Shown one piece after another: positions 1 through 64,000 of a DNA stretch of 64,000 nt. Source of the stretch: Patescibacteria group bacterium (GTDB lineage: Bacteria > Patescibacteriota > Minisyncoccia > UBA6257 > JACRHW01); NCBI GenBank assembly GCA_028865725.1, contig JAGWJP010000001.1:143143-207142 (forward strand), in the 5' to 3' direction. Positions within the stretch are counted from its first letter, which is position 1, and each line of letters opens with the position of its first letter. A model generated the notes under the pieces. The model was not told the origin of the DNA and ran no database searches. It was given only the letters and a program-made list of their open reading frames with translations. Made by a program: the position numbers and the translations under genes.

Positions 1-2382
1 CAAAACTGGCAATTTAGAGAACCAACTGGAATAGCGGTAAATGATCCTAGTAATTTATACAATAGTCATATATATATAGCAGATTATGGTGCGAGACAAA
101 TATATGACTTTTATAATTCATGGCAACTACGCACTATATGGACCTCTCTTGGAAGTATAAATGGTCAATATTATGCTCCCCGTCGTATTGTTGCAGACAG
201 TTCTGGAAATACCTATGTTTTGTTTCCTAATCAACAGCTTATTCAACGATTTTCTTACATTGCTAGTTCATATCAGTATAGTGGTGGCTGGGGATCTCAA
301 GGAAGCGGGAATGGCCAGTTTGAATTTGGCAGTGGTGGCGATCTCGCAATTGGTGCTGGCGGAAATATATATGTGGCCGATACCCTCAATCGTCGGATTC
401 AGGAATTTACAAGTTCTGGACAATATATCAGACAATGGGGGTCAGGAGGAAGCGGGAACGGGCAATTTGATTACCCTGAAGGTATTACGATAGACAATTC
501 TGGAAATGTATTTGTGGCTGACTGCTCAGAAACTAGTTCGATATATAATTGTCGTATTCAAGAATTTGACAGTAATGGGACATATCTTACCCAATTTGGA
601 TCTCGAGGAAGCGGGAACGGGCAATTTAATGGAATAGGTGGGGTGGCTGTGGATAAGAATGGAAATGTGTTTGTAACCGATACTGGAAACAATCGTGTTG
701 AAAAATTTGGGTCTGTGATCACATCTGCAGGTGGGAGTGGCACAACAGGGATTACTACTACTTTGTGCCCTGACCCTACATCAACACCAGGAAGCACGCC
801 TTCTAATTCAGTAACGGGTTATGCGTGGTCTTCGAATATCGGGTGGGTGAAATTCTGCGGATCAAATTATGGCGTGCATATCGATCCTTCTTCCGGATTA
901 TTTTCCGGCTATGCGTGGAGTGAAAATGTAGGGTGGGTGAAATTTGATCCTGCGGGTCCGTATCCCGCTTCTGCGCAAACAGGTGCCCATTTAGATTGTA
1001 CAACCGGAAAAGTTTCTGGATGGGCGCGCGTGTGTACCGCGGCCGCAGATCCTCTTAATTGCTCCGGGGGTGCGGGGAGTAATACGGGCGGATGGGATGG
1101 GTGGATAAATCTTGGAAGTACAGGGCATAGCGATGGTGTTTCAAAATTTAATAATGCACTTATGGGTTGGGCATGGGGAGATGACAAGGTGGGGTGGTTG
1201 AGTTTTGATAGCGGAAGCGCAGGAAGTGCAGTTCCCTATGGGGTTAAGGTAGATTCGCGCATTTGTAGCAACAATGCCGTAGGCGATGTGGGGGTTACGC
1301 TTCACGCAAGCCCGCTTACTGTCACCTCGGGCGGTACGACTACCCTTACCTGGACTTCGGCACATGCGACTTCGTGTGTTGCCTCCAACAACGCCTCAAA
1401 TAGCTGGACCGGGTCAAAAGGAATCAACAATACTGCGGGAGACACAAGCGGCCCTATTACCACTCCGACCACATTTACGCTTACGTGTATGGGGCCGAAT
1501 GGTTCTGCGACCGCGTCGGCTACCGTGGCGCCTCTTGGAGATGTGGCGGTAACCTTGAATGCGAATCCAGTGAAGGTAAATTCCGGAGATACGACCACGT
1601 TAAGCTGGACTTCAGAAAATGCTACTTCGTGCACTGCTTCAAACACAACTTCTAATAGTTGGACAGGATCTAAATCTTTGAACAATGCGTCAGGAGAATC
1701 AAGCGGCCCCATTACTTCGACAACCGTCTTTACTCTTATTTGTACTGGCGCAGGAGGTACTGCGACCGCGAATGCGACCGTCATCGCAAACGGAGGAGGC
1801 GCTGCGCCAACGCTTGATTTGGAAGCAAATGGAACAAAAAATCCAGTAGTGTCACAGGGCACTCCCGTCACCCTTTCATGGACGTCTACCAATACTACTT
1901 CTTGCACCGCTTCAAATGGATGGAGCGGCGCTAAGGCATTAAGCGGATCAGAACCGAGCAATCCTATCACTGCAAATACGGTCTTTACTCTTTCTTGCGT
2001 AGGTCCGAGAGGTTCGGTCACTGATTCTGTTTCAGTATCGTTACCTTCAACAAATGGAGGCGGAGGCGGCGGTGGTGGTGGTACGGGCGGAGGAGGCGGC
2101 GGCACTCAATCGCAACTTGTATTCGACGCTACGCCGTCTCATATTTCAAGCGGCGGTACCTCAACACTTGTGTGGAATGCGACTGGCTTCAATTCCTGTA
2201 CCGCGGACGGCGCGACTCAAGCTGGGCAAGCGGTTTCGGATCCTAATTGGTCAGGGAATCTGGCAACTTCCGGATTGGTTCATGTTTCTCCCCATAAATC
2301 TACTATCTATAAATTGACGTGTGACGGTACCTCGCTTACTGCCGCAGTAGTTGTGACGAATATCACCGAAATCAACCCCTAG
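1..2382 (+). CDS. 5'-partial secreted/surface protein. It has NHL repeats (YVADTLNRRIQEF-type), three W-rich about 30-aa repeats, four tandem Ig/PKD-like domains and a poly-Gly linker.
   Basis: Frame 1 is open from base 1 (QNWQFREPTGIAV...) and continues into the listed ORF 220..2382, so the gene starts upstream of the window. Repeated NRIQEF/NGQF NHL motifs are present. The unit TLTWTS..ATSC..SNSWTGSK..SGPIT..TFTLTC occurs four times. The linker is GGGGGGGGGTGGGGGG. Confidence 0.7.
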   Translation, partial: QNWQFREPTGIAVNDPSNLYNSHIYIADYGARQIYDFYNSWQLRTIWTSLGSINGQYYAPRRIVADSSGNTYVLFPNQQLIQRFSYIASSYQYSGGWGSQGSGNGQFEFGSGGDLAIGAGGNIYVADTLNRRIQEFTSSGQYIRQWGSGGSGNGQFDYPEGITIDNSGNVFVADCSETSSIYNCRIQEFDSNGTYLTQFGSRGSGNGQFNGIGGVAVDKNGNVFVTDTGNNRVEKFGSVITSAGGSGTTGITTTLCPDPTSTPGSTPSNSVTGYAWSSNIGWVKFCGSNYGVHIDPSSGLFSGYAWSENVGWVKFDPAGPYPASAQTGAHLDCTTGKVSGWARVCTAAADPLNCSGGAGSNTGGWDGWINLGSTGHSDGVSKFNNALMGWAWGDDKVGWLSFDSGSAGSAVPYGVKVDSRICSNNAVGDVGVTLHASPLTVTSGGTTTLTWTSAHATSCVASNNASNSWTGSKGINNTAGDTSGPITTPTTFTLTCMGPNGSATASATVAPLGDVAVTLNANPVKVNSGDTTTLSWTSENATSCTASNTTSNSWTGSKSLNNASGESSGPITSTTVFTLICTGAGGTATANATVIANGGGAAPTLDLEANGTKNPVVSQGTPVTLSWTSTNTTSCTASNGWSGAKALSGSEPSNPITANTVFTLSCVGPRGSVTDSVSVSLPSTNGGGGGGGGGTGGGGGGTQSQLVFDATPSHISSGGTSTLVWNATGFNSCTADGATQAGQAVSDPNWSGNLATSGLVHVSPHKSTIYKLTCDGTSLTAAVVVTNITEINP

Positions 2383-2478
2383 CGAGTATTAGCAGCTTGT
2401 GATCGAATAGTCTGAATTTGAAAAGTCCGCCGAAAGGCGGATTTGAGTATACCACTCATTACCACAGCACGTGATACA

Positions 2479-3783
2479 TTATACAAACGTAGATAAGAAT
2501 GCTTCTATTTCGCGCGCATGGCGCAAGAAGGTTTGCATATGGGTTTGATTGCAAAATATGCGCAGAGCAAGAAATGATTCCTCATAGGTGGTAAGGAGCG
2601 GTCGCATATCGGCGTAGTGATCAAACAAATCTACAGTATCTTTCAAGTTGCGCAGGAGGATGGGGGTCGAGTGAGGAGAAAATCGTTTGTGTCCAAGTTT
2701 TGTGACGGGTACAAAAAGAATGTCCGCAGGAGGTAGGTGGGCGATGCGCGCGATATTGTGTTCTATTGTTTCAAGTTCTCCTGCAGTCCTATCTTCAAAA
2801 GCAGTGAGGAGCGGTCTTGTTCCTGCGCGCAGATATACATTTTTTTCACATTGTTCCTCGTGGAGGTAAGGTGCGAGACGCAGTACTAACGCGCGATGCA
2901 GTTTGCGCTCCGCTCCGTATGCAAAGAGTTTGCGGACATCTTTGTTATTCGAAAGTTTCAAACGTCCTTCCAGCTCCCCGTCATTTAAGTTCCAGAGCGT
3001 ATGCTCGGTAAAGGCATGGGTTGCCAGTTCCGTATGTATCATCTTTTGAAAGAGACGCTGGTAGAACAGCGCTTTGGGACTAAAATAAACGTCTTTGTAC
3101 GCGTTCCAATAAAATACGATCAAATTTCGTACTGCATGCACGACTTCGCTGTCAATCATAATGCGGTTGTCGTACCAGATGACATGCTTTTCAATCTCCT
3201 TAAGATGGGGAGGCGCCATGATTCCCGCGCCGGTAAAATGCAGGTCTCGTTCAAGGTAGTCCCATTTTTCCGACCCCAGGACTTTATCATCGACAATGCG
3301 CCCTAACGGATCTTGTTTTCCGAGCATCGCATATATTTTGGTTGGATTTCCATGTGAGGCCCGGATCGCATTTTTGATGTTATGCCTGATAAGCGCTTGT
3401 CCATTTTGTTCGTGATTGAGCGTAGTCACATCCTCGATAATATGACTTAAGGGTCCGTGTCCAATATCGTGGATAAGCGCGTAGATGATCACATCGCGTT
3501 CTTCTTGCGGTGATAAGACGTTCACCCCTTTTTTCTTTAATGCGCGGGGCGTATCGCGCCATGCATGCAGGCGCATTTTTGTGCGATGATAGGCGCCTAT
3601 GCAATGTCCGAATCGATTGTGCGTGGCATTGGGATAGAGATTGATTGTGGTACCAAGCTGTTTGACTCTCCGCAGACGTTGAAAATCAGTGGTGTCCACG
3701 ATAGGCGCCACATCGGTAATATCTATTTCTCCGAGTAATGGGTCTGGTACGGTGATAGGTCTCATTACTTGTATTGTAGGCAC
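2479..3783 (-). CDS. HD-domain dNTP triphosphohydrolase (dGTPase family)-like protein.
   Basis: Motifs FQRLRRVKQLG...HNRFGHCIGAYH and ALIHDIGHGPLSH match the H...HD metal-binding pattern and the N-terminal pattern of the dGTPase family. Confidence 0.75.
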   Translation of the reverse strand: MPTIQVMRPITVPDPLLGEIDITDVAPIVDTTDFQRLRRVKQLGTTINLYPNATHNRFGHCIGAYHRTKMRLHAWRDTPRALKKKGVNVLSPQEERDVIIYALIHDIGHGPLSHIIEDVTTLNHEQNGQALIRHNIKNAIRASHGNPTKIYAMLGKQDPLGRIVDDKVLGSEKWDYLERDLHFTGAGIMAPPHLKEIEKHVIWYDNRIMIDSEVVHAVRNLIVFYWNAYKDVYFSPKALFYQRLFQKMIHTELATHAFTEHTLWNLNDGELEGRLKLSNNKDVRKLFAYGAERKLHRALVLRLAPYLHEEQCEKNVYLRAGTRPLLTAFEDRTAGELETIEHNIARIAHLPPADILFVPVTKLGHKRFSPHSTPILLRNLKDTVDLFDHYADMRPLLTTYEESFLALRIFCNQTHMQTFLRHAREIEAFLSTFV

Positions 3784-3814
3784 GAATACAAACGAAACAC
3801 AAGGATATGATTAT

Positions 3815-3856
3815 TTGGCTATTCGTTCAGTCTATGGTTATAATATGAGTATAATT
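3815..3856 (+). promoter_or_regulatory. Candidate sigma70-like promoter for gatC: TTGGCT, 18-nt spacer, TATAAT, with a second TATAAT 11 nt before the ATG.
   Basis: ttggct at 3815-3820, tataat at 3839-3844 and again at 3850-3855. No obvious RBS precedes ATG 3867. Confidence 0.3.
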
Positions 3857-3866
3857 TTTATTGTGT

Positions 3867-4172
3867 ATGCTGACTGCAAAAGACATCCAACATTATGCGG
3901 ACCTAGGAAGAATACGCCTTTCTTCTGCCGAGAAGGCGGCGCTTGTAAAAGACTTCAAAACGATCATTGCCTATGTCGCAAAACTTAGTGAAGTGAATAC
4001 CGACGCGGTTTTACCTATGAATGGCGGTGTTCTTTTTTTTAATCGTTTTCGTGATGATGGTGTGGATTTGGAACGGAAGACAGAAAAAATGAATGAAACG
4101 TCGCAGATCGTGCGAGGTTTTCCTGAGGCGCATGAGGGCTACTTAAAAGTTCCTCCTGTGTTTACCGATTAA
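3867..4172 (+). CDS. gatC: Asp-tRNA(Asn)/Glu-tRNA(Gln) amidotransferase subunit C.
   Basis: MLTAKDIQHYADLGRIRLSSAEKAALVKDFKTIIAYVAKL is a typical GatC sequence. The gene lies upstream of gatA. Confidence 0.8.
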   Translation: MLTAKDIQHYADLGRIRLSSAEKAALVKDFKTIIAYVAKLSEVNTDAVLPMNGGVLFFNRFRDDGVDLERKTEKMNETSQIVRGFPEAHEGYLKVPPVFTD

Positions 4173-4217
4173 ACGTAGTAAATAGAATCTAGAATTTAGA
4201 AAATAGAGTACGGATAT

Positions 4218-4568
4218 ATGCAATCTTTTAAAGATCTCATCGTGTGGCAAAAAGCATTTGATCTGGCCATGGAGATATATCAAATAACCAACCTTTTTCC
4301 AAGAGTTGAACTTTATGGATTATCTAGCCAAATGAGGCGTTCCGCTGTTTCTATTTCTTCAAACATCGCTGAGGGGTTTAATAGAAACAATAAGCGGGAA
4401 AGCCTTCAGTTTATTATGATTGCGTTTGGTTCTAGCGCAGAGTTGGAAACTCAATTACTGTTGGCAGAAAAACTAAGGTTTGTGAATAAGACACAATTTC
4501 AGAAATCTTATTCATTATTAGAAGAGGTAAGAAAAATATTAAGCACAGTTCGAAAAAAATCATCGTAA
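4218..4568 (+). CDS. Four-helix-bundle protein of the 23S rRNA intervening-sequence (IVS) protein family.
   Basis: Contains the signature DLIVWQKAFDL...IYQITNLFPRVELYGLSSQMRRSAVSISSNIAEGFNR...AFGSSAELETQLLLAEKL. Confidence 0.85.
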   Translation: MQSFKDLIVWQKAFDLAMEIYQITNLFPRVELYGLSSQMRRSAVSISSNIAEGFNRNNKRESLQFIMIAFGSSAELETQLLLAEKLRFVNKTQFQKSYSLLEEVRKILSTVRKKSS

Positions 4569-4613
4569 TCGTATCTTCTTATTTTCTGTTTACTAATTTT
4601 TATTTTCTTCGTT

Positions 4614-6086
4614 ATGCATTTAGAAGAATTATCAGTTGAATATATTCATCATGGCCTGCTTGCCAAAGATTTTTCAGCTACGGAACTGGTCGAAGCGCTT
4701 TTGAAGTATATAGAAGACCGCGATGCGGAGTATGGCGCATTCCTGCATGTGATGGCGGATGACTCGTTAAAGACCGCGCGTGAGGTGGATTTGAATATTG
4801 CGCGAGGTGACGACCTTCCCATGTTGGCAGGCGTTCCTATTGCGTTGAAAGACAATATTGTCGTAGCACAGCATCCCACGACGGCAGGGTCGCGTATTTT
4901 AGAACATTACCAAGGAGCATATGATGCAACGGTAGTAAAAAGATTGAAAGCGTCACGCGCGGTTCTTATGGGCAAGACAAATATGGATGAGTTTGCCATG
5001 GGTTCTTCGGGTGAGAACTCTGCTTTTTTTCCAACGAAAAATCCGCATGATACGACGCGTGTACCTGGAGGATCCTCATCTGGATCGGCGGTGGCCGTCG
5101 CATTAGGGGATGTCGTATGTGCTTTGGGTTCGGAAACAGGAGGATCGGTGCGACAACCCGCGTCATTTTGCGGGCTTGTAGGACTCAAGCCTACTTATGG
5201 GGCGGTATCGCGGTATGGGCTTATTGCTATGGCCTCATCACTTGATCAGATCGCTCCTCTTGGGCGTACGACGATGGATGTGGCACATGCGTTCGAAGGG
5301 ATCAGCGGATTCGATACGCTTGATGGGACAACTGCGCGCGAGTATACATTCCGCGCCGAAGCAGTAAAGAAGTTTTCGTTAGAATCATTGCGAGGACTTA
5401 CTATTGGTATTCCCAAAGAGTATTTCACAGATGGCATCGCGCAGGAAACAAGAACAGAAGTTGATGCGGCGATTGCGCTGCTCAAGAGTTTTCATATTGC
5501 GTTTCGTGAAATCTCGCTGCCGCATACCGAGTATGCGTTGGCCTGTTATTACATTATCATGCCCGCAGAGGTGAGTTCGAACCTTGCCCGGTTTGATGGC
5601 ATCAGGTTTGGTGCGCGAAAAGGAGGTGCGACGCTTCTTGATGTATATGAGACGACGCGCGGAGAAGGATTTGGGAGGGAGGCCACACGGCGCATTTTAT
5701 TGGGAAATTACGTATTGTCCGCAGGGTATTATGATGCTTATTATTTGAAGGCGCAGAAAGTGCGCGCCCTTATCGCTGAAGATTTTGCGCGCGCGTTCCG
5801 CGATGTGGATATGATTCTTACCCCTGCCACCCCTACTCCTGCGTTTAAGTTCGGAGAAAAAACACAGGATCCTGTTGCGATGTATCTCTCTGATATCTTT
5901 ACCGTTCCTGTTAATTTGGCGGGGCTTCCTGCAATCACGTTTCCTACTCGCGCGCTGAACAATCCTCCTGGCAATGACGGGCTCCCTGTAGGTGTGCAGT
6001 TGATCGGAAAGCATTTCGATGAAGCGACGCTACTCGGGGTAAGCAGGTTTTACGAGGAAGCCGTTCGAGTAAACAAATCAGGATAG
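4614..6086 (+). CDS. gatA: Glutamyl-tRNA(Gln) amidotransferase subunit A.
   Basis: Amidase signature GKTNMDEFAMGSSGENSAF...GGSSSGSAVAVA, about 490 aa. Confidence 0.9.
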   Translation: MHLEELSVEYIHHGLLAKDFSATELVEALLKYIEDRDAEYGAFLHVMADDSLKTAREVDLNIARGDDLPMLAGVPIALKDNIVVAQHPTTAGSRILEHYQGAYDATVVKRLKASRAVLMGKTNMDEFAMGSSGENSAFFPTKNPHDTTRVPGGSSSGSAVAVALGDVVCALGSETGGSVRQPASFCGLVGLKPTYGAVSRYGLIAMASSLDQIAPLGRTTMDVAHAFEGISGFDTLDGTTAREYTFRAEAVKKFSLESLRGLTIGIPKEYFTDGIAQETRTEVDAAIALLKSFHIAFREISLPHTEYALACYYIIMPAEVSSNLARFDGIRFGARKGGATLLDVYETTRGEGFGREATRRILLGNYVLSAGYYDAYYLKAQKVRALIAEDFARAFRDVDMILTPATPTPAFKFGEKTQDPVAMYLSDIFTVPVNLAGLPAITFPTRALNNPPGNDGLPVGVQLIGKHFDEATLLGVSRFYEEAVRVNKSG

Positions 6087-6098
6087 AATATACGTGAT

Positions 6099-6668
6099 AT
6101 GCCAAACATTCCCTACATCATCCATTTCGGCTTTATTGAGCTTCAATTTTTTCTTCACGCAATATCATGGATACATAATGCATTTATCCATGGATCACCA
6201 TTGTTCTTTTACGTAAAACTGGTCTCAGGAATTGTTTCTTTTCTATTTTTTATTGGCATTGTGTGGCTGGTTATGAAAACAAGGTTTTTGACTCTCCGCG
6301 TTGAACGTTTCAAGAACTTGGTTGCGGCACCCGCATATGTCGATAAAAAACGGGTGTTGCACGGATGGCTTAAGGTGCAAGAGCGCATGGCAAAAGGCGA
6401 TGAGGCGAATATGCGCCTTGCGATCGTTGACGCTGATAAGCTTATTGATTCCGTCTTAAAGCAGATGGGGTATGCAGGGGACACGATGGCAGAGCGTTTG
6501 AAGCAAATTACTCCGGCGCAGCTTTCAAGTATTCAGGACTTGTGGACTGCGCATAAGATACGCAACAATATCGTGCACGATCCCGAGCATATGATTTCAC
6601 AGGAACAGGCGCGAGACGTGATCCTTATGTATGAAAAGGTGTTTCGCGAGATGGCATTAATTGATTAA
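6099..6668 (+). CDS. Hypothetical membrane protein.
   Basis: ORF with hydrophobic N-terminal segments, starting 12 nt after gatA. Confidence 0.45.
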   Translation: MPNIPYIIHFGFIELQFFLHAISWIHNAFIHGSPLFFYVKLVSGIVSFLFFIGIVWLVMKTRFLTLRVERFKNLVAAPAYVDKKRVLHGWLKVQERMAKGDEANMRLAIVDADKLIDSVLKQMGYAGDTMAERLKQITPAQLSSIQDLWTAHKIRNNIVHDPEHMISQEQARDVILMYEKVFREMALID

Positions 6669-6773
6669 AAGATCGTGTCGGAGTCGTACCTGATGAGGTC
6701 GCGTACCGCACAAGGGTTTGACATTTTTCTTTTTTACTCTATAATACTCTCCTAGAAGGAGGGGTACCGTCCG

Positions 6774-7838
6774 GGCTCAATCCGAACACCCCCCACTTCT
6801 TTTTTTCTCCGCGCTCAGGCGCATTTTTTGTTTTCTCAAGCGTTCTAAGACTTCTTCCGGTGTAGAGAAACGAAGCACTTCGAGAATTCTTCGATTCAGT
6901 TTCGCCTCAAGATTTCTGATGAATTGTTTTGTGTAGTGTGAGAGATCGCTTCCTTTCGGAATCTCACGCCGTATGTATTTGTTCACATTCTCCACCGTAC
7001 CGTTCTCCCATGAATGGTAGGGATTGCAGAAGTAGATCTTCAAACCCAACAACTGTTCTAATTCCTTGTGACGTTGAAAGAGAATATCGTTGTCGAGGGT
7101 GAGTGTTCTCATCTCAGAAAATCGTTTTTTAATACATTGAAACGCACGGTGTACGTTTGCAATCGTGACCTTGAGAATGAGTTCGAGAAACGCAGCGCGG
7201 CTCTTGCGATCGACGACGACGAGCAGAATGCCTTTTCCTCCTTTTCCCGAGACAATGAAGTCTGCTTCCGCATTGCCAAGACGCCTTCTTCTATTGATAG
7301 AATCAGGCCTTTTGTCGATAAACACACGATCAGAGAGAGATCCTTTGCTCTGCGATCGTTTCTTTGCGTTGCCGTTCTTTTTCTTTTTCCGATAGGCCTC
7401 CACAAGTCTTCCATACACGCTCCCTACGTAACGATAAATGCTTTCTTTAGAGACACGCCGCGAGGCGTCTTTTTTGTGTTCTTTCTTCAAGCGTCCGGCA
7501 ATCGCTCGAGGTGATTGATCATCGAAGAGCAAGGTTTCGATATGATGTTGCAATGCCCGATTTCCTACAATTTTCATGGCTTGATATTTCGCGTTCTGTC
7601 TTCGTACGCGTGCCTTTGCGTGCGCTTTTTCGGGATCGTACACCCCATTCGCAGAGTTTCTCGCAATCTCATCGGAGAGCGTTGAGACACTTCGATGAAG
7701 AACGCGTGCGATCGAACGCAATGAATACTGTCGGTTCAAAAGAATTTTGATTTCATTTCGTTCGCTTTTCTTAATGTGAGTGTGGCTTTGTATCTTTTTT
7801 TCATATCTTTCATTCTACCAAGTGTTCGGATTCAAATG
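6774..7838. mobile_element. IS30-family insertion sequence, about 1.07 kb.
   Basis: A single transposase ORF is flanked by imperfect terminal inverted repeats. The left repeat is tcaatccgaacac (6777-6789). The right repeat is gtgttcggattca (7823-7835), which is the reverse complement with 12 of 13 bases matching. Confidence 0.75.
6777..7739 (-). CDS. IS30-family DDE transposase.
   Basis: An N-terminal HTH (LRSIARVLHRSVSTLSDEIARNS) is followed by a DDE integrase core with ...YFCNPYHSWENGTVENVNKYIRREIPKG, which is typical of IS30. Confidence 0.9.
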   Translation of the reverse strand: MNRQYSLRSIARVLHRSVSTLSDEIARNSANGVYDPEKAHAKARVRRQNAKYQAMKIVGNRALQHHIETLLFDDQSPRAIAGRLKKEHKKDASRRVSKESIYRYVGSVYGRLVEAYRKKKKNGNAKKRSQSKGSLSDRVFIDKRPDSINRRRRLGNAEADFIVSGKGGKGILLVVVDRKSRAAFLELILKVTIANVHRAFQCIKKRFSEMRTLTLDNDILFQRHKELEQLLGLKIYFCNPYHSWENGTVENVNKYIRREIPKGSDLSHYTKQFIRNLEAKLNRRILEVLRFSTPEEVLERLRKQKMRLSAEKKRSGGCSD

Positions 7839-7860
7839 AGACATTAGGAGGGACCAAACA

Positions 7861-8103
7861 ATGGCGAAATGTTGGTTCATCATCGCGCTCGCGATGCGAA
7901 TGACGCGAAAGGATCTTTCTTTTGTTGCTGAATCTGAAGTTTATCCCATTTTTTATGTAGGCACGAAGGAAAGTGCGATAGGAAGCGCATATATCGAACT
8001 CCAGAAGGAGAATCCTGAGAGCAAAGAGTGGGTTCATACAGTGAAGGCTCGCCACCTTACTAAAAAAGAACTTCAAAAACTTGTTGACTCCATTGATGAG
8101 TAA
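7861..8103 (+). CDS. Hypothetical small protein (80 aa).
   Basis: ORF lying between the IS30 and tRNA-Met, followed by a hairpin and T-tract. Confidence 0.4.
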   Translation: MAKCWFIIALAMRMTRKDLSFVAESEVYPIFYVGTKESAIGSAYIELQKENPESKEWVHTVKARHLTKKELQKLVDSIDE

Positions 8104-8106
8104 TAA

Positions 8107-8137
8107 AAAGACTCGCTCGCAGGCGGGTTTCTTTTTT
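8107..8137 (+). terminator. Putative intrinsic terminator.
   Basis: aaagaCTCGCtcgcagGCGGGtttctttttt: an imperfect stem followed by a T-run. Confidence 0.35.
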
Positions 8138-8156
8138 AATTTATGGGGTCTGATTA

Positions 8157-8185
8157 TTGTCGGATTTCCTTTTTTTGTGTATAGT
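8157..8185 (+). promoter_or_regulatory. Candidate promoter for tRNA-Met: TTGTCG, 17-nt spacer, TATAGT.
   Basis: ttgtcg at 8157-8162 and tatagt at 8180-8185, 12 nt upstream of the tRNA 5' end. Confidence 0.4.
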
Positions 8186-8197
8186 GATTTCACCCGA

Positions 8198-8271
8198 GTC
8201 AGGGTAGCTCAGTTGGTCAGAGCATAGCACTCATAACGCTAAGGTCGTGGGTTCGATCCCCACCCCTGACA
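8198..8271 (+). tRNA. tRNA with CAT anticodon (Met elongator or Ile2-lysidine type). It is not initiator-like.
   Basis: Cloverleaf: acceptor gtcaggg/ccctgac; D-arm gctc-agttggtca-gagc; anticodon loop cuCAUaa; T-arm gtggg-ttcgatc-cccac; discriminator A; CCA is not encoded. Confidence 0.85.
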
Positions 8272-8351
8272 CAAACGACAAACGAAGTGCAGTGGCAGGG
8301 AGCGAGACAACGTCTTGATTCCTTCCTCTTGAACAATAGGAAGGAAAATTC

Positions 8352-8377
8352 AGCGATCAATTGCGGGTCGCTTTTTA
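8352..8377. terminator. Hairpin with T-run between the tRNA and the convergent mntH gene, possibly a bidirectional terminator.
   Basis: agcgatcaattgcgggtcgcttttt. Confidence 0.4.
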
Positions 8378-9640
8378 TTATCGAAACGTGCTCCAGATAA
8401 ATGCAACAGATGTCGCCGTAGTAAGGAGAAGAGTGATGCCCATAAGAACGTTCGAAATAACCCCGCTTCTCATGTTGCCCATAATGGTTTTGTTGTTGGC
8501 AATAAGAAGCAGGATGAAAATAAGCGGAGGCGAAATAAGTCCAAAGAGAAGCGCGGTAAATATGAGGAGCTGGATTGGATTTATTCCAAAGACACTGATA
8601 CTTGCTCCGAGAATAGTTGCGGCGATCATGGTACTGTAGAATCCCTTTGCTTCACGAAATGTAAGATCGAGTCCTTCGCGCCACCCCCAGAGCTGCGCAA
8701 CTACATATGATACGGATCCTGCAAGAACGGGAATGGCAAGAAAACCGGTACCTACAATCCCAAGCGCAAAGATGAGCGAAGCTGCATTTCCGGCAATAGG
8801 TTTTAAGGCGGCCGCTGCTTCTGCTGCTGTGGTAATGGTGGTAATGCCGTGTGTGTGGAGTGTTGCGCCTGCAGCGATGATAATAAACCAGCTCACTACG
8901 TTGCTAAAAAACATGCCGAGCGTGGTATCTTCTTGCATAAGGTGGATACGATGTTTTGATACCATCCATCTTCGCGATGTTTTGTGCGATTCGCGATATT
9001 CCTCAATCTCTTCATCTGCCTGCCAGAAGAAAAGGTAAGGAGATATTGTGGTACCAAGAAACGCGACAAAAAGGGTGAGGTTTGTGCCGTTCCACGGGAG
9101 TGCAGGGATGAAGGTATTTTTGAGGACATCGCCCCAATCTATGTGAATGGTGAAGGGTACTATGAGGTAGGCGACGAGGACAAGTGCAAGCCACTTCATG
9201 TAAGACGCAAAACGAGGATAAGGAAGATAAATCATACTCCCGACAATGATAAAAGGAAATACGATTACATAACCAATTTCAGAAAACGGAACTACCAAGT
9301 GCGCGGCGGCGGCCATTCCCGCGAGATCTGCCCCGATGTTCAATATATTTGCAATGAGAACAATAAGGGCGAGGAGAGATAAGAGCCAGATCGAATAATG
9401 TTTTTTTAAATTCGCGGTGAGCCCAAGCCCGGTGGCAAGTCCGATACGCGCGCATGTCTCTTGCACGGCGGTCATGAGGGGGAACGTGATCACGGTAGCC
9501 CACAGCAGTTTAAATCCGCTTTGAGCACCCACCTGAGAATAGGTGGCGATTTCAGAGGGGTCATCATCGGAAGCGCCGGTAATAAGTCCAGGACCAAGGA
9601 TGGTACGAAAGAATTTTTTTATTTTTTTTGATGCGGTCAT
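8378..9640 (-). CDS. mntH: Nramp-family divalent metal (Mn2+/Fe2+) transporter.
   Basis: GPGLITGASDDDPSEIATYSQVGAQ is the Nramp consensus. The protein is polytopic, 420 aa. Confidence 0.85.
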   Translation of the reverse strand: MTASKKIKKFFRTILGPGLITGASDDDPSEIATYSQVGAQSGFKLLWATVITFPLMTAVQETCARIGLATGLGLTANLKKHYSIWLLSLLALIVLIANILNIGADLAGMAAAAHLVVPFSEIGYVIVFPFIIVGSMIYLPYPRFASYMKWLALVLVAYLIVPFTIHIDWGDVLKNTFIPALPWNGTNLTLFVAFLGTTISPYLFFWQADEEIEEYRESHKTSRRWMVSKHRIHLMQEDTTLGMFFSNVVSWFIIIAAGATLHTHGITTITTAAEAAAALKPIAGNAASLIFALGIVGTGFLAIPVLAGSVSYVVAQLWGWREGLDLTFREAKGFYSTMIAATILGASISVFGINPIQLLIFTALLFGLISPPLIFILLLIANNKTIMGNMRSGVISNVLMGITLLLTTATSVAFIWSTFR

Positions 9641-9795
9641 AAAAAAGATATACCACTCTTGAAAGTATATCAGATTTTTTTATAAACGGAGAGTTCGTGT
9701 GCCTATCGTATGGGGGGGTTATCCACACTCCAGACTGTAGTAGACATGCTAGAATAAAAAAAAGAGTAACAAGTGTGGAGTAGCATTAAACTTGA

Positions 9796-12700
9796 ATGGA
9801 AAAGGGTGTTATGGAGTTTATTTTTTCCCGCAATACCATACAAAAAAGATACATCGCTCGTGCAGTGAGCGGAGTGTTTTTTGTGCTGTGTTCTTTTGCG
9901 GCATTTATCGTTACCGTGCCCACCACGTCGGCCACGATCACCTCCCTTATTTCTTATCAAGGAAAACTGACGAATACGAGCAATGTCGCAGTAAGCGATG
10001 GGAGCTACACAATTAAGTTTCGCCTTTATACCGCTTCGAGCGGAGGAGTTGCTATTTATGCTGAACAGCAAACGGTTTCTGTCTCGAATGGTCTTTTTTC
10101 CGCCCTTATAGGAAACGGTACTCAGATTGAGGGGAGCGGTGCTTTGAGCTCCGTTAATTTTAACCAGGATCCTATCTATCTTGGCGTGCAAGTGCAATCC
10201 GATGCTGAAATGACACCGCGCAAACAGCTTGCTGCCGCCCCGTTTAGTTTTAATTCTGAACAGTTAGGTGGTAGGGCAGAATCTGCCTATGCGGTGCTTG
10301 CGGGGAGATCCGGCGGTCAAACCTTACAAGGCGGAACTGCCTCGGGCGAGGATCTTACGTTGCAATCAACCGCCAACGCGACGAAAGGAAAAATATTATT
10401 TGGAGCGAATTCTGCATATGATGAGGTGAATTCACGATTAGGAATTGCAACAACCACCCCAGGGTCAAGCCTTGTTATTCTTGGTGCTGATAATTTTGCT
10501 TCTTCCTCTGCGCTCAATGTTGTGAACGCAAGCGGGACATCGCTTTTATTTGTGCAGGACGATGGTGGTGTGGGTATTGGTACTTCCTCTTTATTGCAAT
10601 CTAAATTTGAGGTGAAGGGTTCAGATACCTCTCCTACGACGTCCGCCTTTTCTGTATATGATGGGAATGTTTCGAATCTTTTCAATGTGCACGATGACGG
10701 ATTTGTGTCGATAGGAACCGCGCTGTTACCGGGTGACGGAAATCCTGCAAACTTGTTCTCGGTCGCAGGGCAATCCTCAACGGGTAGCAATACTTCGATT
10801 ATAAATTATTCGAACTCATCCGCGGGCAATGATTTAATTTTTCTCAAAGCACGCGGTACTGTCGTGACGCCCACTGCTCCGTTGGCCGGAGATACATTGG
10901 GTAGTCTTCTTTTTAGTGGACATAATGGGAGCGTATTTAACGATGCAGGCGGCTCTGCGATTACGGCGCTCGCAGAAGAAGGGTGGAGCGGATCTGCACA
11001 GGGTTCCAACTTGGCTTTTTATACGACGAGTCTTGGCGCGACTTCAAAGACTGAACGCATGCGTATTACCGCAAACGGTTTGGTGGGAATCGGCACATCA
11101 ACTCCTGCTTCAGCGCTTGAGGTAAACGGCATTTCCGATATCACACAATTTACTATTCGCGCTAACAGTACACAGTCGACGTCCAGCCCCCTTATTACTG
11201 TACTTACAAGTACTAGTACCGAGTTGTTTCGGCTTTCTTCTGATGATCCATCAAATTTGTTTTTAGGAGCAAGCGCCGGAGCAGACAATACTGCAACACT
11301 TGGAGGAATTGATAATGTATTTATTGGTGGCACAGCGGGTAGCGTAAACACTACGGGGCAGGAGAATACGGGTATTGGGCAATCCACGTTGTTTAGTAAT
11401 GTAACCGGAATACAAAACTCTGCATTAGGGACCGGTTCATTATTGTCCAATGTGGGTGGTTCTGGAAATGTAAGCATTGGGTATAATGCAGGGCACGCAA
11501 ATGTCTCTGGAAATGATAATGTTTTTCTCGGTAATCAAGCGGGGTATAGCGAAACAGGCTCGAATAAGCTTTATGTTGCGAACAATTCCAGCACGCCGCT
11601 TATTTATGGTGATTTTGCTTCTGGAACCGTAGGTTTCAATACGACGTCAATTATCTCTCCCGCACATGTTACTGTTTCCAACGCGCTTGCAGTATCAACG
11701 TATGCCTCCTCCTTTTTCAGTACAAGTCCTGCGTCTAACTCAATACTTGTCCTTGCTGACTCGCGAGGAACTGCAGGGGCTCCTTCTGCGATACAGACGA
11801 ATGATCATTTGGGTATCATTGCGTTTACGGGTTATGGTTCTAGTACTATTGGAACAACGGGGGGGTCAGGGCTGTTAGGCTCTGCTACGGGAAATTGGTC
11901 TGATACTTCTCAACCATCGAGTCTCGGTTTCCTTACTACCTCAGTCGGCACTTCCACAAAAGCTGTCCGTATGATTATTGATGATGCGGGAAACGTAGGT
12001 ATTGGTACGACCGCACCTGCTTCTATGCTGGATGTATATGATGCTACAAGTTCGGGAAATACAGATGTATTTCGTATTCTCTCAGATGCAAGCAGTACTG
12101 GTAATGTAAAGTTTCGTGTTGATTCGGGGGGAAATGTATACAGCGATGGGGGAACGACAATGGGTACCCCTGCTGACGTCGCAGAAAATTATACTACCAT
12201 TGATCCTACGATCACTGCAGGAGATATCGTGAGCCTTACTCAAAATTCACTCGAAGTTGCAAAAGCATCAAGTCCGTATGATGCGCATCTCTTTGGTGTT
12301 GTTTCTACGAATCCTGGGGTACTTCTCGCGGGAAATCTTGGAAAAACAGGGAGTGCGAAACCTATTGCTCTTATGGGACGTATCCCTGTCCATGTTTCCA
12401 ATGAAAATGGACCGATTGCCATAGGGGATCCGATTACTTCAAGTCATACGCCTGGATTCGGGATGAAGGCTGTGCAATCCGGGCAAATTATCGGATATGC
12501 CTTGGAACCATACGATGGCGTGGCTTCCTCATCTACTATTTTGGTGTTCGCAGATTTGGGATATCACGCTGCTGATTCCGCGCTTGGCGGATTAGAGGGG
12601 GGTAGTTTGACTACGGGTGCTTCTACGCTATTTGAAAACGCGGTGACGCTCTTTAACGGCGCATTTAAGACGGCAGGAACCTGGTTGTTTGATACCATTC

Positions 12701-13047
12701 AGGCACATTTTGTGCAGTCTGATGTCGTGCATGTAAATACAGGTATTGAACTGGTGGATTCCAGCACCAACGATGTGTATTGTGTCACGATTCATGCGGG
12801 TGAAATTGTGAAAACAAAAGGAACATGTTCTGTAGATTCAACTTCGTTGCAAGCCCCCTCAGATTCTGCGAGTACGGAACAGACAGATTCTTTGCAAAAG
12901 ATAACGAGTTCTTCAACTCCTGCAGATTCCGTAACGCAAGCCTCTTCTTCTCCAAATGTAGATACTGATAAGAATGTTTCCTCGTCTTCTCCTGCCGTTT
13001 CCGCTACTTCTACAACCGAGGTATCCTCGAGTACCGCTTCCGAATAG
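9796..13047 (+). CDS. Large secreted repeat protein (1083 aa), resembling a phage tail-fibre or cell-surface fibre. It has IGTxxPxxxLEV-type repeats and a Ser/Thr-rich C-terminus.
   Basis: An N-terminal signal/TM segment (FFVLCSFAAFIVTVPTTSA) is present. Recurrent motifs include VGIGTSSLLQSKFEVKG, VGIGTSTPASALEVNG and VGIGTTAPASMLDVYD. The tail is SSSTPADSVTQASSSP...STTEVSSSTASE. Confidence 0.65.
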   Translation: MEKGVMEFIFSRNTIQKRYIARAVSGVFFVLCSFAAFIVTVPTTSATITSLISYQGKLTNTSNVAVSDGSYTIKFRLYTASSGGVAIYAEQQTVSVSNGLFSALIGNGTQIEGSGALSSVNFNQDPIYLGVQVQSDAEMTPRKQLAAAPFSFNSEQLGGRAESAYAVLAGRSGGQTLQGGTASGEDLTLQSTANATKGKILFGANSAYDEVNSRLGIATTTPGSSLVILGADNFASSSALNVVNASGTSLLFVQDDGGVGIGTSSLLQSKFEVKGSDTSPTTSAFSVYDGNVSNLFNVHDDGFVSIGTALLPGDGNPANLFSVAGQSSTGSNTSIINYSNSSAGNDLIFLKARGTVVTPTAPLAGDTLGSLLFSGHNGSVFNDAGGSAITALAEEGWSGSAQGSNLAFYTTSLGATSKTERMRITANGLVGIGTSTPASALEVNGISDITQFTIRANSTQSTSSPLITVLTSTSTELFRLSSDDPSNLFLGASAGADNTATLGGIDNVFIGGTAGSVNTTGQENTGIGQSTLFSNVTGIQNSALGTGSLLSNVGGSGNVSIGYNAGHANVSGNDNVFLGNQAGYSETGSNKLYVANNSSTPLIYGDFASGTVGFNTTSIISPAHVTVSNALAVSTYASSFFSTSPASNSILVLADSRGTAGAPSAIQTNDHLGIIAFTGYGSSTIGTTGGSGLLGSATGNWSDTSQPSSLGFLTTSVGTSTKAVRMIIDDAGNVGIGTTAPASMLDVYDATSSGNTDVFRILSDASSTGNVKFRVDSGGNVYSDGGTTMGTPADVAENYTTIDPTITAGDIVSLTQNSLEVAKASSPYDAHLFGVVSTNPGVLLAGNLGKTGSAKPIALMGRIPVHVSNENGPIAIGDPITSSHTPGFGMKAVQSGQIIGYALEPYDGVASSSTILVFADLGYHAADSALGGLEGGSLTTGASTLFENAVTLFNGAFKTAGTWLFDTIQAHFVQSDVVHVNTGIELVDSSTNDVYCVTIHAGEIVKTKGTCSVDSTSLQAPSDSASTEQTDSLQKITSSSTPADSVTQASSSPNVDTDKNVSSSSPAVSATSTTEVSSSTASE

Positions 13048-13105
13048 GAATTCTTGACTTCACTTTTTTCTGAAGTTACAGTAATTTATACGCTACGAAT
13101 ATTTT

Positions 13106-15448
13106 ATGGAGGACCCCCATTTTTTTTCTTTACAAGGTAACAAGGGACAGCGTTTGGATGTTGTGTTGCGCATTATTTTTGTTTCTGCGTTTTTTTTGAC
13201 GCCGCTTTTTTTTACCTCTATCACATTTTCTGGGATTCTTTTTGATAAATGGATGTGGTGGTGTGGCCTTACTCTTGTTGGGTTTGTGGTGTGGATTATT
13301 CGGGGCGCACTTCAGGGGAGTCTTTTTGTGCGAAGAAGTGCGCTCGATTTTTTTATTTTACTTTTTCTTTTGGTTGCAGGAATATCCACGCTATTTGGCG
13401 TGGATATTCGGCAAAGTATTCAAGGGACCCCCAGTGATCCTTCCTACGGCCTGGTTGCATTTGTAGCGCTTGCGGTGTGGTACATGGTTTTTCTTTCTTC
13501 CCTCGTGGCAAAAGAAGAAGTCATTTTTTATATTAAAACGCTAGTTTTTTCTCTTGGTATTGCTTTTGTGTATGCTTTTTTACAGCTTACTGGTATTTTT
13601 CTTCTTCCTTTTCAACTCACTCGTACGCGTTTATTTAATACGGTCGGCGGGATAGTTGATATGGCAATGGTGGCTGGAATTTTTATTCCATTATGTATGG
13701 GATGGGCGGGGAGCATGGCGGAAGGATTTGGCGCATGGGCGGCCGGAATTCTTTTTCTTATCGTGCTTGCCTATCTTGTTATGGTGAATGTCTATTTTGT
13801 GTGGATTGGACTTCTGGTCGGGATTGCGATTTACCTTGCATTTTTGATTTCACATCGCGTTGCGTATCCCAACAGACGTGCGGTATTGTGGATGGGTTTT
13901 GCAACCTTTCTCGTCTCGTTATTGTTTGTTTCTGTGGGTAGCTTTGGATTAAGTCCTTCTTTGAATCTTCCCCCCGTAGTTCATTTAAGCGCCCAATCTT
14001 CTTTTCAAATCATAACGCATGTGTTTCATGCTCACCCGCTATTTGGCAGTGGCCCTTCTACGTTTTCCTATTCATTTAGCGCATTTAGACCCCTCATGCT
14101 TAATCAGGGCTCTTATTGGAGTTTGCGTTTTTCGGTTCCGTCCCATTCGTGGTTCAACCTAGCAAATGATGAGGGAGTTATTGGGTTGCTGGCGGGCATT
14201 ATAATATTGTTCTTCCTCTCTTTTATATTTGCTAAACGACTTATCCGCAATTCTCATGATCTTTATTCTGGATGGTATGCTTCGCTTGTAATCTCTTTTT
14301 TCATATGTCTCATTTATTCTTTTTTTAACATCATTCATGGAGGAGTGCTTTTGATCATGTATAGTATTCTTGCGCTTGCTTTGGGATTACTCGTGTTTGA
14401 GGATCCTTCTTTTACGCATCATAGACGCATTTCTTTTTTATTTTCCCCTAAGCATTCATTATTGCTTTCTTTTCTTGTGGTTCTTGGCATTGCGTTTTCT
14501 GTTGTGATGGCGACAGTGCTTGTGCGTGCATGGATTGCCGATGTAGATGTCCATTATGCATTTTCCGCCCCGACTCTGGAAACAACCGTAGCGGCATTAC
14601 AGCACGCAATTATTCTTGCCCCCTGGCGCCCCGATTATCTTGAAATTCTTGCGAATGCGTATCTTACGGGTGCGCTTAATGAAGCGCAGCAAAAAAAACC
14701 CGATCCTGCTCGTTTTGAGCACGCTGCTTCGCTTGCTGTTGAGGCGGCCACTCACGCTACCGTAATGTCGCCGCGACAAATGGAGTTCTGGCAAACTTTG
14801 GGAGATATTTATGCAAAGCTCGGATCATTTATACAGGGTCCTTATGATCTTGCGATTGCAAGCTATCAGCATGCATCTTCGATTGAACCCAACAATCCGG
14901 GTCTTTTTCTGAGGATCGGTGACGTTGAGAGATTTTATTCCTCCTCTGCTTCTACTAATGCAGAGCGTACCGATGCGGCTACAAAAGCATATAATGCATA
15001 CATGAACGCCCTGCAACTTAAGAGTGATTATGCAGATGCATATGTGGGGTTGTCGCATCTTGCCGAAGCACAAGGAAATCTTGATGAAGCGATACAGGAT
15101 ATGGAATCTGCAGCGCGTATTGCCCCCTCTGATGTTACTATTCATCTCTATCTCGCCACATTATATTATAACAATGCGGTGGCGAAGGGAGATGATCAAA
15201 CGTCTCTGGCACGCGCAGAAACAGAAGCACAGCAGATTATCATTGCAGTGCCCAACAATCTCGATGCCTATGTGATATTGGGACGTATTTATGAGAAACA
15301 AGGAAAGATCTCCGACAGTAAGAGTGCGTTTCAAAAAGCCCTAGAGTTGGCAGATGATCCAACGCTTAAAACTTCGATTCAGCAAGAACTTGATGCCTTA
15401 CAGAACCCTCCCGCCCCCCTTTCCCATAGTTCTCCAAAAAAGAAATAA
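13106..15448 (+). CDS. Polytopic membrane protein with an O-antigen-ligase-like (Wzy_C) region and C-terminal TPR repeats.
   Basis: The N-terminal half, about 450 aa, is multi-TM. The C-terminal part has TPR-like repeats (AYVGLSHLAEAQGNLDEAIQDMESAARIAP, AYVILGRIYEKQGKISDSKSAFQKALEL). Confidence 0.6.
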   Translation: MEDPHFFSLQGNKGQRLDVVLRIIFVSAFFLTPLFFTSITFSGILFDKWMWWCGLTLVGFVVWIIRGALQGSLFVRRSALDFFILLFLLVAGISTLFGVDIRQSIQGTPSDPSYGLVAFVALAVWYMVFLSSLVAKEEVIFYIKTLVFSLGIAFVYAFLQLTGIFLLPFQLTRTRLFNTVGGIVDMAMVAGIFIPLCMGWAGSMAEGFGAWAAGILFLIVLAYLVMVNVYFVWIGLLVGIAIYLAFLISHRVAYPNRRAVLWMGFATFLVSLLFVSVGSFGLSPSLNLPPVVHLSAQSSFQIITHVFHAHPLFGSGPSTFSYSFSAFRPLMLNQGSYWSLRFSVPSHSWFNLANDEGVIGLLAGIIILFFLSFIFAKRLIRNSHDLYSGWYASLVISFFICLIYSFFNIIHGGVLLIMYSILALALGLLVFEDPSFTHHRRISFLFSPKHSLLLSFLVVLGIAFSVVMATVLVRAWIADVDVHYAFSAPTLETTVAALQHAIILAPWRPDYLEILANAYLTGALNEAQQKKPDPARFEHAASLAVEAATHATVMSPRQMEFWQTLGDIYAKLGSFIQGPYDLAIASYQHASSIEPNNPGLFLRIGDVERFYSSSASTNAERTDAATKAYNAYMNALQLKSDYADAYVGLSHLAEAQGNLDEAIQDMESAARIAPSDVTIHLYLATLYYNNAVAKGDDQTSLARAETEAQQIIIAVPNNLDAYVILGRIYEKQGKISDSKSAFQKALELADDPTLKTSIQQELDALQNPPAPLSHSSPKKK

Positions 15449-15485
15449 TCCGAAGCCGCCTATCTACACATATTATTCATATACG

Positions 15486-15941
15486 ATGGATATTTCTAAG
15501 GTCGCCGAGCATCTTTATGTAGGAGTTCAGCCCCGGGGCTCCGATTATGATATTTTGATTGATCTTCATGTGAAGCTTCTCATTGATATGCGAGCATTTC
15601 ATCCACCTCATGCCGATCCTGAAGGACGTGATATAGAAATGGTGTGGTTTCGGACGTATGATTCCTTTTTGACTCCCATTCCTGTATCTGTGTTGCATGA
15701 AGGGGCCGCTAAAGCCCTTCCGTTTTTAGAGGAGGAGAAGAGTGTCTTTGTGCATTGTAAAGGGGGACGGCATAGGTCGGTTGCTATGGCGTGCGCTATT
15801 CTCATCGCGCAAGGTTATTCTGCCAAAGAGGCTATGGGGTTGGTGGCGTATGCACGCCGCGCCGCCGATCCTTATATTTGGTATATCAAGCGACAGATTC
15901 AACAATTTGAGCGACAATGGAAGGAACGGCCGGTGAGTTGA
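15486..15941 (+). CDS. Dual-specificity/tyrosine protein phosphatase (CX5R).
   Basis: The P-loop VHCKGGRHRSVAMAC is present. The listed ORF start 15354 overlaps the upstream gene, so the in-frame ATG at 15486 (MDISKVAEHLYVGV) was chosen. Confidence 0.7.
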   Translation: MDISKVAEHLYVGVQPRGSDYDILIDLHVKLLIDMRAFHPPHADPEGRDIEMVWFRTYDSFLTPIPVSVLHEGAAKALPFLEEEKSVFVHCKGGRHRSVAMACAILIAQGYSAKEAMGLVAYARRAADPYIWYIKRQIQQFERQWKERPVS

Positions 15942-15974
15942 TAATCTAATACCCAAAAATGTGCGTTGTAATTT

Positions 15975-16001
15975 AAAAAACCGTCTCGGCGCGGTTTTTT
16001 A
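15975..16001 (+). terminator. Intrinsic terminator.
   Basis: aaaaaaCCGtctcggcgCGGtttttt. Confidence 0.5.
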
Positions 16002-16292
16002 TAGTTTGCGTGTCTTGTAGCGATGAAGGAGAAGAGGGGGGAGAGGGATGAACGAACTGAAACTATTATGTCATATTATAATATTTATGCCAATTTTTCG
16101 TGTGTTCTTATAGGTAGACAGGTCTATGCGTAGGGATAGCTTGGTGATCGGCTGGCTCAAGAACGATCTGAGAGGATTACGTTGCGGTATTGAGAATTAT
16201 CTCCTCATTGCATATGGTTTACAAATTATTTTGATATGATATGCTTTTAGTAGCTTTTTCATAAATAAATCGAATAGTGGAGGAAGAACATT

Positions 16293-16436
16293 ATGGAGGA
16301 AGATACGGTTCTACGAACGATCAATTTTCCCAGATCTTTGGATGACGCGTTGCGAGAAGAGGCGCGTCGAAGACGTATTTCCAAGAATGATCTTATTCGG
16401 CTTTTCTTACAGGAGGCACTAAGTAAGAAAAGTTAA
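16293..16436 (+). CDS. Ribbon-helix-helix (CopG/Arc/MetJ-like) DNA-binding protein, 47 aa. It is orphan, with no adjacent toxin ORF.
   Basis: Translation: MEEDTVLRTINFPRSLDDALREEARRRRISKNDLIRLFLQEALSKKS. An RBS (ggaggaag) sits 6 nt upstream. The gene is not in the ORF track because it is under 60 aa. Confidence 0.55.
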   Translation: MEEDTVLRTINFPRSLDDALREEARRRRISKNDLIRLFLQEALSKKS

Positions 16437-16462
16437 TTGTTCCTTATTTCAAATCAAAATTT

Positions 16463-16492
16463 CCCCGGTCAGATCGGGGTTTTTTCTTTTTT
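16463..16492 (+). terminator. Strong intrinsic terminator.
   Basis: CCCCGgtcagatCGGGGttttttctttttt. Confidence 0.65.
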
Positions 16493-16684
16493 CTTGCCAT
16501 ATTTTTGAAATATCGTAGGTATGGAAACCTGTGAAATGAATTTTTCTATGATTTATTATCATATATAAGTATTACGTGTCTTATTATAAGCCGCAGAATT
16601 AATCTTTGTAATGCAATTATTGTTATTTCCTTCTCATGTGTTAAAATACCCGCAGTTCATAAAATATGAAGAAGGAGTGAAGTC

Positions 16685-17041
16685 GTGCACGAACGGCTTG
16701 GAAAATGTGGACCTCTTCTCCAAATTCTTTTATCAGAAGGAAATCATTCGAAAAGATTGGTTGTTGAGGTGTGTCTGTCGGAATATCAATTACCGATTCG
16801 GGTGCATGGTGAGTCAAGAGATGATTTTATAGAAAAAGCAAAACATTATTTTGAAGAGCGTTCTGGATGTTTGAAAAATTTTTTTGCTTCTTCTGGTGTA
16901 CGTATCATGGATGAGCTTTGGTTAACAGGTAGCTTACGGGTTGAGTTAGAGGCACAGTTTCTTTTTTGTTTAATGGATAATCCTCTTTTTTCTCAAATTC
17001 GTTCGATTGAGCTTCCTCATGAGATTATTCCTGATTTTTGA
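16685..17041 (+). CDS. Hypothetical protein (118 aa) with a GTG start.
   Basis: RBS gaaggagtgaag lies upstream of a GTG. The ORF is followed by a 12-bp perfect palindrome. Confidence 0.4.
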   Translation: MHERLGKCGPLLQILLSEGNHSKRLVVEVCLSEYQLPIRVHGESRDDFIEKAKHYFEERSGCLKNFFASSGVRIMDELWLTGSLRVELEAQFLFCLMDNPLFSQIRSIELPHEIIPDF

Positions 17042-17047
17042 TCCAGA

Positions 17048-17074
17048 ATAACCCTATCTATCAGATAGGGTTAT
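17048..17074. repeat. Perfect 12-bp inverted repeat with a 3-nt spacer (ataaccctatct atc agatagggttat). It is either a terminator stem or a protein-binding palindrome.
   Basis: The exact reverse-complement arms are read directly from the sequence. The downstream T-tract is weak. Confidence 0.5.
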
Positions 17075-17232
17075 GTATTTATAGGATAGATTTTTTCAGT
17101 ATCACTTCACATTTGTCCCTCAAATAACATTCCACAGGCTTACGCTCGTGGTATTTCTTGATCCCTTCGGTTGCCAAGGAATACCCGAGTCGCGCGCCCT
17201 CTTCCTGCGGTATACGCTCTCCTGGGTTTAAT

Positions 17233-17253
17233 AAAAAACCACCGTTTTGGTGG
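17233..17253 (-). terminator. Intrinsic terminator for the minus-strand gene 17314..17622.
   Basis: The minus-strand reading is CCACCaaaacGGTGGtttttt. Confidence 0.55.
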
Positions 17254-17313
17254 AAGAAAATTTACTTTCATTAAGAAATTTTATATTCAGGAATTTCGGC
17301 GGCCCGCTATATT

Positions 17314-17622
17314 TTATGTGTGGGATTTTTTGGTTGCAAACCAATGGCGCCAATTCCACCAAGGATACCAGTGCTTTGGGGCGTCCTCAATAACGATGCT
17401 TCCGTAATTTCGTAACGTTTCTTCAAATTTTTCGGGCTTAGCCACATTTTGAGGAATTCCTTTTTCGACGGCACAAGGTTTGCAATGTCCATAAAAGAGT
17501 TCATAAGCGCGTCTTTTACAATACTGACACAACAACGTGGGTGGTGCTCCAAAAAGTCCTCCTGCATCAGCCAAGTAACCAGGGTGCTTTTCCCATTCGG
17601 GTTTGGAAGTGTTCTCGGTCAT
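17314..17622 (-). CDS. Hypothetical Cys-rich protein (102 aa) with a CxxC-x11-CxxC zinc-ribbon-like motif.
   Basis: RBS aaggtga lies upstream of the ATG. The motif is CQYCKRRAYELFYGHCKPC. Confidence 0.5.
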   Translation of the reverse strand: MTENTSKPEWEKHPGYLADAGGLFGAPPTLLCQYCKRRAYELFYGHCKPCAVEKGIPQNVAKPEKFEETLRNYGSIVIEDAPKHWYPWWNWRHWFATKKSHT

Positions 17623-17741
17623 TTTTTCTCACCTTTTTGGTTTGTGAACTAATGTAAGCATATCATTATTTATGTTTTTTGACAACAAAATTATTATAAT
17701 ATACTATTGTTATAGTACATTATTCTATTTTTGGGGGTACT

Positions 17742-18041
17742 ATGTCCGATCTATATCGTAAGGTTGATCCACAGACGCAATTTTTTTTGGAAGAAAAAAT
17801 AAACGCTGGTATTAATATTGCTTGTGAAGGATTTGTTGTCGTGTTTCAGGAGAGACTTGCAGAATTTCATGGGTGGTTGCGGCAAAATGAGTTGTGCATT
17901 GACTCTGAAATACAAGGAATTTGCACGTTTCATAATTGGTCAATTTCAGATATTCTTGGAATTTTGCGAGAAGATCCCCCTTGTCTTCAAAGGGTTGAGC
18001 TTGATAAGGGTTTTATTTCCGACGCGATGAATCAAGACTAG
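17742..18041 (+). CDS. Hypothetical protein (99 aa).
   Basis: The ORF has a ggggg run upstream and is followed by a hairpin. Confidence 0.4.
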   Translation: MSDLYRKVDPQTQFFLEEKINAGINIACEGFVVVFQERLAEFHGWLRQNELCIDSEIQGICTFHNWSISDILGILREDPPCLQRVELDKGFISDAMNQD

Positions 18042-18065
18042 TTTTCATCGTTAAATTATTATGAT

Positions 18066-18095
18066 AAAGGGCACACATGCCCTTTTCTTTATAGT
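18066..18095 (+). terminator. Putative intrinsic terminator.
   Basis: aAAGGGCAcacaTGCCCTTttcttt. Confidence 0.45.
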
Positions 18096-18354
18096 GGTTT
18101 CTCCATGTTTTGAAAATTTAACATAAAATTCTGGGTCTGACAGAATTTTTATTTTTGATAACGTGTGTGTTGTGGCACAGTGGATGTGATGCGAGGGTGA
18201 AAGAATATAAGATAGTTTCTATTAAACCTAAGACGAATACCCCGAGCGTGATGGCCGGGAAGTTTATTTTTTGGTATTAGGATCTTCTTAGTGTTCGTTT
18301 TTTTATTGCGAGTGCGCAATCGAAACCATCGATTTCTGTACGGATATAATAAAA

Positions 18355-18378
18355 ATCCCCTTATGGGGATTTTGTTTT
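18355..18378. terminator. Bidirectional hairpin terminator between convergent genes.
   Basis: ATCCCCttatGGGGATtttgtttt has T-runs on both strands. Confidence 0.5.
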
Positions 18379-18382
18379 CGGG

Positions 18383-18922
18383 TTATACCTGAAGCAGTTT
18401 TTGAAGGACAGCTAGTTCGTTGCGCACGCCATTGATAGCGCGGTGGGGCCTTGGTTCTTTAGGGATATCGAAATACTCGCAGAGTGCATCAAGGCTGAGC
18501 TTGGTGAGACCATGAAACTGGTTCACCCTCGACCACGCAATCGTCAGCAAATCGATTCTGTGGTAATCCATTCTATTTTTTGCCCCTGTTCTTTTGAACG
18601 CCTCATCAATAAACGACCAATCAAATGTGACATTGTGAGCGACAAATAGGGCGTGTTGGGTTTTTGTGGCGTATATGTCCATAACCGATTGAAGGCTTGG
18701 TGCGTTCTGCCAATCAGTTTCATTGTACCCGTTAACTTCAAGGGATTGCGGATTCATAACATCCAATCGGATCGGTTTTATTTTTGCTTCATATTCGTCT
18801 ACAATCTCTAGAGTTTTCTGATCGACCAGTAATAGACCGAGTTCGATGATTTCATGAATGTGTGCATCCAGACCTGTGGTTTCCACATCTGTGATCGCAA
18901 GAGGGCGTTCGAGGATGTTCAT
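18383..18922 (-). CDS. DEDDh 3'-5' exonuclease (DnaQ/DNA polymerase III epsilon-like).
   Basis: Exo I motif ITDVETTGLD, then ...FVAHNVTFDWSFI... and H-x4-D. Start moved to the internal ATG (MNILERP), which is preceded by the strong RBS aggaaggtga. Confidence 0.8.
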   Translation of the reverse strand: MNILERPLAITDVETTGLDAHIHEIIELGLLLVDQKTLEIVDEYEAKIKPIRLDVMNPQSLEVNGYNETDWQNAPSLQSVMDIYATKTQHALFVAHNVTFDWSFIDEAFKRTGAKNRMDYHRIDLLTIAWSRVNQFHGLTKLSLDALCEYFDIPKEPRPHRAINGVRNELAVLQKLLQV

Positions 18923-19138
18923 GGCATTCACCTTCCTATTCATTTATTAACATAACTTATTTTAGCGTAACATTTCTATTTGATCTGTACAGGATTGTCA
19001 TGGAAATTATGTTAAGAGACAGAGAAGTTTTTTCAAATATTCAAGCTTTAAGGGGCAGGGGATGAAGCATTGGTAGCAGTTTTATGTTTGGAAAGATAGA
19101 GGGTTGGAGATAGTTCCTCCGTGTTTGTCGTGTCTGAT

Positions 19139-19738
19139 TTAGTTTACTGATTCCTCCGTTACCGCATAGTTAATGATATCGAGATTACAACTCTTATGTT
19201 CCGAACACCATACTTGGCACTTTTCTGCCATGTTCTTGTCCAGATAAAGTAAACCACACTCATTACATTTATAATAATGTCTTTTGGGTTTAAACAGATA
19301 CTTATCCATACTCCATTCTTCCCAGCTTTTACTGATAAGAAGCGCGGCAAAAACCAGTATATAAATTACCGCAGTGCCAATATCGGTAGAACCGGCTTTA
19401 TATGGCCCACCGAAACCTTCCGCGGTGGACCAAATGATAAAAGAAAGAGTTATTCCTCCGTAACAAGCCAAACGTGTGAATATACCAAAAACAAGGCTTA
19501 ACGCGAGAGCCGTTTCCGCGAGAGCTACAAATACGGCAAAAAAATGAGGATTTATACCAATGATACTAATCCATAAATGAACCCATTTTTGTACGAGTAC
19601 CGATTGTTCTTCTGCTCCACTAGCTAAGTAATCTATGAAGTTTCTAAAGAAGTCAGGTTGCCACTTAAAGAAACTATCAATAGCCCAAATAAATCCGAAA
19701 ACGATACGAAGAATAGCAAATTTTTTTGTTGATTCCAT
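19139..19738 (-). CDS. DoxX-family membrane protein with a C-terminal Cys-rich (zinc-ribbon-like) tail.
   Basis: The N-terminus LRIVFGFIWAIDSFFKW is DoxX-like with 4 TM segments. The C-terminal tail is KCNECGLLYLDKNMAEKCQVWCSEHKSC. Confidence 0.6.
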   Translation of the reverse strand: MESTKKFAILRIVFGFIWAIDSFFKWQPDFFRNFIDYLASGAEEQSVLVQKWVHLWISIIGINPHFFAVFVALAETALALSLVFGIFTRLACYGGITLSFIIWSTAEGFGGPYKAGSTDIGTAVIYILVFAALLISKSWEEWSMDKYLFKPKRHYYKCNECGLLYLDKNMAEKCQVWCSEHKSCNLDIINYAVTEESVN

Positions 19739-19879
19739 ACATTAATTATAAAGCAATTTATTTCATCTAGCCACTTCTGTCGTTCAGCGAAAATTTGTAA
19801 ATAATTTACTCCATAGCGTGTTTCGCCATCGGGAAAAGAAAAAGCCATCATTATTGCAAGATGGCCCCTACTTGTTGTA

Positions 19880-20230
19880 TCAATCGAATTGCGTATCTGT
19901 TCCGTAACACCAACGGAACAATAGGGTTTCGGTGAGTTTCTCTACTATCTGTTTCTTGATATCGTTAGGATTTTTGATGGTTCTTTCTACCACGACATAA
20001 AAAAGGCGATAAGGAACATCATCTTCTTTTTCACTTTTCTTTGGCATATCCTTCATAGTCGTAGGCACAACCGCCGCTGCTCCCATATCAAACACTTTTA
20101 GCGGCAAACTCTCCAAAGCTGGTTTGACAAGCGTTGTGTCAGAATCTGTGAGCACGATGCTCATAAAGTGTTTCTTAAAGAGATGCATTTTCAACCAATA
20201 CGGCATAAGCTTTTCAAGCATACAAAACAC
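19880..20230 (-). CDS. Hypothetical protein (116 aa).
   Basis: ORF only; no recognisable motif. Confidence 0.35.
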   Translation of the reverse strand: MFCMLEKLMPYWLKMHLFKKHFMSIVLTDSDTTLVKPALESLPLKVFDMGAAAVVPTTMKDMPKKSEKEDDVPYRLFYVVVERTIKNPNDIKKQIVEKLTETLLFRWCYGTDTQFD

Positions 20231-20315
20231 CTCTTTTCAATGAACATGAAACAACAATAGCACTTTGTGTTCTGATTTGCAATGAGTTTAAGTTTTTCGC
20301 TTCCATGAATTGTTT

Positions 20316-20352
20316 AAAAAATAAAAACCCCCACTTATACAGCGGGGGCTTT
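20316..20352 (-). terminator. Intrinsic terminator for 20357..21007 (minus).
   Basis: The minus-strand reading is CCCCCGCtgtataaGTGGGGGtttttatttttt. Confidence 0.55.
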
Positions 20353-20356
20353 TCTA

Positions 20357-21007
20357 TCATGAATGCGTGATAGATTTTTTTATTTTATAACTTATGAGCG
20401 GTAGGACCACTGATATCTGGAATAGTCCAATCGCAATCGGTAAAAAGCTGGAATCGAATGTCCACTGTTGGATCGCAAGAGAACTGAATATTGTTCCCAT
20501 GACCATCAGGAGCCACCCGCTTATTGTTTCAGTCCATGGTTCTTTCCACGCCTTTAGGGTTGTGGGGATTCCACCAACACATGATGCACTCACACTTGCA
20601 ATCAATCCAAGGCGCGGGGAACCTGTTGTTGCCCAAAGAAGGATACCTAATCCGCTTAAGACAAGACATATTTTCTCTAATCCAGTGATGGGTGCGTAAT
20701 TTCCTTTTTTGAATGAAAGAACTACCACAATTCCTGTACCCAGTGTCCAGACCGATGGCATTACTGTCGCAGGACCGATGCCACCACAGAGTGCGCTTGT
20801 AAACATCAGCCCGTCTTGAATAAACCAAATTATCCACGACATTCTATTCGGAATAACAGTCCCTTTCACGGTTCCTACGATAAAGGGGATATACGCAATG
20901 CTAATTGTCAAAGCCGAGAGCACCACAAAAAGTCGTTCCACGGTTTTTACCTCCTCCAGGGGTAAGCTTCTAGCTGTTGTTATAGCACATAAACACACTC
21001 TAGTCAA
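20357..21007 (-). CDS. Hypothetical polytopic membrane protein.
   Basis: Multiple hydrophobic helices. The start codon is uncertain. Confidence 0.45.
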   Translation of the reverse strand: MTRVCLCAITTARSLPLEEVKTVERLFVVLSALTISIAYIPFIVGTVKGTVIPNRMSWIIWFIQDGLMFTSALCGGIGPATVMPSVWTLGTGIVVVLSFKKGNYAPITGLEKICLVLSGLGILLWATTGSPRLGLIASVSASCVGGIPTTLKAWKEPWTETISGWLLMVMGTIFSSLAIQQWTFDSSFLPIAIGLFQISVVLPLISYKIKKSITHS

Positions 21008-21103
21008 TTTTTTAATGAGCTCCCTTTTCTCATCCTCATCACCAAAAACATCCTGTCCAAATCAGGGTATTTTCTTTGGTTTACACTGAGCTTGCCGAAG
21101 TGT

Positions 21104-21181
21104 TGCGGAGGTGGGAGTCGAACCCACTATTCCCAGGTTATGAGCCTGATGTGATATAAAATATCCGTTTCACTCCCCCGC
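21104..21181 (-). tRNA. tRNA-like gene with CAT anticodon and an aberrant 25-nt D region. It may be a noncanonical tRNA or a pseudogene.
   Basis: On the minus strand: acceptor gcggggg/cctccgc (with a G5-U68 wobble); anticodon arm tcagg-cuCAUaa-cctgg; T-arm gtggg-ttcgact-cccac; discriminator A. The 25 nt between the acceptor and the anticodon stem do not fold into a standard D-arm. Confidence 0.4.
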
Positions 21182-21241
21182 GATGAGATTTTTTCTAGTA
21201 TAGCTGATTGTAGGGAAAATTCAAGGAGGGGATATAAATGC

Positions 21242-21276
21242 TTGACATTCACACATAAATCTGGTATATATAGTTA
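21242..21276 (+). promoter_or_regulatory. Sigma70-like promoter: TTGACA, 17-nt spacer, TATATA.
   Basis: ttgaca at 21242-21247 and tatata 17 nt downstream. RBS aaggaggg lies 8 nt before ATG 21307. Confidence 0.5.
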
Positions 21277-21306
21277 GCTCTATCATGGAAAAGGAGGGTG
21301 CTGTTT

Positions 21307-21984
21307 ATGCAGTCGATAAGGGAAAAACTTTTGGAAGGAAAGGATCGTTTGTGGAAATCTCGGTTGGAGTATCAGATTCGTGAGACTCTTGTTTTTCCTG
21401 AAGTGGAAAGGTGCGCGGCTTTGGTTGCGGCTTTCTGGAACGAGGGAATCATGAGTCGGATCGCGCCGACGCACATCTTCGAGCGTCAGGCACGTGAAAG
21501 GACTCAAAGACTCTTGTGGCCGGGCACTCGGGAGGACATCGAATTGTATTGGAGGATTCTCTATGCACTCGGGTTTTCAATTGAAGCGATTAAAAAAAAT
21601 TTTTCTCTTATCGCATCGAACGAAAGTTTTGTGGCCGGAGTATTTCAGAACATTGAGCTTGTTTTTAGTCCTGAAGTAAAAGCACTTTTTCCTCATCATC
21701 GCAATAATCCTTATATCGGGATCTGCGAAGCGCTGATGGATTATGCTCGTGAAGAGATTACAAAGCGAGGCGCTGTGCCTCATAATCCTTTGATTCCATG
21801 GGAATCCGTCGGTACCTGGGAGGGCATGGAACTCACAGTGGATCGTTATACCCAAGATGGTTTGATTTCTTTTAGGGCAAGGAATTTTCAGGATCACAGG
21901 CGCCTTTCTGATCTTATGGGTGCAAATTTCTCGGGAATTTCTCCGAGTTGCGTGAATCCGCAAGATTTTAAAGTGACGAATTAA
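21307..21984 (+). CDS. Hypothetical protein (225 aa).
   Basis: Start chosen at MQSIREK, which has a strong RBS. A strong terminator follows. Confidence 0.55.
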   Translation: MQSIREKLLEGKDRLWKSRLEYQIRETLVFPEVERCAALVAAFWNEGIMSRIAPTHIFERQARERTQRLLWPGTREDIELYWRILYALGFSIEAIKKNFSLIASNESFVAGVFQNIELVFSPEVKALFPHHRNNPYIGICEALMDYAREEITKRGAVPHNPLIPWESVGTWEGMELTVDRYTQDGLISFRARNFQDHRRLSDLMGANFSGISPSCVNPQDFKVTN

Positions 21985-21991
21985 AAAATGG

Positions 21992-22015
21992 GCCGCAGCA
22001 GTGCGGCTTTTTTAT
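21992..22015 (+). terminator. Intrinsic terminator.
   Basis: GCCGCAgcagTGCGGCtttttt. Confidence 0.65.
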
Positions 22016-22086
22016 CGAATTACGAATAATAAGGCACTGTCCGAATGGGTAGCGGTTTTCTTTCGTACACTGGCGATTGAATTGAG

Positions 22087-22164
22087 TGGCGCGGACGATG
22101 GGATTTGAACCCACGGCCTCCTCAGTGACAGTGAGGCGTTCTAACCGGGCTGAACTACGTCCGC
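22087..22164 (-). tRNA. tRNA-Asp (GTC) with encoded CCA.
   Basis: On the minus strand: gcggacg-ta-gttc..gaac; anticodon loop cuGUCac; T-arm gtggg-ttcaaat-cccat; acceptor cgtccgc; discriminator G; CCA. Confidence 0.9.
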
Positions 22165-22278
22165 ATAAGTATTGTTCCTATCATAGCGATTTTTATAAAT
22201 AAATCAATGTATGATTTGTGCGGAGCATTGATATAGACCGCAGTATCAGGTATTCTGAAAATATGTTTTTCTCTTTAT

Positions 22279-23298
22279 ATGATTATGACGATCAATGAAA
22301 TTGAACATTCCGTATTTGCGGAAATTCATAACACCCATACCGCAAAGGAGCTTGAGGAAGTGCGCGCCCGCTATCTTGGTCGGAAGGGTACTCTTACTTC
22401 CGTGTTGCGAGGTCTTGCAGAATTGAGCTTGGAGGATCGGCGCGAGATCGGCCCCCGCGCACAGGCTCTGCGTGATCGTATTGAAGAAGCATGTGAGGAT
22501 CGACTTCAGGATTTTGAGGCCACATCGGAAACATTTTTTGATGTTTCGTTTCCTGGAAAGAAAATTACTGTCGGACATCATAACCCACTTTCATTACTTA
22601 TCCAGGATACAGAGGATATTTTTCTTTCGCTGGGATTTTCTGTGGTGGATGGACCGGAGGTGGAAACTGAGTTTAATAATTTCGATGCGCTTAATATCCC
22701 CGCCAATCATCCTGCGCGCGAAATGTGGGATACCTTTTGGCTGAAGCGTGCTCACAATACCGAGCCTCGTAAACTTCTCCGTACGCATACGAGCCCCGTG
22801 CAGATTCGCTATATGCAGACGCACGAGCCACCTTTTCGTATTATTGTGCCCGGTACGACGTATCGCTATGAAGCAACTGACGCGCGCCATGAAATGCAGT
22901 TTTCTCAGATAGAGGGGCTTGCGGTCGGGGAAACGGTGACGCTTGCGAATTTCAAATCGATCATCACCGCGTTTTTTAGTAGGCTTTTTGCGCAAAAGGT
23001 GGAGATTCGATTGCGCCCTAGTTACTTTCCGTTTGTGGAGCCAGGGGTAGAAGTAGACGCAACGTGTCCCCGATGTCACAAGAGGGGTTGTGAACTTTGC
23101 ACATTTACCGGTTGGCTGGAGCTTGGAGGGGCAGGCATGGTGCATCCTCACGTATTCGATGCGGTGGGGTATAATCCGAACACGATTCAAGGGTTTGCAT
23201 TTGGCGTAGGCGCAGAACGTCTCGCGATGATTAAATACGGTATTCCCGATATCCGTTTATTTCGCTCGAGTGATTTGCGATTTATTCAGCAATTTTAA
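22279..23298 (+). CDS. pheS: Phenylalanine--tRNA ligase alpha subunit.
   Basis: Class II aaRS core with FRIIVPGTTYRYEATDARHEMQFSQIEGLAVGE. Confidence 0.9.
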   Translation: MIMTINEIEHSVFAEIHNTHTAKELEEVRARYLGRKGTLTSVLRGLAELSLEDRREIGPRAQALRDRIEEACEDRLQDFEATSETFFDVSFPGKKITVGHHNPLSLLIQDTEDIFLSLGFSVVDGPEVETEFNNFDALNIPANHPAREMWDTFWLKRAHNTEPRKLLRTHTSPVQIRYMQTHEPPFRIIVPGTTYRYEATDARHEMQFSQIEGLAVGETVTLANFKSIITAFFSRLFAQKVEIRLRPSYFPFVEPGVEVDATCPRCHKRGCELCTFTGWLELGGAGMVHPHVFDAVGYNPNTIQGFAFGVGAERLAMIKYGIPDIRLFRSSDLRFIQQF

Positions 23299-23301
23299 CT
23301 T

Positions 23302-25329
23302 ATGAAGTTTAGCATCGAATGGCTTAAAGATTATGTGGCGATCAACGATACTCCTGAAGCGTTGGCGGAACGTATCACGTTACATAGTTTCGAAGTAGAA
23401 GGACTTGAGAAACACGACCATGATATTCTGATGGATGTTTCATTTCTTCCCAACCGTTTTCCTGATGCAGCAAACTATTATGGTTTTGCACGCGAAGTAA
23501 GTGCGGTGACTGGCGTTCCGTTGATAGGGCCGCACAGTCTTTCTCAACAAAACCCATTTTCTAAAAAGAAGTGGAAACAGACATGGCCACTTGAGGTGCA
23601 AAATGCAGACGATTGTCCGCGTTACTCAGGGCTTCTTATGAAAGGTGTGCGTGTGGAAGGCTCGCCTACGTGGCTTCGCGAACGGCTAGAAATAAATGGC
23701 CTTCGTTCTATCAATACCGTGGTGGATATAACAAATTATGTGATGTTAGAGCTCGGTCAACCTCTTCATGCGTTTGATGCAGCGAAGGTAGATAATGGCA
23801 TTGTAGTGCGTCGCGCACGAGGAAGGGAGCATATGACAACACTTGATGGAAAGGATGTTGATTTGTCTCCTGAAGATCTTGTGATCGCTGATCAATCAAA
23901 CGTGCTCGCGCTTGCAGGAATAAAGGGCGGAAAGGCGGCGGAGATTATTTCTTCTACCACTTCAATACTTCTTGAGGCGGCGAATTTTAATGCGGATTTT
24001 GTGCTTCGCACTGCGCGGAGAGTTGGGATCACCACTGATGCGTCCTATCGATTTAAGTACGGTCTCGACCCCAACCTTACCGAAGTGGCGCTTGCGCGCG
24101 CTGCGGAGCTGGTAAAAAAGATTTGCGGTGGCTCTATAGAAACATTTGCGGACGCATATCCCCATAAGGTACTTCCCCGTGTAATTGCGTTTGATCCCCG
24201 GCGTTATGAGGCGCTGATCGGCGAACCGGTAAGCCTTTCTTCCGCGCGATCGCTTTTTAAACGTTTAGGATGGGGAGTAGTAAAAGCAGTGAAAGGACTT
24301 GTGTGGGTAGAAGTGCCCACCTTTCGGAGAGACGTCGAACGATTTGAGGACGTAGTGGAAGAGGTTGCGCGGTTGCGAGGGTATGAAGAATTAGGAAGCA
24401 TCCCTCCCGTTACCGTGCTTCTTCATGCGGCTCAAGACGAATCTATTGCGTTTTCTCGCTCTGTGAAAAAACGCATGCTTACGTTTGGATTTGACGAATT
24501 GTATAGCTATTCGTTTATTCCGGAGAGCTGGAATGTGGTGTGTGACGAGAAGACACTCGTGCAGCTTGAGAACCCTGTAAGTACCGAGTATTTCTATTTA
24601 CGTCCTCTTCTTTTGCTTTCCCTATTTCGTGCACTTGAAAGTAATGCAAAGTTTTTTTCCTCACTTCGTTTTTATGAAATAGGAAAAGCGTTTACGCATG
24701 ACGAAGAAGCGGGAATTGTAGAACGCGCAAAATTGGCAGGCATGGTTATGAGCGAAGAAAAAGGGGGTGCGTCGTTTTATGAACTTAAAGGGGTGCTTGA
24801 TGCGTTATTTCAAGGATATGGTATTGCAGATGTGGAATACTGTCCCTCAGATGCATGGAAAGGAGTGTTTGCACAGGGTCAGGTTGCGGAACTCATGGTG
24901 GATGGGACGTCGATTGGGTTTCTGGGTATGATCGATTCGAAGTGGCTTTCACGGTTTGGCGTAGCGCGCCCCGTGGCCGCATTTGAACTTGATCTTGAAC
25001 TTCTTTGTTCTGCCGCGAATGAGGAACGTGAATTTGTGCCGCTTCCGAAATATCCGGCGGTGATACGCGATGTTTCGTTTCTCATTGATACTACAGTACG
25101 AATTGACGATATGCGTCGTGTGATTAATGATGCAGGCAGCAAAATGCTTCAGGATGTCGATCTTTTTGATATGTTCGAAGATGAAAAGCTTGGAACTGGA
25201 AAAAAGAGTATATCATTTCATCTTACGTTTCGTTCCGATGGACGTACCTTGACGAGTGAGGAGGTCGGTCATGATATGGAAACGATCATTGCCGCGCTTC
25301 AGAAACAATTTGCAATCGAAGTGAGATAA
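23302..25329 (+). CDS. pheT: Phenylalanine--tRNA ligase beta subunit, short form (675 aa).
   Basis: Lies immediately after pheS. It has B3/B4 and B5-like regions and a C-terminal anticodon-binding-like region. Confidence 0.85.
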   Translation: MKFSIEWLKDYVAINDTPEALAERITLHSFEVEGLEKHDHDILMDVSFLPNRFPDAANYYGFAREVSAVTGVPLIGPHSLSQQNPFSKKKWKQTWPLEVQNADDCPRYSGLLMKGVRVEGSPTWLRERLEINGLRSINTVVDITNYVMLELGQPLHAFDAAKVDNGIVVRRARGREHMTTLDGKDVDLSPEDLVIADQSNVLALAGIKGGKAAEIISSTTSILLEAANFNADFVLRTARRVGITTDASYRFKYGLDPNLTEVALARAAELVKKICGGSIETFADAYPHKVLPRVIAFDPRRYEALIGEPVSLSSARSLFKRLGWGVVKAVKGLVWVEVPTFRRDVERFEDVVEEVARLRGYEELGSIPPVTVLLHAAQDESIAFSRSVKKRMLTFGFDELYSYSFIPESWNVVCDEKTLVQLENPVSTEYFYLRPLLLLSLFRALESNAKFFSSLRFYEIGKAFTHDEEAGIVERAKLAGMVMSEEKGGASFYELKGVLDALFQGYGIADVEYCPSDAWKGVFAQGQVAELMVDGTSIGFLGMIDSKWLSRFGVARPVAAFELDLELLCSAANEEREFVPLPKYPAVIRDVSFLIDTTVRIDDMRRVINDAGSKMLQDVDLFDMFEDEKLGTGKKSISFHLTFRSDGRTLTSEEVGHDMETIIAALQKQFAIEVR

Positions 25330-25413
25330 ACTGATTCTACTACTTGCGAAAAGAACACCGCTATGCTAGTATAAGTTAGTTCGTTGAAAGCTCCTGGGAC
25401 TTAGGAGGTTGCT

Positions 25414-25677
25414 ATGGAACACAAGATCGGCGTGTTTCTTACGAATCTCTTGAAGAGTGTGGAGAATCAAGAACAAGAAATTAATGTCATTGTAAGAATA
25501 AGCTCCACTGCTGATGTCCAAAGGGTGCTTTCAGAGCTTGCCAAGGTTGGATTTAGGAAACATTCAAGTGGATCTTTAATTATCACAGGATCAATTGCAG
25601 CGCAGAATATTAAGGCTCTCGCGGCGCTTTCTTTTGTTTTGAGCGTAGAGGCTCCTCGTCGATTATTTACGTGTTAA
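25414..25677 (+). CDS. Hypothetical protein (87 aa).
   Basis: Strong RBS taggaggt. A terminator hairpin follows. Confidence 0.45.
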   Translation: MEHKIGVFLTNLLKSVENQEQEINVIVRISSTADVQRVLSELAKVGFRKHSSGSLIITGSIAAQNIKALAALSFVLSVEAPRRLFTC

Positions 25678-25685
25678 TTTTTCGC

Positions 25686-25711
25686 GATCTCACATTAGTG
25701 AGGTCTTTTTT
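25686..25711 (+). terminator. Intrinsic terminator.
   Basis: GATCTCACattaGTGAGGTCtttttt. Confidence 0.45.
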
Positions 25712-25866
25712 ATATTGAATTAAGAGGTTTTATTTTTTGCACCACTTCTTTAAAATCAATCATCTTTTTCTAACCCACTCAACTAAGTACAATAATAACA
25801 AATATTGTCAAGTCATCCAGTTGCGTTTGCGGTGGTGTTTCGTTATAATGAAAGGCATCATTATAG

Positions 25867-27888
<2,022 letters not shown>

Positions 27889-28231
27889 AACTCACGCATG
27901 TGGCAAATTTTGGTGTCGAGAGTTCCGGTGCGCGTTCACTGTATTTTTAATACAGCTCACTTTGCTTCTCACTCTCTCCTAAAAATTTGCCCATCTTCGT
28001 GGGTTTTATACCCCGTTTCTCGTGTGCGTCTCACATCGTATTCAAACATAAATGTTTTTTGTTTCTTGTTTAATTTCGATATAACGTTGGAGTCCTCGCT
28101 TCGATACTCGGTTTTTCCTTGAATTGTATCCAAACGCATCTTTTTTACCTGAAAACGTTGCTCACGCGTATGAGTTTTTGTGTCCGAATCGCGAATATAA
28201 AAAACCGGCGGTGTTTCCGTCGGATGTTTTT

Positions 28232-28531
28232 TTATTCTTCAGAAAATGATGCGGCACGGAGTGCGCGCAGCTTCACTTCGGTATGTGCGACTAGCCAACT
28301 GACAACCCATGGACGCGTGTTGAGCGCAGGGAGCGCGCTGTTATCACCCGTGCTCCACCGTTCGATAGTAGAGGAATCAAAACAAAATTCATCTATCGCA
28401 TCCTTTAAGGTTATAATTTTCAATTCAATAGCCGTTGCAAACGCTTCTTTAAAAAATCCGTCATCATTTTCATTTCCATTTTGAAGCGTATGAAGATACC
28501 GCTCCAGGTCTCTTGGTTTTGGATTTGTCAT
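28232..28531 (-). CDS. Hypothetical protein (99 aa).
   Basis: Strong RBS aggaggagg 6 nt upstream. Confidence 0.5.
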   Translation of the reverse strand: MTNPKPRDLERYLHTLQNGNENDDGFFKEAFATAIELKIITLKDAIDEFCFDSSTIERWSTGDNSALPALNTRPWVVSWLVAHTEVKLRALRAASFSEE

Positions 28532-28548
28532 AAGCGCCTCCTCCTTTT

Positions 28549-29013
28549 TTATCTTGTACGTTCAGATTGTTTACGGCGCGCACACGCGGCAAGCCATTTC
28601 AATACCGCTGTTCTTAATGAAGGGTGAGGAATAGCAGTTCCGGTGCCCCAACGCCAAATTGTCATTTTGCTATACCCAAAACGGCGCGCGAGGCTTGTAC
28701 GATTTGTAATATTGAGCTCGAATGCTCTTAGGATTGCCTGCTTAAAATTTTCGCTCTCAGAAACATCCAGTGTAGTGACGCGGGCAATATATTACTTGAT
28801 TTTTTCGTCGTGGTCGGCGGGAACTCTTTTTTCCTCTTTCCGTACGAGAGGGGCGAGTGCATTAAGGAGTAATCGCTGTGCTGCCGCATATGTTATCAAT
28901 TCATCTCGGGTAAGTTTCGTGAGGTCTTCATCCATCGTAATATCCCCCATAGTTGTATAAAGATCCGAACTTATTATACACATATTGACATTTTTATCAA
29001 GCGGATGTACCAT
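28549..29013 (-). pseudogene. HTH-containing gene interrupted by a single in-frame TAA. The upstream segment is 73 aa. The downstream 80-codon segment carries a resolvase/AlpA/IS3-OrfA-like HTH.
   Basis: ORF 28792..29013 (minus) ends in TAA. The same frame continues as YIARVTTLDVSESENFKQAILRAFELNITNRTSLARRFGYSKMTIWRW...RKQSERTR. Before the TAA there is no ATG, GTG or TTG start. The only in-frame ATG would give a 38-aa product. Confidence 0.35.
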
Positions 29014-29068
29014 GTGAGTAAGAAATAAGGAGCCCCGGAAGGGCTTTTAAAAATGATTTTTTTATATT

Positions 29069-29266
29069 ATGACGAAATTGTTTGGCAATATCATACCGTA
29101 TACGAAGGAAGTCTATTTTGAGCTTAAAAAGGTTAACTGGCTTTCCCAAAAACAGTTAATACAGTACACGATTGCGGTGATCGGGCTATCGTTATTTGTT
29201 GCATTGTTTCTTGGCCTACTCGATGCGGGGTTTGTCTACGCAATCACTAACTATTTTGTTAAATAA
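29069..29266 (+). CDS. secE: Preprotein translocase subunit SecE.
   Basis: 65 aa with a single C-terminal TM. The order secE-nusG-rplK is conserved. Confidence 0.75.
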   Translation: MTKLFGNIIPYTKEVYFELKKVNWLSQKQLIQYTIAVIGLSLFVALFLGLLDAGFVYAITNYFVK

Positions 29267-29306
29267 TTAAATTAATTTCTCAAGGATAGATTCTCACTAT
29301 TATATT

Positions 29307-29858
29307 ATGGCACAACAAGAGGCAAAATCAGGAGAACGGAGTTGGTATGCGGTCCATACCTATTCGGGATATGAAGACGCAGTGGTGCGCTATCTTACGC
29401 AGCGCATCGAGTCTTTTGATATGCAGAACAAAATTTTCAACGTACTTGTGCCCAAGGAACGCAAGGTGAAAATCAAGAATGGCAAACGCAAGGTCACAGA
29501 AGAAAAGATTTATCCCGGCTATGTGTTAGTAGACATGATTATGGATGAAGGCACGTGGTATGTGGTGCGCAATACTCCGCGCGTCACAGGATTCGTAGGC
29601 GCTGATTCTACCGAACCTACCCCGCTTTCAAATGAGGAAATCCATATGTTTATGGAAAAGATGGGAGTGGAAGAGCCTAAGTTTAATCTTGATGTCGAGG
29701 TGGGCGATATGGTAAAGATTAGCGATGGGCCGTTTAAAGATTATGAGGGAAAGGTGAGCGAGATTGATGAGGAGCGTGGCAAGATCAAGGTGCTTGTTTC
29801 GATGTTTGGGCGCGAGACTCCTATCGAGCTTGATTTTCTCCAGATTAAAAAGGTATAA
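29307..29858 (+). CDS. nusG: Transcription termination/antitermination factor NusG.
   Basis: NGN domain SWYAVHTYSGYE and KOW domain VGDMVKISDGPFKDYEGKV. Confidence 0.9.
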   Translation: MAQQEAKSGERSWYAVHTYSGYEDAVVRYLTQRIESFDMQNKIFNVLVPKERKVKIKNGKRKVTEEKIYPGYVLVDMIMDEGTWYVVRNTPRVTGFVGADSTEPTPLSNEEIHMFMEKMGVEEPKFNLDVEVGDMVKISDGPFKDYEGKVSEIDEERGKIKVLVSMFGRETPIELDFLQIKKV

Positions 29859-29925
29859 GATAACGTATATAGAATCCAGAGAGCGCAAATGGTTTCGTAT
29901 TTCATTTTTTTAGATTCTCAACATT

Positions 29926-30351
29926 ATGGCAAAAAAGATTAAGGTAATGTTAAAACTTCAAATTCCTGCAGGAGCTGCTACTCCTGCGCCTCCAGTTGGT
30001 CCTGCACTTGGCCAGCATGGTGTAAATATCGGAGAGTTTGTAAAACGATTTAATGATGAAACGCGTGAAAAATCCGGCGATATTATTCCTGTAGAGATTA
30101 CTGTGTATGAGGACAGGTCTTTTGAGCTTAAGTATAAAACGCCACCCGCCTCTGATATGTTGCGCAAAGCTGCTGGAGTAGAGAAGGGTTCAGGGACTGC
30201 GGGGAGGAAAAAAGCAGGGACGGTGACGCGTGCCGATTTGGTGCGTATTGCAGAAAAAAAGATGGAAGATCTCAACACGAACGATGTCGATCAGGCAGTC
30301 AAAATTATTGCGGGAACTGCGCGTTCCATGGGCATTGAGGTTACCGACTAA
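29926..30351 (+). CDS. rplK: 50S ribosomal protein L11.
   Basis: [38 protein letters not shown]. Confidence 0.95.
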
Positions 30352-30381
30352 GATTATTTTTTTGATTCTTGAAGAAAAACC

Positions 30382-30405
30382 CTTACGTTTTGTAAGAGTT
30401 TTTTA
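30382..30405 (+). terminator. Intrinsic terminator after rplK.
   Basis: CTTACgttttGTAAGagtttttt. Confidence 0.6.
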
Positions 30406-30510
30406 ATTCTTGCCACCCTACTCACATGTGGGTTATGCTGAATGTTTTGCATCGCGATGTGAATTTGTTATGCTGAAGAGAGTTCATTATCTCACAAGGG
30501 GGGTTATATT

Positions 30511-31260
30511 ATGCCACAGCTTCATTCCTATCCAGGAACATTTATTTTATTTGAAGGATTAAGCGGAAGCGGGAAAACGTTTCAAGCGCGCCGTGTTCAT
30601 GAGGAGCTGCAGCGTCAAGATGGTGCTGTTCTTTTGAATCAAGAACCCACATCGGGCGTTTTTGGCGCCATTATTCGCGAGGTGATTGAAAAAAGAACAG
30701 TTCCTGCACGGTTGCTTCAACAGGCAGGACAGGCGTTGCACGAGCATTTTCCGAGGAGATTCGATCTATTAGACATGTTCGTGAAAATCGCGGAAGACCA
30801 GCCGCTCAACGAACAGGAACGACAGGCCGTGTTTTTACTCGATCGGTTTGATGATTTGCACAACACCATCCATCCGGCTCTCCAGCGTGAAATGTGCGTG
30901 GTGCAGGATCGTTATGATTTGTCGACCTATGCATACTATAGTGCTGCACAGCCTGACGCGGCGGAAGCATTTCATACCATAGATCGTTTGCATGAAGACA
31001 TTGTAGGATCGCTTTATATCGTCCCCGATCTTATTTTTCTCTTTGATCTGCCGGCATCTGTCGCGGTAGAGCGCCTTCGCGCATCCGGAAAAACGATGGA
31101 TATGTATGAGCGTGAACGTTATCTTTCCTGTGTGCGCAAGTCGTATCGTATGGCGGGGGAATTGGCTGCCACCAAAACGCAGGTCCATCTCGTGGACGCT
31201 TCGCGGTCAAAAGATGAGGTGACAAAAGAGATTCTTGGCATAGTGAACGAGGTGGTATAA
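30511..31260 (+). CDS. Thymidylate kinase-like P-loop nucleoside/nucleotide kinase.
   Basis: FEGLSGSGKTFQ P-loop in the dTMP-kinase arrangement. rplA is absent after rplK. Confidence 0.6.
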   Translation: MPQLHSYPGTFILFEGLSGSGKTFQARRVHEELQRQDGAVLLNQEPTSGVFGAIIREVIEKRTVPARLLQQAGQALHEHFPRRFDLLDMFVKIAEDQPLNEQERQAVFLLDRFDDLHNTIHPALQREMCVVQDRYDLSTYAYYSAAQPDAAEAFHTIDRLHEDIVGSLYIVPDLIFLFDLPASVAVERLRASGKTMDMYERERYLSCVRKSYRMAGELAATKTQVHLVDASRSKDEVTKEILGIVNEVV

Positions 31261-31263
31261 ACG

Positions 31264-31288
31264 AGGATCCCCATGAGGGATCTTTTTT
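31264..31288 (+). terminator. Intrinsic terminator.
   Basis: GGATCCCcatgaGGGATCttttttc. Confidence 0.55.
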
Positions 31289-31298
31289 CTGGCTATTT

Positions 31299-32819
31299 TT
31301 GTCAGAATTTTTTATAATGGAACCACTACGTATGAGATATATTCCTACCATCGGGCTCGAAATTCATGCAGAACTGCGGACACAGACGAAGATGTTTTGC
31401 GATTGTTTGAACGTGGAGGAGATTCATCCCAACAACAATGTGTGTCCCGTGTGCCTTGGTCATCCGGGTACGCTTCCTGTTCCGAATGAAAAGGCGATTT
31501 TGCACGTGCTGCGTGTAGGAACCGCACTTCATGGCACGATTGCAAATATCACGAAGTTTGATAGAAAAAATTATTTCTACCCTGATATTCCCAAGGGATA
31601 TCAGATTTCCCAGTATGATAAACCGCTTGTGCGCGATGCTGCACTTCAGTGCTACGTGGGCAGCGCAAAAAAAACATTTGCAATCCATCGTATTCATATC
31701 GAAGAGGACACAGGGCGTCTCCAGCACGGGGAGAACAAATCTTACAGTCTTGTTGATTATAATCGCGCAGGAGTACCTCTCATGGAGCTTGTGACCGAGC
31801 CGGTTCTTGAAAGTGCGGAAGACGCAGAAGCATTTGCGGCGCATTTGCAGCTCATATTGCGTTATCTTGGCGTCTCTTACGCCCAAATGGAGAAAGGACA
31901 GATGCGGGTTGAGGTTAATATCAGTATGCGTTCCGAGAAGAGCCAGAAACTAGGCACGAAGGTTGAGATTAAAAACTTAAATTCGTTTCGCTCGGTGGGA
32001 GATTCCATCCGCTATGAAATGGCGCGCCAAGAGGAATTATTGAATGCGAAAAAGAAGGTAGTCCAAGAGACGCGCGGATGGGATGAATACAAGCGCGTGA
32101 CATTTTCTCAGCGTAAAAAGGAGTCTGCGCATGATTACCGCTATTTTCCGGAGCCGGATATCGCGCCACTCGTACTTGGAGAACACGCGCTTCGCGAGAA
32201 GGTGGAGGAGGGCATTTCCATTGCTGAGATTGGGGGCACGCTTCCAGAACTTCCTCTGCCCCGTCTTGAGCGTCTCATTCGGGAATATGGGCTTGGGTTT
32301 GCCGAAGCTGAGATTCTGGTGCAGCACAATAACACTGCAGAATTTTTTGAACACGCGGTTTCAGAGGCGATTGCCGTAGATGCTACGCTTTCACGCGAAA
32401 TAATCGCCACGCTAATCTATAATTTTCTTGTTTCAGATCTTTACGGCCTTATGGATGCGGGGGGTAGCGATTGGAGCTTCTTAAAAATTACACCGGAGAA
32501 TTTTTCTCATCTTGTAGTACTCTTTGCGACAAAAAAAATTTCAAGCCGCGTAGCAAAGGACGTTCTTCGCGAGATGTTTGAAACCGGCGCGGAGTGTGAG
32601 CATATTATCGAAGAACAAGGGCTGGAGCAAGTAAGCGATGTCGCGGCGCTCGAAGCGATTGCGCGCGATATCGTTGCCGAATTTCCCGACGCCGCTTCAG
32701 ATTACCGCAAGGGGAAAGAGGTATCGCTTCAATTTTTAGTAGGCATGCTGATGAAAAAGACGAAAGGAGCCGCGAACCCAGAAGTGGCGCGCGAAATATT
32801 AAAAAAACAATTATCCTAA
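31299..32819 (+). CDS. gatB: Asp-tRNA(Asn)/Glu-tRNA(Gln) amidotransferase subunit B.
   Basis: YIPTIGLEIHAELRTQTKMFCDC...PVCLGHPGTLP. The start is probably at MRYIP (31335). Confidence 0.9.
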   Translation: MSEFFIMEPLRMRYIPTIGLEIHAELRTQTKMFCDCLNVEEIHPNNNVCPVCLGHPGTLPVPNEKAILHVLRVGTALHGTIANITKFDRKNYFYPDIPKGYQISQYDKPLVRDAALQCYVGSAKKTFAIHRIHIEEDTGRLQHGENKSYSLVDYNRAGVPLMELVTEPVLESAEDAEAFAAHLQLILRYLGVSYAQMEKGQMRVEVNISMRSEKSQKLGTKVEIKNLNSFRSVGDSIRYEMARQEELLNAKKKVVQETRGWDEYKRVTFSQRKKESAHDYRYFPEPDIAPLVLGEHALREKVEEGISIAEIGGTLPELPLPRLERLIREYGLGFAEAEILVQHNNTAEFFEHAVSEAIAVDATLSREIIATLIYNFLVSDLYGLMDAGGSDWSFLKITPENFSHLVVLFATKKISSRVAKDVLREMFETGAECEHIIEEQGLEQVSDVAALEAIARDIVAEFPDAASDYRKGKEVSLQFLVGMLMKKTKGAANPEVAREILKKQLS

Positions 32820-32826
32820 CGAGCGT

Positions 32827-33126
32827 ATGGAAGAAGTATTTGGGAAAAAATCCAACAATAATGTTCGCGCTCACACAAAACGCGAAGCGCAAGAATGCAG
32901 GGACCGACTCGAGGTATTGCACGGCGATCGTAATAAGATTCTTGCAGACATCGATGTGCTGCTCAAGAAGATCCAGAAAGGTAATCGCCTCCACCCAACA
33001 CAAGACGAGGATCTTCACGATCTTGAACAACTTACCCGGCTGCAAGATGAGCGTATAAAATTAGAGGAGGTTATTGCGAGAGAAGAAAACGGGCTCGCGC
33101 ATATTTCTCAAACACCAAAGGAATAG
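32827..33126 (+). CDS. Hypothetical coiled-coil protein (99 aa).
   Basis: ORF, charged and helical. Confidence 0.4.
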   Translation: MEEVFGKKSNNNVRAHTKREAQECRDRLEVLHGDRNKILADIDVLLKKIQKGNRLHPTQDEDLHDLEQLTRLQDERIKLEEVIAREENGLAHISQTPKE

Positions 33127-33155
33127 AAAAAACAAGACTAAGAAAGATTAGGAAA

Positions 33156-34103
33156 TTAATGTGCTTGCTTCATAAGGCGTATAGGGCGGAGTATCCCTAC
33201 GCATGCATCATGAGGGGTTTGAAACCAGATGATATTTTTTTTGCGTCGAAACCATGTCATTTGGCGCTTTGCGTAGTGAAGAATCGCAGACTCAAGTGAC
33301 TGTTGCATATTTTCGTAGGTACATTTTTCTTGCAGGAAGAAGGCGACATGCTTGTATTCAAGACCAAATGATTCGAGACGCTTCCATGAGATGCCTTGCG
33401 TAGCGTGGAGTGCCTGAATTTCCTCAATCATGCCTTGCGTGAGGCGCATTGCAAGCCGCTTGCGTATTTTTTTTCTGAGCATTTCAAATCCGGGAAAGAT
33501 TCCTACGATGATTACAGGATAAGGAATCGGATGTTTCTGAAGCGGCCGTATTGGCTGGTGCGTTTCGGTGATGATTTCTATGGCGCGGATAATCCGGCGC
33601 GGATTATTGCTGTCCACATGATGCGCAAACGCGGGATCGAGTTTCTGGAGCAGGCCAAAGAGTTCCGTGATTGATTTTTTTTCAAGAGTCTTGCGGAGCC
33701 TGTGGTTTATGGCTGAGCGGGGAAACTCCCAGCCTTCAAGCACGGCATCAATATAGAGCCCCGTCCCTCCGCAGAAAATGGGCGTGTTGCCGCGTTTCAT
33801 AATCTCGCGGATAGCGTTCTCTGCCTGTTTTTGATACTGCATAACCGTAAACTGCCGCCGCGGGGAAGCTACATCAAGCAAGTGGTGCGGAACGCCTTTC
33901 ATTTCCCGCGAGGTGATTTTGCCGGTTCCGATGTTCATCAAGCGATAGACTTGGCGGGAATCTGCAGAGATAACTTCACCATGGACATGGCGCGCGATTT
34001 CTACCGCGCAGTCTGATTTTCCTGACGCAGTGGGACCCACGACCGCAATGATGCAAGGTCTCATTGACTTCTTCATAGCGTAATGGTACATAATTTTTAG
34101 CAC
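33156..34103 (-). CDS. miaA: tRNA dimethylallyltransferase.
   Basis: IIAVVGPTASGKSDCAVEIAR...ISADSRQVYRLMNIGTGK. Confidence 0.9.
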   Translation of the reverse strand: MLKIMYHYAMKKSMRPCIIAVVGPTASGKSDCAVEIARHVHGEVISADSRQVYRLMNIGTGKITSREMKGVPHHLLDVASPRRQFTVMQYQKQAENAIREIMKRGNTPIFCGGTGLYIDAVLEGWEFPRSAINHRLRKTLEKKSITELFGLLQKLDPAFAHHVDSNNPRRIIRAIEIITETHQPIRPLQKHPIPYPVIIVGIFPGFEMLRKKIRKRLAMRLTQGMIEEIQALHATQGISWKRLESFGLEYKHVAFFLQEKCTYENMQQSLESAILHYAKRQMTWFRRKKNIIWFQTPHDACVGILRPIRLMKQAH

Positions 34104-34135
34104 CTAGACCTGTAAAACACAAGGAGGAGATTGGT

Positions 34136-34420
34136 ATGGTGCAGACACCACGACCTTTTTTGATTGTTGTAAAAGAGACTGACTCTGAGGGTTGTGAGAC
34201 ATGTAAGATTGTTTGTGTAGAGGGTTTCGATACTATCCAGGAGGTCGAAGAATATTTTCAGGAGATAAGTGAGATCGCAACGCGGCGTCGTGTTTCCCTT
34301 GAGGTTGTCGAGATTTTCAAGAGCGAGCGTCACTATGCGGAGCGCGAGTTCAAAAATGAAAAACAGAAGCCATTTCAGCAGGTACTTCTTTCGAAAGGTC
34401 TTCCTTATGGCACAGTATAG
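34136..34420 (+). CDS. Hypothetical protein (94 aa).
   Basis: RBS aaggagga. Confidence 0.45.
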   Translation: MVQTPRPFLIVVKETDSEGCETCKIVCVEGFDTIQEVEEYFQEISEIATRRRVSLEVVEIFKSERHYAEREFKNEKQKPFQQVLLSKGLPYGTV

Positions 34421-34673
34421 ATATTTCGTATCGTATGCGATTGATCGGGTTGCGTCTAGCGGACATGGATTTCAAGTGGTGTTGAGTCGAAACGACGCGG
34501 GTCTTGTCGAGTCGGTAATTGAGAATACGATCATTATGTGTAGCGGCCCCATTACTTCTAGCCAAGATATACGAGACCTAGAACGGACAATTGGTGCGTC
34601 AAGGGATGCAATGGTATCGTATAATGTGCGCATTCTGAGTTTTCAGCTTCTTTCTAAAACAGGAGAAGTATAA
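34407..34673 (+). CDS. Hypothetical protein (88 aa) overlapping the previous gene by 14 nt.
   Basis: Internal ATG (MAQYRYFV) of listed ORF 34269..34673. Confidence 0.35.
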   Translation: MAQYRYFVSYAIDRVASSGHGFQVVLSRNDAGLVESVIENTIIMCSGPITSSQDIRDLERTIGASRDAMVSYNVRILSFQLLSKTGEV

Positions 34674-34682
34674 CACAAAAAT

Positions 34683-34707
34683 CCCCACAACGTGGGGCTT
34701 TTTATTT
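34683..34707 (+). terminator. Intrinsic terminator.
   Basis: CCCCACaacGTGGGGctttttattt. Confidence 0.65.
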
Positions 34708-34766
34708 GGAAAAAGATTCTCGATTCGTGTTGCTCGCTCGGACCCTCTTAATTTTTTATATGCGTG

Positions 34767-36524
34767 TTATGTGCGGTTTTTTATTTCTTCGAGAAGGCTT
34801 ATTGTAAACGCATCGAGCGCAAGTGCACCTTTGTCACCTTTACCGTGTTTTCTTACCGATACCGTGTTCGCCTCTACTTCTTTGTCACCGAGGACTAAGA
34901 TGTAGGGGATCTTTTTTTGTTCACTTTCGCGAATTCGTTTTCCGAGTGTTTCATTATCATCCTCGATTACCACACGTACCCCTGCGTCTTTCAGCGTGTG
35001 TGCTACGGTGTGCGCATAATCGTTGTGACGTTCGCCTACGGGAAGTAAGGCGACTTGTACGGGCGCAAGCCATGTGGGGAAGGCTCCTGCGTAGTGTTCA
35101 ATCAAAACTGCCATGAAGCGCTCCACGGAACCTAAGATGGCACGATGCACCATCACGATCCGCTCGTCCTTTCCTTTTTCATTGACGCATGACAAGGCAA
35201 AGCGTTCAGGAAGATTGAAGTCGAGTTGGATTGTCGCAAGCTGCCAATCTCTTCCGAGCGAGTCTTTCGCAATGAAGTCGATTTTTGGGCCATACATGGC
35301 TGCTTCGCCAAGGCCATCAATGTATGCGACGCCGCGTTTCTTGATCGCGGATTTCAATTGTGTTTCCGCTTTTTTCCATATCGTGGGAGTGCCGAGATAT
35401 TTTTCAAAATGCGCAGGATCATGGCGTGAAAAACGCACGGTAAGCGGCATGTTAAAGACGGCGTAGAACGTATCGATTATATCCCACACTTTCATTACCT
35501 CTTCTTCAATGTGGAGAATGCGGCAGAAGATGTGGGCATCGTCTTGCGTAATCATGCGCACGCGAGAGAGACCGCCGAGCTCTCCCGATTGTTCATCGCG
35601 GTATACGGCGGTTACTTCAGAATAGCGAAGGGGAAGTTCGCGATACGAGCGCGCGCGCGAGGCATAGATTTGCGTATGATGCGGGCAGTTCATCGGTTTC
35701 AATGCAAACTCATGACCTTCACGCGAAGTAATCTTAAACAATTCATCTTTAAACTTTTGCCAGTGTCCCGACGTTTCGTAGAGTTCTTTTTTGGTAATGT
35801 GAGGGATGCGTACGCGCTCGTAGCCCATGGGAATTTGAAGCGATTGCACAAAAGCTTCAAGCTCTTCTCGGATTACCGTACCGCGTGGAGTAAAGAGGGG
35901 GAGCCCGCCGCCTACGAGTTCTGAGAATACAAAAAGGTCAAGTTGGGGCCCAAGTTTTTTGTGGTCGCGTCGTTCCGCCTCCTGAAGCATCGTACGATAC
36001 TCATCGAGTTCTTTTTTGGTTGCAAACGCAAGTCCATAAATGCGCTGGAGTTGAGGCTTTGTTGCGTCACTCTTCCAATACGCACCTCCAATTTTTACGA
36101 GCGCAAATGATTGAGGATCAATCTCGCGTGTGTTTTTTACATGGCCACCGCGACAGAGATCGGAAAAGAAGTTTCCGGTGTGTTCAATGGTAAGTTGTTT
36201 GCCTTCTTTGGCGAACTCTTTGATGAGTTCTTTTTTGAACGGTTGTTTTTTAAAACGTGTGCGCGCTTCCTCTGGCGTTACCTTTTCTGCCTTAAAGGGA
36301 GCGGCGGATGCGATCATGCTGCGCATCGTTGACTCGAATTCTTTGAGATCGTCTGCGGTGAGACTTTGCGGGAGAAGAAAGTCATAATAAAATCCGTCCT
36401 CAATGGTAGGGCCTACTCCGAGTTTGGCATCAGGAAATTTTTTAAGCACCGCTGCCGCCAAAAGATGGGCGAGCGAATGACGGATATAATCTAATGAAGG
36501 AGTCTGTACTTTTTTGGGAACCAT
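34767..36524 (-). CDS. thrS: Threonine--tRNA ligase, short form lacking the N-terminal TGS domain.
   Basis: Class II catalytic core and anticodon-binding domain, ...HRAILGSVERFMAVLIEHYAGAFPTWLAPVQV. Confidence 0.88.
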   Translation of the reverse strand: MVPKKVQTPSLDYIRHSLAHLLAAAVLKKFPDAKLGVGPTIEDGFYYDFLLPQSLTADDLKEFESTMRSMIASAAPFKAEKVTPEEARTRFKKQPFKKELIKEFAKEGKQLTIEHTGNFFSDLCRGGHVKNTREIDPQSFALVKIGGAYWKSDATKPQLQRIYGLAFATKKELDEYRTMLQEAERRDHKKLGPQLDLFVFSELVGGGLPLFTPRGTVIREELEAFVQSLQIPMGYERVRIPHITKKELYETSGHWQKFKDELFKITSREGHEFALKPMNCPHHTQIYASRARSYRELPLRYSEVTAVYRDEQSGELGGLSRVRMITQDDAHIFCRILHIEEEVMKVWDIIDTFYAVFNMPLTVRFSRHDPAHFEKYLGTPTIWKKAETQLKSAIKKRGVAYIDGLGEAAMYGPKIDFIAKDSLGRDWQLATIQLDFNLPERFALSCVNEKGKDERIVMVHRAILGSVERFMAVLIEHYAGAFPTWLAPVQVALLPVGERHNDYAHTVAHTLKDAGVRVVIEDDNETLGKRIRESEQKKIPYILVLGDKEVEANTVSVRKHGKGDKGALALDAFTISLLEEIKNRT

Positions 36525-36566
36525 ATTGAATTAGTTAAGTTGTTGTTAAGAAGGCGGGTTTGGCCA

Positions 36567-36616
36567 CTAGGGTATAGGGTTTTTGGTACCCGAATGGTTA
36601 TACCCTATACCCTAAG
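36567..36616. repeat. 13-bp inverted repeat (ctagggtataggg ... ccctataccctaa) with an about 23-nt loop, lying between dnaE and thrS.
   Basis: Read directly from the sequence. It sits immediately downstream of the dnaE stop on the minus strand. Confidence 0.45.
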
Positions 36617-36618
36617 GA

Positions 36619-39600
36619 CTAGGTAAGGAGTTTTGCGTCTTCGCAGAGAAGTTTCAAGTCTCCGTTTCTTCGATCAATATTTGCAAGCACAATGATACAT
36701 TGGTCTTTTTGCCATACATCTTTTGTCTTTGCAAGCAATTTAGGGAAGACGATGAGTTCCTGGGTACCGGTGTGATCTTCCATGGCAACAAAGAGCATCA
36801 TGTCTCCTTTTTTCGTCATGATTTTTTTAACGGAAGAAATAATGCCTGCTGTTTTTGCTGATGTGCCCTCTGTGAGGGTAGTAAGATCGCGCAATGTCGT
36901 AAAATTTGATTTTGCGAGACGTTCTTTATGGATATCAAGCGGGTGGCCCGACACATAAAGCCCAAGGAGCTCTTTTTCGTACGCGAGCTGCACCTGTTTA
37001 GGGATAGGGTCTGCGGTTGTAAACTTGAGAGTTGGAGTATAGGAATCTGCAAACAAGCTGTTTTGTGGGCTTGCTTGCTCTTTGCGTATTTCGGACGCAT
37101 AGAATATGAGATTCTCGAGCGACGCGAGCAAGATATGACGGGGGCGAAATCCGTCGAAAGCGCCCACCTTAATTAACGACTCAAGTGATTTCTTGTTGAG
37201 GTCTTTATGATTTACGCGTTGGAGGAAGTTCTCGACATTTGCAAAACGTCCATGCGCCTCGCGTTCTTGCACAATAGCCTCGATGATGTTGCTTCCTACG
37301 TTTTTTACCGCAGAAAGTCCAAAGCGTATACTGTCATGCGCCCCATTCCCATTTTTAATGAGCGCAAACTGTCCTACGCTTTCATTGATGTTTGGAGGAA
37401 GAACAGGAATTTGCATACGGACGCATTCCGCAATGATTTCTGCTACTTTTTCGTTATCTCCCGATTCTGCAGTAAGAATAGCGGTCATATACTCTCCCGG
37501 AAAGTGGGTTTTCATGTAGGCGGTTTGATATGCTACTTGTCCATAGCTCGCCGCATGTGCCTTATTGAAACCATACCCTTGGAATGGTTCAAAGAGCGCC
37601 CAGATTTCTTCCGCTTTTTCCCGCGACATCTCGCTATGCGCGATGCACCCCTCTACAAATTTTACATGTTGTTTAGCCATTTCTTCCGGAATTTTTTTAC
37701 CGACTGCTTTTCTGAATTTATCCACCTCGCCCCATGAGTATCCTGCAAGTTCGATTGCCGTCATGAGCAAGTCGTCTTGATAGACAAGTACGCCGAAAGT
37801 CTGCGCTAAGAAGCTTTCCATTTTGGGGTGGAGATAGACAATCTGTTCGTGTCCGTTTTTTCGCGCAACATAATTACTAATATTGTCCATAGGTCCCGGA
37901 CGATAAAGCGCCACCATTACGTTAATATCGTGGACGCGCGTTGGTCTTAATTCTTTAAGCCATTTGGTCATTCCGTCCCCGTTTAATTGAAAGAGTCCGA
38001 TAGTTTCGCCGCGTGCAAGAAGTGCGAATGTGTCACGGTCATCAAAAGGAATAGTTTGGATATCGATGTCGATATTGCGATAGCGCTTTACGAGCTGAAT
38101 CGCGTCTCCTAAAATAGCCAAGTTGCGGATGCCAAGAAAGTCAAACTTCAAAAGCCCCGCTGATTCTACTGCGTGCATGTCATACTGGGTAATTATTTTT
38201 CCGCCTTTCGGATCGAGTTGAAGGGGAACATATTCAGTGAGCGGTTGCGCGGAAATGACGACGCCTGCCGCATGCACTGAGACGTGGCGCACGCAGCCCT
38301 CTAATTTTTTTGCCTGATCGATTACGCGTTTTGCGTCATCTTCTTTTTGATAGATGTCTAAAAGTTCCGGAGAAATTTCAAGAGCATAATCGATAGTCAT
38401 AGGAAATCCTTGCGAGCCCATAGGAATATTTTTTGCAATTTTATCGCCCAAGGCATAAGGGTATCCAAGCGCCCGCGCGACATCACGCACCGCCGCACGT
38501 GCCATCATGGTTCCAAACGTGCCAATCTGCGCGACGTGGTCGATGCCATATTTTTCTCGCGCGTAGTCGATCAGTTTATCTCGTTTATCATCTGCAAGAT
38601 CCATATCAATATCGGGTGCGGAAGGGCGTTCTGGATTCAAGAAGCGTTCGAACGGAAGTTCATAGGTGAGAGGATTGACTGCCGTGATTCCTGTGAGGTA
38701 AGAAACGAGCGAACCCGCTGCTGATCCGCGCGTTGTGGTGAGGATTCCAACATTACGTGCGTGTTCTAGCAAATCGGATACTACGAGGAAGTAAGGAGAG
38801 TATCCTTTTGTGTTGATGACGTTAAGTTCATACTCAATTCGTTCTGTAATTTCTGGCGTATGTTCCAGATTTCTTTTGGGAATTCCTTCATAGACCAGAC
38901 GTCGCAATTCGCCATCATACGTCGTTCCTTCTGGAATCACAAAATTAGGAAAGGTCCATGCATCCAACTCAAGTTCAATATGTGTCTTGTTCGCAATCTC
39001 TTGCGTATTGGCAATCGCCTCCGGGTGGTTTGGAAAGAGTGCTGCCATTTCTTCTCCCGATTTCATAGAGAGTTCAAAATCTTTCATGGAGAAACGGTTG
39101 GCATCGTTCAGCTGACTTCCTGTTTGCACGGATACGAGGATATCCTGTGCTTCTCTATCCTCGGGATTTAGATAATGAATATCACCCGTGGCAACAGTTT
39201 TTGCACCTGTTTTTTGAGAGAGCATAAAAAGAGTCTCGTTCACTTCACGCTGCTCGGGATGATTTGTGTGACAGCCCAATTCGAGATAAAAATTTCCTTT
39301 TCCAAAAATGTCCTCATAATCATAAATTAACTGTTCCGCGTCTTTGAGGCGATGTTGGAGAATGGTTTTGGCGAGTTCTCCGCCTAAACAGCCAGAGAGC
39401 GCGATAATGCCTTTTGCGTGTTGTTTCAAGAGCGCTTTGTCCATGCGCGGTTTGTAGTAGAAGCCCTCGAGATGGGCTTTTGTGGAGAGCTTGATGAGAT
39501 TTTTGTAGCCTTCATAACTTGTGGCGAGCAATGTTAAGTGATATCGCTTATCATCAATGCCCGGATTTTTGTCGTACATGCTTCCTTGCGCAATGTAGGC

Positions 39601-39798
39601 TTCAAGACCTATGATAGGCTTAATGCCCTCTTTTTTTGCTGCGTTATAAAATTCAATAGCACCATGAAGGTTACCATGATCGGTAAGCGCAAGACTATCC
39701 ATACCTAATGAAGCCGCTTTTTTTATGAGTTCCGGTATTTTGGGGAGTCCATCAAGAAGGCTATAATGGCTATGGACGTGAAGATGGGTAAATTTCAT
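36619..39798 (-). CDS. dnaE: DNA polymerase III alpha subunit, short form (1059 aa).
   Basis: N-terminal PHP domain MKFTHLHVHSHYSLLDGL and a Pol IIIa core. Confidence 0.9.
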   Translation of the reverse strand: MKFTHLHVHSHYSLLDGLPKIPELIKKAASLGMDSLALTDHGNLHGAIEFYNAAKKEGIKPIIGLEAYIAQGSMYDKNPGIDDKRYHLTLLATSYEGYKNLIKLSTKAHLEGFYYKPRMDKALLKQHAKGIIALSGCLGGELAKTILQHRLKDAEQLIYDYEDIFGKGNFYLELGCHTNHPEQREVNETLFMLSQKTGAKTVATGDIHYLNPEDREAQDILVSVQTGSQLNDANRFSMKDFELSMKSGEEMAALFPNHPEAIANTQEIANKTHIELELDAWTFPNFVIPEGTTYDGELRRLVYEGIPKRNLEHTPEITERIEYELNVINTKGYSPYFLVVSDLLEHARNVGILTTTRGSAAGSLVSYLTGITAVNPLTYELPFERFLNPERPSAPDIDMDLADDKRDKLIDYAREKYGIDHVAQIGTFGTMMARAAVRDVARALGYPYALGDKIAKNIPMGSQGFPMTIDYALEISPELLDIYQKEDDAKRVIDQAKKLEGCVRHVSVHAAGVVISAQPLTEYVPLQLDPKGGKIITQYDMHAVESAGLLKFDFLGIRNLAILGDAIQLVKRYRNIDIDIQTIPFDDRDTFALLARGETIGLFQLNGDGMTKWLKELRPTRVHDINVMVALYRPGPMDNISNYVARKNGHEQIVYLHPKMESFLAQTFGVLVYQDDLLMTAIELAGYSWGEVDKFRKAVGKKIPEEMAKQHVKFVEGCIAHSEMSREKAEEIWALFEPFQGYGFNKAHAASYGQVAYQTAYMKTHFPGEYMTAILTAESGDNEKVAEIIAECVRMQIPVLPPNINESVGQFALIKNGNGAHDSIRFGLSAVKNVGSNIIEAIVQEREAHGRFANVENFLQRVNHKDLNKKSLESLIKVGAFDGFRPRHILLASLENLIFYASEIRKEQASPQNSLFADSYTPTLKFTTADPIPKQVQLAYEKELLGLYVSGHPLDIHKERLAKSNFTTLRDLTTLTEGTSAKTAGIISSVKKIMTKKGDMMLFVAMEDHTGTQELIVFPKLLAKTKDVWQKDQCIIVLANIDRRNGDLKLLCEDAKLLT

Positions 39799-39898
39799 GT
39801 TAATAGTGAGTAGTGCGCATCTCGTATGTGTCTGTGCATCGAGATCCCATTACATACAAAATACCATATCATACGCAACAAACGCATATTGTCATATC

Positions 39899-40534
39899 AT
39901 GAATTTATGGTTAGAAAAAAAATTATGGCATTCTGGTTATGATACGGTTATTGGTATTGATGAAGTGGGAAGGGGGAGTTTGGCGGGGCCGCTTGTGCTT
40001 TGCGGAGTTATGATACGTCAATGCGATCTCCCGCAACTCAAGAAAATAAAAGGAGTGAATGATTCTAAGAAACTTGCGCCTGCTGCGCGCGAGGAAATTT
40101 TTTCTCACGTAAAGCAATTTGGTATTCCGTATGTGATTCAACGAATTACTCCTCGCATGATCGATGCAAAAAATATTTATAGGGCTGCCATTATGGGATG
40201 CAATGGTATTACCAAGAAATGTGAACGCGTTGTTCCTGCATCTTCCCGATTTGTCGTATGCGATGGAGGACTTTTTGTTCCACGTATGCCTTCCGCATTC
40301 CAAGAGACCTTTATAAAAGGTGACGCGCGTGTTTTTTCTATTGCTCTCGCTTCCATTGTTGCAAAGCAGGTACGCGATGCGCTTATGGTTCGTTTCTCGA
40401 AAATATATCCCATATATGGGTGGGATAAGAACAAAGGGTACGGCACCAAAGCACATCGTGATGCGTTACAGGCGCATGGGGTTACGCCGTTTCATCGGGT
40501 TACGTTTACGACTGCGTGCACAAAACCTTTGTAA
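39899..40534 (+). CDS. rnhB: Ribonuclease HII.
   Basis: VIGIDEVGRGSLAGPLV. Start moved to ATG 39899 (MNLWLEKK), giving 211 aa. Confidence 0.85.
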   Translation: MNLWLEKKLWHSGYDTVIGIDEVGRGSLAGPLVLCGVMIRQCDLPQLKKIKGVNDSKKLAPAAREEIFSHVKQFGIPYVIQRITPRMIDAKNIYRAAIMGCNGITKKCERVVPASSRFVVCDGGLFVPRMPSAFQETFIKGDARVFSIALASIVAKQVRDALMVRFSKIYPIYGWDKNKGYGTKAHRDALQAHGVTPFHRVTFTTACTKPL

Positions 40535-40576
40535 CAATGGGCGTAGCGCTCTATTTTATTCTGATTTTTGGATGCA

Positions 40577-40605
40577 TTGACGCGATTTTTAAAATACAGT
40601 ACTAT
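40577..40605 (+). promoter_or_regulatory. Candidate promoter for rpmF: TTGACG, 17-nt spacer, TACTAT.
   Basis: ttgacg at 40577-40582 and tactat at 40600-40605. Confidence 0.4.
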
Positions 40606-40650
40606 TCTAATATCGTTATTGTTTAGTAGATTAATCCTAATTTTACGCAT

Positions 40651-40854
40651 ATGGCAGGCGTACCCACCAAACATCATTCAAAATCAAAAGTAGGACGACG
40701 ACGTTCTCATCTCGCGCTTACCACGCAACAGCTAGTGGTATGCAAAGAATGTGGTGCCGCAATGAGGCCCCATCGTTATTGTGCGAATTGCGGGCACTAT
40801 AAAGGTAAAGAAATCACCTCACGCATTACAAAATTTGTTGAAAAAAAGAAGTAG
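40651..40854 (+). CDS. rpmF: 50S ribosomal protein L32.
   Basis: MAGVPTKHHSKSKVGRRRSH...CKECGAAMRPHRYCANCGHYKG. Confidence 0.9.
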   Translation: MAGVPTKHHSKSKVGRRRSHLALTTQQLVVCKECGAAMRPHRYCANCGHYKGKEITSRITKFVEKKK

Positions 40855-40876
40855 AGACTTTTGATCTTTCTTTGAA

Positions 40877-41383
40877 ATGGCTACCAGACACTTAGCACGA
40901 ACAGTGGTACTCCAATCCTTATACGAATGGGATTTTTATGGTAAAAAGGCGGATTTACTGGGAATTGTGGAGCGCAACTTACAAGAGTTTGCGCCCGGAA
41001 TTGATGAGCCTGAGTTTGTTTACAAAATCATTAACGGTGTTATTTCTCATCTTGCGGATATCGATGCGGTTATACAAAAAACTGCTCCTGAATGGCCTTT
41101 TGAACAAATCGGTGTAATCGATAGAAACGTTCTTCGTATCGGATTATATGAATTGTTTTATGCAGATAAAGCAGAAGTGCCGCCTAACGTCGCTATTAAT
41201 GAATCGATCGAACTTGCTAAAACATTTGGAGGTTCTTCAAGCGGAAAATTTGTGAATGGGGTGCTTGGTACCGTGTATCGACAGATGACAGAACTTGAGG
41301 GAGGAGGTGAGAATGAGGTTGTCGCAGATAACGTGAGCGATAACGATGAAGTGTCGAACGAGACTGAAGAAGTAAAAAATTAA
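40877..41383 (+). CDS. nusB: Transcription antitermination factor NusB.
   Basis: [14 protein letters not shown] and a NusB fold. Confidence 0.8.
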
Positions 41384-41438
41384 AGATTAAAAATCAAAGT
41401 GGGAGTGTAAAATGCAAAAAGCATAACTAAAATCATTA

Positions 41439-42191
41439 TTGAGTTTTGATGTGTCATTTTGCATTTTGATGTTTCCATTTTTGAACTTTTTTGTGGCTGA
41501 TCACACTGCACTCGAACAAAAATTAGGTATCCGCTTTCAGAATCCCGATCTTCTTATCGAGGCGCTTACGCACCGTTCTTATATTAATGAACATCCGTCA
41601 TGGCGTTTGCCTCACAATGAACGGTTGGAATTTCTCGGCGATGCAGTGCTGGAACTTGCGTCTACCCGTTTTTTGTTTGAGCAATTTCCTCATAAACCAG
41701 AAGGAGAACTGACTAGTTTCCGTGCGGCTTTGGTGAATACGGATGCGCTTGCCGAGGTTGCAACTGCCTTGGGACTTGATCAGTTCATTTTACTTTCACG
41801 CGGAGAAGCCGCGCACACCGGCAAAGCAAAAAAGAATATTTTGGCTGATGCGCTTGAGGCATTGATTGGCGCACTCTATCGCGATCAAGGGTATGAGACA
41901 GCCGAAGGATTTATCGCGCAGCATATTCTCGCGGCATTAGAGTCTGTTCTTTCTACGCAGCGCTATCGCGATCCGAAGAGTGTCTTTCAAGAAAAGGCGC
42001 AAGCCCATGTTTCCATTACCCCTGTCTATCAGGTAGTGGATGAATGGGGTCCCGATCACGATAAACGGTTTTTGGTCGGTGTGTTTTTGGGGGATGAACG
42101 CGTCGCGACAGGTGAGGGTGCTTCTAAGCAAGAAGCGGAGACGAATGCGGCACGCGAGGGGCTTACTGTGAAAGGATGGAATAAAAAATAA
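41439..42191 (+). CDS. rnc: Ribonuclease III.
   Basis: ALTHRSYINEH...NERLEFLGDAVLEL signature and a C-terminal dsRBD. The start may be downstream, at MFPFLNF. Confidence 0.88.
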   Translation: MSFDVSFCILMFPFLNFFVADHTALEQKLGIRFQNPDLLIEALTHRSYINEHPSWRLPHNERLEFLGDAVLELASTRFLFEQFPHKPEGELTSFRAALVNTDALAEVATALGLDQFILLSRGEAAHTGKAKKNILADALEALIGALYRDQGYETAEGFIAQHILAALESVLSTQRYRDPKSVFQEKAQAHVSITPVYQVVDEWGPDHDKRFLVGVFLGDERVATGEGASKQEAETNAAREGLTVKGWNKK

Positions 42192-42220
42192 GGCAAAAAT
42201 TGGAATTAAAACTTAAGATC

Positions 42221-42340
42221 ATGCAGTGCCCAAAATGTAAAAAAGAGATGGTTACAAAAAGACGAGATACGAGCTATGGCGTGAGAAATAAAAAAGAATA
42301 TAGCCGAATCGTATATTGGTGTGAAAAGGATGACATTTAG
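42221..42340 (+). CDS. Possible small Cys-containing protein (39 aa).
   Basis: Translation: MQCPKCKKEMVTKRRDTSYGVRNKKEYSRIVYWCEKDDI. No clear RBS. It is below the ORF-track cutoff. Confidence 0.2.
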   Translation: MQCPKCKKEMVTKRRDTSYGVRNKKEYSRIVYWCEKDDI

Positions 42341-42409
42341 GTATGTATCGAAACGCCTAGAACGGTTTCATAACTAAGCCAGTTTCGTAATTTTTTGCAT
42401 TTTGAACTT

Positions 42410-44524
42410 ATGTTGAAGTCTATTGAGCTTATTGGATTCAAATCATTTGCGAACAAGACTATACTTGAATTTCCTGCGCGTGTGACCGCAATTGTGGGTC
42501 CTAATGGGTCAGGAAAATCGAATATCGTCGATGCGTTTCGATGGATTTTAGGGGAGCGGGGCGCAACGAATCTTCGCTCAGAGAATCAGGAGAGTCTCAT
42601 TTTTTCCGGCAGTCATAAAAAGAGCGCCATGTCGTTTGCAGAGGCGCGCTTTCATTTTGATAATAGTAATGCCCTCTTTCCGCTTGAGTTTTCCGAGTTT
42701 TCTATAGGACGGCGCGTCGAGCGGGATGGGTCTTCCCGTTTTTTCTTAAATCAAGAAGAAATGCGGTTGAGGGATCTCGCACAATTGTTTGCACGTGCCA
42801 AAATAGGGACCAAAGGAGTTTCCATTATCAATCAAGGGGAGGCAGATCATTTTATTCGCGTCACCCCGGAAAAGCGCCGTGAACTTATCGAAGAAGCGGT
42901 GGGACTTAAGGAATACCAACTCAAGCAACGCGAGACGCTTGCCAAACTTGCTGCTGCCGAACAAAATCTTGCGCAGACAACTCAACTGTTGGCCGAAATT
43001 ACTCCGCATTTACGCTCTCTTCGTAGAAGTGCGGAACGTTACGCAAAACGGGATGAACTTGAACAGGCGTGTTCTGATGCTGCGTGTCGCTATTTCGCAT
43101 CGTTCTATGGGGAGATAGAAACAGAAATACAAAAAGTAAGCGCTGATCGTGAGTTTCTTTCCGGTCATATTATGGAACAACAGGCGATACTTGCCACACA
43201 TGAACAGGCACTCCAAGTGAATACTGTCGATACCGATCGTTCAAGTCTCGTGGCTCTTATGGAAACGCGAAGAATGCGAGAAGACGCAAGGCAAACATTG
43301 CTCTCTGAGTTAAATGCCGCCGAACGTATGCTTACACGTAAGCTTCAGGAACGAAACGTTGGGGGAGAACCTGCCTATCAAGCGCTTCGCGATATGGTTC
43401 ATGATGTTGAAGAGGCATGCGAAGCATTACTTTCTGTTCACGACGTTGCGTCTATTCACGTCACATTGGGCAATCTTCTTACCCGCGTGAAGGATCTTTT
43501 TCGTGGTTCGCATCACGAAGATGAGAGCTCTGCAGAGTATGAGGAAAAGAAACAAGCGCTCCTGCACGATCTTCATGCGCTTGAAGATGAAATCGCGATG
43601 CTTCTTGTACAGGAAAAAGAAGAGGAGCAGCGTTACGGGGAACGCACGCGCTCGTTTTCCACGCTTTTACACAATGTGGATCAGGCGCGAAAAGATTTAT
43701 TTTCTCTTCGTACACAAGAGGATGCGCTGCATTTTGAAGAAGAGCGTTTGAATCTTCGTGTCGAACATATCAAAGAAAAATTGAAAGAATATGATATTTC
43801 TTTTGATTCGCTGTTGTCGCGACGCCGCATGTTTCCACCTCTTACTGTTTCCGAGCGGAATGCGCTTGAGGAGCGTATGATGCGCTTGAAACGCGAGCTT
43901 GCATTAATAGGAAGCGCCGATGAGTCATTACTGTCTGAATTGGCATCCACTGAGGAGCGCCATGCATTTTTATCGTCACAATCATCTGATCTTGTGCGCG
44001 CGACGGAAGATTTGCGCACACTTGGCGCAGAATTGGATTTAAAAATTAAAACCGATTTTCAAGACGCAACAATCAAACTTAACACGGAATTTACTCATGC
44101 GTTTGGTTTACTCTCTGATGGCGGGAAAGCACGTTTAGTCATGCAAAAAGAACCCCATACCGTATCTGAAGGAGAAGAGCTTATGGCTCCTCCCGGCGTA
44201 GATATCGCCCTTGAACTTCCGCGTAAAAAAATTACCAGTTTAGATATGCTTTCCGGAGGAGAGCGTACGCTCGTGGCTCTTGCGTTTATGTGTGCGCTCG
44301 TCGCTGTTGCAGAACCGCCATTTTTAGTGCTGGATGAGGTAGATGCGGCTCTTGATGAACAGAATGCGGTAAAATTTGGTACCCTTATGCGTACTCTTGC
44401 CAAAAATACACAATTTGTTATTATTACCCACAACCGCGCCACGATGGAGGCTGCCGATGTGCTCTATGGTGTCACCATGGCGGATGACGGTATTTCCAGA
44501 CTTTTATCACTCAAGCTTTCGTAA
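42410..44524 (+). CDS. smc: SMC-family chromosome segregation ATPase, short form (about 704 aa).
   Basis: N-terminal Walker A FKSFANKTILEFPARVTAIVGPNGSGKSNIVDA, a coiled coil, and C-terminal LSGGERTLVALAFMCAL...LVLDEVDAALD. The synteny rnc-smc is conserved. Confidence 0.8.
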   Translation: MLKSIELIGFKSFANKTILEFPARVTAIVGPNGSGKSNIVDAFRWILGERGATNLRSENQESLIFSGSHKKSAMSFAEARFHFDNSNALFPLEFSEFSIGRRVERDGSSRFFLNQEEMRLRDLAQLFARAKIGTKGVSIINQGEADHFIRVTPEKRRELIEEAVGLKEYQLKQRETLAKLAAAEQNLAQTTQLLAEITPHLRSLRRSAERYAKRDELEQACSDAACRYFASFYGEIETEIQKVSADREFLSGHIMEQQAILATHEQALQVNTVDTDRSSLVALMETRRMREDARQTLLSELNAAERMLTRKLQERNVGGEPAYQALRDMVHDVEEACEALLSVHDVASIHVTLGNLLTRVKDLFRGSHHEDESSAEYEEKKQALLHDLHALEDEIAMLLVQEKEEEQRYGERTRSFSTLLHNVDQARKDLFSLRTQEDALHFEEERLNLRVEHIKEKLKEYDISFDSLLSRRRMFPPLTVSERNALEERMMRLKRELALIGSADESLLSELASTEERHAFLSSQSSDLVRATEDLRTLGAELDLKIKTDFQDATIKLNTEFTHAFGLLSDGGKARLVMQKEPHTVSEGEELMAPPGVDIALELPRKKITSLDMLSGGERTLVALAFMCALVAVAEPPFLVLDEVDAALDEQNAVKFGTLMRTLAKNTQFVIITHNRATMEAADVLYGVTMADDGISRLLSLKLS

Positions 44525-44564
44525 ACAATAGCCCAATTTATTAACCAACTATCTAAGTTCATAC

Positions 44565-44852
44565 ATGTTAAGAATTCGTCTCAATCGTGTAGGCAAAAAG
44601 CATCAGGCCACGTATCGTGTGGTGGTGCTGCCTCAGCGATCAAAACCGCGCGGGGGAAAGGTGAATGAAGATCTCGGATGGTGGAATCCTCACACCGGCA
44701 CCCATGCGCTTTCAGAAGATCGCGCACAGTATTGGTTGCATCAAGGCGCTAAACCGTCTGATACCGTTTATAACTTGTTTGTGCACGCAGGGATTGTCAG
44801 AGGCGCTAAACGGCCAGTGCATAACACAAAAAAAGAAGGCAAGAAGAAATAG
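44565..44852 (+). CDS. rpsP: 30S ribosomal protein S16.
   Basis: MLRIRLNRVGKKHQATYRVVV. Confidence 0.95.
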   Translation: MLRIRLNRVGKKHQATYRVVVLPQRSKPRGGKVNEDLGWWNPHTGTHALSEDRAQYWLHQGAKPSDTVYNLFVHAGIVRGAKRPVHNTKKEGKKK

Positions 44853-44861
44853 AAGAAAGTA

Positions 44862-44890
44862 TTGACAAATTTTATTGTTTCTGATATAGT
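44862..44890 (+). promoter_or_regulatory. Consensus-like promoter: TTGACA, 17-nt spacer, TATAGT, between rpsP and the KH gene.
   Basis: ttgaca at 44862-44867 and tatagt at 44885-44890. Confidence 0.45.
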
Positions 44891-44967
44891 ATAGATATCA
44901 TAGCATGCTTTCCAGATTCTAACAGGGAAGGAAAGGTCGAACACTAATACCATAAAGAACCAGAGAT

Positions 44968-45264
44968 ATGGACGACAAAGGATTTCTTGAATATTTGATT
45001 AAATCAATCGTTGATCATCCGGATGATGTCCGCGTTGATCGAAAAGTGGACGAGATGGGTGTTCTCCTTTCATTAAAAGTGAATGCGGAGGACATGGGTC
45101 AAGTGATTGGCCGCCAGGGTTCCACCTCGAAAGCGATTCGCACCTTGCTTCGTATCGTCGGACTCAAGAATCACGCACGTGTGAACTTGAAGATCGAAGA
45201 GCCGGAAGGAGGTATGCGTCCACATAGCAGAGTGGATCAAGAAATGGGAGACTTGAACATATAA
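44968..45264 (+). CDS. KH-domain RNA-binding protein (YlqC/UPF0109-like).
   Basis: LIKSIVDHPDDVRV...MGQVIGRQGSTSKAIRTLL carries the GxxG KH motif. The position after rpsP is conserved. Confidence 0.85.
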   Translation: MDDKGFLEYLIKSIVDHPDDVRVDRKVDEMGVLLSLKVNAEDMGQVIGRQGSTSKAIRTLLRIVGLKNHARVNLKIEEPEGGMRPHSRVDQEMGDLNI

Positions 45265-45286
45265 TTTTTTTCAGAATCCCGTTAGA

Positions 45287-45322
45287 AACACAACACCCCG
45301 AACTATTTCGGGGTGTTGTGTT
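45287..45322. repeat. Long hairpin (14-bp stem) without a T-tract.
   Basis: AACACAACACCCCGaactatttCGGGGTGTTGTGTT. Confidence 0.4.
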
Positions 45323-45584
45323 GTGGGTGAAACGTGGTTTCGTGCATTCTTCTTGATTTATATACTTCAAGTAATATATGGAGTGTTGCTTTCACGAAGG
45401 AGTGTGAGGGTGTATGGCCGTTTCTCCGTCTAGTAACAGGGTCCTGCGATACGGTTTCACTATCGGCATCATAGTACGTATGAAGCCACATATCGGTCAG
45501 AGCACAAAAGATTTTCTCCTCGCGATTTACTAATTCAATGAAAAAACCGAGATTGTGTTCTCGGTTATTTTTTATGGTTTCTCT

Positions 45585-45884
45585 TTATCTCCAGACCGAA
45601 AATCCTTCTGTTTTTTTCCAATCCTTATGATGTACTATTCGTGTTTTGGGATCTGATCTTCGCACATGTACTCCAAAAGGTCTGACATGGTAGCCGCGGG
45701 CTTGGGATGATGCCACACGTCGTGCGTCGGCTTCGTTATGAAATGTTGCATAAAACAACCCTTCTCCCTCAATATTGAAACCTGTCGATTCTGCCTCATC
45801 AGGATCCTCTATTCCTAAAAATTCCATTTTTGACCTCCATTCATCGTTCAGGAAAATCATATCATGTACCTTCATGCATGCCAA
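45585..45884 (-). CDS. Hypothetical protein (99 aa).
   Basis: ORF only. Confidence 0.35.
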   Translation of the reverse strand: MACMKVHDMIFLNDEWRSKMEFLGIEDPDEAESTGFNIEGEGLFYATFHNEADARRVASSQARGYHVRPFGVHVRRSDPKTRIVHHKDWKKTEGFSVWR

Positions 45885-45932
45885 ACAATTATCGTGGGTT
45901 CATAGTAAAGAGGTTCTCAGTTTATTCTTTTG

Positions 45933-46424
45933 TTAAGACGCACCGACCGGTAGGAGGCTTATTCCTCCTTCTTGGGTAATCAGAAAATAAGAACTTCTTG
46001 TTGCGGCCGCAATTTCATTTCTGTTTTCGCCAACAGGACGAAGAGTAATCCTTACGTGAAGGTTATGATATCTATCGTGTGCATATGCGATGAGCACATC
46101 GATTCTTCGTACAAATTCCTGTGGTTCAAGCTGGAGAATCGTCCATTGGAGCGTTCTCTTGAGATTATTGATAAGGAATATGATGCTTTTGTGTTCTGGA
46201 GGAGTCAACGTGCAGGGTATTTGGGCGCGCATCGCTTCCTCAAAAAAATGAAAGAGAAGATCAAACTCCTTGTCCATATCGGGAGCGGGGGATGAACGCT
46301 CTGCTCCTCCGCGCCATACGAGCTTGGCCTCCATAGACGTGATACGAGGACACATTGCGCGTTTCATCATGTATATTCCGAATGCCATCAATCCTACTCC
46401 CAGTACGCATTCCTGAACTATCAT
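45933..46424 (-). CDS. Hypothetical protein (163 aa) with an N-terminal TM.
   Basis: ORF only. Confidence 0.4.
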   Translation of the reverse strand: MIVQECVLGVGLMAFGIYMMKRAMCPRITSMEAKLVWRGGAERSSPAPDMDKEFDLLFHFFEEAMRAQIPCTLTPPEHKSIIFLINNLKRTLQWTILQLEPQEFVRRIDVLIAYAHDRYHNLHVRITLRPVGENRNEIAAATRSSYFLITQEGGISLLPVGAS

Positions 46425-46568
46425 AGAGAAGGCCTCCTTTCAAAGCATGTTATCTAGAATCTAATAAAGCATATGGGGAAATCATTGTCAATTTAATTCT
46501 TTTATGATATGACCACTTTGAATAAGGCCAATGTATTTCACGCGATCCTATAAGGAGGTGGATTATGA

Positions 46569-46976
46569 ATGAATAATATAGCGATATTTTTTGCACGTTT
46601 CGACTGGCATTGGATTTTTCTTGTTCCTTGTATTGCTGGCTATGCAGTGCGATTGCGCCCAAGTGCAGGGACAATATTCGTATTGATTGCATCGGTGTGC
46701 AGCGTAGGAGGAGTCGCGTATCGTGTACACACAGGAGAAAGTCTTGACGCGATTTTCTTATGCACCCTCATAGTAATTGGCATAGGGTATGCAGGACCAG
46801 ATGTGGGGCACTCGGTGAGCACGGCGCTACGTCATCCTCGTACGTGCGTGGGTCTGATCATCGTGTGCGTTCTCGCATATGTCGTGGTCCATCCTGATCT
46901 TCTGGACAACTTATGCACGCTGCTTGTTATCCTTACGGCGATTTGGATGATAATGGGTCGTCCGCGTTTACATTAG
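46569..46976 (+). CDS. Hypothetical membrane protein (135 aa).
   Basis: 4 predicted TM segments. Confidence 0.4.
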   Translation: MNNIAIFFARFDWHWIFLVPCIAGYAVRLRPSAGTIFVLIASVCSVGGVAYRVHTGESLDAIFLCTLIVIGIGYAGPDVGHSVSTALRHPRTCVGLIIVCVLAYVVVHPDLLDNLCTLLVILTAIWMIMGRPRLH

Positions 46977-47250
46977 CACGCGCCCTTTGCACAGATAAAC
47001 ACTCTTCACACGCGTGAGGAGTTTTTCTTTCTTCAAGAACTTGAGGACGGAGATCATCGATGAAGGCGCGCCATGACGATAGGTCATCACGATCGCATAC
47101 CGCATGCGCGAGTGATGTGCTATGATCGTAATCTCATAAAGATTAACTAAGGCATGAGCGCGTAGGCTTTGTGAAGAAATGACTTTGTTTGTTTTTCGCG
47201 CGGCTATTGTTATAATTAATTATTATTTATCCATCCTTTAACTTGCTCAT

Positions 47251-48222
47251 ATGAGTCACATGGAAATGCCGCCCTTACAGGAATCAGGTTTGGAGACGAT
47301 GCGCCGCGCCGCGCAGGAGCTTATTGATCGTGCACACGAGGATATCAACGCATTATATCGACAAGACACTGACAAACCTCTCGAGCGAAGAGAGTATCAC
47401 AACATAGGACACACGAAAGGAGTAGAGAAAAACGCAGAACGTATTTTGCGTACGATCCAAGAAGCCGATTCTTCCCTTGGAGTTACTCCACGCGATGTTA
47501 TTCTCGCACGTCTTATTGCCGCATATCATGATATCGATCAGAGCCAGGATAAGCCGAATGAAGTCAAAGAAAATGTAGAAGGGGAAGAATTAACAAAATC
47601 TCTCCGCAAACGTTTTATCGCGACAATTGAAAAAAATAGCGCCGGAATTCTTCTTGGGCGCATGCAGCAGATGAATGAGGAACAAGGAGAATTATTTACC
47701 GAACATGATAAAGATATCGTGAAAGAAGCGATTCTTGCCACTGTTCCTGGGTTTGATCGAAGTCTGGGCACAGTGACTCAGCCCAACCTTCATGAAGATG
47801 CATCATTTATTACAAAGGCGGTCGCATTGGCAGATCTTGGCGCGATGATGGGGGGTGGTGAAGAGTTTTTGGAAGATGGCAACCGCGTATTTCGAGAGGA
47901 TAATATTGATATTGCAGAGGCTCTTGAACATCCAGAAATGATTGATGAGCGAAAAAAACGTTATTTTGCAACGCGCATACAAAACTGGTATCGCACGCAA
48001 GTCTCGTTTGTGGAAGGACGCCAGCAGATCTTTGAGATTCAGCTTCTTTCATTTCCTGAATCGGTTCGCGACAAGGTAAAAGAGCTTTTTAAGTTCGACG
48101 AGGCGATTGCTGCAGCAAGACAACGCATCGCAGATATTGAGAACGCCACGCAGGCAGGCCGCCCCTACTCATTTGAACAGATGATGGAATCGATGGGGTA
48201 TGCGCTTCCTTCAGCACACTAG
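47251..48222 (+). CDS. HD-motif protein, paralog A (323 aa), function unknown.
   Basis: YHNIGHTKGVEKNAERIL...LIAAYHDIDQ matches the H..H...HD pattern. The protein is colinear with the downstream paralog along its full length. Confidence 0.6.
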   Translation: MSHMEMPPLQESGLETMRRAAQELIDRAHEDINALYRQDTDKPLERREYHNIGHTKGVEKNAERILRTIQEADSSLGVTPRDVILARLIAAYHDIDQSQDKPNEVKENVEGEELTKSLRKRFIATIEKNSAGILLGRMQQMNEEQGELFTEHDKDIVKEAILATVPGFDRSLGTVTQPNLHEDASFITKAVALADLGAMMGGGEEFLEDGNRVFREDNIDIAEALEHPEMIDERKKRYFATRIQNWYRTQVSFVEGRQQIFEIQLLSFPESVRDKVKELFKFDEAIAAARQRIADIENATQAGRPYSFEQMMESMGYALPSAH

Positions 48223-48266
48223 CATAAGCGGCGTTTTCGCGCGCGCGGGGACACTTTTCAGAAGTC

Positions 48267-48344
48267 TTGACTAATCTGCATCTTTAGTGTAGTATCTACT
48301 GCTAGAAAAGGCTCGTAAGAGCCTTTTGAAAAAAAGAAGGAGAG
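48267..48344 (+). promoter_or_regulatory. Promoter (TTGACT, 17-nt spacer, TAGTAT), leader hairpin and RBS. The module is nearly duplicated upstream of lemA at 63472.
   Basis: ttgact at 48267-48272; tagtat at 48290-48295; hairpin AAAAGGCTCgtaaGAGCCTTTT at 48306-48327; RBS gaaggagag. Confidence 0.5.
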
Positions 48345-48351
48345 ACGTAAG

Positions 48352-49332
48352 ATGGCAGAATGTAGGCGGAGACGTCGTAACGTGATTGTCCCACCACCGC
48401 TTTCGTGGGTAGTAATGAAGAATTTAATCAGGAGAGCATATATCGACATTGAAAAAATGTATCCCGGTGAGGGGTGGGCTGGAAACGATCCTTTTGTAGA
48501 GCGCGCATACCACAACATTACGCATACGCACGGTGTTGTGTGGGCTACAGATAAGATCTTGGGAACGATGAGCAACGATCCAAGGAGTGAAATTAATGCA
48601 CGCGGTATTAATCTCGGGTGTCTTATTGCCGCATGTCATGATATCGATCAGCGGCAAGGTGCGCCTACCGCAAGCCATATCAGCTTAGGCGGTCAAATGT
48701 ATACGAAAGAGATGCGCCATCGTTTTGTGGGGCTCATCGAAGAGAATAGCGTTGAGATTTTGCTGGGTCGAATGTGTCAGGAAAACATGACTTATGGCAC
48801 CGAGCTTTTTACCGAAGAGGATATGCGGATTGCGAGAGAGGCAATTTTGGCCACCGTTCCCGGATTTGATCCGGAATTGGGTACCGTGATTCAGCCAAAC
48901 CTGAGTGAAGGCGCATCGTTCATCACGCACGCGCTCGCACTTGCAGATCTGCATGCTGCGATGATGCGCGGAGGGGCTGCTTTTTTGGCAGACGGAAACG
49001 CGGTGTTTCGCGAAGAGAATATTGACGTTGCGAGAACGCTCCTGCGTTCCCCCAATATTTCCCAGGCAGAGAAAGATTTTATCTGTGAGCGCATTATGGC
49101 GTGGTATAGAATGCAGATTCGGTTTGCTGAAGGGCGTAAAATTGTCGTTCAAAAGCAGCTTCTTTGGTTGCCGGAAACGATGCGAGATCCGGTCATGAAT
49201 CTTTTTAAGTTCGATAGGGCGATTGCTGCCGCAAGAAAGCGTGTGAAATCAATTGATGCTAAGGTTCAGGCGGGGTATCCTCCTTCGTTTGAAGAAATGG
49301 TATTGTCTATGGGATATACCGTCATACTTTAG
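48352..49332 (+). CDS. HD-motif protein, paralog B (326 aa), function unknown.
   Basis: YHNITHTHGVVWATDKIL...LIAACHDIDQ. It aligns with paralog A with many identical blocks (ATVPGFD, GTV.QPNL, ASFIT, ALADL, DGN.VFRE.NID, LFKFD.AIAAAR, AG.P.SFE.M..SMGY). Confidence 0.6.
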   Translation: MAECRRRRRNVIVPPPLSWVVMKNLIRRAYIDIEKMYPGEGWAGNDPFVERAYHNITHTHGVVWATDKILGTMSNDPRSEINARGINLGCLIAACHDIDQRQGAPTASHISLGGQMYTKEMRHRFVGLIEENSVEILLGRMCQENMTYGTELFTEEDMRIAREAILATVPGFDPELGTVIQPNLSEGASFITHALALADLHAAMMRGGAAFLADGNAVFREENIDVARTLLRSPNISQAEKDFICERIMAWYRMQIRFAEGRKIVVQKQLLWLPETMRDPVMNLFKFDRAIAAARKRVKSIDAKVQAGYPPSFEEMVLSMGYTVIL

Positions 49333-49345
49333 ACTCTAAGAAAAA

Positions 49346-49370
49346 CCCCCTCCATGCGAGGGGTTTTGTT
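49346..49370 (+). terminator. Intrinsic terminator.
   Basis: CCCCTCcatgcGAGGGGttttgtt. Confidence 0.65.
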
Positions 49371-49950
49371 ATAAATAAGATGAGTGCCTTAGGATGGATT
49401 AATGTAGAGAATGATGGATTTTATGTCATGGAAGATTTCCCTCCGGTTCCTTGGTATTTTTGGCTGAATATTCTCGGCGTCGTTTTGTTAATAGGTCTTA
49501 CGATATGGACCTTTTCTCAAATATGACGCCACTCTTTACGCACGTAAAGATTCTAACATACCTTTTCGCGGTGTGTTTTTATTTACAAGCTCCGAGTGGA
49601 TCTGAGGAGATTCCTTCACGAAACGCTCTTGACTAAGAGAATCAAATTTTTGCCCCTCGCCACTTCGCGCTCATATTTTCACCTTTGGTGGACTTGGTAC
49701 GAAACCAGTGGAACGAAATATTGCGAGAATTGGCCGAATGGAATCAGCTCAAGATCGCCCACGAAGCACTGCTTGCTACCAGATAATCACAGTTTAGCCG
49801 ATTTTTCCGAGTTTGTGAATGGAACTAACCGGACACAAACTTAACTCACCGATTTCTGCCCCGTGTTTGCCCCTGGGGCGAGCTTTGTACCGAGAGTAGA
49901 CACCTCGACCATGGCCCACCGGTTTGACCAAAATTGAGAGCCTAAAACGA

Positions 49951-49969
49951 TTTGCTTAACTTAAGCAAA
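49951..49969. repeat. Perfect 9-bp palindrome with a 1-nt spacer (tttgcttaa c ttaagcaaa).
   Basis: Read directly. It is 48 nt upstream of ORF 50017. Confidence 0.4.
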
Positions 49970-50016
49970 TATGACTCCTCGCTGGACTTGTTCCGAGGGC
50001 AAGCGTATGTTCTTGC

Positions 50017-50328
50017 TTGCCTATGAACGAGGACATCGAAGCCGTCCTCCGGGACGCAAAAAATGTACGATTGCCACATCAGCGCGGATCATTCAATCCG
50101 CTATCCTCGCTTCCAGAACCTAAAGCCAAAATCAAACAAGCGATCAAGGAACGAATCAGACTTCTTGCCGGTGCTTATATTTCCCTTGCCGGATTTGTGG
50201 ACGATGACGATATTCGGTTTGCCGAAGCAAATCAGAAATCAGTCAAAACAAAAGCAATATATCAAAAAATTCTCGAGGAGATGGAAACAGCGATTGAGGA
50301 AATAAGGCAGTTTAAAATTATTGATTAA
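50017..50328 (+). CDS. Hypothetical protein (103 aa).
   Basis: ORF only. Confidence 0.35.
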   Translation: MPMNEDIEAVLRDAKNVRLPHQRGSFNPLSSLPEPKAKIKQAIKERIRLLAGAYISLAGFVDDDDIRFAEANQKSVKTKAIYQKILEEMETAIEEIRQFKIID

Positions 50329-51450
50329 TTACTTCAACCCTAAGGCCTTTTCTCCCTGTTCAAAGAGATCGAGAAACTCCCTTGATAGAATGAGCGGTAT
50401 AAATTTTTGCTTATCGCCGTCTGATAATTTTGGGAGAGAATCAATATCCCACGCTTCAAAACCTATTGCCTTGCCGGTTTCTATTTTCAAATCTTTGATA
50501 TCACCATCGAATAAATAAACATATTGGGCCCTGAGAGTATTGTTGGTGAGACCGGTAGCTTCGTCGAAACTCTTTTTTGGCATTGTCTTTACCAATTTCA
50601 GTTTGGCCGGATCAAGAGTGATCCCGGTTTCTTCCAGAGCTTCTTTTAAAGCGGTTGCTTCATATGACATTCCCGGATCTACATGACCACCAACCGTTGC
50701 ATCGAGTTTATCAGGATAGGTATCTTTATCTTTTGCCCGGTGTTGGAAGATTAGCTTGCGATCTGGTGTCATAAACCAAATATGAATTTCTCTGTGAAGC
50801 AATCCTTCTTTGTGGATTTTCTTTCTGTTCTCCAGTCCGATTACTTCGTTCTTTTCATTTACCACCTCAAGCAATTCAATACCTGAAATCCTATCATGCG
50901 CAATCGCAATTAGTCTGTTGAACGGTCCAAAGCCATCATCCGAAGTGATGTGTCCGCCCTTCGGAATGGTTATAACCTCAGATCCGAGAAGCTTTTCAAA
51001 TTTTTCTTTAGTTTTCTCGTATGGCACCCAAGGATCATTATCTCCCAATAAGGTGACCAAGAAGCCCAAATTGCTTCTTACTTTTGCAGTATCGATGGGA
51101 GTCTCTGTCCAAGGTTTTGCGATTGCTTCTGCATCCGGCCCCTCAAGATTTTCAAGATCAAACCAGCCAGCGACAAATATTGCGCCACCAACTTTTATAT
51201 TAATAGTTTGTAGATAGCGCATTATAGTCTGACACCCAATACTATGCCCAATAAAGTATGTATCCTGATCCGGAGTGCCAACGATACGATCAAGAAAGGG
51301 CACCCAATCCTCGATGGTAGGATTTTCAGTATGTGGCAAATCTGGACAGACAACCTCGTAGCCAAGCTTCTTGAATTCTGTGGTTGTCCAAGGCATCCAA
51401 TCCCGATCCGATGCCCCATCCCAACCATGAACAATAATTATTTTTTTCAT
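50329..51450 (-). CDS. Fusion protein: an N-terminal alpha/beta-hydrolase (YdeN/RBBP9-like serine hydrolase) joined to a C-terminal Nudix hydrolase.
   Basis: The N-terminus IIIVHGWDGASDRDW...YFIGHSIGCQ is Ser-hydrolase-like. The Nudix box GGHVDPGMSYEATALKEALEETGI is present. Confidence 0.7.
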   Translation of the reverse strand: MKKIIIVHGWDGASDRDWMPWTTTEFKKLGYEVVCPDLPHTENPTIEDWVPFLDRIVGTPDQDTYFIGHSIGCQTIMRYLQTINIKVGGAIFVAGWFDLENLEGPDAEAIAKPWTETPIDTAKVRSNLGFLVTLLGDNDPWVPYEKTKEKFEKLLGSEVITIPKGGHITSDDGFGPFNRLIAIAHDRISGIELLEVVNEKNEVIGLENRKKIHKEGLLHREIHIWFMTPDRKLIFQHRAKDKDTYPDKLDATVGGHVDPGMSYEATALKEALEETGITLDPAKLKLVKTMPKKSFDEATGLTNNTLRAQYVYLFDGDIKDLKIETGKAIGFEAWDIDSLPKLSDGDKQKFIPLILSREFLDLFEQGEKALGLK

Positions 51451-51860
51451 AAATTTTCTTTGATTTTTTTATAAATTTCCATAAGCACATCTTCAGGAAT
51501 CTTGAAACTATGGTCAGTTTTATAATTATGACCCCACAATTTATCTTCAAAAGTGGTGTTCAGAAATTCCTTTGGTTTTGCATAGCGAGGAATAAAATGT
51601 CCATGCAAATGTCTGGTTTCATTGCCAAGAAAAGCATAATTAAACCAATCTGGCTGAAAAACTTTACTGATCGCATTTTTCAAGTCCGTAAGAACTGAAA
51701 ATAATTCCTGCTGTTCTTCTTGTGTGGCTTCGGTAAGATCAAGAGCATTTTCTCTTTTGCACCAAACCACACATCGTCCTAAATATCCCTGATTTTCGTG
51801 GATATATACAGACCAGTATCTATATTCTTTGATTAAAAATTTTGAGTAGTTATCTGACAT
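51447..51860 (-). CDS. HIT (histidine triad) family nucleotide hydrolase/transferase.
   Basis: HLHGHFIPR histidine triad. It overlaps the downstream gene by 4 nt. Confidence 0.65.
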   Translation of the reverse strand: MSDNYSKFLIKEYRYWSVYIHENQGYLGRCVVWCKRENALDLTEATQEEQQELFSVLTDLKNAISKVFQPDWFNYAFLGNETRHLHGHFIPRYAKPKEFLNTTFEDKLWGHNYKTDHSFKIPEDVLMEIYKKIKENL

Positions 51861-51861
51861 A

Positions 51862-52818
51862 TTAATATGCGGTTGTCCTTGTTAAATGATAGGGCTTGTC
51901 ATCGGGGTATTTCGTTTGAGTATATAGCCAAAGATGATCGTTTATGTCCATAGAAGTGATTCCATCAAACCTTTTTTGAACCTCTTGTTTTATAAACTCA
52001 ACCGCCCAGATCGTATTAGCCCTGATTTCAATTTCTTCCTCGCTGTCATGCGGAATGGGGGTTTTAGAATCGATTTTTTCGGCCAGTGAATCGACATAGG
52101 AGAGAATGCCGAATTTTCTAAGTGCTTGAGGCAATTTATAATCAGCACAAGCGGTGATTTCATTGGCATTTTTGAAATCGCCGGGTCCCTGATGTTTAAA
52201 TAACTGGTAGATATCGGCAATTAAAAGCTGGGCTCTTTTATAAAAATCTATCTCTTTTCCTTTATAAATACTTACGTCTCTAAAAGAAGGGAACGTTTCG
52301 ATAATGAACTCGAGTAAATGAACAGCGTCTTTATTTGCTTGCAAAATAAAATCAGAGAAATTGCCGTTGTTCTTTGCGATCAATGCTTTACCAGTCTCGA
52401 CCATAATGACATGTCGTTCATTAAGCAATGGAATCTCTGAATTACCTCGCAGGATCTCGGCGAGTTCCTGCCTGCTCATTTTAGATCGATAGTCGGCACT
52501 TAAAATATCTCGTCCTTCATCTATGGCTCGCTTGAGTGCAACAATCATTCCCCATGCACCGTCAAATTGCTGATCTTTATAAGTTATCGTCCATTTGGGG
52601 TTGCCCCAATAGCTGAAGCTAAGAGCGTTAAAAACAAATAGAAAGTTAAGTTTGTCATCATCGGATAATTCGGAAAAACCAAACGGGGCGGCTGAGAGCC
52701 AGTGCTGAACGTTGGTATGGTCAAAATTCTTTGCGAATTCCAAAACCTTGTCTTGGTTAATTCGGACAAATTGAGATTGATCGATTACCAACTTAGTTGT
52801 TTCTAAAACTTTATTCAT
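51862..52818 (-). CDS. Uncharacterised protein. It possibly belongs to the DUF2419/queuosine-salvage (QNG1-like) family, but that assignment is tentative.
   Basis: 318 aa with FNALSFSYWGNPKW. The family assignment rests on recollection only. Confidence 0.35.
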   Translation of the reverse strand: MNKVLETTKLVIDQSQFVRINQDKVLEFAKNFDHTNVQHWLSAAPFGFSELSDDDKLNFLFVFNALSFSYWGNPKWTITYKDQQFDGAWGMIVALKRAIDEGRDILSADYRSKMSRQELAEILRGNSEIPLLNERHVIMVETGKALIAKNNGNFSDFILQANKDAVHLLEFIIETFPSFRDVSIYKGKEIDFYKRAQLLIADIYQLFKHQGPGDFKNANEITACADYKLPQALRKFGILSYVDSLAEKIDSKTPIPHDSEEEIEIRANTIWAVEFIKQEVQKRFDGITSMDINDHLWLYTQTKYPDDKPYHLTRTTAY

Positions 52819-53138
52819 AGTGTTTCAATAGGATAAATATCGAAAGCAACCTCCTCGTAAGGATGAACCGCTTTCACTTTTTTAATTACTTCGTCCAAAA
52901 TGGATCGAGGAACGACTGCTTCGATCCGCTCTTCTTCGACCGATTCATAGTTTCCACTTTTACCGATAGCTGGGTGAGAATTTTCATTGCCACGATAACG
53001 TCCGATACCTCTGGATGAAAAAGAACAAAAATCATAATTGCCGACTTTACCAGCACCGGCTTCTCCAAGTGTCTGTCTTACAATATCAGCATGGGATAAT
53101 GGAACAAACACTACTAATTTCACATCTTCTGTTTTCAT
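52815..53138 (-). CDS. Small protein (107 aa) resembling the PII-like insert domain of NIF3/YqfO proteins.
   Basis: ...HPYEEVAFDIYPI C-terminal motif. It starts 12 nt after the stop of the PHP-ATPase and overlaps the next gene by 4 nt. Confidence 0.4.
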   Translation of the reverse strand: MKTEDVKLVVFVPLSHADIVRQTLGEAGAGKVGNYDFCSFSSRGIGRYRGNENSHPAIGKSGNYESVEEERIEAVVPRSILDEVIKKVKAVHPYEEVAFDIYPIETL

Positions 53139-53149
53139 TGTTTTATAAA

Positions 53150-56029
53150 TTAATCTGGAAAACTATATTTTTGTTCGCGTTTTTGAAATGCCTCTTTGCC
53201 ACCCTCGAGTATCTCGCAGACATGCTGTCTAATCCCTTTGCGATACAAGATTGCTGGTTCTTGCTCGGCATTGAACTCGAAAGTATTTTCAAGAGCACCT
53301 GACACATATTCAAATCTGTATTTTTTATTATCGCGCCCGATCTCTTGACCGGCTTGGTTCGCGACAATTGTCTCCTCCGAATCTGCACCGACTACAAGGT
53401 TTGGATTATGCGTAACAATAATGATTTGCCTCTGCAATTTTTTCTTTTTCAGAAAGTCTACAAGATCATCGTATACAGAACGGTTGTCGAGATCGTCTTC
53501 GGGCTGATCGAGAAGTATAGGCCATTCTTCATTGCTCAAATTTATGAGCAATTGAAGCAACACGAGGCCTTTCTTTCCGGGAGACATTTTATCAAGCGAA
53601 TCGTTTTTGTAGAAAATTCTAAAATCCAGGAAAAAATAATTATCTAGCAACTTTGTCGAGGCATCTTTTGCTTGGCGATTCTTGACTGTGTTAATAGTGC
53701 CACCAACTAATCCTTCGAATACCGTTGTGATATTAGCAAGGTGCTTTGCTGGGTCATATTTATAAATAAATTCGTCGCCCCACTCAGCTTCGACAATTAC
53801 ACGCTTCAGATCGTGTTTATTTATATATTCCTTGACCACGTCGGAATTAAAAATATCGTCATTAAAACTTACATGGACTCCGAGTGTGATATCTCCAAAT
53901 TTACTCTCAAATTTCTTGAATTCATTCCGCAGGTTTTCGTACTTAGCGACAATCTGCTTATAGGATTCAATGATGCTGTCGGTCTTCTTTTTATGAGACG
54001 CTTTTTTGGTCTTCAGATTATTTCTCTTTATTGCTATTTCGTTCAATTTTTGTTGCTCTTTCTTGATAGCGTCTGTTTTCTCTTGTAACTCTGATTGCAA
54101 TTGGATTTTCGCAAGTAATGGTGCAAGCTCTGCTTTTATCCTTGTCATTTCCGCATTATGAACTTTAAGCTTTGCATCTATCGTGGTGATAAGGTTGAGC
54201 GTGGCAGTTTTTAGCCCAGGTTCGAAAGAATCAATTACTTTTAATTCGCTCTTAAACTTCGTTTTTATGTCGGCGTCATTCAAATACTCTTCGCATTCGT
54301 CTGCGGTTGTTCGCAATGATTCGACTTGAGAAATCAGGCTAGTATTTAAATTCTTTATGGTCTTTTTATCCTCTTCGAGATTTGAAACCTGTGCATTGAT
54401 TTCCTTTTCCTTTGCCACTAATCCCTCATACTGTTTGAGCTGTTCATCGGTCAGACCCGATTTTGCCTTGATAGCATCTGCCTGATTTTGAAGCGTTTTA
54501 ATATAACTCTCTATACCTTTCTCATCCCCTGCCTGTTTCAACTCCTCCTCGGTCTTTCCGATATCGTTGCGATCCAAAAATAACTCATTGATTGCAGTTG
54601 GGATAGACTTAGCTTCAGCTTTTATTTCTCGAAGGGTCTCCTCATATTTTTCTTTTACCGCTGGATCTTGCAAGATCACGTTGAGTACGAACTCATTCAG
54701 GGCCTCACGGCTCTTAATATTGGCTTCCGAAAGTGTATTCAGGTAACGCTGTGGTATATAAAGGATTTTACGTTCTTTTGATTCTTCTTCCGCTGATCCC
54801 TCCGGAACCCGAAGCAGAGTGTGCTGGCCGTCTTTCCATGTGACTTCGAAATTGAAATCCACCGAGTTATCAAAATCGTATTTGACCGGAACCCCGCTGT
54901 CTGAAGTACGACTTTTAACTTCCTGCTGGTCGATCGTTTTGGCCATGTAATAAAGCAGGAGAGATTTACCCGTAGATTTTCCACCGATAATGGTGGTCAG
55001 GTTCTGATTCACTTCTATAGGATCACTTCCAAATTTTGCATCACTTGTATTATCCAAAAAACGGACTTTGTCTATGACGAAATATGACTTTTTCTCCTCC
55101 GGTTTCTGGGGTCCGACAAAAATGCGCTGATCAGATTCGAAGACTATCTGTTTAAGACCTTCGAACGTTGGATCGGCTTTAATCCAAAGGAAGTTACCGT
55201 CTTGATCAGCTTTACCAAGATCACGCAATGATCTGGCGTCCGAGCTTATATGAGAACAAAACTTTGAGGTAAGCGACGTGTTAGTTTTGATATAGTCAGA
55301 GACGGAAGCTGATGACTGTTGACGCTGAGACTGCAAAAGGTTCATCTTTTGATAATTAAAGATATCAGCCAAGTGTGTCCGATCAGTCGCCGTACGTTCT
55401 TGGAAAAGACCGTTACTGCTGTTGCAATGAGGATAAATTATAATCCCTCCGTTTCTTTTGACTTCGTCTATGATTTCCTTGATATCAGTGCTTGTGGTCG
55501 TGAGAACTCCTTGGCTGTTTGTCCGGTTATTGATATTGAATTTTGTTAGAAACGCTTGAATGCCGGCAGAAAATGTAGACTTTTGGTACAGCTTGTCCGA
55601 AAAGAATAACAACATGTGAATGCCTTGGCAGTTGATCTCTACACCAGGGATGATTTTACAACGAGACTCTTTTGAATACTCTATGAACGTATCGAGCAGG
55701 CAATCGTCAAAATAATTATGATCGGTTATGCCTATACAATCTAAGTCGGGATTGAAGGTATCGAGAAAAGCAAAATAATTCCTGATGTGATTCACGCACC
55801 TATCGTTTTTTGTAATTTGAGCATTATTAAAATAAACCTTCGAGTCGTAGAGCAAGGCATTTTCTTCGCCCCCAACCTTAGCGATGTACTGTTGCCAAGC
55901 TGTCGGGTTAGCCGACTTTAATTCCTCTGAATAGTTTGCGAGAGGGATATAGTTGTCGTCCAAAATGGTCTGTGTTTGCAGGTCCCACTTTCTCCATATC
56001 GAACCTTTTGGATAAGGAAAATTATTCAT
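53150..56029 (-). CDS. 959-aa fusion of an N-terminal PHP-family phosphoesterase, a long coiled coil and a split ABC/SMC-type ATPase. It is a candidate defence effector.
   Basis: PHP-like His/Asp motifs CIGITDHNYFDD, IIPGVEINCQGIHMLLFF and IIIYPHCNSSNG. Walker A TTIIGGKSTGKSLL. About 350 aa of heptad-like K/E-rich sequence. Signature-like MSPGKKGLVLLQLL. Walker B PILLDQPEDDLD. H-loop IIIVTHNP. Confidence 0.75.
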   Translation of the reverse strand: MNNFPYPKGSIWRKWDLQTQTILDDNYIPLANYSEELKSANPTAWQQYIAKVGGEENALLYDSKVYFNNAQITKNDRCVNHIRNYFAFLDTFNPDLDCIGITDHNYFDDCLLDTFIEYSKESRCKIIPGVEINCQGIHMLLFFSDKLYQKSTFSAGIQAFLTKFNINNRTNSQGVLTTTSTDIKEIIDEVKRNGGIIIYPHCNSSNGLFQERTATDRTHLADIFNYQKMNLLQSQRQQSSASVSDYIKTNTSLTSKFCSHISSDARSLRDLGKADQDGNFLWIKADPTFEGLKQIVFESDQRIFVGPQKPEEKKSYFVIDKVRFLDNTSDAKFGSDPIEVNQNLTTIIGGKSTGKSLLLYYMAKTIDQQEVKSRTSDSGVPVKYDFDNSVDFNFEVTWKDGQHTLLRVPEGSAEEESKERKILYIPQRYLNTLSEANIKSREALNEFVLNVILQDPAVKEKYEETLREIKAEAKSIPTAINELFLDRNDIGKTEEELKQAGDEKGIESYIKTLQNQADAIKAKSGLTDEQLKQYEGLVAKEKEINAQVSNLEEDKKTIKNLNTSLISQVESLRTTADECEEYLNDADIKTKFKSELKVIDSFEPGLKTATLNLITTIDAKLKVHNAEMTRIKAELAPLLAKIQLQSELQEKTDAIKKEQQKLNEIAIKRNNLKTKKASHKKKTDSIIESYKQIVAKYENLRNEFKKFESKFGDITLGVHVSFNDDIFNSDVVKEYINKHDLKRVIVEAEWGDEFIYKYDPAKHLANITTVFEGLVGGTINTVKNRQAKDASTKLLDNYFFLDFRIFYKNDSLDKMSPGKKGLVLLQLLINLSNEEWPILLDQPEDDLDNRSVYDDLVDFLKKKKLQRQIIIVTHNPNLVVGADSEETIVANQAGQEIGRDNKKYRFEYVSGALENTFEFNAEQEPAILYRKGIRQHVCEILEGGKEAFQKREQKYSFPD

Positions 56030-56034
56030 AAATA

Positions 56035-56832
56035 CTAAAGAATTACAGTCACTTTTTCATAAAGCATAGGCCAGCTATCCTGACGCATTCTAAATTTAGT
56101 ACCGTGGTTATGACCACTGCGAGCATCGAAGTCGACGAGAATCTTTGCTTCTTCAATAGCTTTCAAAAATCCTTCAAAGCTGAATTTTTGAAGCATCATA
56201 ACCTTATTGTATTTGTAATATTCCTTACCTCGGACAGTTTTGACCTCTGCCTGAACATAAAAACTATTCAAAAGTTTTGTACCGGCCTTATGTTCAAGAT
56301 CATCAAAACCCCAATATGGCTGTGGATTAAGTTCGCCAAGTCCTACTCGTTCCTTTACCACCTTAAGCCATTCGGCGTGTCGGATGTCCACGCTCTTCGC
56401 ATCAAATGATATTAAGACTTTCTTTTCGGTCCGATCGATTTTTACCATAAAACCACGATCGCTACGTGTAAGACCATGAATAGTCTGTCGAAAACTCATC
56501 TCACCTTTTGGATACTTCTTGCCATCTTCCTGATGCGCCCAACCATATTTCGGTAAAAGAACTTGTGGCACAAAACGAATAGCTCTGGGGGAGGGTTCAA
56601 TGTGAAATAAAGTACAAAGAGAAGTTGAATTCAATCGTTGGGCTTTTAATTCCCATTCGGCCGCATTTGGAATAGGTAGATTATTTTCTTTGATTCCGAG
56701 TAAGTCTTCGAGAGTATTCCCGATACCGCCGTGATTGCCCTTGCGAGCATTAGGAACCCACCCCATATTGGCAATCTCTTTTAATTTTTCAATAAGGGCC
56801 GGCTTTGTGTAAATTTTCGGTTTGTTTGGCAT
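56035..56832 (-). CDS. Putative Type II restriction endonuclease (by recollection, MvaI/BcnI-like).
   Basis: Immediately downstream of the MTase. Start moved from the listed TTG (56913, overlapping the MTase by 77 nt) to the ATG at 56830-56832 (MPNKPKIYTK), 4 nt after the MTase stop. The family call is tentative. Confidence 0.5.
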   Translation of the reverse strand: MPNKPKIYTKPALIEKLKEIANMGWVPNARKGNHGGIGNTLEDLLGIKENNLPIPNAAEWELKAQRLNSTSLCTLFHIEPSPRAIRFVPQVLLPKYGWAHQEDGKKYPKGEMSFRQTIHGLTRSDRGFMVKIDRTEKKVLISFDAKSVDIRHAEWLKVVKERVGLGELNPQPYWGFDDLEHKAGTKLLNSFYVQAEVKTVRGKEYYKYNKVMMLQKFSFEGFLKAIEEAKILVDFDARSGHNHGTKFRMRQDSWPMLYEKVTVIL

Positions 56833-56836
56833 ATCT

Positions 56837-57658
56837 TTATAAAAGTTTTTGTTGGGCTTTATGGTTTTTAATTCTCTTCTCGGCCATCTCGCAATACTCC
56901 GGCGAAAGATCAATACCGATATAATGCCGGTTAAAATTTATTGCAGAAAGTGCGGTAGTACCAGAACCCATAAATGGGTCCAGAATAATTTTCGCATTGG
57001 TAGACGACACAATACGATCTATAAGATTTACAGGGAAAGCGGCTGGATGTTCGTTATTCATCTCCTGTGTAAATTCCCATACGTCACCGTGGCCACTTGC
57101 CTTAGGTGATAATTTAAATTTAGGTTTGGCGATAAGATAGATCACTTCGTATGTCGGCACAAAGTAACCGGGGTTAAAATTGAAACCGCCCTTTCTTCTC
57201 CAAATTATTATCTGGCGCACAGGAAAGCCACTTACAATATCCTGCCGATCCTGCAAAACACCTCCTTGTACGCGCCATTTATGATTGTAGAAAATCGCAC
57301 CATCTTCAGGAATAATCCTCATCATCTCCGCCAAGCATTCACGTTGCCATTTCACATACTCATCATGAGGCATACAGTCGTTATGGTGGGAGTAACCTTT
57401 TTGAAGTGCGGCATTTGCCCATTTACCACCACGGCCATCTTTCATGCCATTACCTGTAGAATTTTTAAGATTATAGGGTGGCGAAGTCACTATTAAATCA
57501 ACCGAGCCATCAGGTATTTTTTTCATGATATCAACTGCATTACCGCAGATGATTTTATTTAAAAAGTGATTAGGATATTCTAACTTCATAACCTTAGATT
57601 TAATGGGGCTCGTCTTTATTTTTACTTGAGTTTCCATATTATTTTGAATGCTTTTCAT
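56837..57658 (-). CDS. Beta-class DNA amino-methyltransferase (N4-cytosine or N6-adenine).
   Basis: Motif IV DLIVTSPPY precedes motif I FMGSGTT, which is the beta-class order. Confidence 0.85.
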   Translation of the reverse strand: MKSIQNNMETQVKIKTSPIKSKVMKLEYPNHFLNKIICGNAVDIMKKIPDGSVDLIVTSPPYNLKNSTGNGMKDGRGGKWANAALQKGYSHHNDCMPHDEYVKWQRECLAEMMRIIPEDGAIFYNHKWRVQGGVLQDRQDIVSGFPVRQIIIWRRKGGFNFNPGYFVPTYEVIYLIAKPKFKLSPKASGHGDVWEFTQEMNNEHPAAFPVNLIDRIVSSTNAKIILDPFMGSGTTALSAINFNRHYIGIDLSPEYCEMAEKRIKNHKAQQKLL

Positions 57659-57842
57659 TTTTCTTTTTTACGTTACTCGTCTCCTCAAGAAAGGTGTTGA
57701 GGTCTGATTGTTTGATCCGCCAAACCCCCAACTTAGACGCTTTTAATCTACCGGACTCGATATATCGGGTTACGGTGCGAGTATGTACTCGTAATATTTC
57801 GGCAATTTCCTCAATGGTAAAAAGTTTTTCGATTTCGTTCAT
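57639..57842 (-). CDS. Small HTH DNA-binding protein (excisionase/MerR-type HTH). It may be the R-M controller.
   Basis: FTIEEIAEILRVHTRTVTRYIESGRLKASKLG..WRI. It overlaps the MTase start by 20 nt. Confidence 0.65.
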   Translation of the reverse strand: MNEIEKLFTIEEIAEILRVHTRTVTRYIESGRLKASKLGVWRIKQSDLNTFLEETSNVKKKNEKHSK

Positions 57843-58003
57843 AAAAATAAATTAAGTCGTTGGTATCATTTTACCGCTTTCAGATTTCGTTGTCAAAATT
57901 GCCGGTTTTTGTCATAATGTACTTATGAGCTAATCTGATAAAGTTTAGTGAATGGGAGACATAAAATAGGTCCGATTCACTAAAATTTGATTAATCGGCT
58001 TGA

Positions 58004-58026
58004 GTTATTCGAAAATTTCGAATAAC
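58004..58026. promoter_or_regulatory. Perfect 11-bp-arm palindrome (gttattcgaaa a tttcgaataac) just upstream of ORF 58038. It is operator-like.
   Basis: Read directly from the sequence. Confidence 0.45.
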
Positions 58027-58037
58027 TGCATAAAAAA

Positions 58038-58721
58038 ATGAGTATGAAAATGAAAAAGGTCGCCAAGACCACCGAGTACAAATTTAATATAAGAAAACCG
58101 GTTGAGTTTATGTCCACTTACCGGCTATCAGTGGCTACCACTGAAAAGATTTTGCGGTTATCGATGAAATCAGCTGGCATAACCGACAGCGTTCAGATAA
58201 TAAAACACAATCAACCAGCTATCGGGCTTCTAACGAAAGAAATCATCGAAACCAAGCTCGAGGTAAAGAGTATCCGGTCCCTTTTAGAACGCCGAACTAG
58301 CAAATTTGAAGGGTTAACCGAATATGATCAGCATTTTATAAATACATTTGCCAAAGTGGCCGCAATTTCTTTCGCTGAATATTTTTCTCAAGGCAAAACC
58401 AAACCAGTATTAAACCAGACAATTCTCCACTTGTCGGCCGAGGCAGATTTATACCGTGAGCCGAAAAACAAGTATTGCTACCCTATGGGCAAAGAGCAGT
58501 CGCGTCACCAGATAGTTAAATACTTGATTGGCAAAGGATATCAAGCCACACCGGATATTCGCATGGCAACCAGTGCCAAAAGCGACTCATCCGTCCGTTC
58601 AGCAATCATGAAAATAAACGCTAAAGCCAAGCACGACCTAGAAATAGAGAAGAAATTGATTGAGGGCCGTCGCACTGGTGGTTACCGCATCAATCCAGAA
58701 TACAGAATTTTCTTGAAGTGA
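58038..58721 (+). CDS. Hypothetical protein (227 aa), first gene of a phage/plasmid-like module.
   Basis: ORF; a terminator lies downstream. Confidence 0.45.
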   Translation: MSMKMKKVAKTTEYKFNIRKPVEFMSTYRLSVATTEKILRLSMKSAGITDSVQIIKHNQPAIGLLTKEIIETKLEVKSIRSLLERRTSKFEGLTEYDQHFINTFAKVAAISFAEYFSQGKTKPVLNQTILHLSAEADLYREPKNKYCYPMGKEQSRHQIVKYLIGKGYQATPDIRMATSAKSDSSVRSAIMKINAKAKHDLEIEKKLIEGRRTGGYRINPEYRIFLK

Positions 58722-58758
58722 CGCTCGTAGTCCTCAAGTAATGTTAATAACTTTTCCG

Positions 58759-58787
58759 AAACGCTCACAAAATGGGCGTTTTTTGTT
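58759..58787 (+). terminator. Intrinsic terminator.
   Basis: AACGCtcacaaaatggGCGTTtttttg. Confidence 0.45.
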
Positions 58788-58848
58788 TGCCAAAATTTAT
58801 CCGCGGACTATTTAAGGCATAGCGGGTCGTTCGCTACGATAAACGCAT

Positions 58849-59064
58849 ATGTTAAGCGTTGAGCGAGTCAAACAATTAGCGAACGATCCCACTCTCTCTG
58901 ATAAGCAAATCGAGGAAATCAGAGACGGCTTTTATATGCTCTCACAAGTGATCTTTGAACAGTGGCAAGCCGAGAGAAACAAGGCTAAAGAAGCTGAGCA
59001 AAAAGATAATAAGAAAATTAATAATCAAAATGAATATGAAAAACCAACCGGACAACAGCAGTAA
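58849..59064 (+). CDS. Hypothetical small protein (71 aa).
   Basis: ORF only. Confidence 0.35.
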   Translation: MLSVERVKQLANDPTLSDKQIEEIRDGFYMLSQVIFEQWQAERNKAKEAEQKDNKKINNQNEYEKPTGQQQ

Positions 59065-59296
59065 TTTTATCACCAGCGACTTCTACGTAGCCGCTTTTTT
59101 GCTCGCTAGCAAATATAAGCTTGTCGGCATAAACAAAACTGACATTCGTCGGTTTCGTTTTGTTTTTGTTGATCAGCCGGGACGGGTCCAATTCGTGGAA
59201 GGATATTTTTTAGGTTATACCGACGTGAATGTTAAAGAATTCGTCTCAGCGATTAAGGAACTCAAATCGCTGATGTATAACGACGCGATCAGTTGA
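59030..59296 (+). CDS. Hypothetical small protein (about 88 aa), overlapping the previous ORF by 35 nt.
   Basis: Internal ATG of listed ORF 58955..59296. Translation: MNMKNQPDNSSNFITSDFYVAAFLLASKYKLVGINKTDIRRFRFVFVD.... Confidence 0.4.
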   Translation: MNMKNQPDNSSNFITSDFYVAAFLLASKYKLVGINKTDIRRFRFVFVDQPGRVQFVEGYFLGYTDVNVKEFVSAIKELKSLMYNDAIS

Positions 59297-59315
59297 AAAT
59301 AACTGAATATGAAAT

Positions 59316-60089
59316 ATGGAAAATCTGCCATTCGAAATAGATAACAATGATTACGTAAAGCTTCCCCGAAGCATCAAGACCGCCCTTGTGGACGGCTATT
59401 TGAGTTTTGAGGAATACTCGGTCCTTGTCTGGCTGTGGATCAATGCCAATCCCCGGATCGGCAAAGCCCATGTAAGCTACGCCGGCCTTTCCAAAGACTT
59501 CAAGGAAAAATACTCCAAGAATCACATCAACCGGCTGATGTTAAACCTAAAGTTCAAGAAGTGGATATGGTTTCCAGTACAGCAAGGTCGCAGAAGTTCG
59601 TTCCATGTTGATATCGCCAATTATCCTTTATCTAACGGTGGTTTTGTTGAGCTTGAGAAGCGTATCAAACAGAAGTCCGGCAGAAGTGAAAGTGATACTG
59701 GTACACAATTACCAACAGAAGTGTCGACAGAAGTCAGCGACGTTCGGCAGAAGTTGGAAAGCGACAAAAATGCTTTGGTAGATAGGTTTTCGTTCGGTTC
59801 AGAAAGTTCGCTCGGCAGAAGTTCCAAAAACGACAACGAGAATGAAAATAAAAACAACCGATCGAATCGTGGTCGACCCGTAAGAGAATTTACCCCCAAG
59901 TCTTACGAGGAACAGAAATGCTGGGAGATAGCTCAAAAGTTGGGAGAAAAAGACATGACCTTCATCCTCTCAGCTCTCAAAAAATACGGACTGACAAGAA
60001 TTGAGGAAGCTTACCGGTCAGTCATGGATCAACCGAGCGAGAAAATCCGAAGCCGAGGTGCGTATTTTAATCGTCTACTAAATTTGTAA
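59316..60089 (+). CDS. Putative replication initiation or replisome-organiser-like protein. It has a wHTH N-terminus and a DnaD-like C-terminus. The call is tentative.
   Basis: The N-terminus LVDGYLSFEEYSVLVWLWINAN is HTH-like. A low-complexity acidic/Ser linker follows. The C-terminus CWEIAQKLGEKDMTFILSALKKYGLTRIEEAYRSV is helical. Confidence 0.35.
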   Translation: MENLPFEIDNNDYVKLPRSIKTALVDGYLSFEEYSVLVWLWINANPRIGKAHVSYAGLSKDFKEKYSKNHINRLMLNLKFKKWIWFPVQQGRRSSFHVDIANYPLSNGGFVELEKRIKQKSGRSESDTGTQLPTEVSTEVSDVRQKLESDKNALVDRFSFGSESSLGRSSKNDNENENKNNRSNRGRPVREFTPKSYEEQKCWEIAQKLGEKDMTFILSALKKYGLTRIEEAYRSVMDQPSEKIRSRGAYFNRLLNL

Positions 60090-60090
60090 C

Positions 60091-60588
60091 ATGCCCAAGC
60101 TCACATACCTAAGACCAAAACATAAACGAGCCATAGAAATGAAATGGCAGGGTTCTCAGTACAAAGAAATTGCCAACGAGTTTGGAGTCTCGATTGATAC
60201 GGTTAAGTTTTGGTTTAGAGCGAAAGGTTTTTTGAGAGAAGCCTATAGTAAATACAGAGGCGAGCAAATTCTGAACAGGGATATTCAGGAAAAACAAGAA
60301 CGAATAAAAGCACTTACCGGCAATGGTTCGCATCAGGGCACAACGGACATCATAAATTCTTTGAGTCTTCCGATCCGTAAAATGTTCCAAAAGTTACCGG
60401 TGAAAGAAAAAGACGCTGTAATGGAACGATTCTATGAATTGAATCGGGAGTCCGAGGAGAGATTTAATAACTACACTAAACGGCACCAACTCACACCAAA
60501 TGACACCAAAAATGAGAAAGAAATAAATACACTTACACCCAATAAGCCCCCAAATAAGCCACCGAACCGTGCAAAACCATGCGAATAA
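60091..60588 (+). CDS. HTH-domain protein (sigma-70 region-4 or terminase-small-subunit-like).
   Basis: KRAIEMKWQGSQYKEIANEFGVSIDTVKFWFRAKG. Confidence 0.45.
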   Translation: MPKLTYLRPKHKRAIEMKWQGSQYKEIANEFGVSIDTVKFWFRAKGFLREAYSKYRGEQILNRDIQEKQERIKALTGNGSHQGTTDIINSLSLPIRKMFQKLPVKEKDAVMERFYELNRESEERFNNYTKRHQLTPNDTKNEKEINTLTPNKPPNKPPNRAKPCE

Positions 60589-60761
60589 CTACACTTAAAT
60601 ACAACAAAATGCAGTTAATTACAGCGTTTGAGCAAAATAAATGGAGATAAATAGTGATAAATGGTGTTTTTTGGAGAAAAATCCGAGACTGTGGGCAACT
60701 CGAGCTTAGCTTGTCCACCAAAATAGCGTATGTTGTGTGTTGAGAAATCTCTGCGAAAAAT

Positions 60762-62357
60762 ATGATGAAAGGAATTATTTACACAAGAGTATCAAGCGAT
60801 GAACAGGTCAAAGGTACCTCGCTGGAACACCAAGAGGAACTTTGCCGGAAATACTGCAAAGACAAAGGCATCGAAGTCGATGTGGTTTTCCGTGAGGAAG
60901 GAGAAAGTGCAAAAGACCTGAGCTTGCAGAATCGCAAAAGGTTTCTGGAAGCTCTTGAGTTCTGTCGCAAGAACAAAGACAAGGTCCAGGCCTTTGTGGT
61001 TTTGCGCGTGGATAGATTTGCCCGTAATGCCGATGACCATTTTGCTATTAGAAAAATCCTAGCGACGTATGGCACAACACTGCATTCAGTCACCGAACCG
61101 ATCGGAAATGAGCCGGTAGCTAAGCTTTTGGAAACATTCCTTGCCGGTATTGCTGAATTTGATAACGCCATCAGAAAACAAAGATGCAGTGATGGAATGC
61201 TTGCCAGAATCAACCAAGGTATCTATCCATGGAAACCGCCGATCGGTTATAAATGCGTTAACTTCAAAAAGCACGGCGAGAAAAAGACCCACGCCGATCC
61301 GCCCCACGAGCAGATATTCCCGATTATCCAAAGAGGACTGAAAGAATTCGCTCAGGGTCTGCACTCGCAAAGCGAGCTGATGAGAAAACTGGACGAATGG
61401 GGTCTTAAGGATTTGACCGGAAAGAAAAGCACGCCCCAGCTTGTAAGCCGATTAGTGACCAACTACCTAAAGTTTTATGCCGGCATAATTACCAATCCGT
61501 GGACAGGCAAAGATGTTGAGGGCCAGCATATTCCGATGATTACCAAAGACGAGATGTATCAAATCAAAATGATCCTGACCGGTAAAAAGAGATTGGTGGC
61601 TAAATACAACATCTTCAATCCAGACTTTCCGCTTAGACGAACCGTAACCTGCGCTGTTTGCGGACGACCGCTGACCGGAAGCGCGCCTCGAGGCGGAATG
61701 GGAGGACGATATAACTATTACCACTGCGGAAATAAGAACTGCCGGGTATTTGGTAAAAGCACACCCAAGCTGGAATTGGAAAAGATGTTTTTTGAATATT
61801 TAGAGAGAGTTACTCCCAAACAAGCGTTCCTCGATATTTTCAAGGAAAGCGTGATTGATATTTGGAAAGAAAAAGGCCAGAGGTTTGAAATGGAAGCCGA
61901 GAAGTGGAAAAAGAAGCTGGAAACGCTTGAGGCAAAGAAAAAACGCATCTACGAAATGCGAGAGGACGGTTCATATACCAAAGAGGAGTTTGTGGAACGG
62001 AAAGATGAAATTGAGAACGAGATATCAACCACCAGAATATTATCCAACGAAGCCCGAATCGAGCAGTTCGATATTGAAGGATCAGTCATTTATGCGACCA
62101 AGTTCATAAGCAACCTCGGCCGACAATGGTTCGACCTTGTGCCACACTTACAGCCCAAGTTCCAGAAACTAGTCTTCCCAGAAGGAATACCGTTTGAATG
62201 GAAAAAAGGATTTGGAACTGCCAAATTAGCAGTCATTTACGAGATGAATCGGGAATTCTCGACTGAAAATTCCGCTTTGGTGGACCTAGCGAGAATCGAA
62301 CTCGCGTCTCTACAATGCGAATGTAGCGTCTTGCCACTGGACCATAGGCCCAAATGA
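60762..62357 (+). CDS. Large serine recombinase (phage-integrase type).
   Basis: The resolvase catalytic domain IIYTRVSSDEQ carries the catalytic Ser. A recombinase domain and zinc ribbon CAVCGRPLTGS...YYHCGNKNC follow. The last 25 codons are antisense to tRNA-Ala. Confidence 0.85.
   Translation: MMKGIIYTRVSSDEQVKGTSLEHQEELCRKYCKDKGIEVDVVFREEGESAKDLSLQNRKRFLEALEFCRKNKDKVQAFVVLRVDRFARNADDHFAIRKILATYGTTLHSVTEPIGNEPVAKLLETFLAGIAEFDNAIRKQRCSDGMLARINQGIYPWKPPIGYKCVNFKKHGEKKTHADPPHEQIFPIIQRGLKEFAQGLHSQSELMRKLDEWGLKDLTGKKSTPQLVSRLVTNYLKFYAGIITNPWTGKDVEGQHIPMITKDEMYQIKMILTGKKRLVAKYNIFNPDFPLRRTVTCAVCGRPLTGSAPRGGMGGRYNYYHCGNKNCRVFGKSTPKLELEKMFFEYLERVTPKQAFLDIFKESVIDIWKEKGQRFEMEAEKWKKKLETLEAKKKRIYEMREDGSYTKEEFVERKDEIENEISTTRILSNEARIEQFDIEGSVIYATKFISNLGRQWFDLVPHLQPKFQKLVFPEGIPFEWKKGFGTAKLAVIYEMNREFSTENSALVDLARIELASLQCECSVLPLDHRPK
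62278..62351 (-). tRNA. tRNA-Ala (CGC) with G3:U70 and encoded CCA.
   Basis: On the minus strand: gggccta/taggtcc acceptor with the G3-U70 wobble, which is the Ala identity element; anticodon arm ctaca-uuCGCau-tgtag; T-arm gcgag-ttcgatt-ctcgc; discriminator A; CCA. Confidence 0.8.
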
Positions 62358-62684
62358 ATGGATTTGTGAAAATATGAATGAAGAACAAGGTGCGCATGCG
62401 ATGCAGTACCGCGTTACTGCGGACCGCACATATAATTTTATTTGTAGCACAGAATTTTTTTCTTATCTAGTATTTTCTTGTCAGGCTTGTCACGTTTTAT
62501 ACACGACACTTCAATTCACAGATATCCACATCGTTTCTATTTTATTCGCTTGTTTCCTGTGCTATAGTGATTGCAAGACAGTATCTCTTGTTTGAGAGGG
62601 ACACTAAAGGTCGTAATGTGTATTATGTGTATCCCTGCTTTTCTGTGATATGTCGTACATCACATAAAAGAATTTCCAGGGCTT

Positions 62685-63401
62685 TTGTTTATCATTTTAT
62701 TTTTAATTTACAATCATATGACGGTTCAAGCATGGCTTGATATTTTGTTTCAGTCTCTTACTGAGCTAGGGAGGAGTACCGCAGCCTTTATTCCTGCGCT
62801 TGTCGGTGCGCTTCTTACTCTTTTGGTGGGGTGGATTGTAGCTGCAGGGCTTTCTACATTAGTGGAGAAAGTCGTCGACCTCTTAAAGGTTGACATGTTG
62901 CTCAAGAAAACAGGTTTTGAGGCGGGTGTAGAGCGTGCCGGAATGAAATTGAATTCCGGACACTTTTTGGGAAGGCTAGTCTATTGGTTTATTATGATCG
63001 GATTCCTTATCGCGGTTTCCGATATCTTGGGCCTCCCTCAATTCTCGATGTTTTTAACTGAGGTGATGGGATACCTCCCCAGCGTATTTGCAGCAGCTGT
63101 TATTTTACTCGCAGGCGTATGGGCCGCTAATCTTGTAAAAACACTAGTGGGAGGGTCTGCAAAAGGAGCTGCACTCGCAGGTGCTGAGTTGGTGGGTACG
63201 ATCGCGTGGTGGGCAGTCTTTATATTTGGATTGTTCGCGGCGCTTGTGCAATTGCAAGTTGCAGAGACGATTGTACAGATTGTGGTGACAGGACTTGTTG
63301 CGATGTTTGCGATTGCAGGAGGATTGTCGTTCGGGCTTGGCGGCAAGGCATATGCAGAACACTTAATCGAAAAGTTTCGCAGGATCGTAGAATCTCGATA
63401 A
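62685..63401 (+). CDS. Membrane protein with MscS-N-terminal-type conserved TM-helix repeats.
   Basis: Repeated LVGWIVA..LS.LVEKVVDLLKVD-like segments. The start is ambiguous, either TTG 62685 or ATG 62718. Confidence 0.5.
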   Translation: MFIILFLIYNHMTVQAWLDILFQSLTELGRSTAAFIPALVGALLTLLVGWIVAAGLSTLVEKVVDLLKVDMLLKKTGFEAGVERAGMKLNSGHFLGRLVYWFIMIGFLIAVSDILGLPQFSMFLTEVMGYLPSVFAAAVILLAGVWAANLVKTLVGGSAKGAALAGAELVGTIAWWAVFIFGLFAALVQLQVAETIVQIVVTGLVAMFAIAGGLSFGLGGKAYAEHLIEKFRRIVESR

Positions 63402-63425
63402 GACCGTTTGTTACGAAAAAGCAAA

Positions 63426-63455
63426 CAAACCCGCCTGAAAAGGCGGGTTTGTTGG
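63426..63455 (+). terminator. Hairpin terminator.
   Basis: CAAACCCGCCtgaaaaGGCGGGTTTGttgg. Confidence 0.5.
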
Positions 63456-63471
63456 TGTTCAGCGGAAAAGC

Positions 63472-63553
63472 TTGACTAATTCATATTTTTGTGTAGTATA
63501 TATCACGAAGGCTCGCAAGAGTCTTTTGAAAAAAGAAAAGGAGGATCTGAATT
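63472..63553 (+). promoter_or_regulatory. Promoter (TTGACT, 16-nt spacer, TAGTAT), leader hairpin and RBS for lemA. It is a near-duplicate of the element at 48267.
   Basis: ttgact at 63472-63477; tagtat at 63494-63499; hairpin AAGGCTCgcaaGAGTCTT at 63508-63528; RBS aaaggagg. Confidence 0.5.
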
Positions 63554-64000
63554 ATGAGAATGGTTGGCATGGTACTGGGGGGTCTCGTTTTATTTTTCTT
63601 GTTTATTACTTTTGTCGTCGTTTCGTATGGTATCTCCAAACACAACGAGATTGTGCGATTGGACAACGCCGTTGCAAAGCGCGCGGGGTACGTGAATAGC
63701 GCGCTTCAGCGTCGCTATGATTTGATCCCGAATCTCGTGGCTACTGTGAAGGCGTATGCTGCGCACGAACGTGGCACGTTTGAAGCGGTGGCTAAGGCTC
63801 GCGCTGCGGTTGGCCAGTTTACGGTGACGCCGCAGATGCTGGCGAACCCTGAGATGCTGAAGAAGTTTCAGGCAGCTCAAGGAGAGTTGTCTTCGGCACT
63901 CAGTCGTTTGATGGTGGTTTCGGAGCGTTATCCGGATTTGAAGGCGAATCAGAATTTCTTGGAGCTCCAGGCACAGCTTGAGGGAACCGAGAACCGCATC
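63554..64000 (+). CDS. lemA: LemA-family protein, 3'-partial.
   Basis: N-terminal TM followed by ...LQRRYDLIPNLVATVKAYAAHERGTFEAV...YPDLKANQNFLELQAQLEGTENRI. It is absent from the ORF track because it runs off the window. Confidence 0.8.
   Translation, partial: MRMVGMVLGGLVLFFLFITFVVVSYGISKHNEIVRLDNAVAKRAGYVNSALQRRYDLIPNLVATVKAYAAHERGTFEAVAKARAAVGQFTVTPQMLANPEMLKKFQAAQGELSSALSRLMVVSERYPDLKANQNFLELQAQLEGTENRI

Follow-up and report, generated by a model that had tools for sequence, protein, structure and literature searches.

The gene at 53150..56029 on the minus strand of the window (the whole stretch of 64,000 nucleotides of Patescibacteria DNA analysed here) encodes what is probably a defence protein of the Ppl/TrlF family, in which a PHP domain, presumed to be a nuclease, and an ABC ATPase would together degrade the DNA ends made by the adjoining restriction enzyme. 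The combination of a PHP domain with an ABC ATPase is already known and is catalogued as TrlF/Ppl in NCBIfam and PADLOC. What seems to be less well known is the Q-x-Q / D-x-R form of the PHP site in the subclade to which the protein belongs; the same seems to apply to the linkage of these genes to restriction operons and to their mobility as a cassette.

Architecture and family of the protein

The ORF and all the motifs quoted in an earlier note on this DNA (ITDHN, GVEIN, YPHCN, GGKSTGKS, ILLDQPEDD and IIVTHNP) lie where that note had placed them. The database entry of an identical protein (P0001) describes it as a hypothetical protein of a Patescibacteria MAG. The gene and its features are:

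53150..56029 (-): TrlF-family ORF, ATG start, 959 aa, stop codon at 53150-53152
55094..56008 (-): N-terminal PHP-fold domain, residues 8-312
55967..55987 (-): PHP motif I, WDLQTQT, residues 15-21, with Q18 and Q20 in place of H-x-H
55715..55732 (-): PHP motif II, GITDHN, residues 100-105, with H104
55616..55645 (-): PHP motif III, GVEINCQGIH, residues 129-138, with invariant E131 and H138
55421..55435 (-): PHP motif IV, YPHCN, residues 199-203, with H201
55232..55246 (-): PHP motif V, SSDAR, with invariant D264 and with R266 in place of the canonical His
55148..55186 (-): conserved linker motif WIKADPTFEGLKQ, residues 282-294, from the PHP domain to the ATPase head
54962..54985 (-): Walker A, GGKSTGKS, residues 349-356
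54743..54760 (-): Q-loop, YIPQRY, with P426 and Q427 invariant
53915..54712 (-): antiparallel coiled-coil insertion, residues 440-705, apex near Y582 (AF2 helices, Foldseek)
53567..53587 (-): ABC signature-like motif, MSPGKKG, residues 815-821, aligned to SPGQK of Ppl
53486..53518 (-): Walker B and D-loop, ILLDQPEDDLD, residues 838-848, aligned to the SMC Walker B of 5h66
53402..53425 (-): H-loop, IIIVTHNP, residues 869-876, with H874
53153..53362 (-): C-terminal tail, residues 890-959, including EILEGGKEAF, common to Ppl

The reading of this ORF as one polypeptide, made of a PHP phosphoesterase and a split ABC ATPase resembling those of Rad50, SbcC and OLD, was borne out. The N-terminal domain has the PHP (distorted TIM-barrel) fold. 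The Walker A, Q-loop, signature, Walker B, D-loop and H-loop follow each other in the canonical order; among 41 relatives they vary little or not at all, M815 to K819 of the signature-like motif being invariant. AlphaFold modelling, which the earlier note had named as a check on the ABC head with coiled-coil arms, agreed with it: AF2 helices were found at residues 440-452, 456-500, 503-522, 528-581, 586-640 and 645-705, and Foldseek matched the ATPase head and coiled coil to MukB, SMC, JetC, Rad50 and LmuB (E 2e-9 to 1e-3). The AF2 confidence was low around the Walker A and in the C-terminal tail, the latter being 78% identical in the close clade and 75% in distant relatives.

The coiled coil is shorter than the 350 aa or so first assigned to it. 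It measures about 265 aa, with arms of about 130 residues each and conserved breaks at G501/G505/G525 and P637, the 460-aa span from Walker A to signature also holding head strands. A CxxC zinc hook was looked for in the arms and is absent, C579 being the only cysteine there, and the apex, near Y582, is formed by a short turn, with no SMC hinge domain.

Pfam alone leaves the domain call open, since a scan of the protein (E up to 0.01) returned no PHP family, so that the gathering score of PF02811 was not reached, and since the matches to SMC_N (24.4 bits against a cut-off of 40) and AAA_21 were below threshold. Matches to SLATT_5 and PC4 within the coiled coil were discarded as spurious. PDB sequence searches were run with the single sequence and with a 41-sequence profile. 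Neither of these returned a structure of Ppl or TrlF, and the matches to SMC, LolD and PtuA were only marginal. Profile hits to PHP-domain entries of the PDB had E 0.004-0.04, and RNase AM, an exoribonuclease, is among the nearest relatives at sequence level. The Walker A region has a weak profile match to the P-loop region of PtuA, and the protein has a weak match to CehA/McbA in NCBIfam (0.0083).

The family was assigned with curated models. The TrlF family AAA-like ATPase model NF045780 matched residues 88-955 over positions 34-943 of 944 with 492.9 bits (E 3e-147), above its equivalog cut-off of 350 bits; the first 90 residues or so, holding motif I and a helical insertion of about 60 aa between motifs I and II (about 33-95), fall outside the match. 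With the Ppl model NF042955, the protein scored 101.1 bits, below the cut-off of 1000 bits, whereas a true Ppl scored 1078; the PADLOC Ppl profile matched at 3.3e-18. Conversely, bona fide Ppl scored 501 bits on the TrlF model, above its cut-off, and TrlF and Ppl therefore form one superfamily. BLASTP and alignment showed the window protein to be colinear with Ppl in every PHP motif, the Walker A, the signature, the Walker B, the H-loop and the tail. Both are single-gene PHP and NTPase proteins that have in common the SPGxK signature, the LDQPEDDLD Walker B and the EGG..AF tail, the linker motif WIKADPTFEGLKQ having WVKMSEPSFDGIKH as its Ppl counterpart. Yet they are only about 18-33% identical in aligned blocks, and Ppl lacks the helical insertion in the PHP domain.

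The window protein resembles TrlF in its PHP domain, ABC ATPase, coiled coil and tail and in a plasmid or defence-island lifestyle, and fits the TrlF architecture of about 900-1000 aa (full-length relatives, 860-1040 aa). A survey of phyletic distribution and neighbourhoods, as the earlier note had suggested, found about 2000 detectable homologues with a wide phyletic spread, neighbourhoods rich in restriction-modification (RM) genes, and 689 plasmid records with a family match, 474 of them conjugative. RefSeq uses the TrlF name on many of these plasmid records. The novelty of the architecture that had been implied is thus lost, as it is already covered by NF045780, by Ppl in PADLOC and NCBIfam and by these RefSeq entries. 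The case further illustrates that 'hypothetical protein' annotations in CPR genomes can be replaced by the name of a known defence family.

To our knowledge, no function has so far been demonstrated for TrlF itself. The name derives from trlF of the temperature-restriction locus of Photorhabdus laumondii, where no phenotype was mapped to trlF itself (PMC7554251). A literature search on TrlF returned the Photorhabdus paper alone, and one for a PHP phosphoesterase paired with an ABC ATPase returned nothing. More is available on Ppl, which is said to have been described as an anti-phage protein by Vassallo et al. in 2022. Two papers describe E. coli Ppl as an anti-phage ssDNA 3'-5' exonuclease that is inhibited by NTPs and senses DNA ends (PMC12904381, PMC13434339), and they attribute to Xu et al. 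(Mol Cell 2026;86:180) the finding that 3'-OH ends together with NTP depletion form its trigger.

The protein also shares features with other ABC ATPase-nuclease systems. Like SbcCD and Mre11-Rad50, it has an ABC head that is interrupted by an antiparallel coiled coil and joined to a predicted metal-dependent nuclease, with DNA ends as the likely substrate; unlike them, it has much shorter arms, no CxxC hook and a DQPE/OLD-like Walker B, and in place of the calcineurin-like fold of Mre11 it has a PHP fold, fused in cis. OLD and Gabija GajA likewise combine an ABC ATPase and a nuclease in one chain, with a DEPE-like Walker B, a nucleotide-regulated nuclease and a role in defence. Their nuclease is however a C-terminal TOPRIM domain, whereas the predicted nuclease domain of the window protein is an N-terminal PHP, and OLD lacks the long coiled-coil insertion. 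No TOPRIM domain was matched in Pfam or PADLOC, the C-terminus being the 70-aa tail.

Replaced ligands in the PHP active site

The PHP-type metal-binding His/Asp motifs announced in the earlier note were found in part. The ligand set of the window protein reads Q18, Q20, D24, H104, E131, H138, H201, D264 and R266 (QQDHEHHDR). Six of the nine are canonical metal ligands (D24, H104, E131, H138, H201 and D264), whereas the other three are replaced, Q18-x-Q20 standing for HxH in motif I and D264-x-R266 for DxH in motif V. Ppl has all nine. As three ligands are replaced, Ppl-like exonuclease activity cannot be assumed for the window protein, and any nuclease activity of the latter is something that we infer from its sequence. 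The metal stoichiometry of the predicted site in this subclade probably differs from that of the canonical three-metal site.

The replaced ligands of the subclade are, as judged from codon and residue patterns, under purifying selection. Q18 and Q20 are kept despite CAA/CAG codon variation (22 genes); among 97 representatives of clusters at 50% identity, 33 have the trio Q18, Q20 and R266, which persists to about 35% identity while its codons change synonymously. Such a widely conserved variant could inform PHP catalysis and metal use.

We considered the possibility that the PHP domain of the subclade is catalytically dead and serves as a sensor or scaffold, the protein being an SMC-like DNA clamp or end-binder through which a second nuclease, such as the restriction enzyme next to it, would be recruited or stimulated. 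The glutamines in motif I and the arginine in place of the last histidine would fit this, and other TrlF clades are also short of two or three canonical ligands (HHxYEN[PSG]DH and QHxYEQGDH; the former, from GTDB loci, was equated with TrlF of enterobacterial plasmids, for which an N-terminally truncated Klebsiella plasmid CDS confirms motifs II-V only). The PHP domain of E. coli Pol III alpha, which is inactive and structural, provides a precedent, and NTPs are reported to bind the PHP domain of Ppl. Against a dead domain, the six remaining ligands are strictly kept and purifying selection acts on the replacements too. Furthermore, the domain is 70% identical within the clade, similar to the ATPase heads, and catalysis could still be possible with Gln and Arg if the metal ions were fewer or harder. 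We consider a dead PHP domain quite unlikely, and retain the reading of the domain as a presumed nuclease.

Restriction operons, cassette mobility and competing functions

The TrlF gene is the third and last of a co-directional cluster of methyltransferase, endonuclease and TrlF genes, which lie 4 and 5 nt apart, the 5 nt separating the end of the endonuclease gene from the TrlF start codon. The surrounding features are:

56837..57658 (-): N4/N6 DNA methyltransferase with TSPPY motif, first gene of the cluster (Pfam PF01555 6.9e-40; PADLOC MTase_II 6.2e-123)
56035..56832 (-): MvaI/BcnI-family type II restriction endonuclease, likely ATG start at 56832 (Pfam PF15515 8e-67; PADLOC REase_II 3.8e-84)
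57868..57896 (-): candidate sigma-70-like promoter TTGACA-17-TAAAAT upstream of the methyltransferase (11/12 positions; the region's best)
60762..62357 (+): large serine recombinase (Resolvase and Zn_ribbon_recom)

In a promoter and terminator scan, site counts were at shuffle level, and the one good -35/-10 match was that upstream of the methyltransferase. The serine recombinase is the probable mobility gene of an island with the RM and TrlF genes as cargo, and the GC content of the island drops to about 0.40. Serine recombinases also flank relatives in other loci (L001, L002-L004 and L008). The neighbours of the TrlF gene in the window comprise, besides the RM genes, a NIF3-insert-like gene. 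Avoidance of recognition sites, which might have indicated that the RM system is active, gave nothing specific, CCWGG and CCSGG both being about 40% below the dinucleotide-shuffle expectation.

Linkage to restriction genes recurs among relatives. Some lie within type I operons, in the order HsdM-HsdS-X-HsdR (L012/L013) or HsdM-X-HsdS..HsdR (L090), and others follow CfrBI, HinP1I, GmrSD-HNH, ResIII or Eco57I-type genes at distances from -8 to +16 nt. Of 66 close same-strand neighbours, some 26 (about 40%) carry RM-related Pfam domains, and the partners are unrelated enzymes of type I, II, III and IIG/IV-like classes. Clustering of the neighbours of 79 loci yielded no single conserved partner gene, the largest clusters having 7 members. 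The RM adjacency could in part reflect clustering in defence islands rather than functional coupling. In a 93%-identical relative, homology spans only the ORF plus 4 nt, indicating that the gene moves as a precise one-gene cassette.

These properties bear on a housekeeping function, in which the protein would process double-strand breaks as a one-chain analogue of SbcCD/Mre11-Rad50 for the reduced Patescibacteria genome. The Rad50/SMC-like head and coiled coil, and RmuC and SbcC-like genes among the neighbours of some relatives, would suit such a role. Yet the distribution of the gene over many phyla and plasmids is patchy and marked by horizontal transfer, and its flanks are unrelated even at 93% identity, as in a cassette. 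Its island also holds recombinase and RM genes, and the protein has no zinc hook. Housekeeping repair is very improbable.

The protein might alternatively guard restriction in the manner of PrrC or PARIS: its ATPase would sense the inhibition of restriction, or the presence of an anti-restriction protein (a DNA mimic, for instance), and release the PHP domain to attack nucleic acid of host and phage alike. The outcome would be abortive infection and not the clean-up of restricted DNA. PrrC/RloC and PARIS AriA are, like the TrlF relatives, ABC ATPases fused to or paired with a nuclease and encoded in restriction operons, and the relatives L012, L013 and L090 mirror the hsdM-hsdS-prrC-hsdR layout, being embedded in type I operons as prrC is in EcoprrI (PMC12707154). 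There is weak similarity to the PARIS ATPase AriA (PADLOC 2.7e-6), sensing of the NTP pool has been reported for PrrC as well as for Ppl, and the sequence relationship of RNase AM to the PHP domain makes RNA a possible target. In contrast with PrrC, RloC and AriA, the effector is here a PHP domain N-terminal to the ATPase, without anticodon-nuclease or TOPRIM domain; Pfam and NCBIfam scans found no C-terminal anticodon-nuclease domain of PrrC/RloC type. The restriction partners are unrelated to each other, which speaks against a dedicated protein-protein interface for sensing. An RM neighbour is absent from several relatives (among close ones, L091 and L094), and the homologue Ppl works alone, sensing DNA ends and NTP levels. 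We therefore regard a guardian role as unlikely.

The family name points to yet another arrangement, a TrlR-TrlF-TrlG module of the temperature restriction locus type, as in Photorhabdus, with an SLFN_AlbA_2/HATPase_c_4 partner. An overlapping TrlG-like gene is indeed present in the Petrotoga and Desulfonauticus relatives, but it is missing beside most others, and tblastn with a TrlG-like protein found no homologue in the 64-kb window. No small HTH or TrlR-type gene adjoins the TrlF gene, and in Photorhabdus itself the phenotype was not assigned to trlF. Such a module is scarcely credible here.

Proposed mechanism

If the window protein is a Ppl/TrlF-family defence protein acting on restriction-made ends, the mechanism can be modelled on Ppl. 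At normal NTP levels, a bound nucleotide would hold the enzyme off. Upon infection, free DNA ends and falling NTP levels would lead the ATPase head to engage an end, and the PHP domain would then degrade the DNA exonucleolytically. The gene order in the window and in relatives suggests that the ends would come from cuts made by the neighbouring restriction enzyme in unmethylated invader DNA. Restriction cuts would thereby be turned into irreversible degradation, a role comparable to that of RecBCD after restriction in E. coli. An ATP-gated nuclease aimed at invading DNA or at DNA ends, as foreseen in the earlier note, agrees with the published properties of Ppl, and we infer it for the window protein.

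Besides the replaced ligands, the type of end counts against the proposed explanation: MvaI/BcnI-type enzymes leave 1-nt 5' overhangs, whereas Ppl is reported to need 3'-OH overhangs.

More tentatively, the subclade may be a portable one-gene add-on of type I, II and III RM systems that couples cleavage, or its failure, to nucleic-acid degradation through a previously undescribed QxQ/Arg catalytic variant of the PHP domain; we see this as a possibility open to doubt. The wiring of the family into many unrelated types of restriction operon suggests a general second step of restriction, in which ends are degraded or guarded, and such a step could explain how small genomes, such as those of Patescibacteria, finish off restricted DNA. 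Ppl itself has a copy on an A. pittii plasmid where a type I S-subunit gene is found some 1.9 kb away, encoded on the other strand.

A PHP domain joined to a coiled-coil ABC head

The open reading frame and the motifs that an earlier note had read as a PHP phosphoesterase fused to an ABC ATPase were all present at the places reported there:

53150..56029 (-): TrlF-family ORF, uninterrupted, ATG start, 959 aa
residues 100-105 of the window protein: PHP motif GITDHN
residues 129-138: PHP motif GVEIN..GIH
residues 199-203: PHP motif YPHCN
residues 349-356: GGKSTGKS
residues 815-821: MSPGKKG
residues 838-848: ILLDQPEDDLD
residues 869-876: IIIVTHNP

A protein search retrieved an identical protein, already deposited as "hypothetical protein" from a Patescibacteria-group MAG (463-kb contig). 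Aligning 41 relatives showed the ATPase motifs, the Q-loop (P426-Q427) and the C-terminal tail to be invariant or almost so. The AlphaFold2 model built with this alignment had a pLDDT of 78 (above 90 in the N-terminal domain) and placed residues 440-705 in long helices folded back on one another. Compared with the PDB by Foldseek, it matched the heads with coiled coils of MukB, SMC, JetC (Wadjet), Rad50 and LmuB (Lamassu), with E values from 2e-9 to 1e-3, and its N-terminal part matched the PHP phosphoesterases 3e38, 3o0f and 3e0f. A sequence profile of the N-terminal domain agreed, finding the PDB PHP proteins 9etk (E 0.0043), 7ug9 (0.017) and 2anu (0.044). Since Foldseek and the profile gave a PHP domain and a coiled-coil ABC head, neither of the outcomes named in the earlier note as contradicting it, an N terminus of another fold or an ATPase of AAA+ type, was found: the N-terminal domain has the PHP fold, and the ATPase is an ABC head interrupted by a coiled coil and not an AAA+ ring protein. 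The coiled coil spans about 265 aa instead of the proposed 350 or so, and its arms lack a CxxC hook, C579 being their sole cysteine. A Pfam search of the protein did not call PHP and returned SMC_N and AAA_21 below threshold only.

Membership of the TrlF/Ppl family

This architecture, which the earlier note took to be unusual, is already catalogued as TrlF/Ppl, with a mechanism characterised through Ppl. The window protein scored 492.9 bits on the NCBIfam model NF045780 ("TrlF family AAA-like ATPase"; curated cut-off 350) and was matched more weakly by the Spaf_1101 and Ppl NCBIfam models; its top PADLOC match was Ppl (3.3e-18). It is a further member of a known, named family with one characterised member. 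The gene trlF is the large gene, annotated "histidinol phosphatase", of the Photorhabdus temperature-restriction locus trlR-trlF-trlG, and has itself never had a phenotype mapped to it (PMC7554251). Ppl, an anti-phage system of E. coli encoded by a single gene, combines a PHP and an ATPase domain (PMC11482910). A published study describes how it works (Xu et al., Mol Cell 2026;86:180); in the summaries given by PMC12904381 and PMC13434339, Ppl is an ssDNA 3'-5' exonuclease that is inhibited by NTPs sitting on both the PHP and NTPase domains, and is switched on when NTPs are depleted and phage homing endonucleases have generated 3'-OH ends.

By BLASTP and domain alignment, Ppl is colinear with the window protein and has in common with it PHP motifs I-V, the WIKADPTFEGL linker, Walker A, the SPGxK signature, LDQPEDDLD, the H-loop and the EGG..AF tail. 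A plasmid of Acinetobacter pittii carries a protein that RefSeq annotates as Ppl; it reached 1078 bits with the Ppl model and 501 bits with that for TrlF, which makes Ppl a subfamily within the superfamily of the window protein. By analogy with Ppl, the window protein would be a nucleotide-gated nuclease acting on DNA ends and would have a role in defence, so the earlier guess of an ATP-gated nuclease directed against invading DNA or DNA ends is a sensible one.

The family is widespread. Among 8000 candidates scored, 1986 were homologues of the window protein at E up to 1e-5. Two peptide patterns, used as the only queries, gave 298 confirmed loci in a one-genome-per-species GTDB set, distributed over Patescibacteria, Proteobacteria, Bacteroidota, Firmicutes, Spirochaetota, Poribacteria and others. 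Matches to the family also occurred in 689 plasmid records (474 conjugative), and most of the plasmid matches among those listed bore the RefSeq name "TrlF family AAA-like ATPase".

A remodelled PHP metal site

Alignment with Ppl and relatives placed Q18, Q20, D24, H104, E131, H138, H201, D264 and R266 of the window protein at the nine canonical PHP ligand positions, where Ppl, in contrast, has H, H, S/D, H, E, H, H, D and H. The His pair of motif I is thus replaced by Gln, and the last His by Arg. The same pattern recurred in GTDB loci as far as about 35% identity, including that of a cultured Pseudidiomarina, and in 22 genes Q18, Q20 and R266 were retained despite CAA/CAG and AGA/AGG/CGA/CGG codon variation, although one change at the third codon position would turn Gln into His. 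A search with the N-terminal domain alone, clustered at 50% identity, supplied 97 full-length representatives, of which 33 carried QQDHEHHDR and 26 HHDHEHHDR; the middle five ligands were nearly invariant throughout. In the close clade, identity was 70% in the PHP domain and 74% and 79% in the ATPase half-heads. Judged from these comparisons (recurrence, codon variation, cluster counts and conservation of the domain), the variant site is not a product of decay; it is under purifying selection.

Towards the 21 more distant relatives in the alignment, at 45-56% overall identity, identity fell to 27% in the PHP domain (residues 8-312), while within residues 313-959 the heads kept 60-64% and the tail 75%, which means that several PHP types share one conserved ATPase chassis. 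Such discrete ligand types suggest either that the domain has been swapped or that the effector evolves rapidly. Further non-canonical types were QHxYEQGDH, in the Petrotoga clade, and HHxYEN[PSG]DH, which we equate with the TrlF type of enterobacterial plasmids. On the Klebsiella pneumoniae plasmid NZ_CP091060.1 (L088:3305-7067), the annotated TrlF CDS lies directly downstream of an IS5 transposase and begins MGATDYCT, inside PHP motif II, and many plasmids are apparently similar; the widespread enterobacterial plasmid copy may be N-terminally truncated, without motif I.

Read against the known three-metal PHP site, the E131/H138/H201 site of the window protein would be intact, the HxH/E/D site would now be oxygen-rich, and the third-metal site would hold Arg where a ligand stood. 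We considered the possibility that a QxQ/R domain of this kind is a non-catalytic sensor and not a catalytic variant, and rank it second among the rival explanations.

Restriction operons, mobility and possible role

In the window, the TrlF gene is the third of a co-directional, tightly packed run of methyltransferase, endonuclease and TrlF (gaps of 4 and 5 nt), with the top promoter-like match upstream of the methyltransferase. Downstream on the same strand follow the NIF3-insert-like, queuosine-salvage, HIT and Ser-hydrolase/NUDIX genes. Features in this part of the window are:

56837..57658 (-): N4/N6 methyltransferase, TSPPY motif
56035..56832 (-): MvaI/BcnI-family endonuclease
52815..53138 (-): stand-alone NIF3-insert-like gene, 107 aa, 11 nt downstream of TrlF, overlapping the queuosine-salvage gene
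50329..51450 (-): Ser_hydrolase (alpha/beta hydrolase)-NUDIX fusion, end of the co-directional cluster, adjoining HIT and Q_salvage
60762..62357 (+): large serine recombinase
62278..62351 (-): tRNA-Ala(CGC), called by ARAGORN wholly inside the 3' end of the recombinase ORF

The 107-aa protein matched the NIF3-related protein 2gx8 in its inserted domain alone (residues 161-261; E 1.5e-31). CCWGG (39 vs 66.7 ± 7.7) and CCSGG (45 vs 70.4 ± 7.7) were both under-represented over the whole window relative to dinucleotide shuffles; being equally depleted, they do not single out the specificity of the MvaI/BcnI-type enzyme.

Restriction genes were also found beside the relatives, in the following same-strand arrangements (L numbers denote loci):

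L012:4746-11775, L013: HsdM-HsdS-[TrlF]-HsdR
L090:3521-12880: HsdM-[TrlF]-HsdS-..-HsdR
L037, L054, L059, L075: HsdR directly upstream of the TrlF-like gene
L018:3687-8829, L022, L024: MTase and CfrBI
L007:348-5304, L008, L017, L020, L032: EcoRI-type methylase and GmrSD_N-HNH
L049: R.HinP1I
L026, L030, L093: type III-like mod and ResIII
L042: ResIII-Eco57I
L095, L009, L015: two MTases and two unknown genes

The relatives' neighbours included no single conserved partner gene; a striking share of the immediate same-strand ones were parts of restriction systems unrelated to one another, mostly at gaps of -8 to +16 nt. A Pfam scan covered 66 neighbours, all on the same strand and no more than 100 nt away, at 53 of 79 loci, and gave ResIII (11), SWI2_SNF2 (7), HSDR_N (5), Methylase_S (4), GmrSD_N/HNH (3), N6_N4_Mtase, RE_CfrBI and Eco57I (2 each), and Eco47II, HinP1I, N6_Mtase and RE_endonuc (1 each). 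Restriction-modification (RM) parts made up roughly 40% of these neighbours, as a raw share in this sample, and other defence families were rare among them. As a general figure, not one from these genomes, RM genes are about 1% of genes or fewer.

From this gene order, the neighbouring restriction enzyme would supply DNA ends, and the TrlF protein would turn restriction cuts into degradation. The embedding in type I operons also suits a PrrC/PARIS-like guardian of restriction, the main rival explanation, yet the partner enzymes are diverse and Ppl acts autonomously, which speaks against it. A TrlFG-type module is unlikely: the 64-kb window contains no TrlG homologue, and TrlG-like partners occur in few loci only (Petrotoga, Desulfonauticus, L045 and L067). 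In Petrotoga and Desulfonauticus (L005:8001-12168, L006, L051:4106-8733), the TrlF-like gene overlaps a TrlG-like gene (SLFN_AlbA_2 and HATPase_c_4), an arrangement resembling the Photorhabdus locus, whereas most other relatives are without TrlG.

The window gene lies in a mobile island. GC content is about 0.40 over 50001..58000 (the RM-TrlF cluster and four genes downstream) against 0.45-0.47 elsewhere, and AT skew rises to +0.17 to +0.23 in 58001..62000, among small genes of no known family and the recombinase; the 58-62.4 kb segment also contains a DUF5659 gene and an HTH gene. The tRNA-Ala(CGC) could be an island attachment site or a false call. Several relatives are flanked by serine recombinases, integrases, relaxases or ArdC. 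One relative, L094, has a protein that is 93% identical: window 53151..56033 and L094:570-3452 form the sole common block (83.5% nucleotide identity), exactly the ORF and 4 upstream nt, with both flanks unrelated to those in the window. This indicates that the TrlF gene moves as a discrete, precise cassette, and we consider a housekeeping repair enzyme unlikely. The literature searched, in partial coverage, contained no description of the QxQ..DxR PHP variant, RM-operon embedding or cassette mobility. The most novel interpretation, a portable accessory of RM systems whose PHP site is a new catalytic variant, is one that we put forward tentatively, with the odds against it.

In Flavobacteriia (L069:5236-10033, L070, L071, L072, L076, L078, L080), distant members of the family, 31-36% identical and scoring 606 bits with the TrlF model, precede a gene for a conserved protein of 445 aa without family match, behind which comes one for an MksE-like protein of 216 aa. 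This order suggests a condensin/Wadjet-like three-gene module with the PHP-ABC protein in the SMC position.
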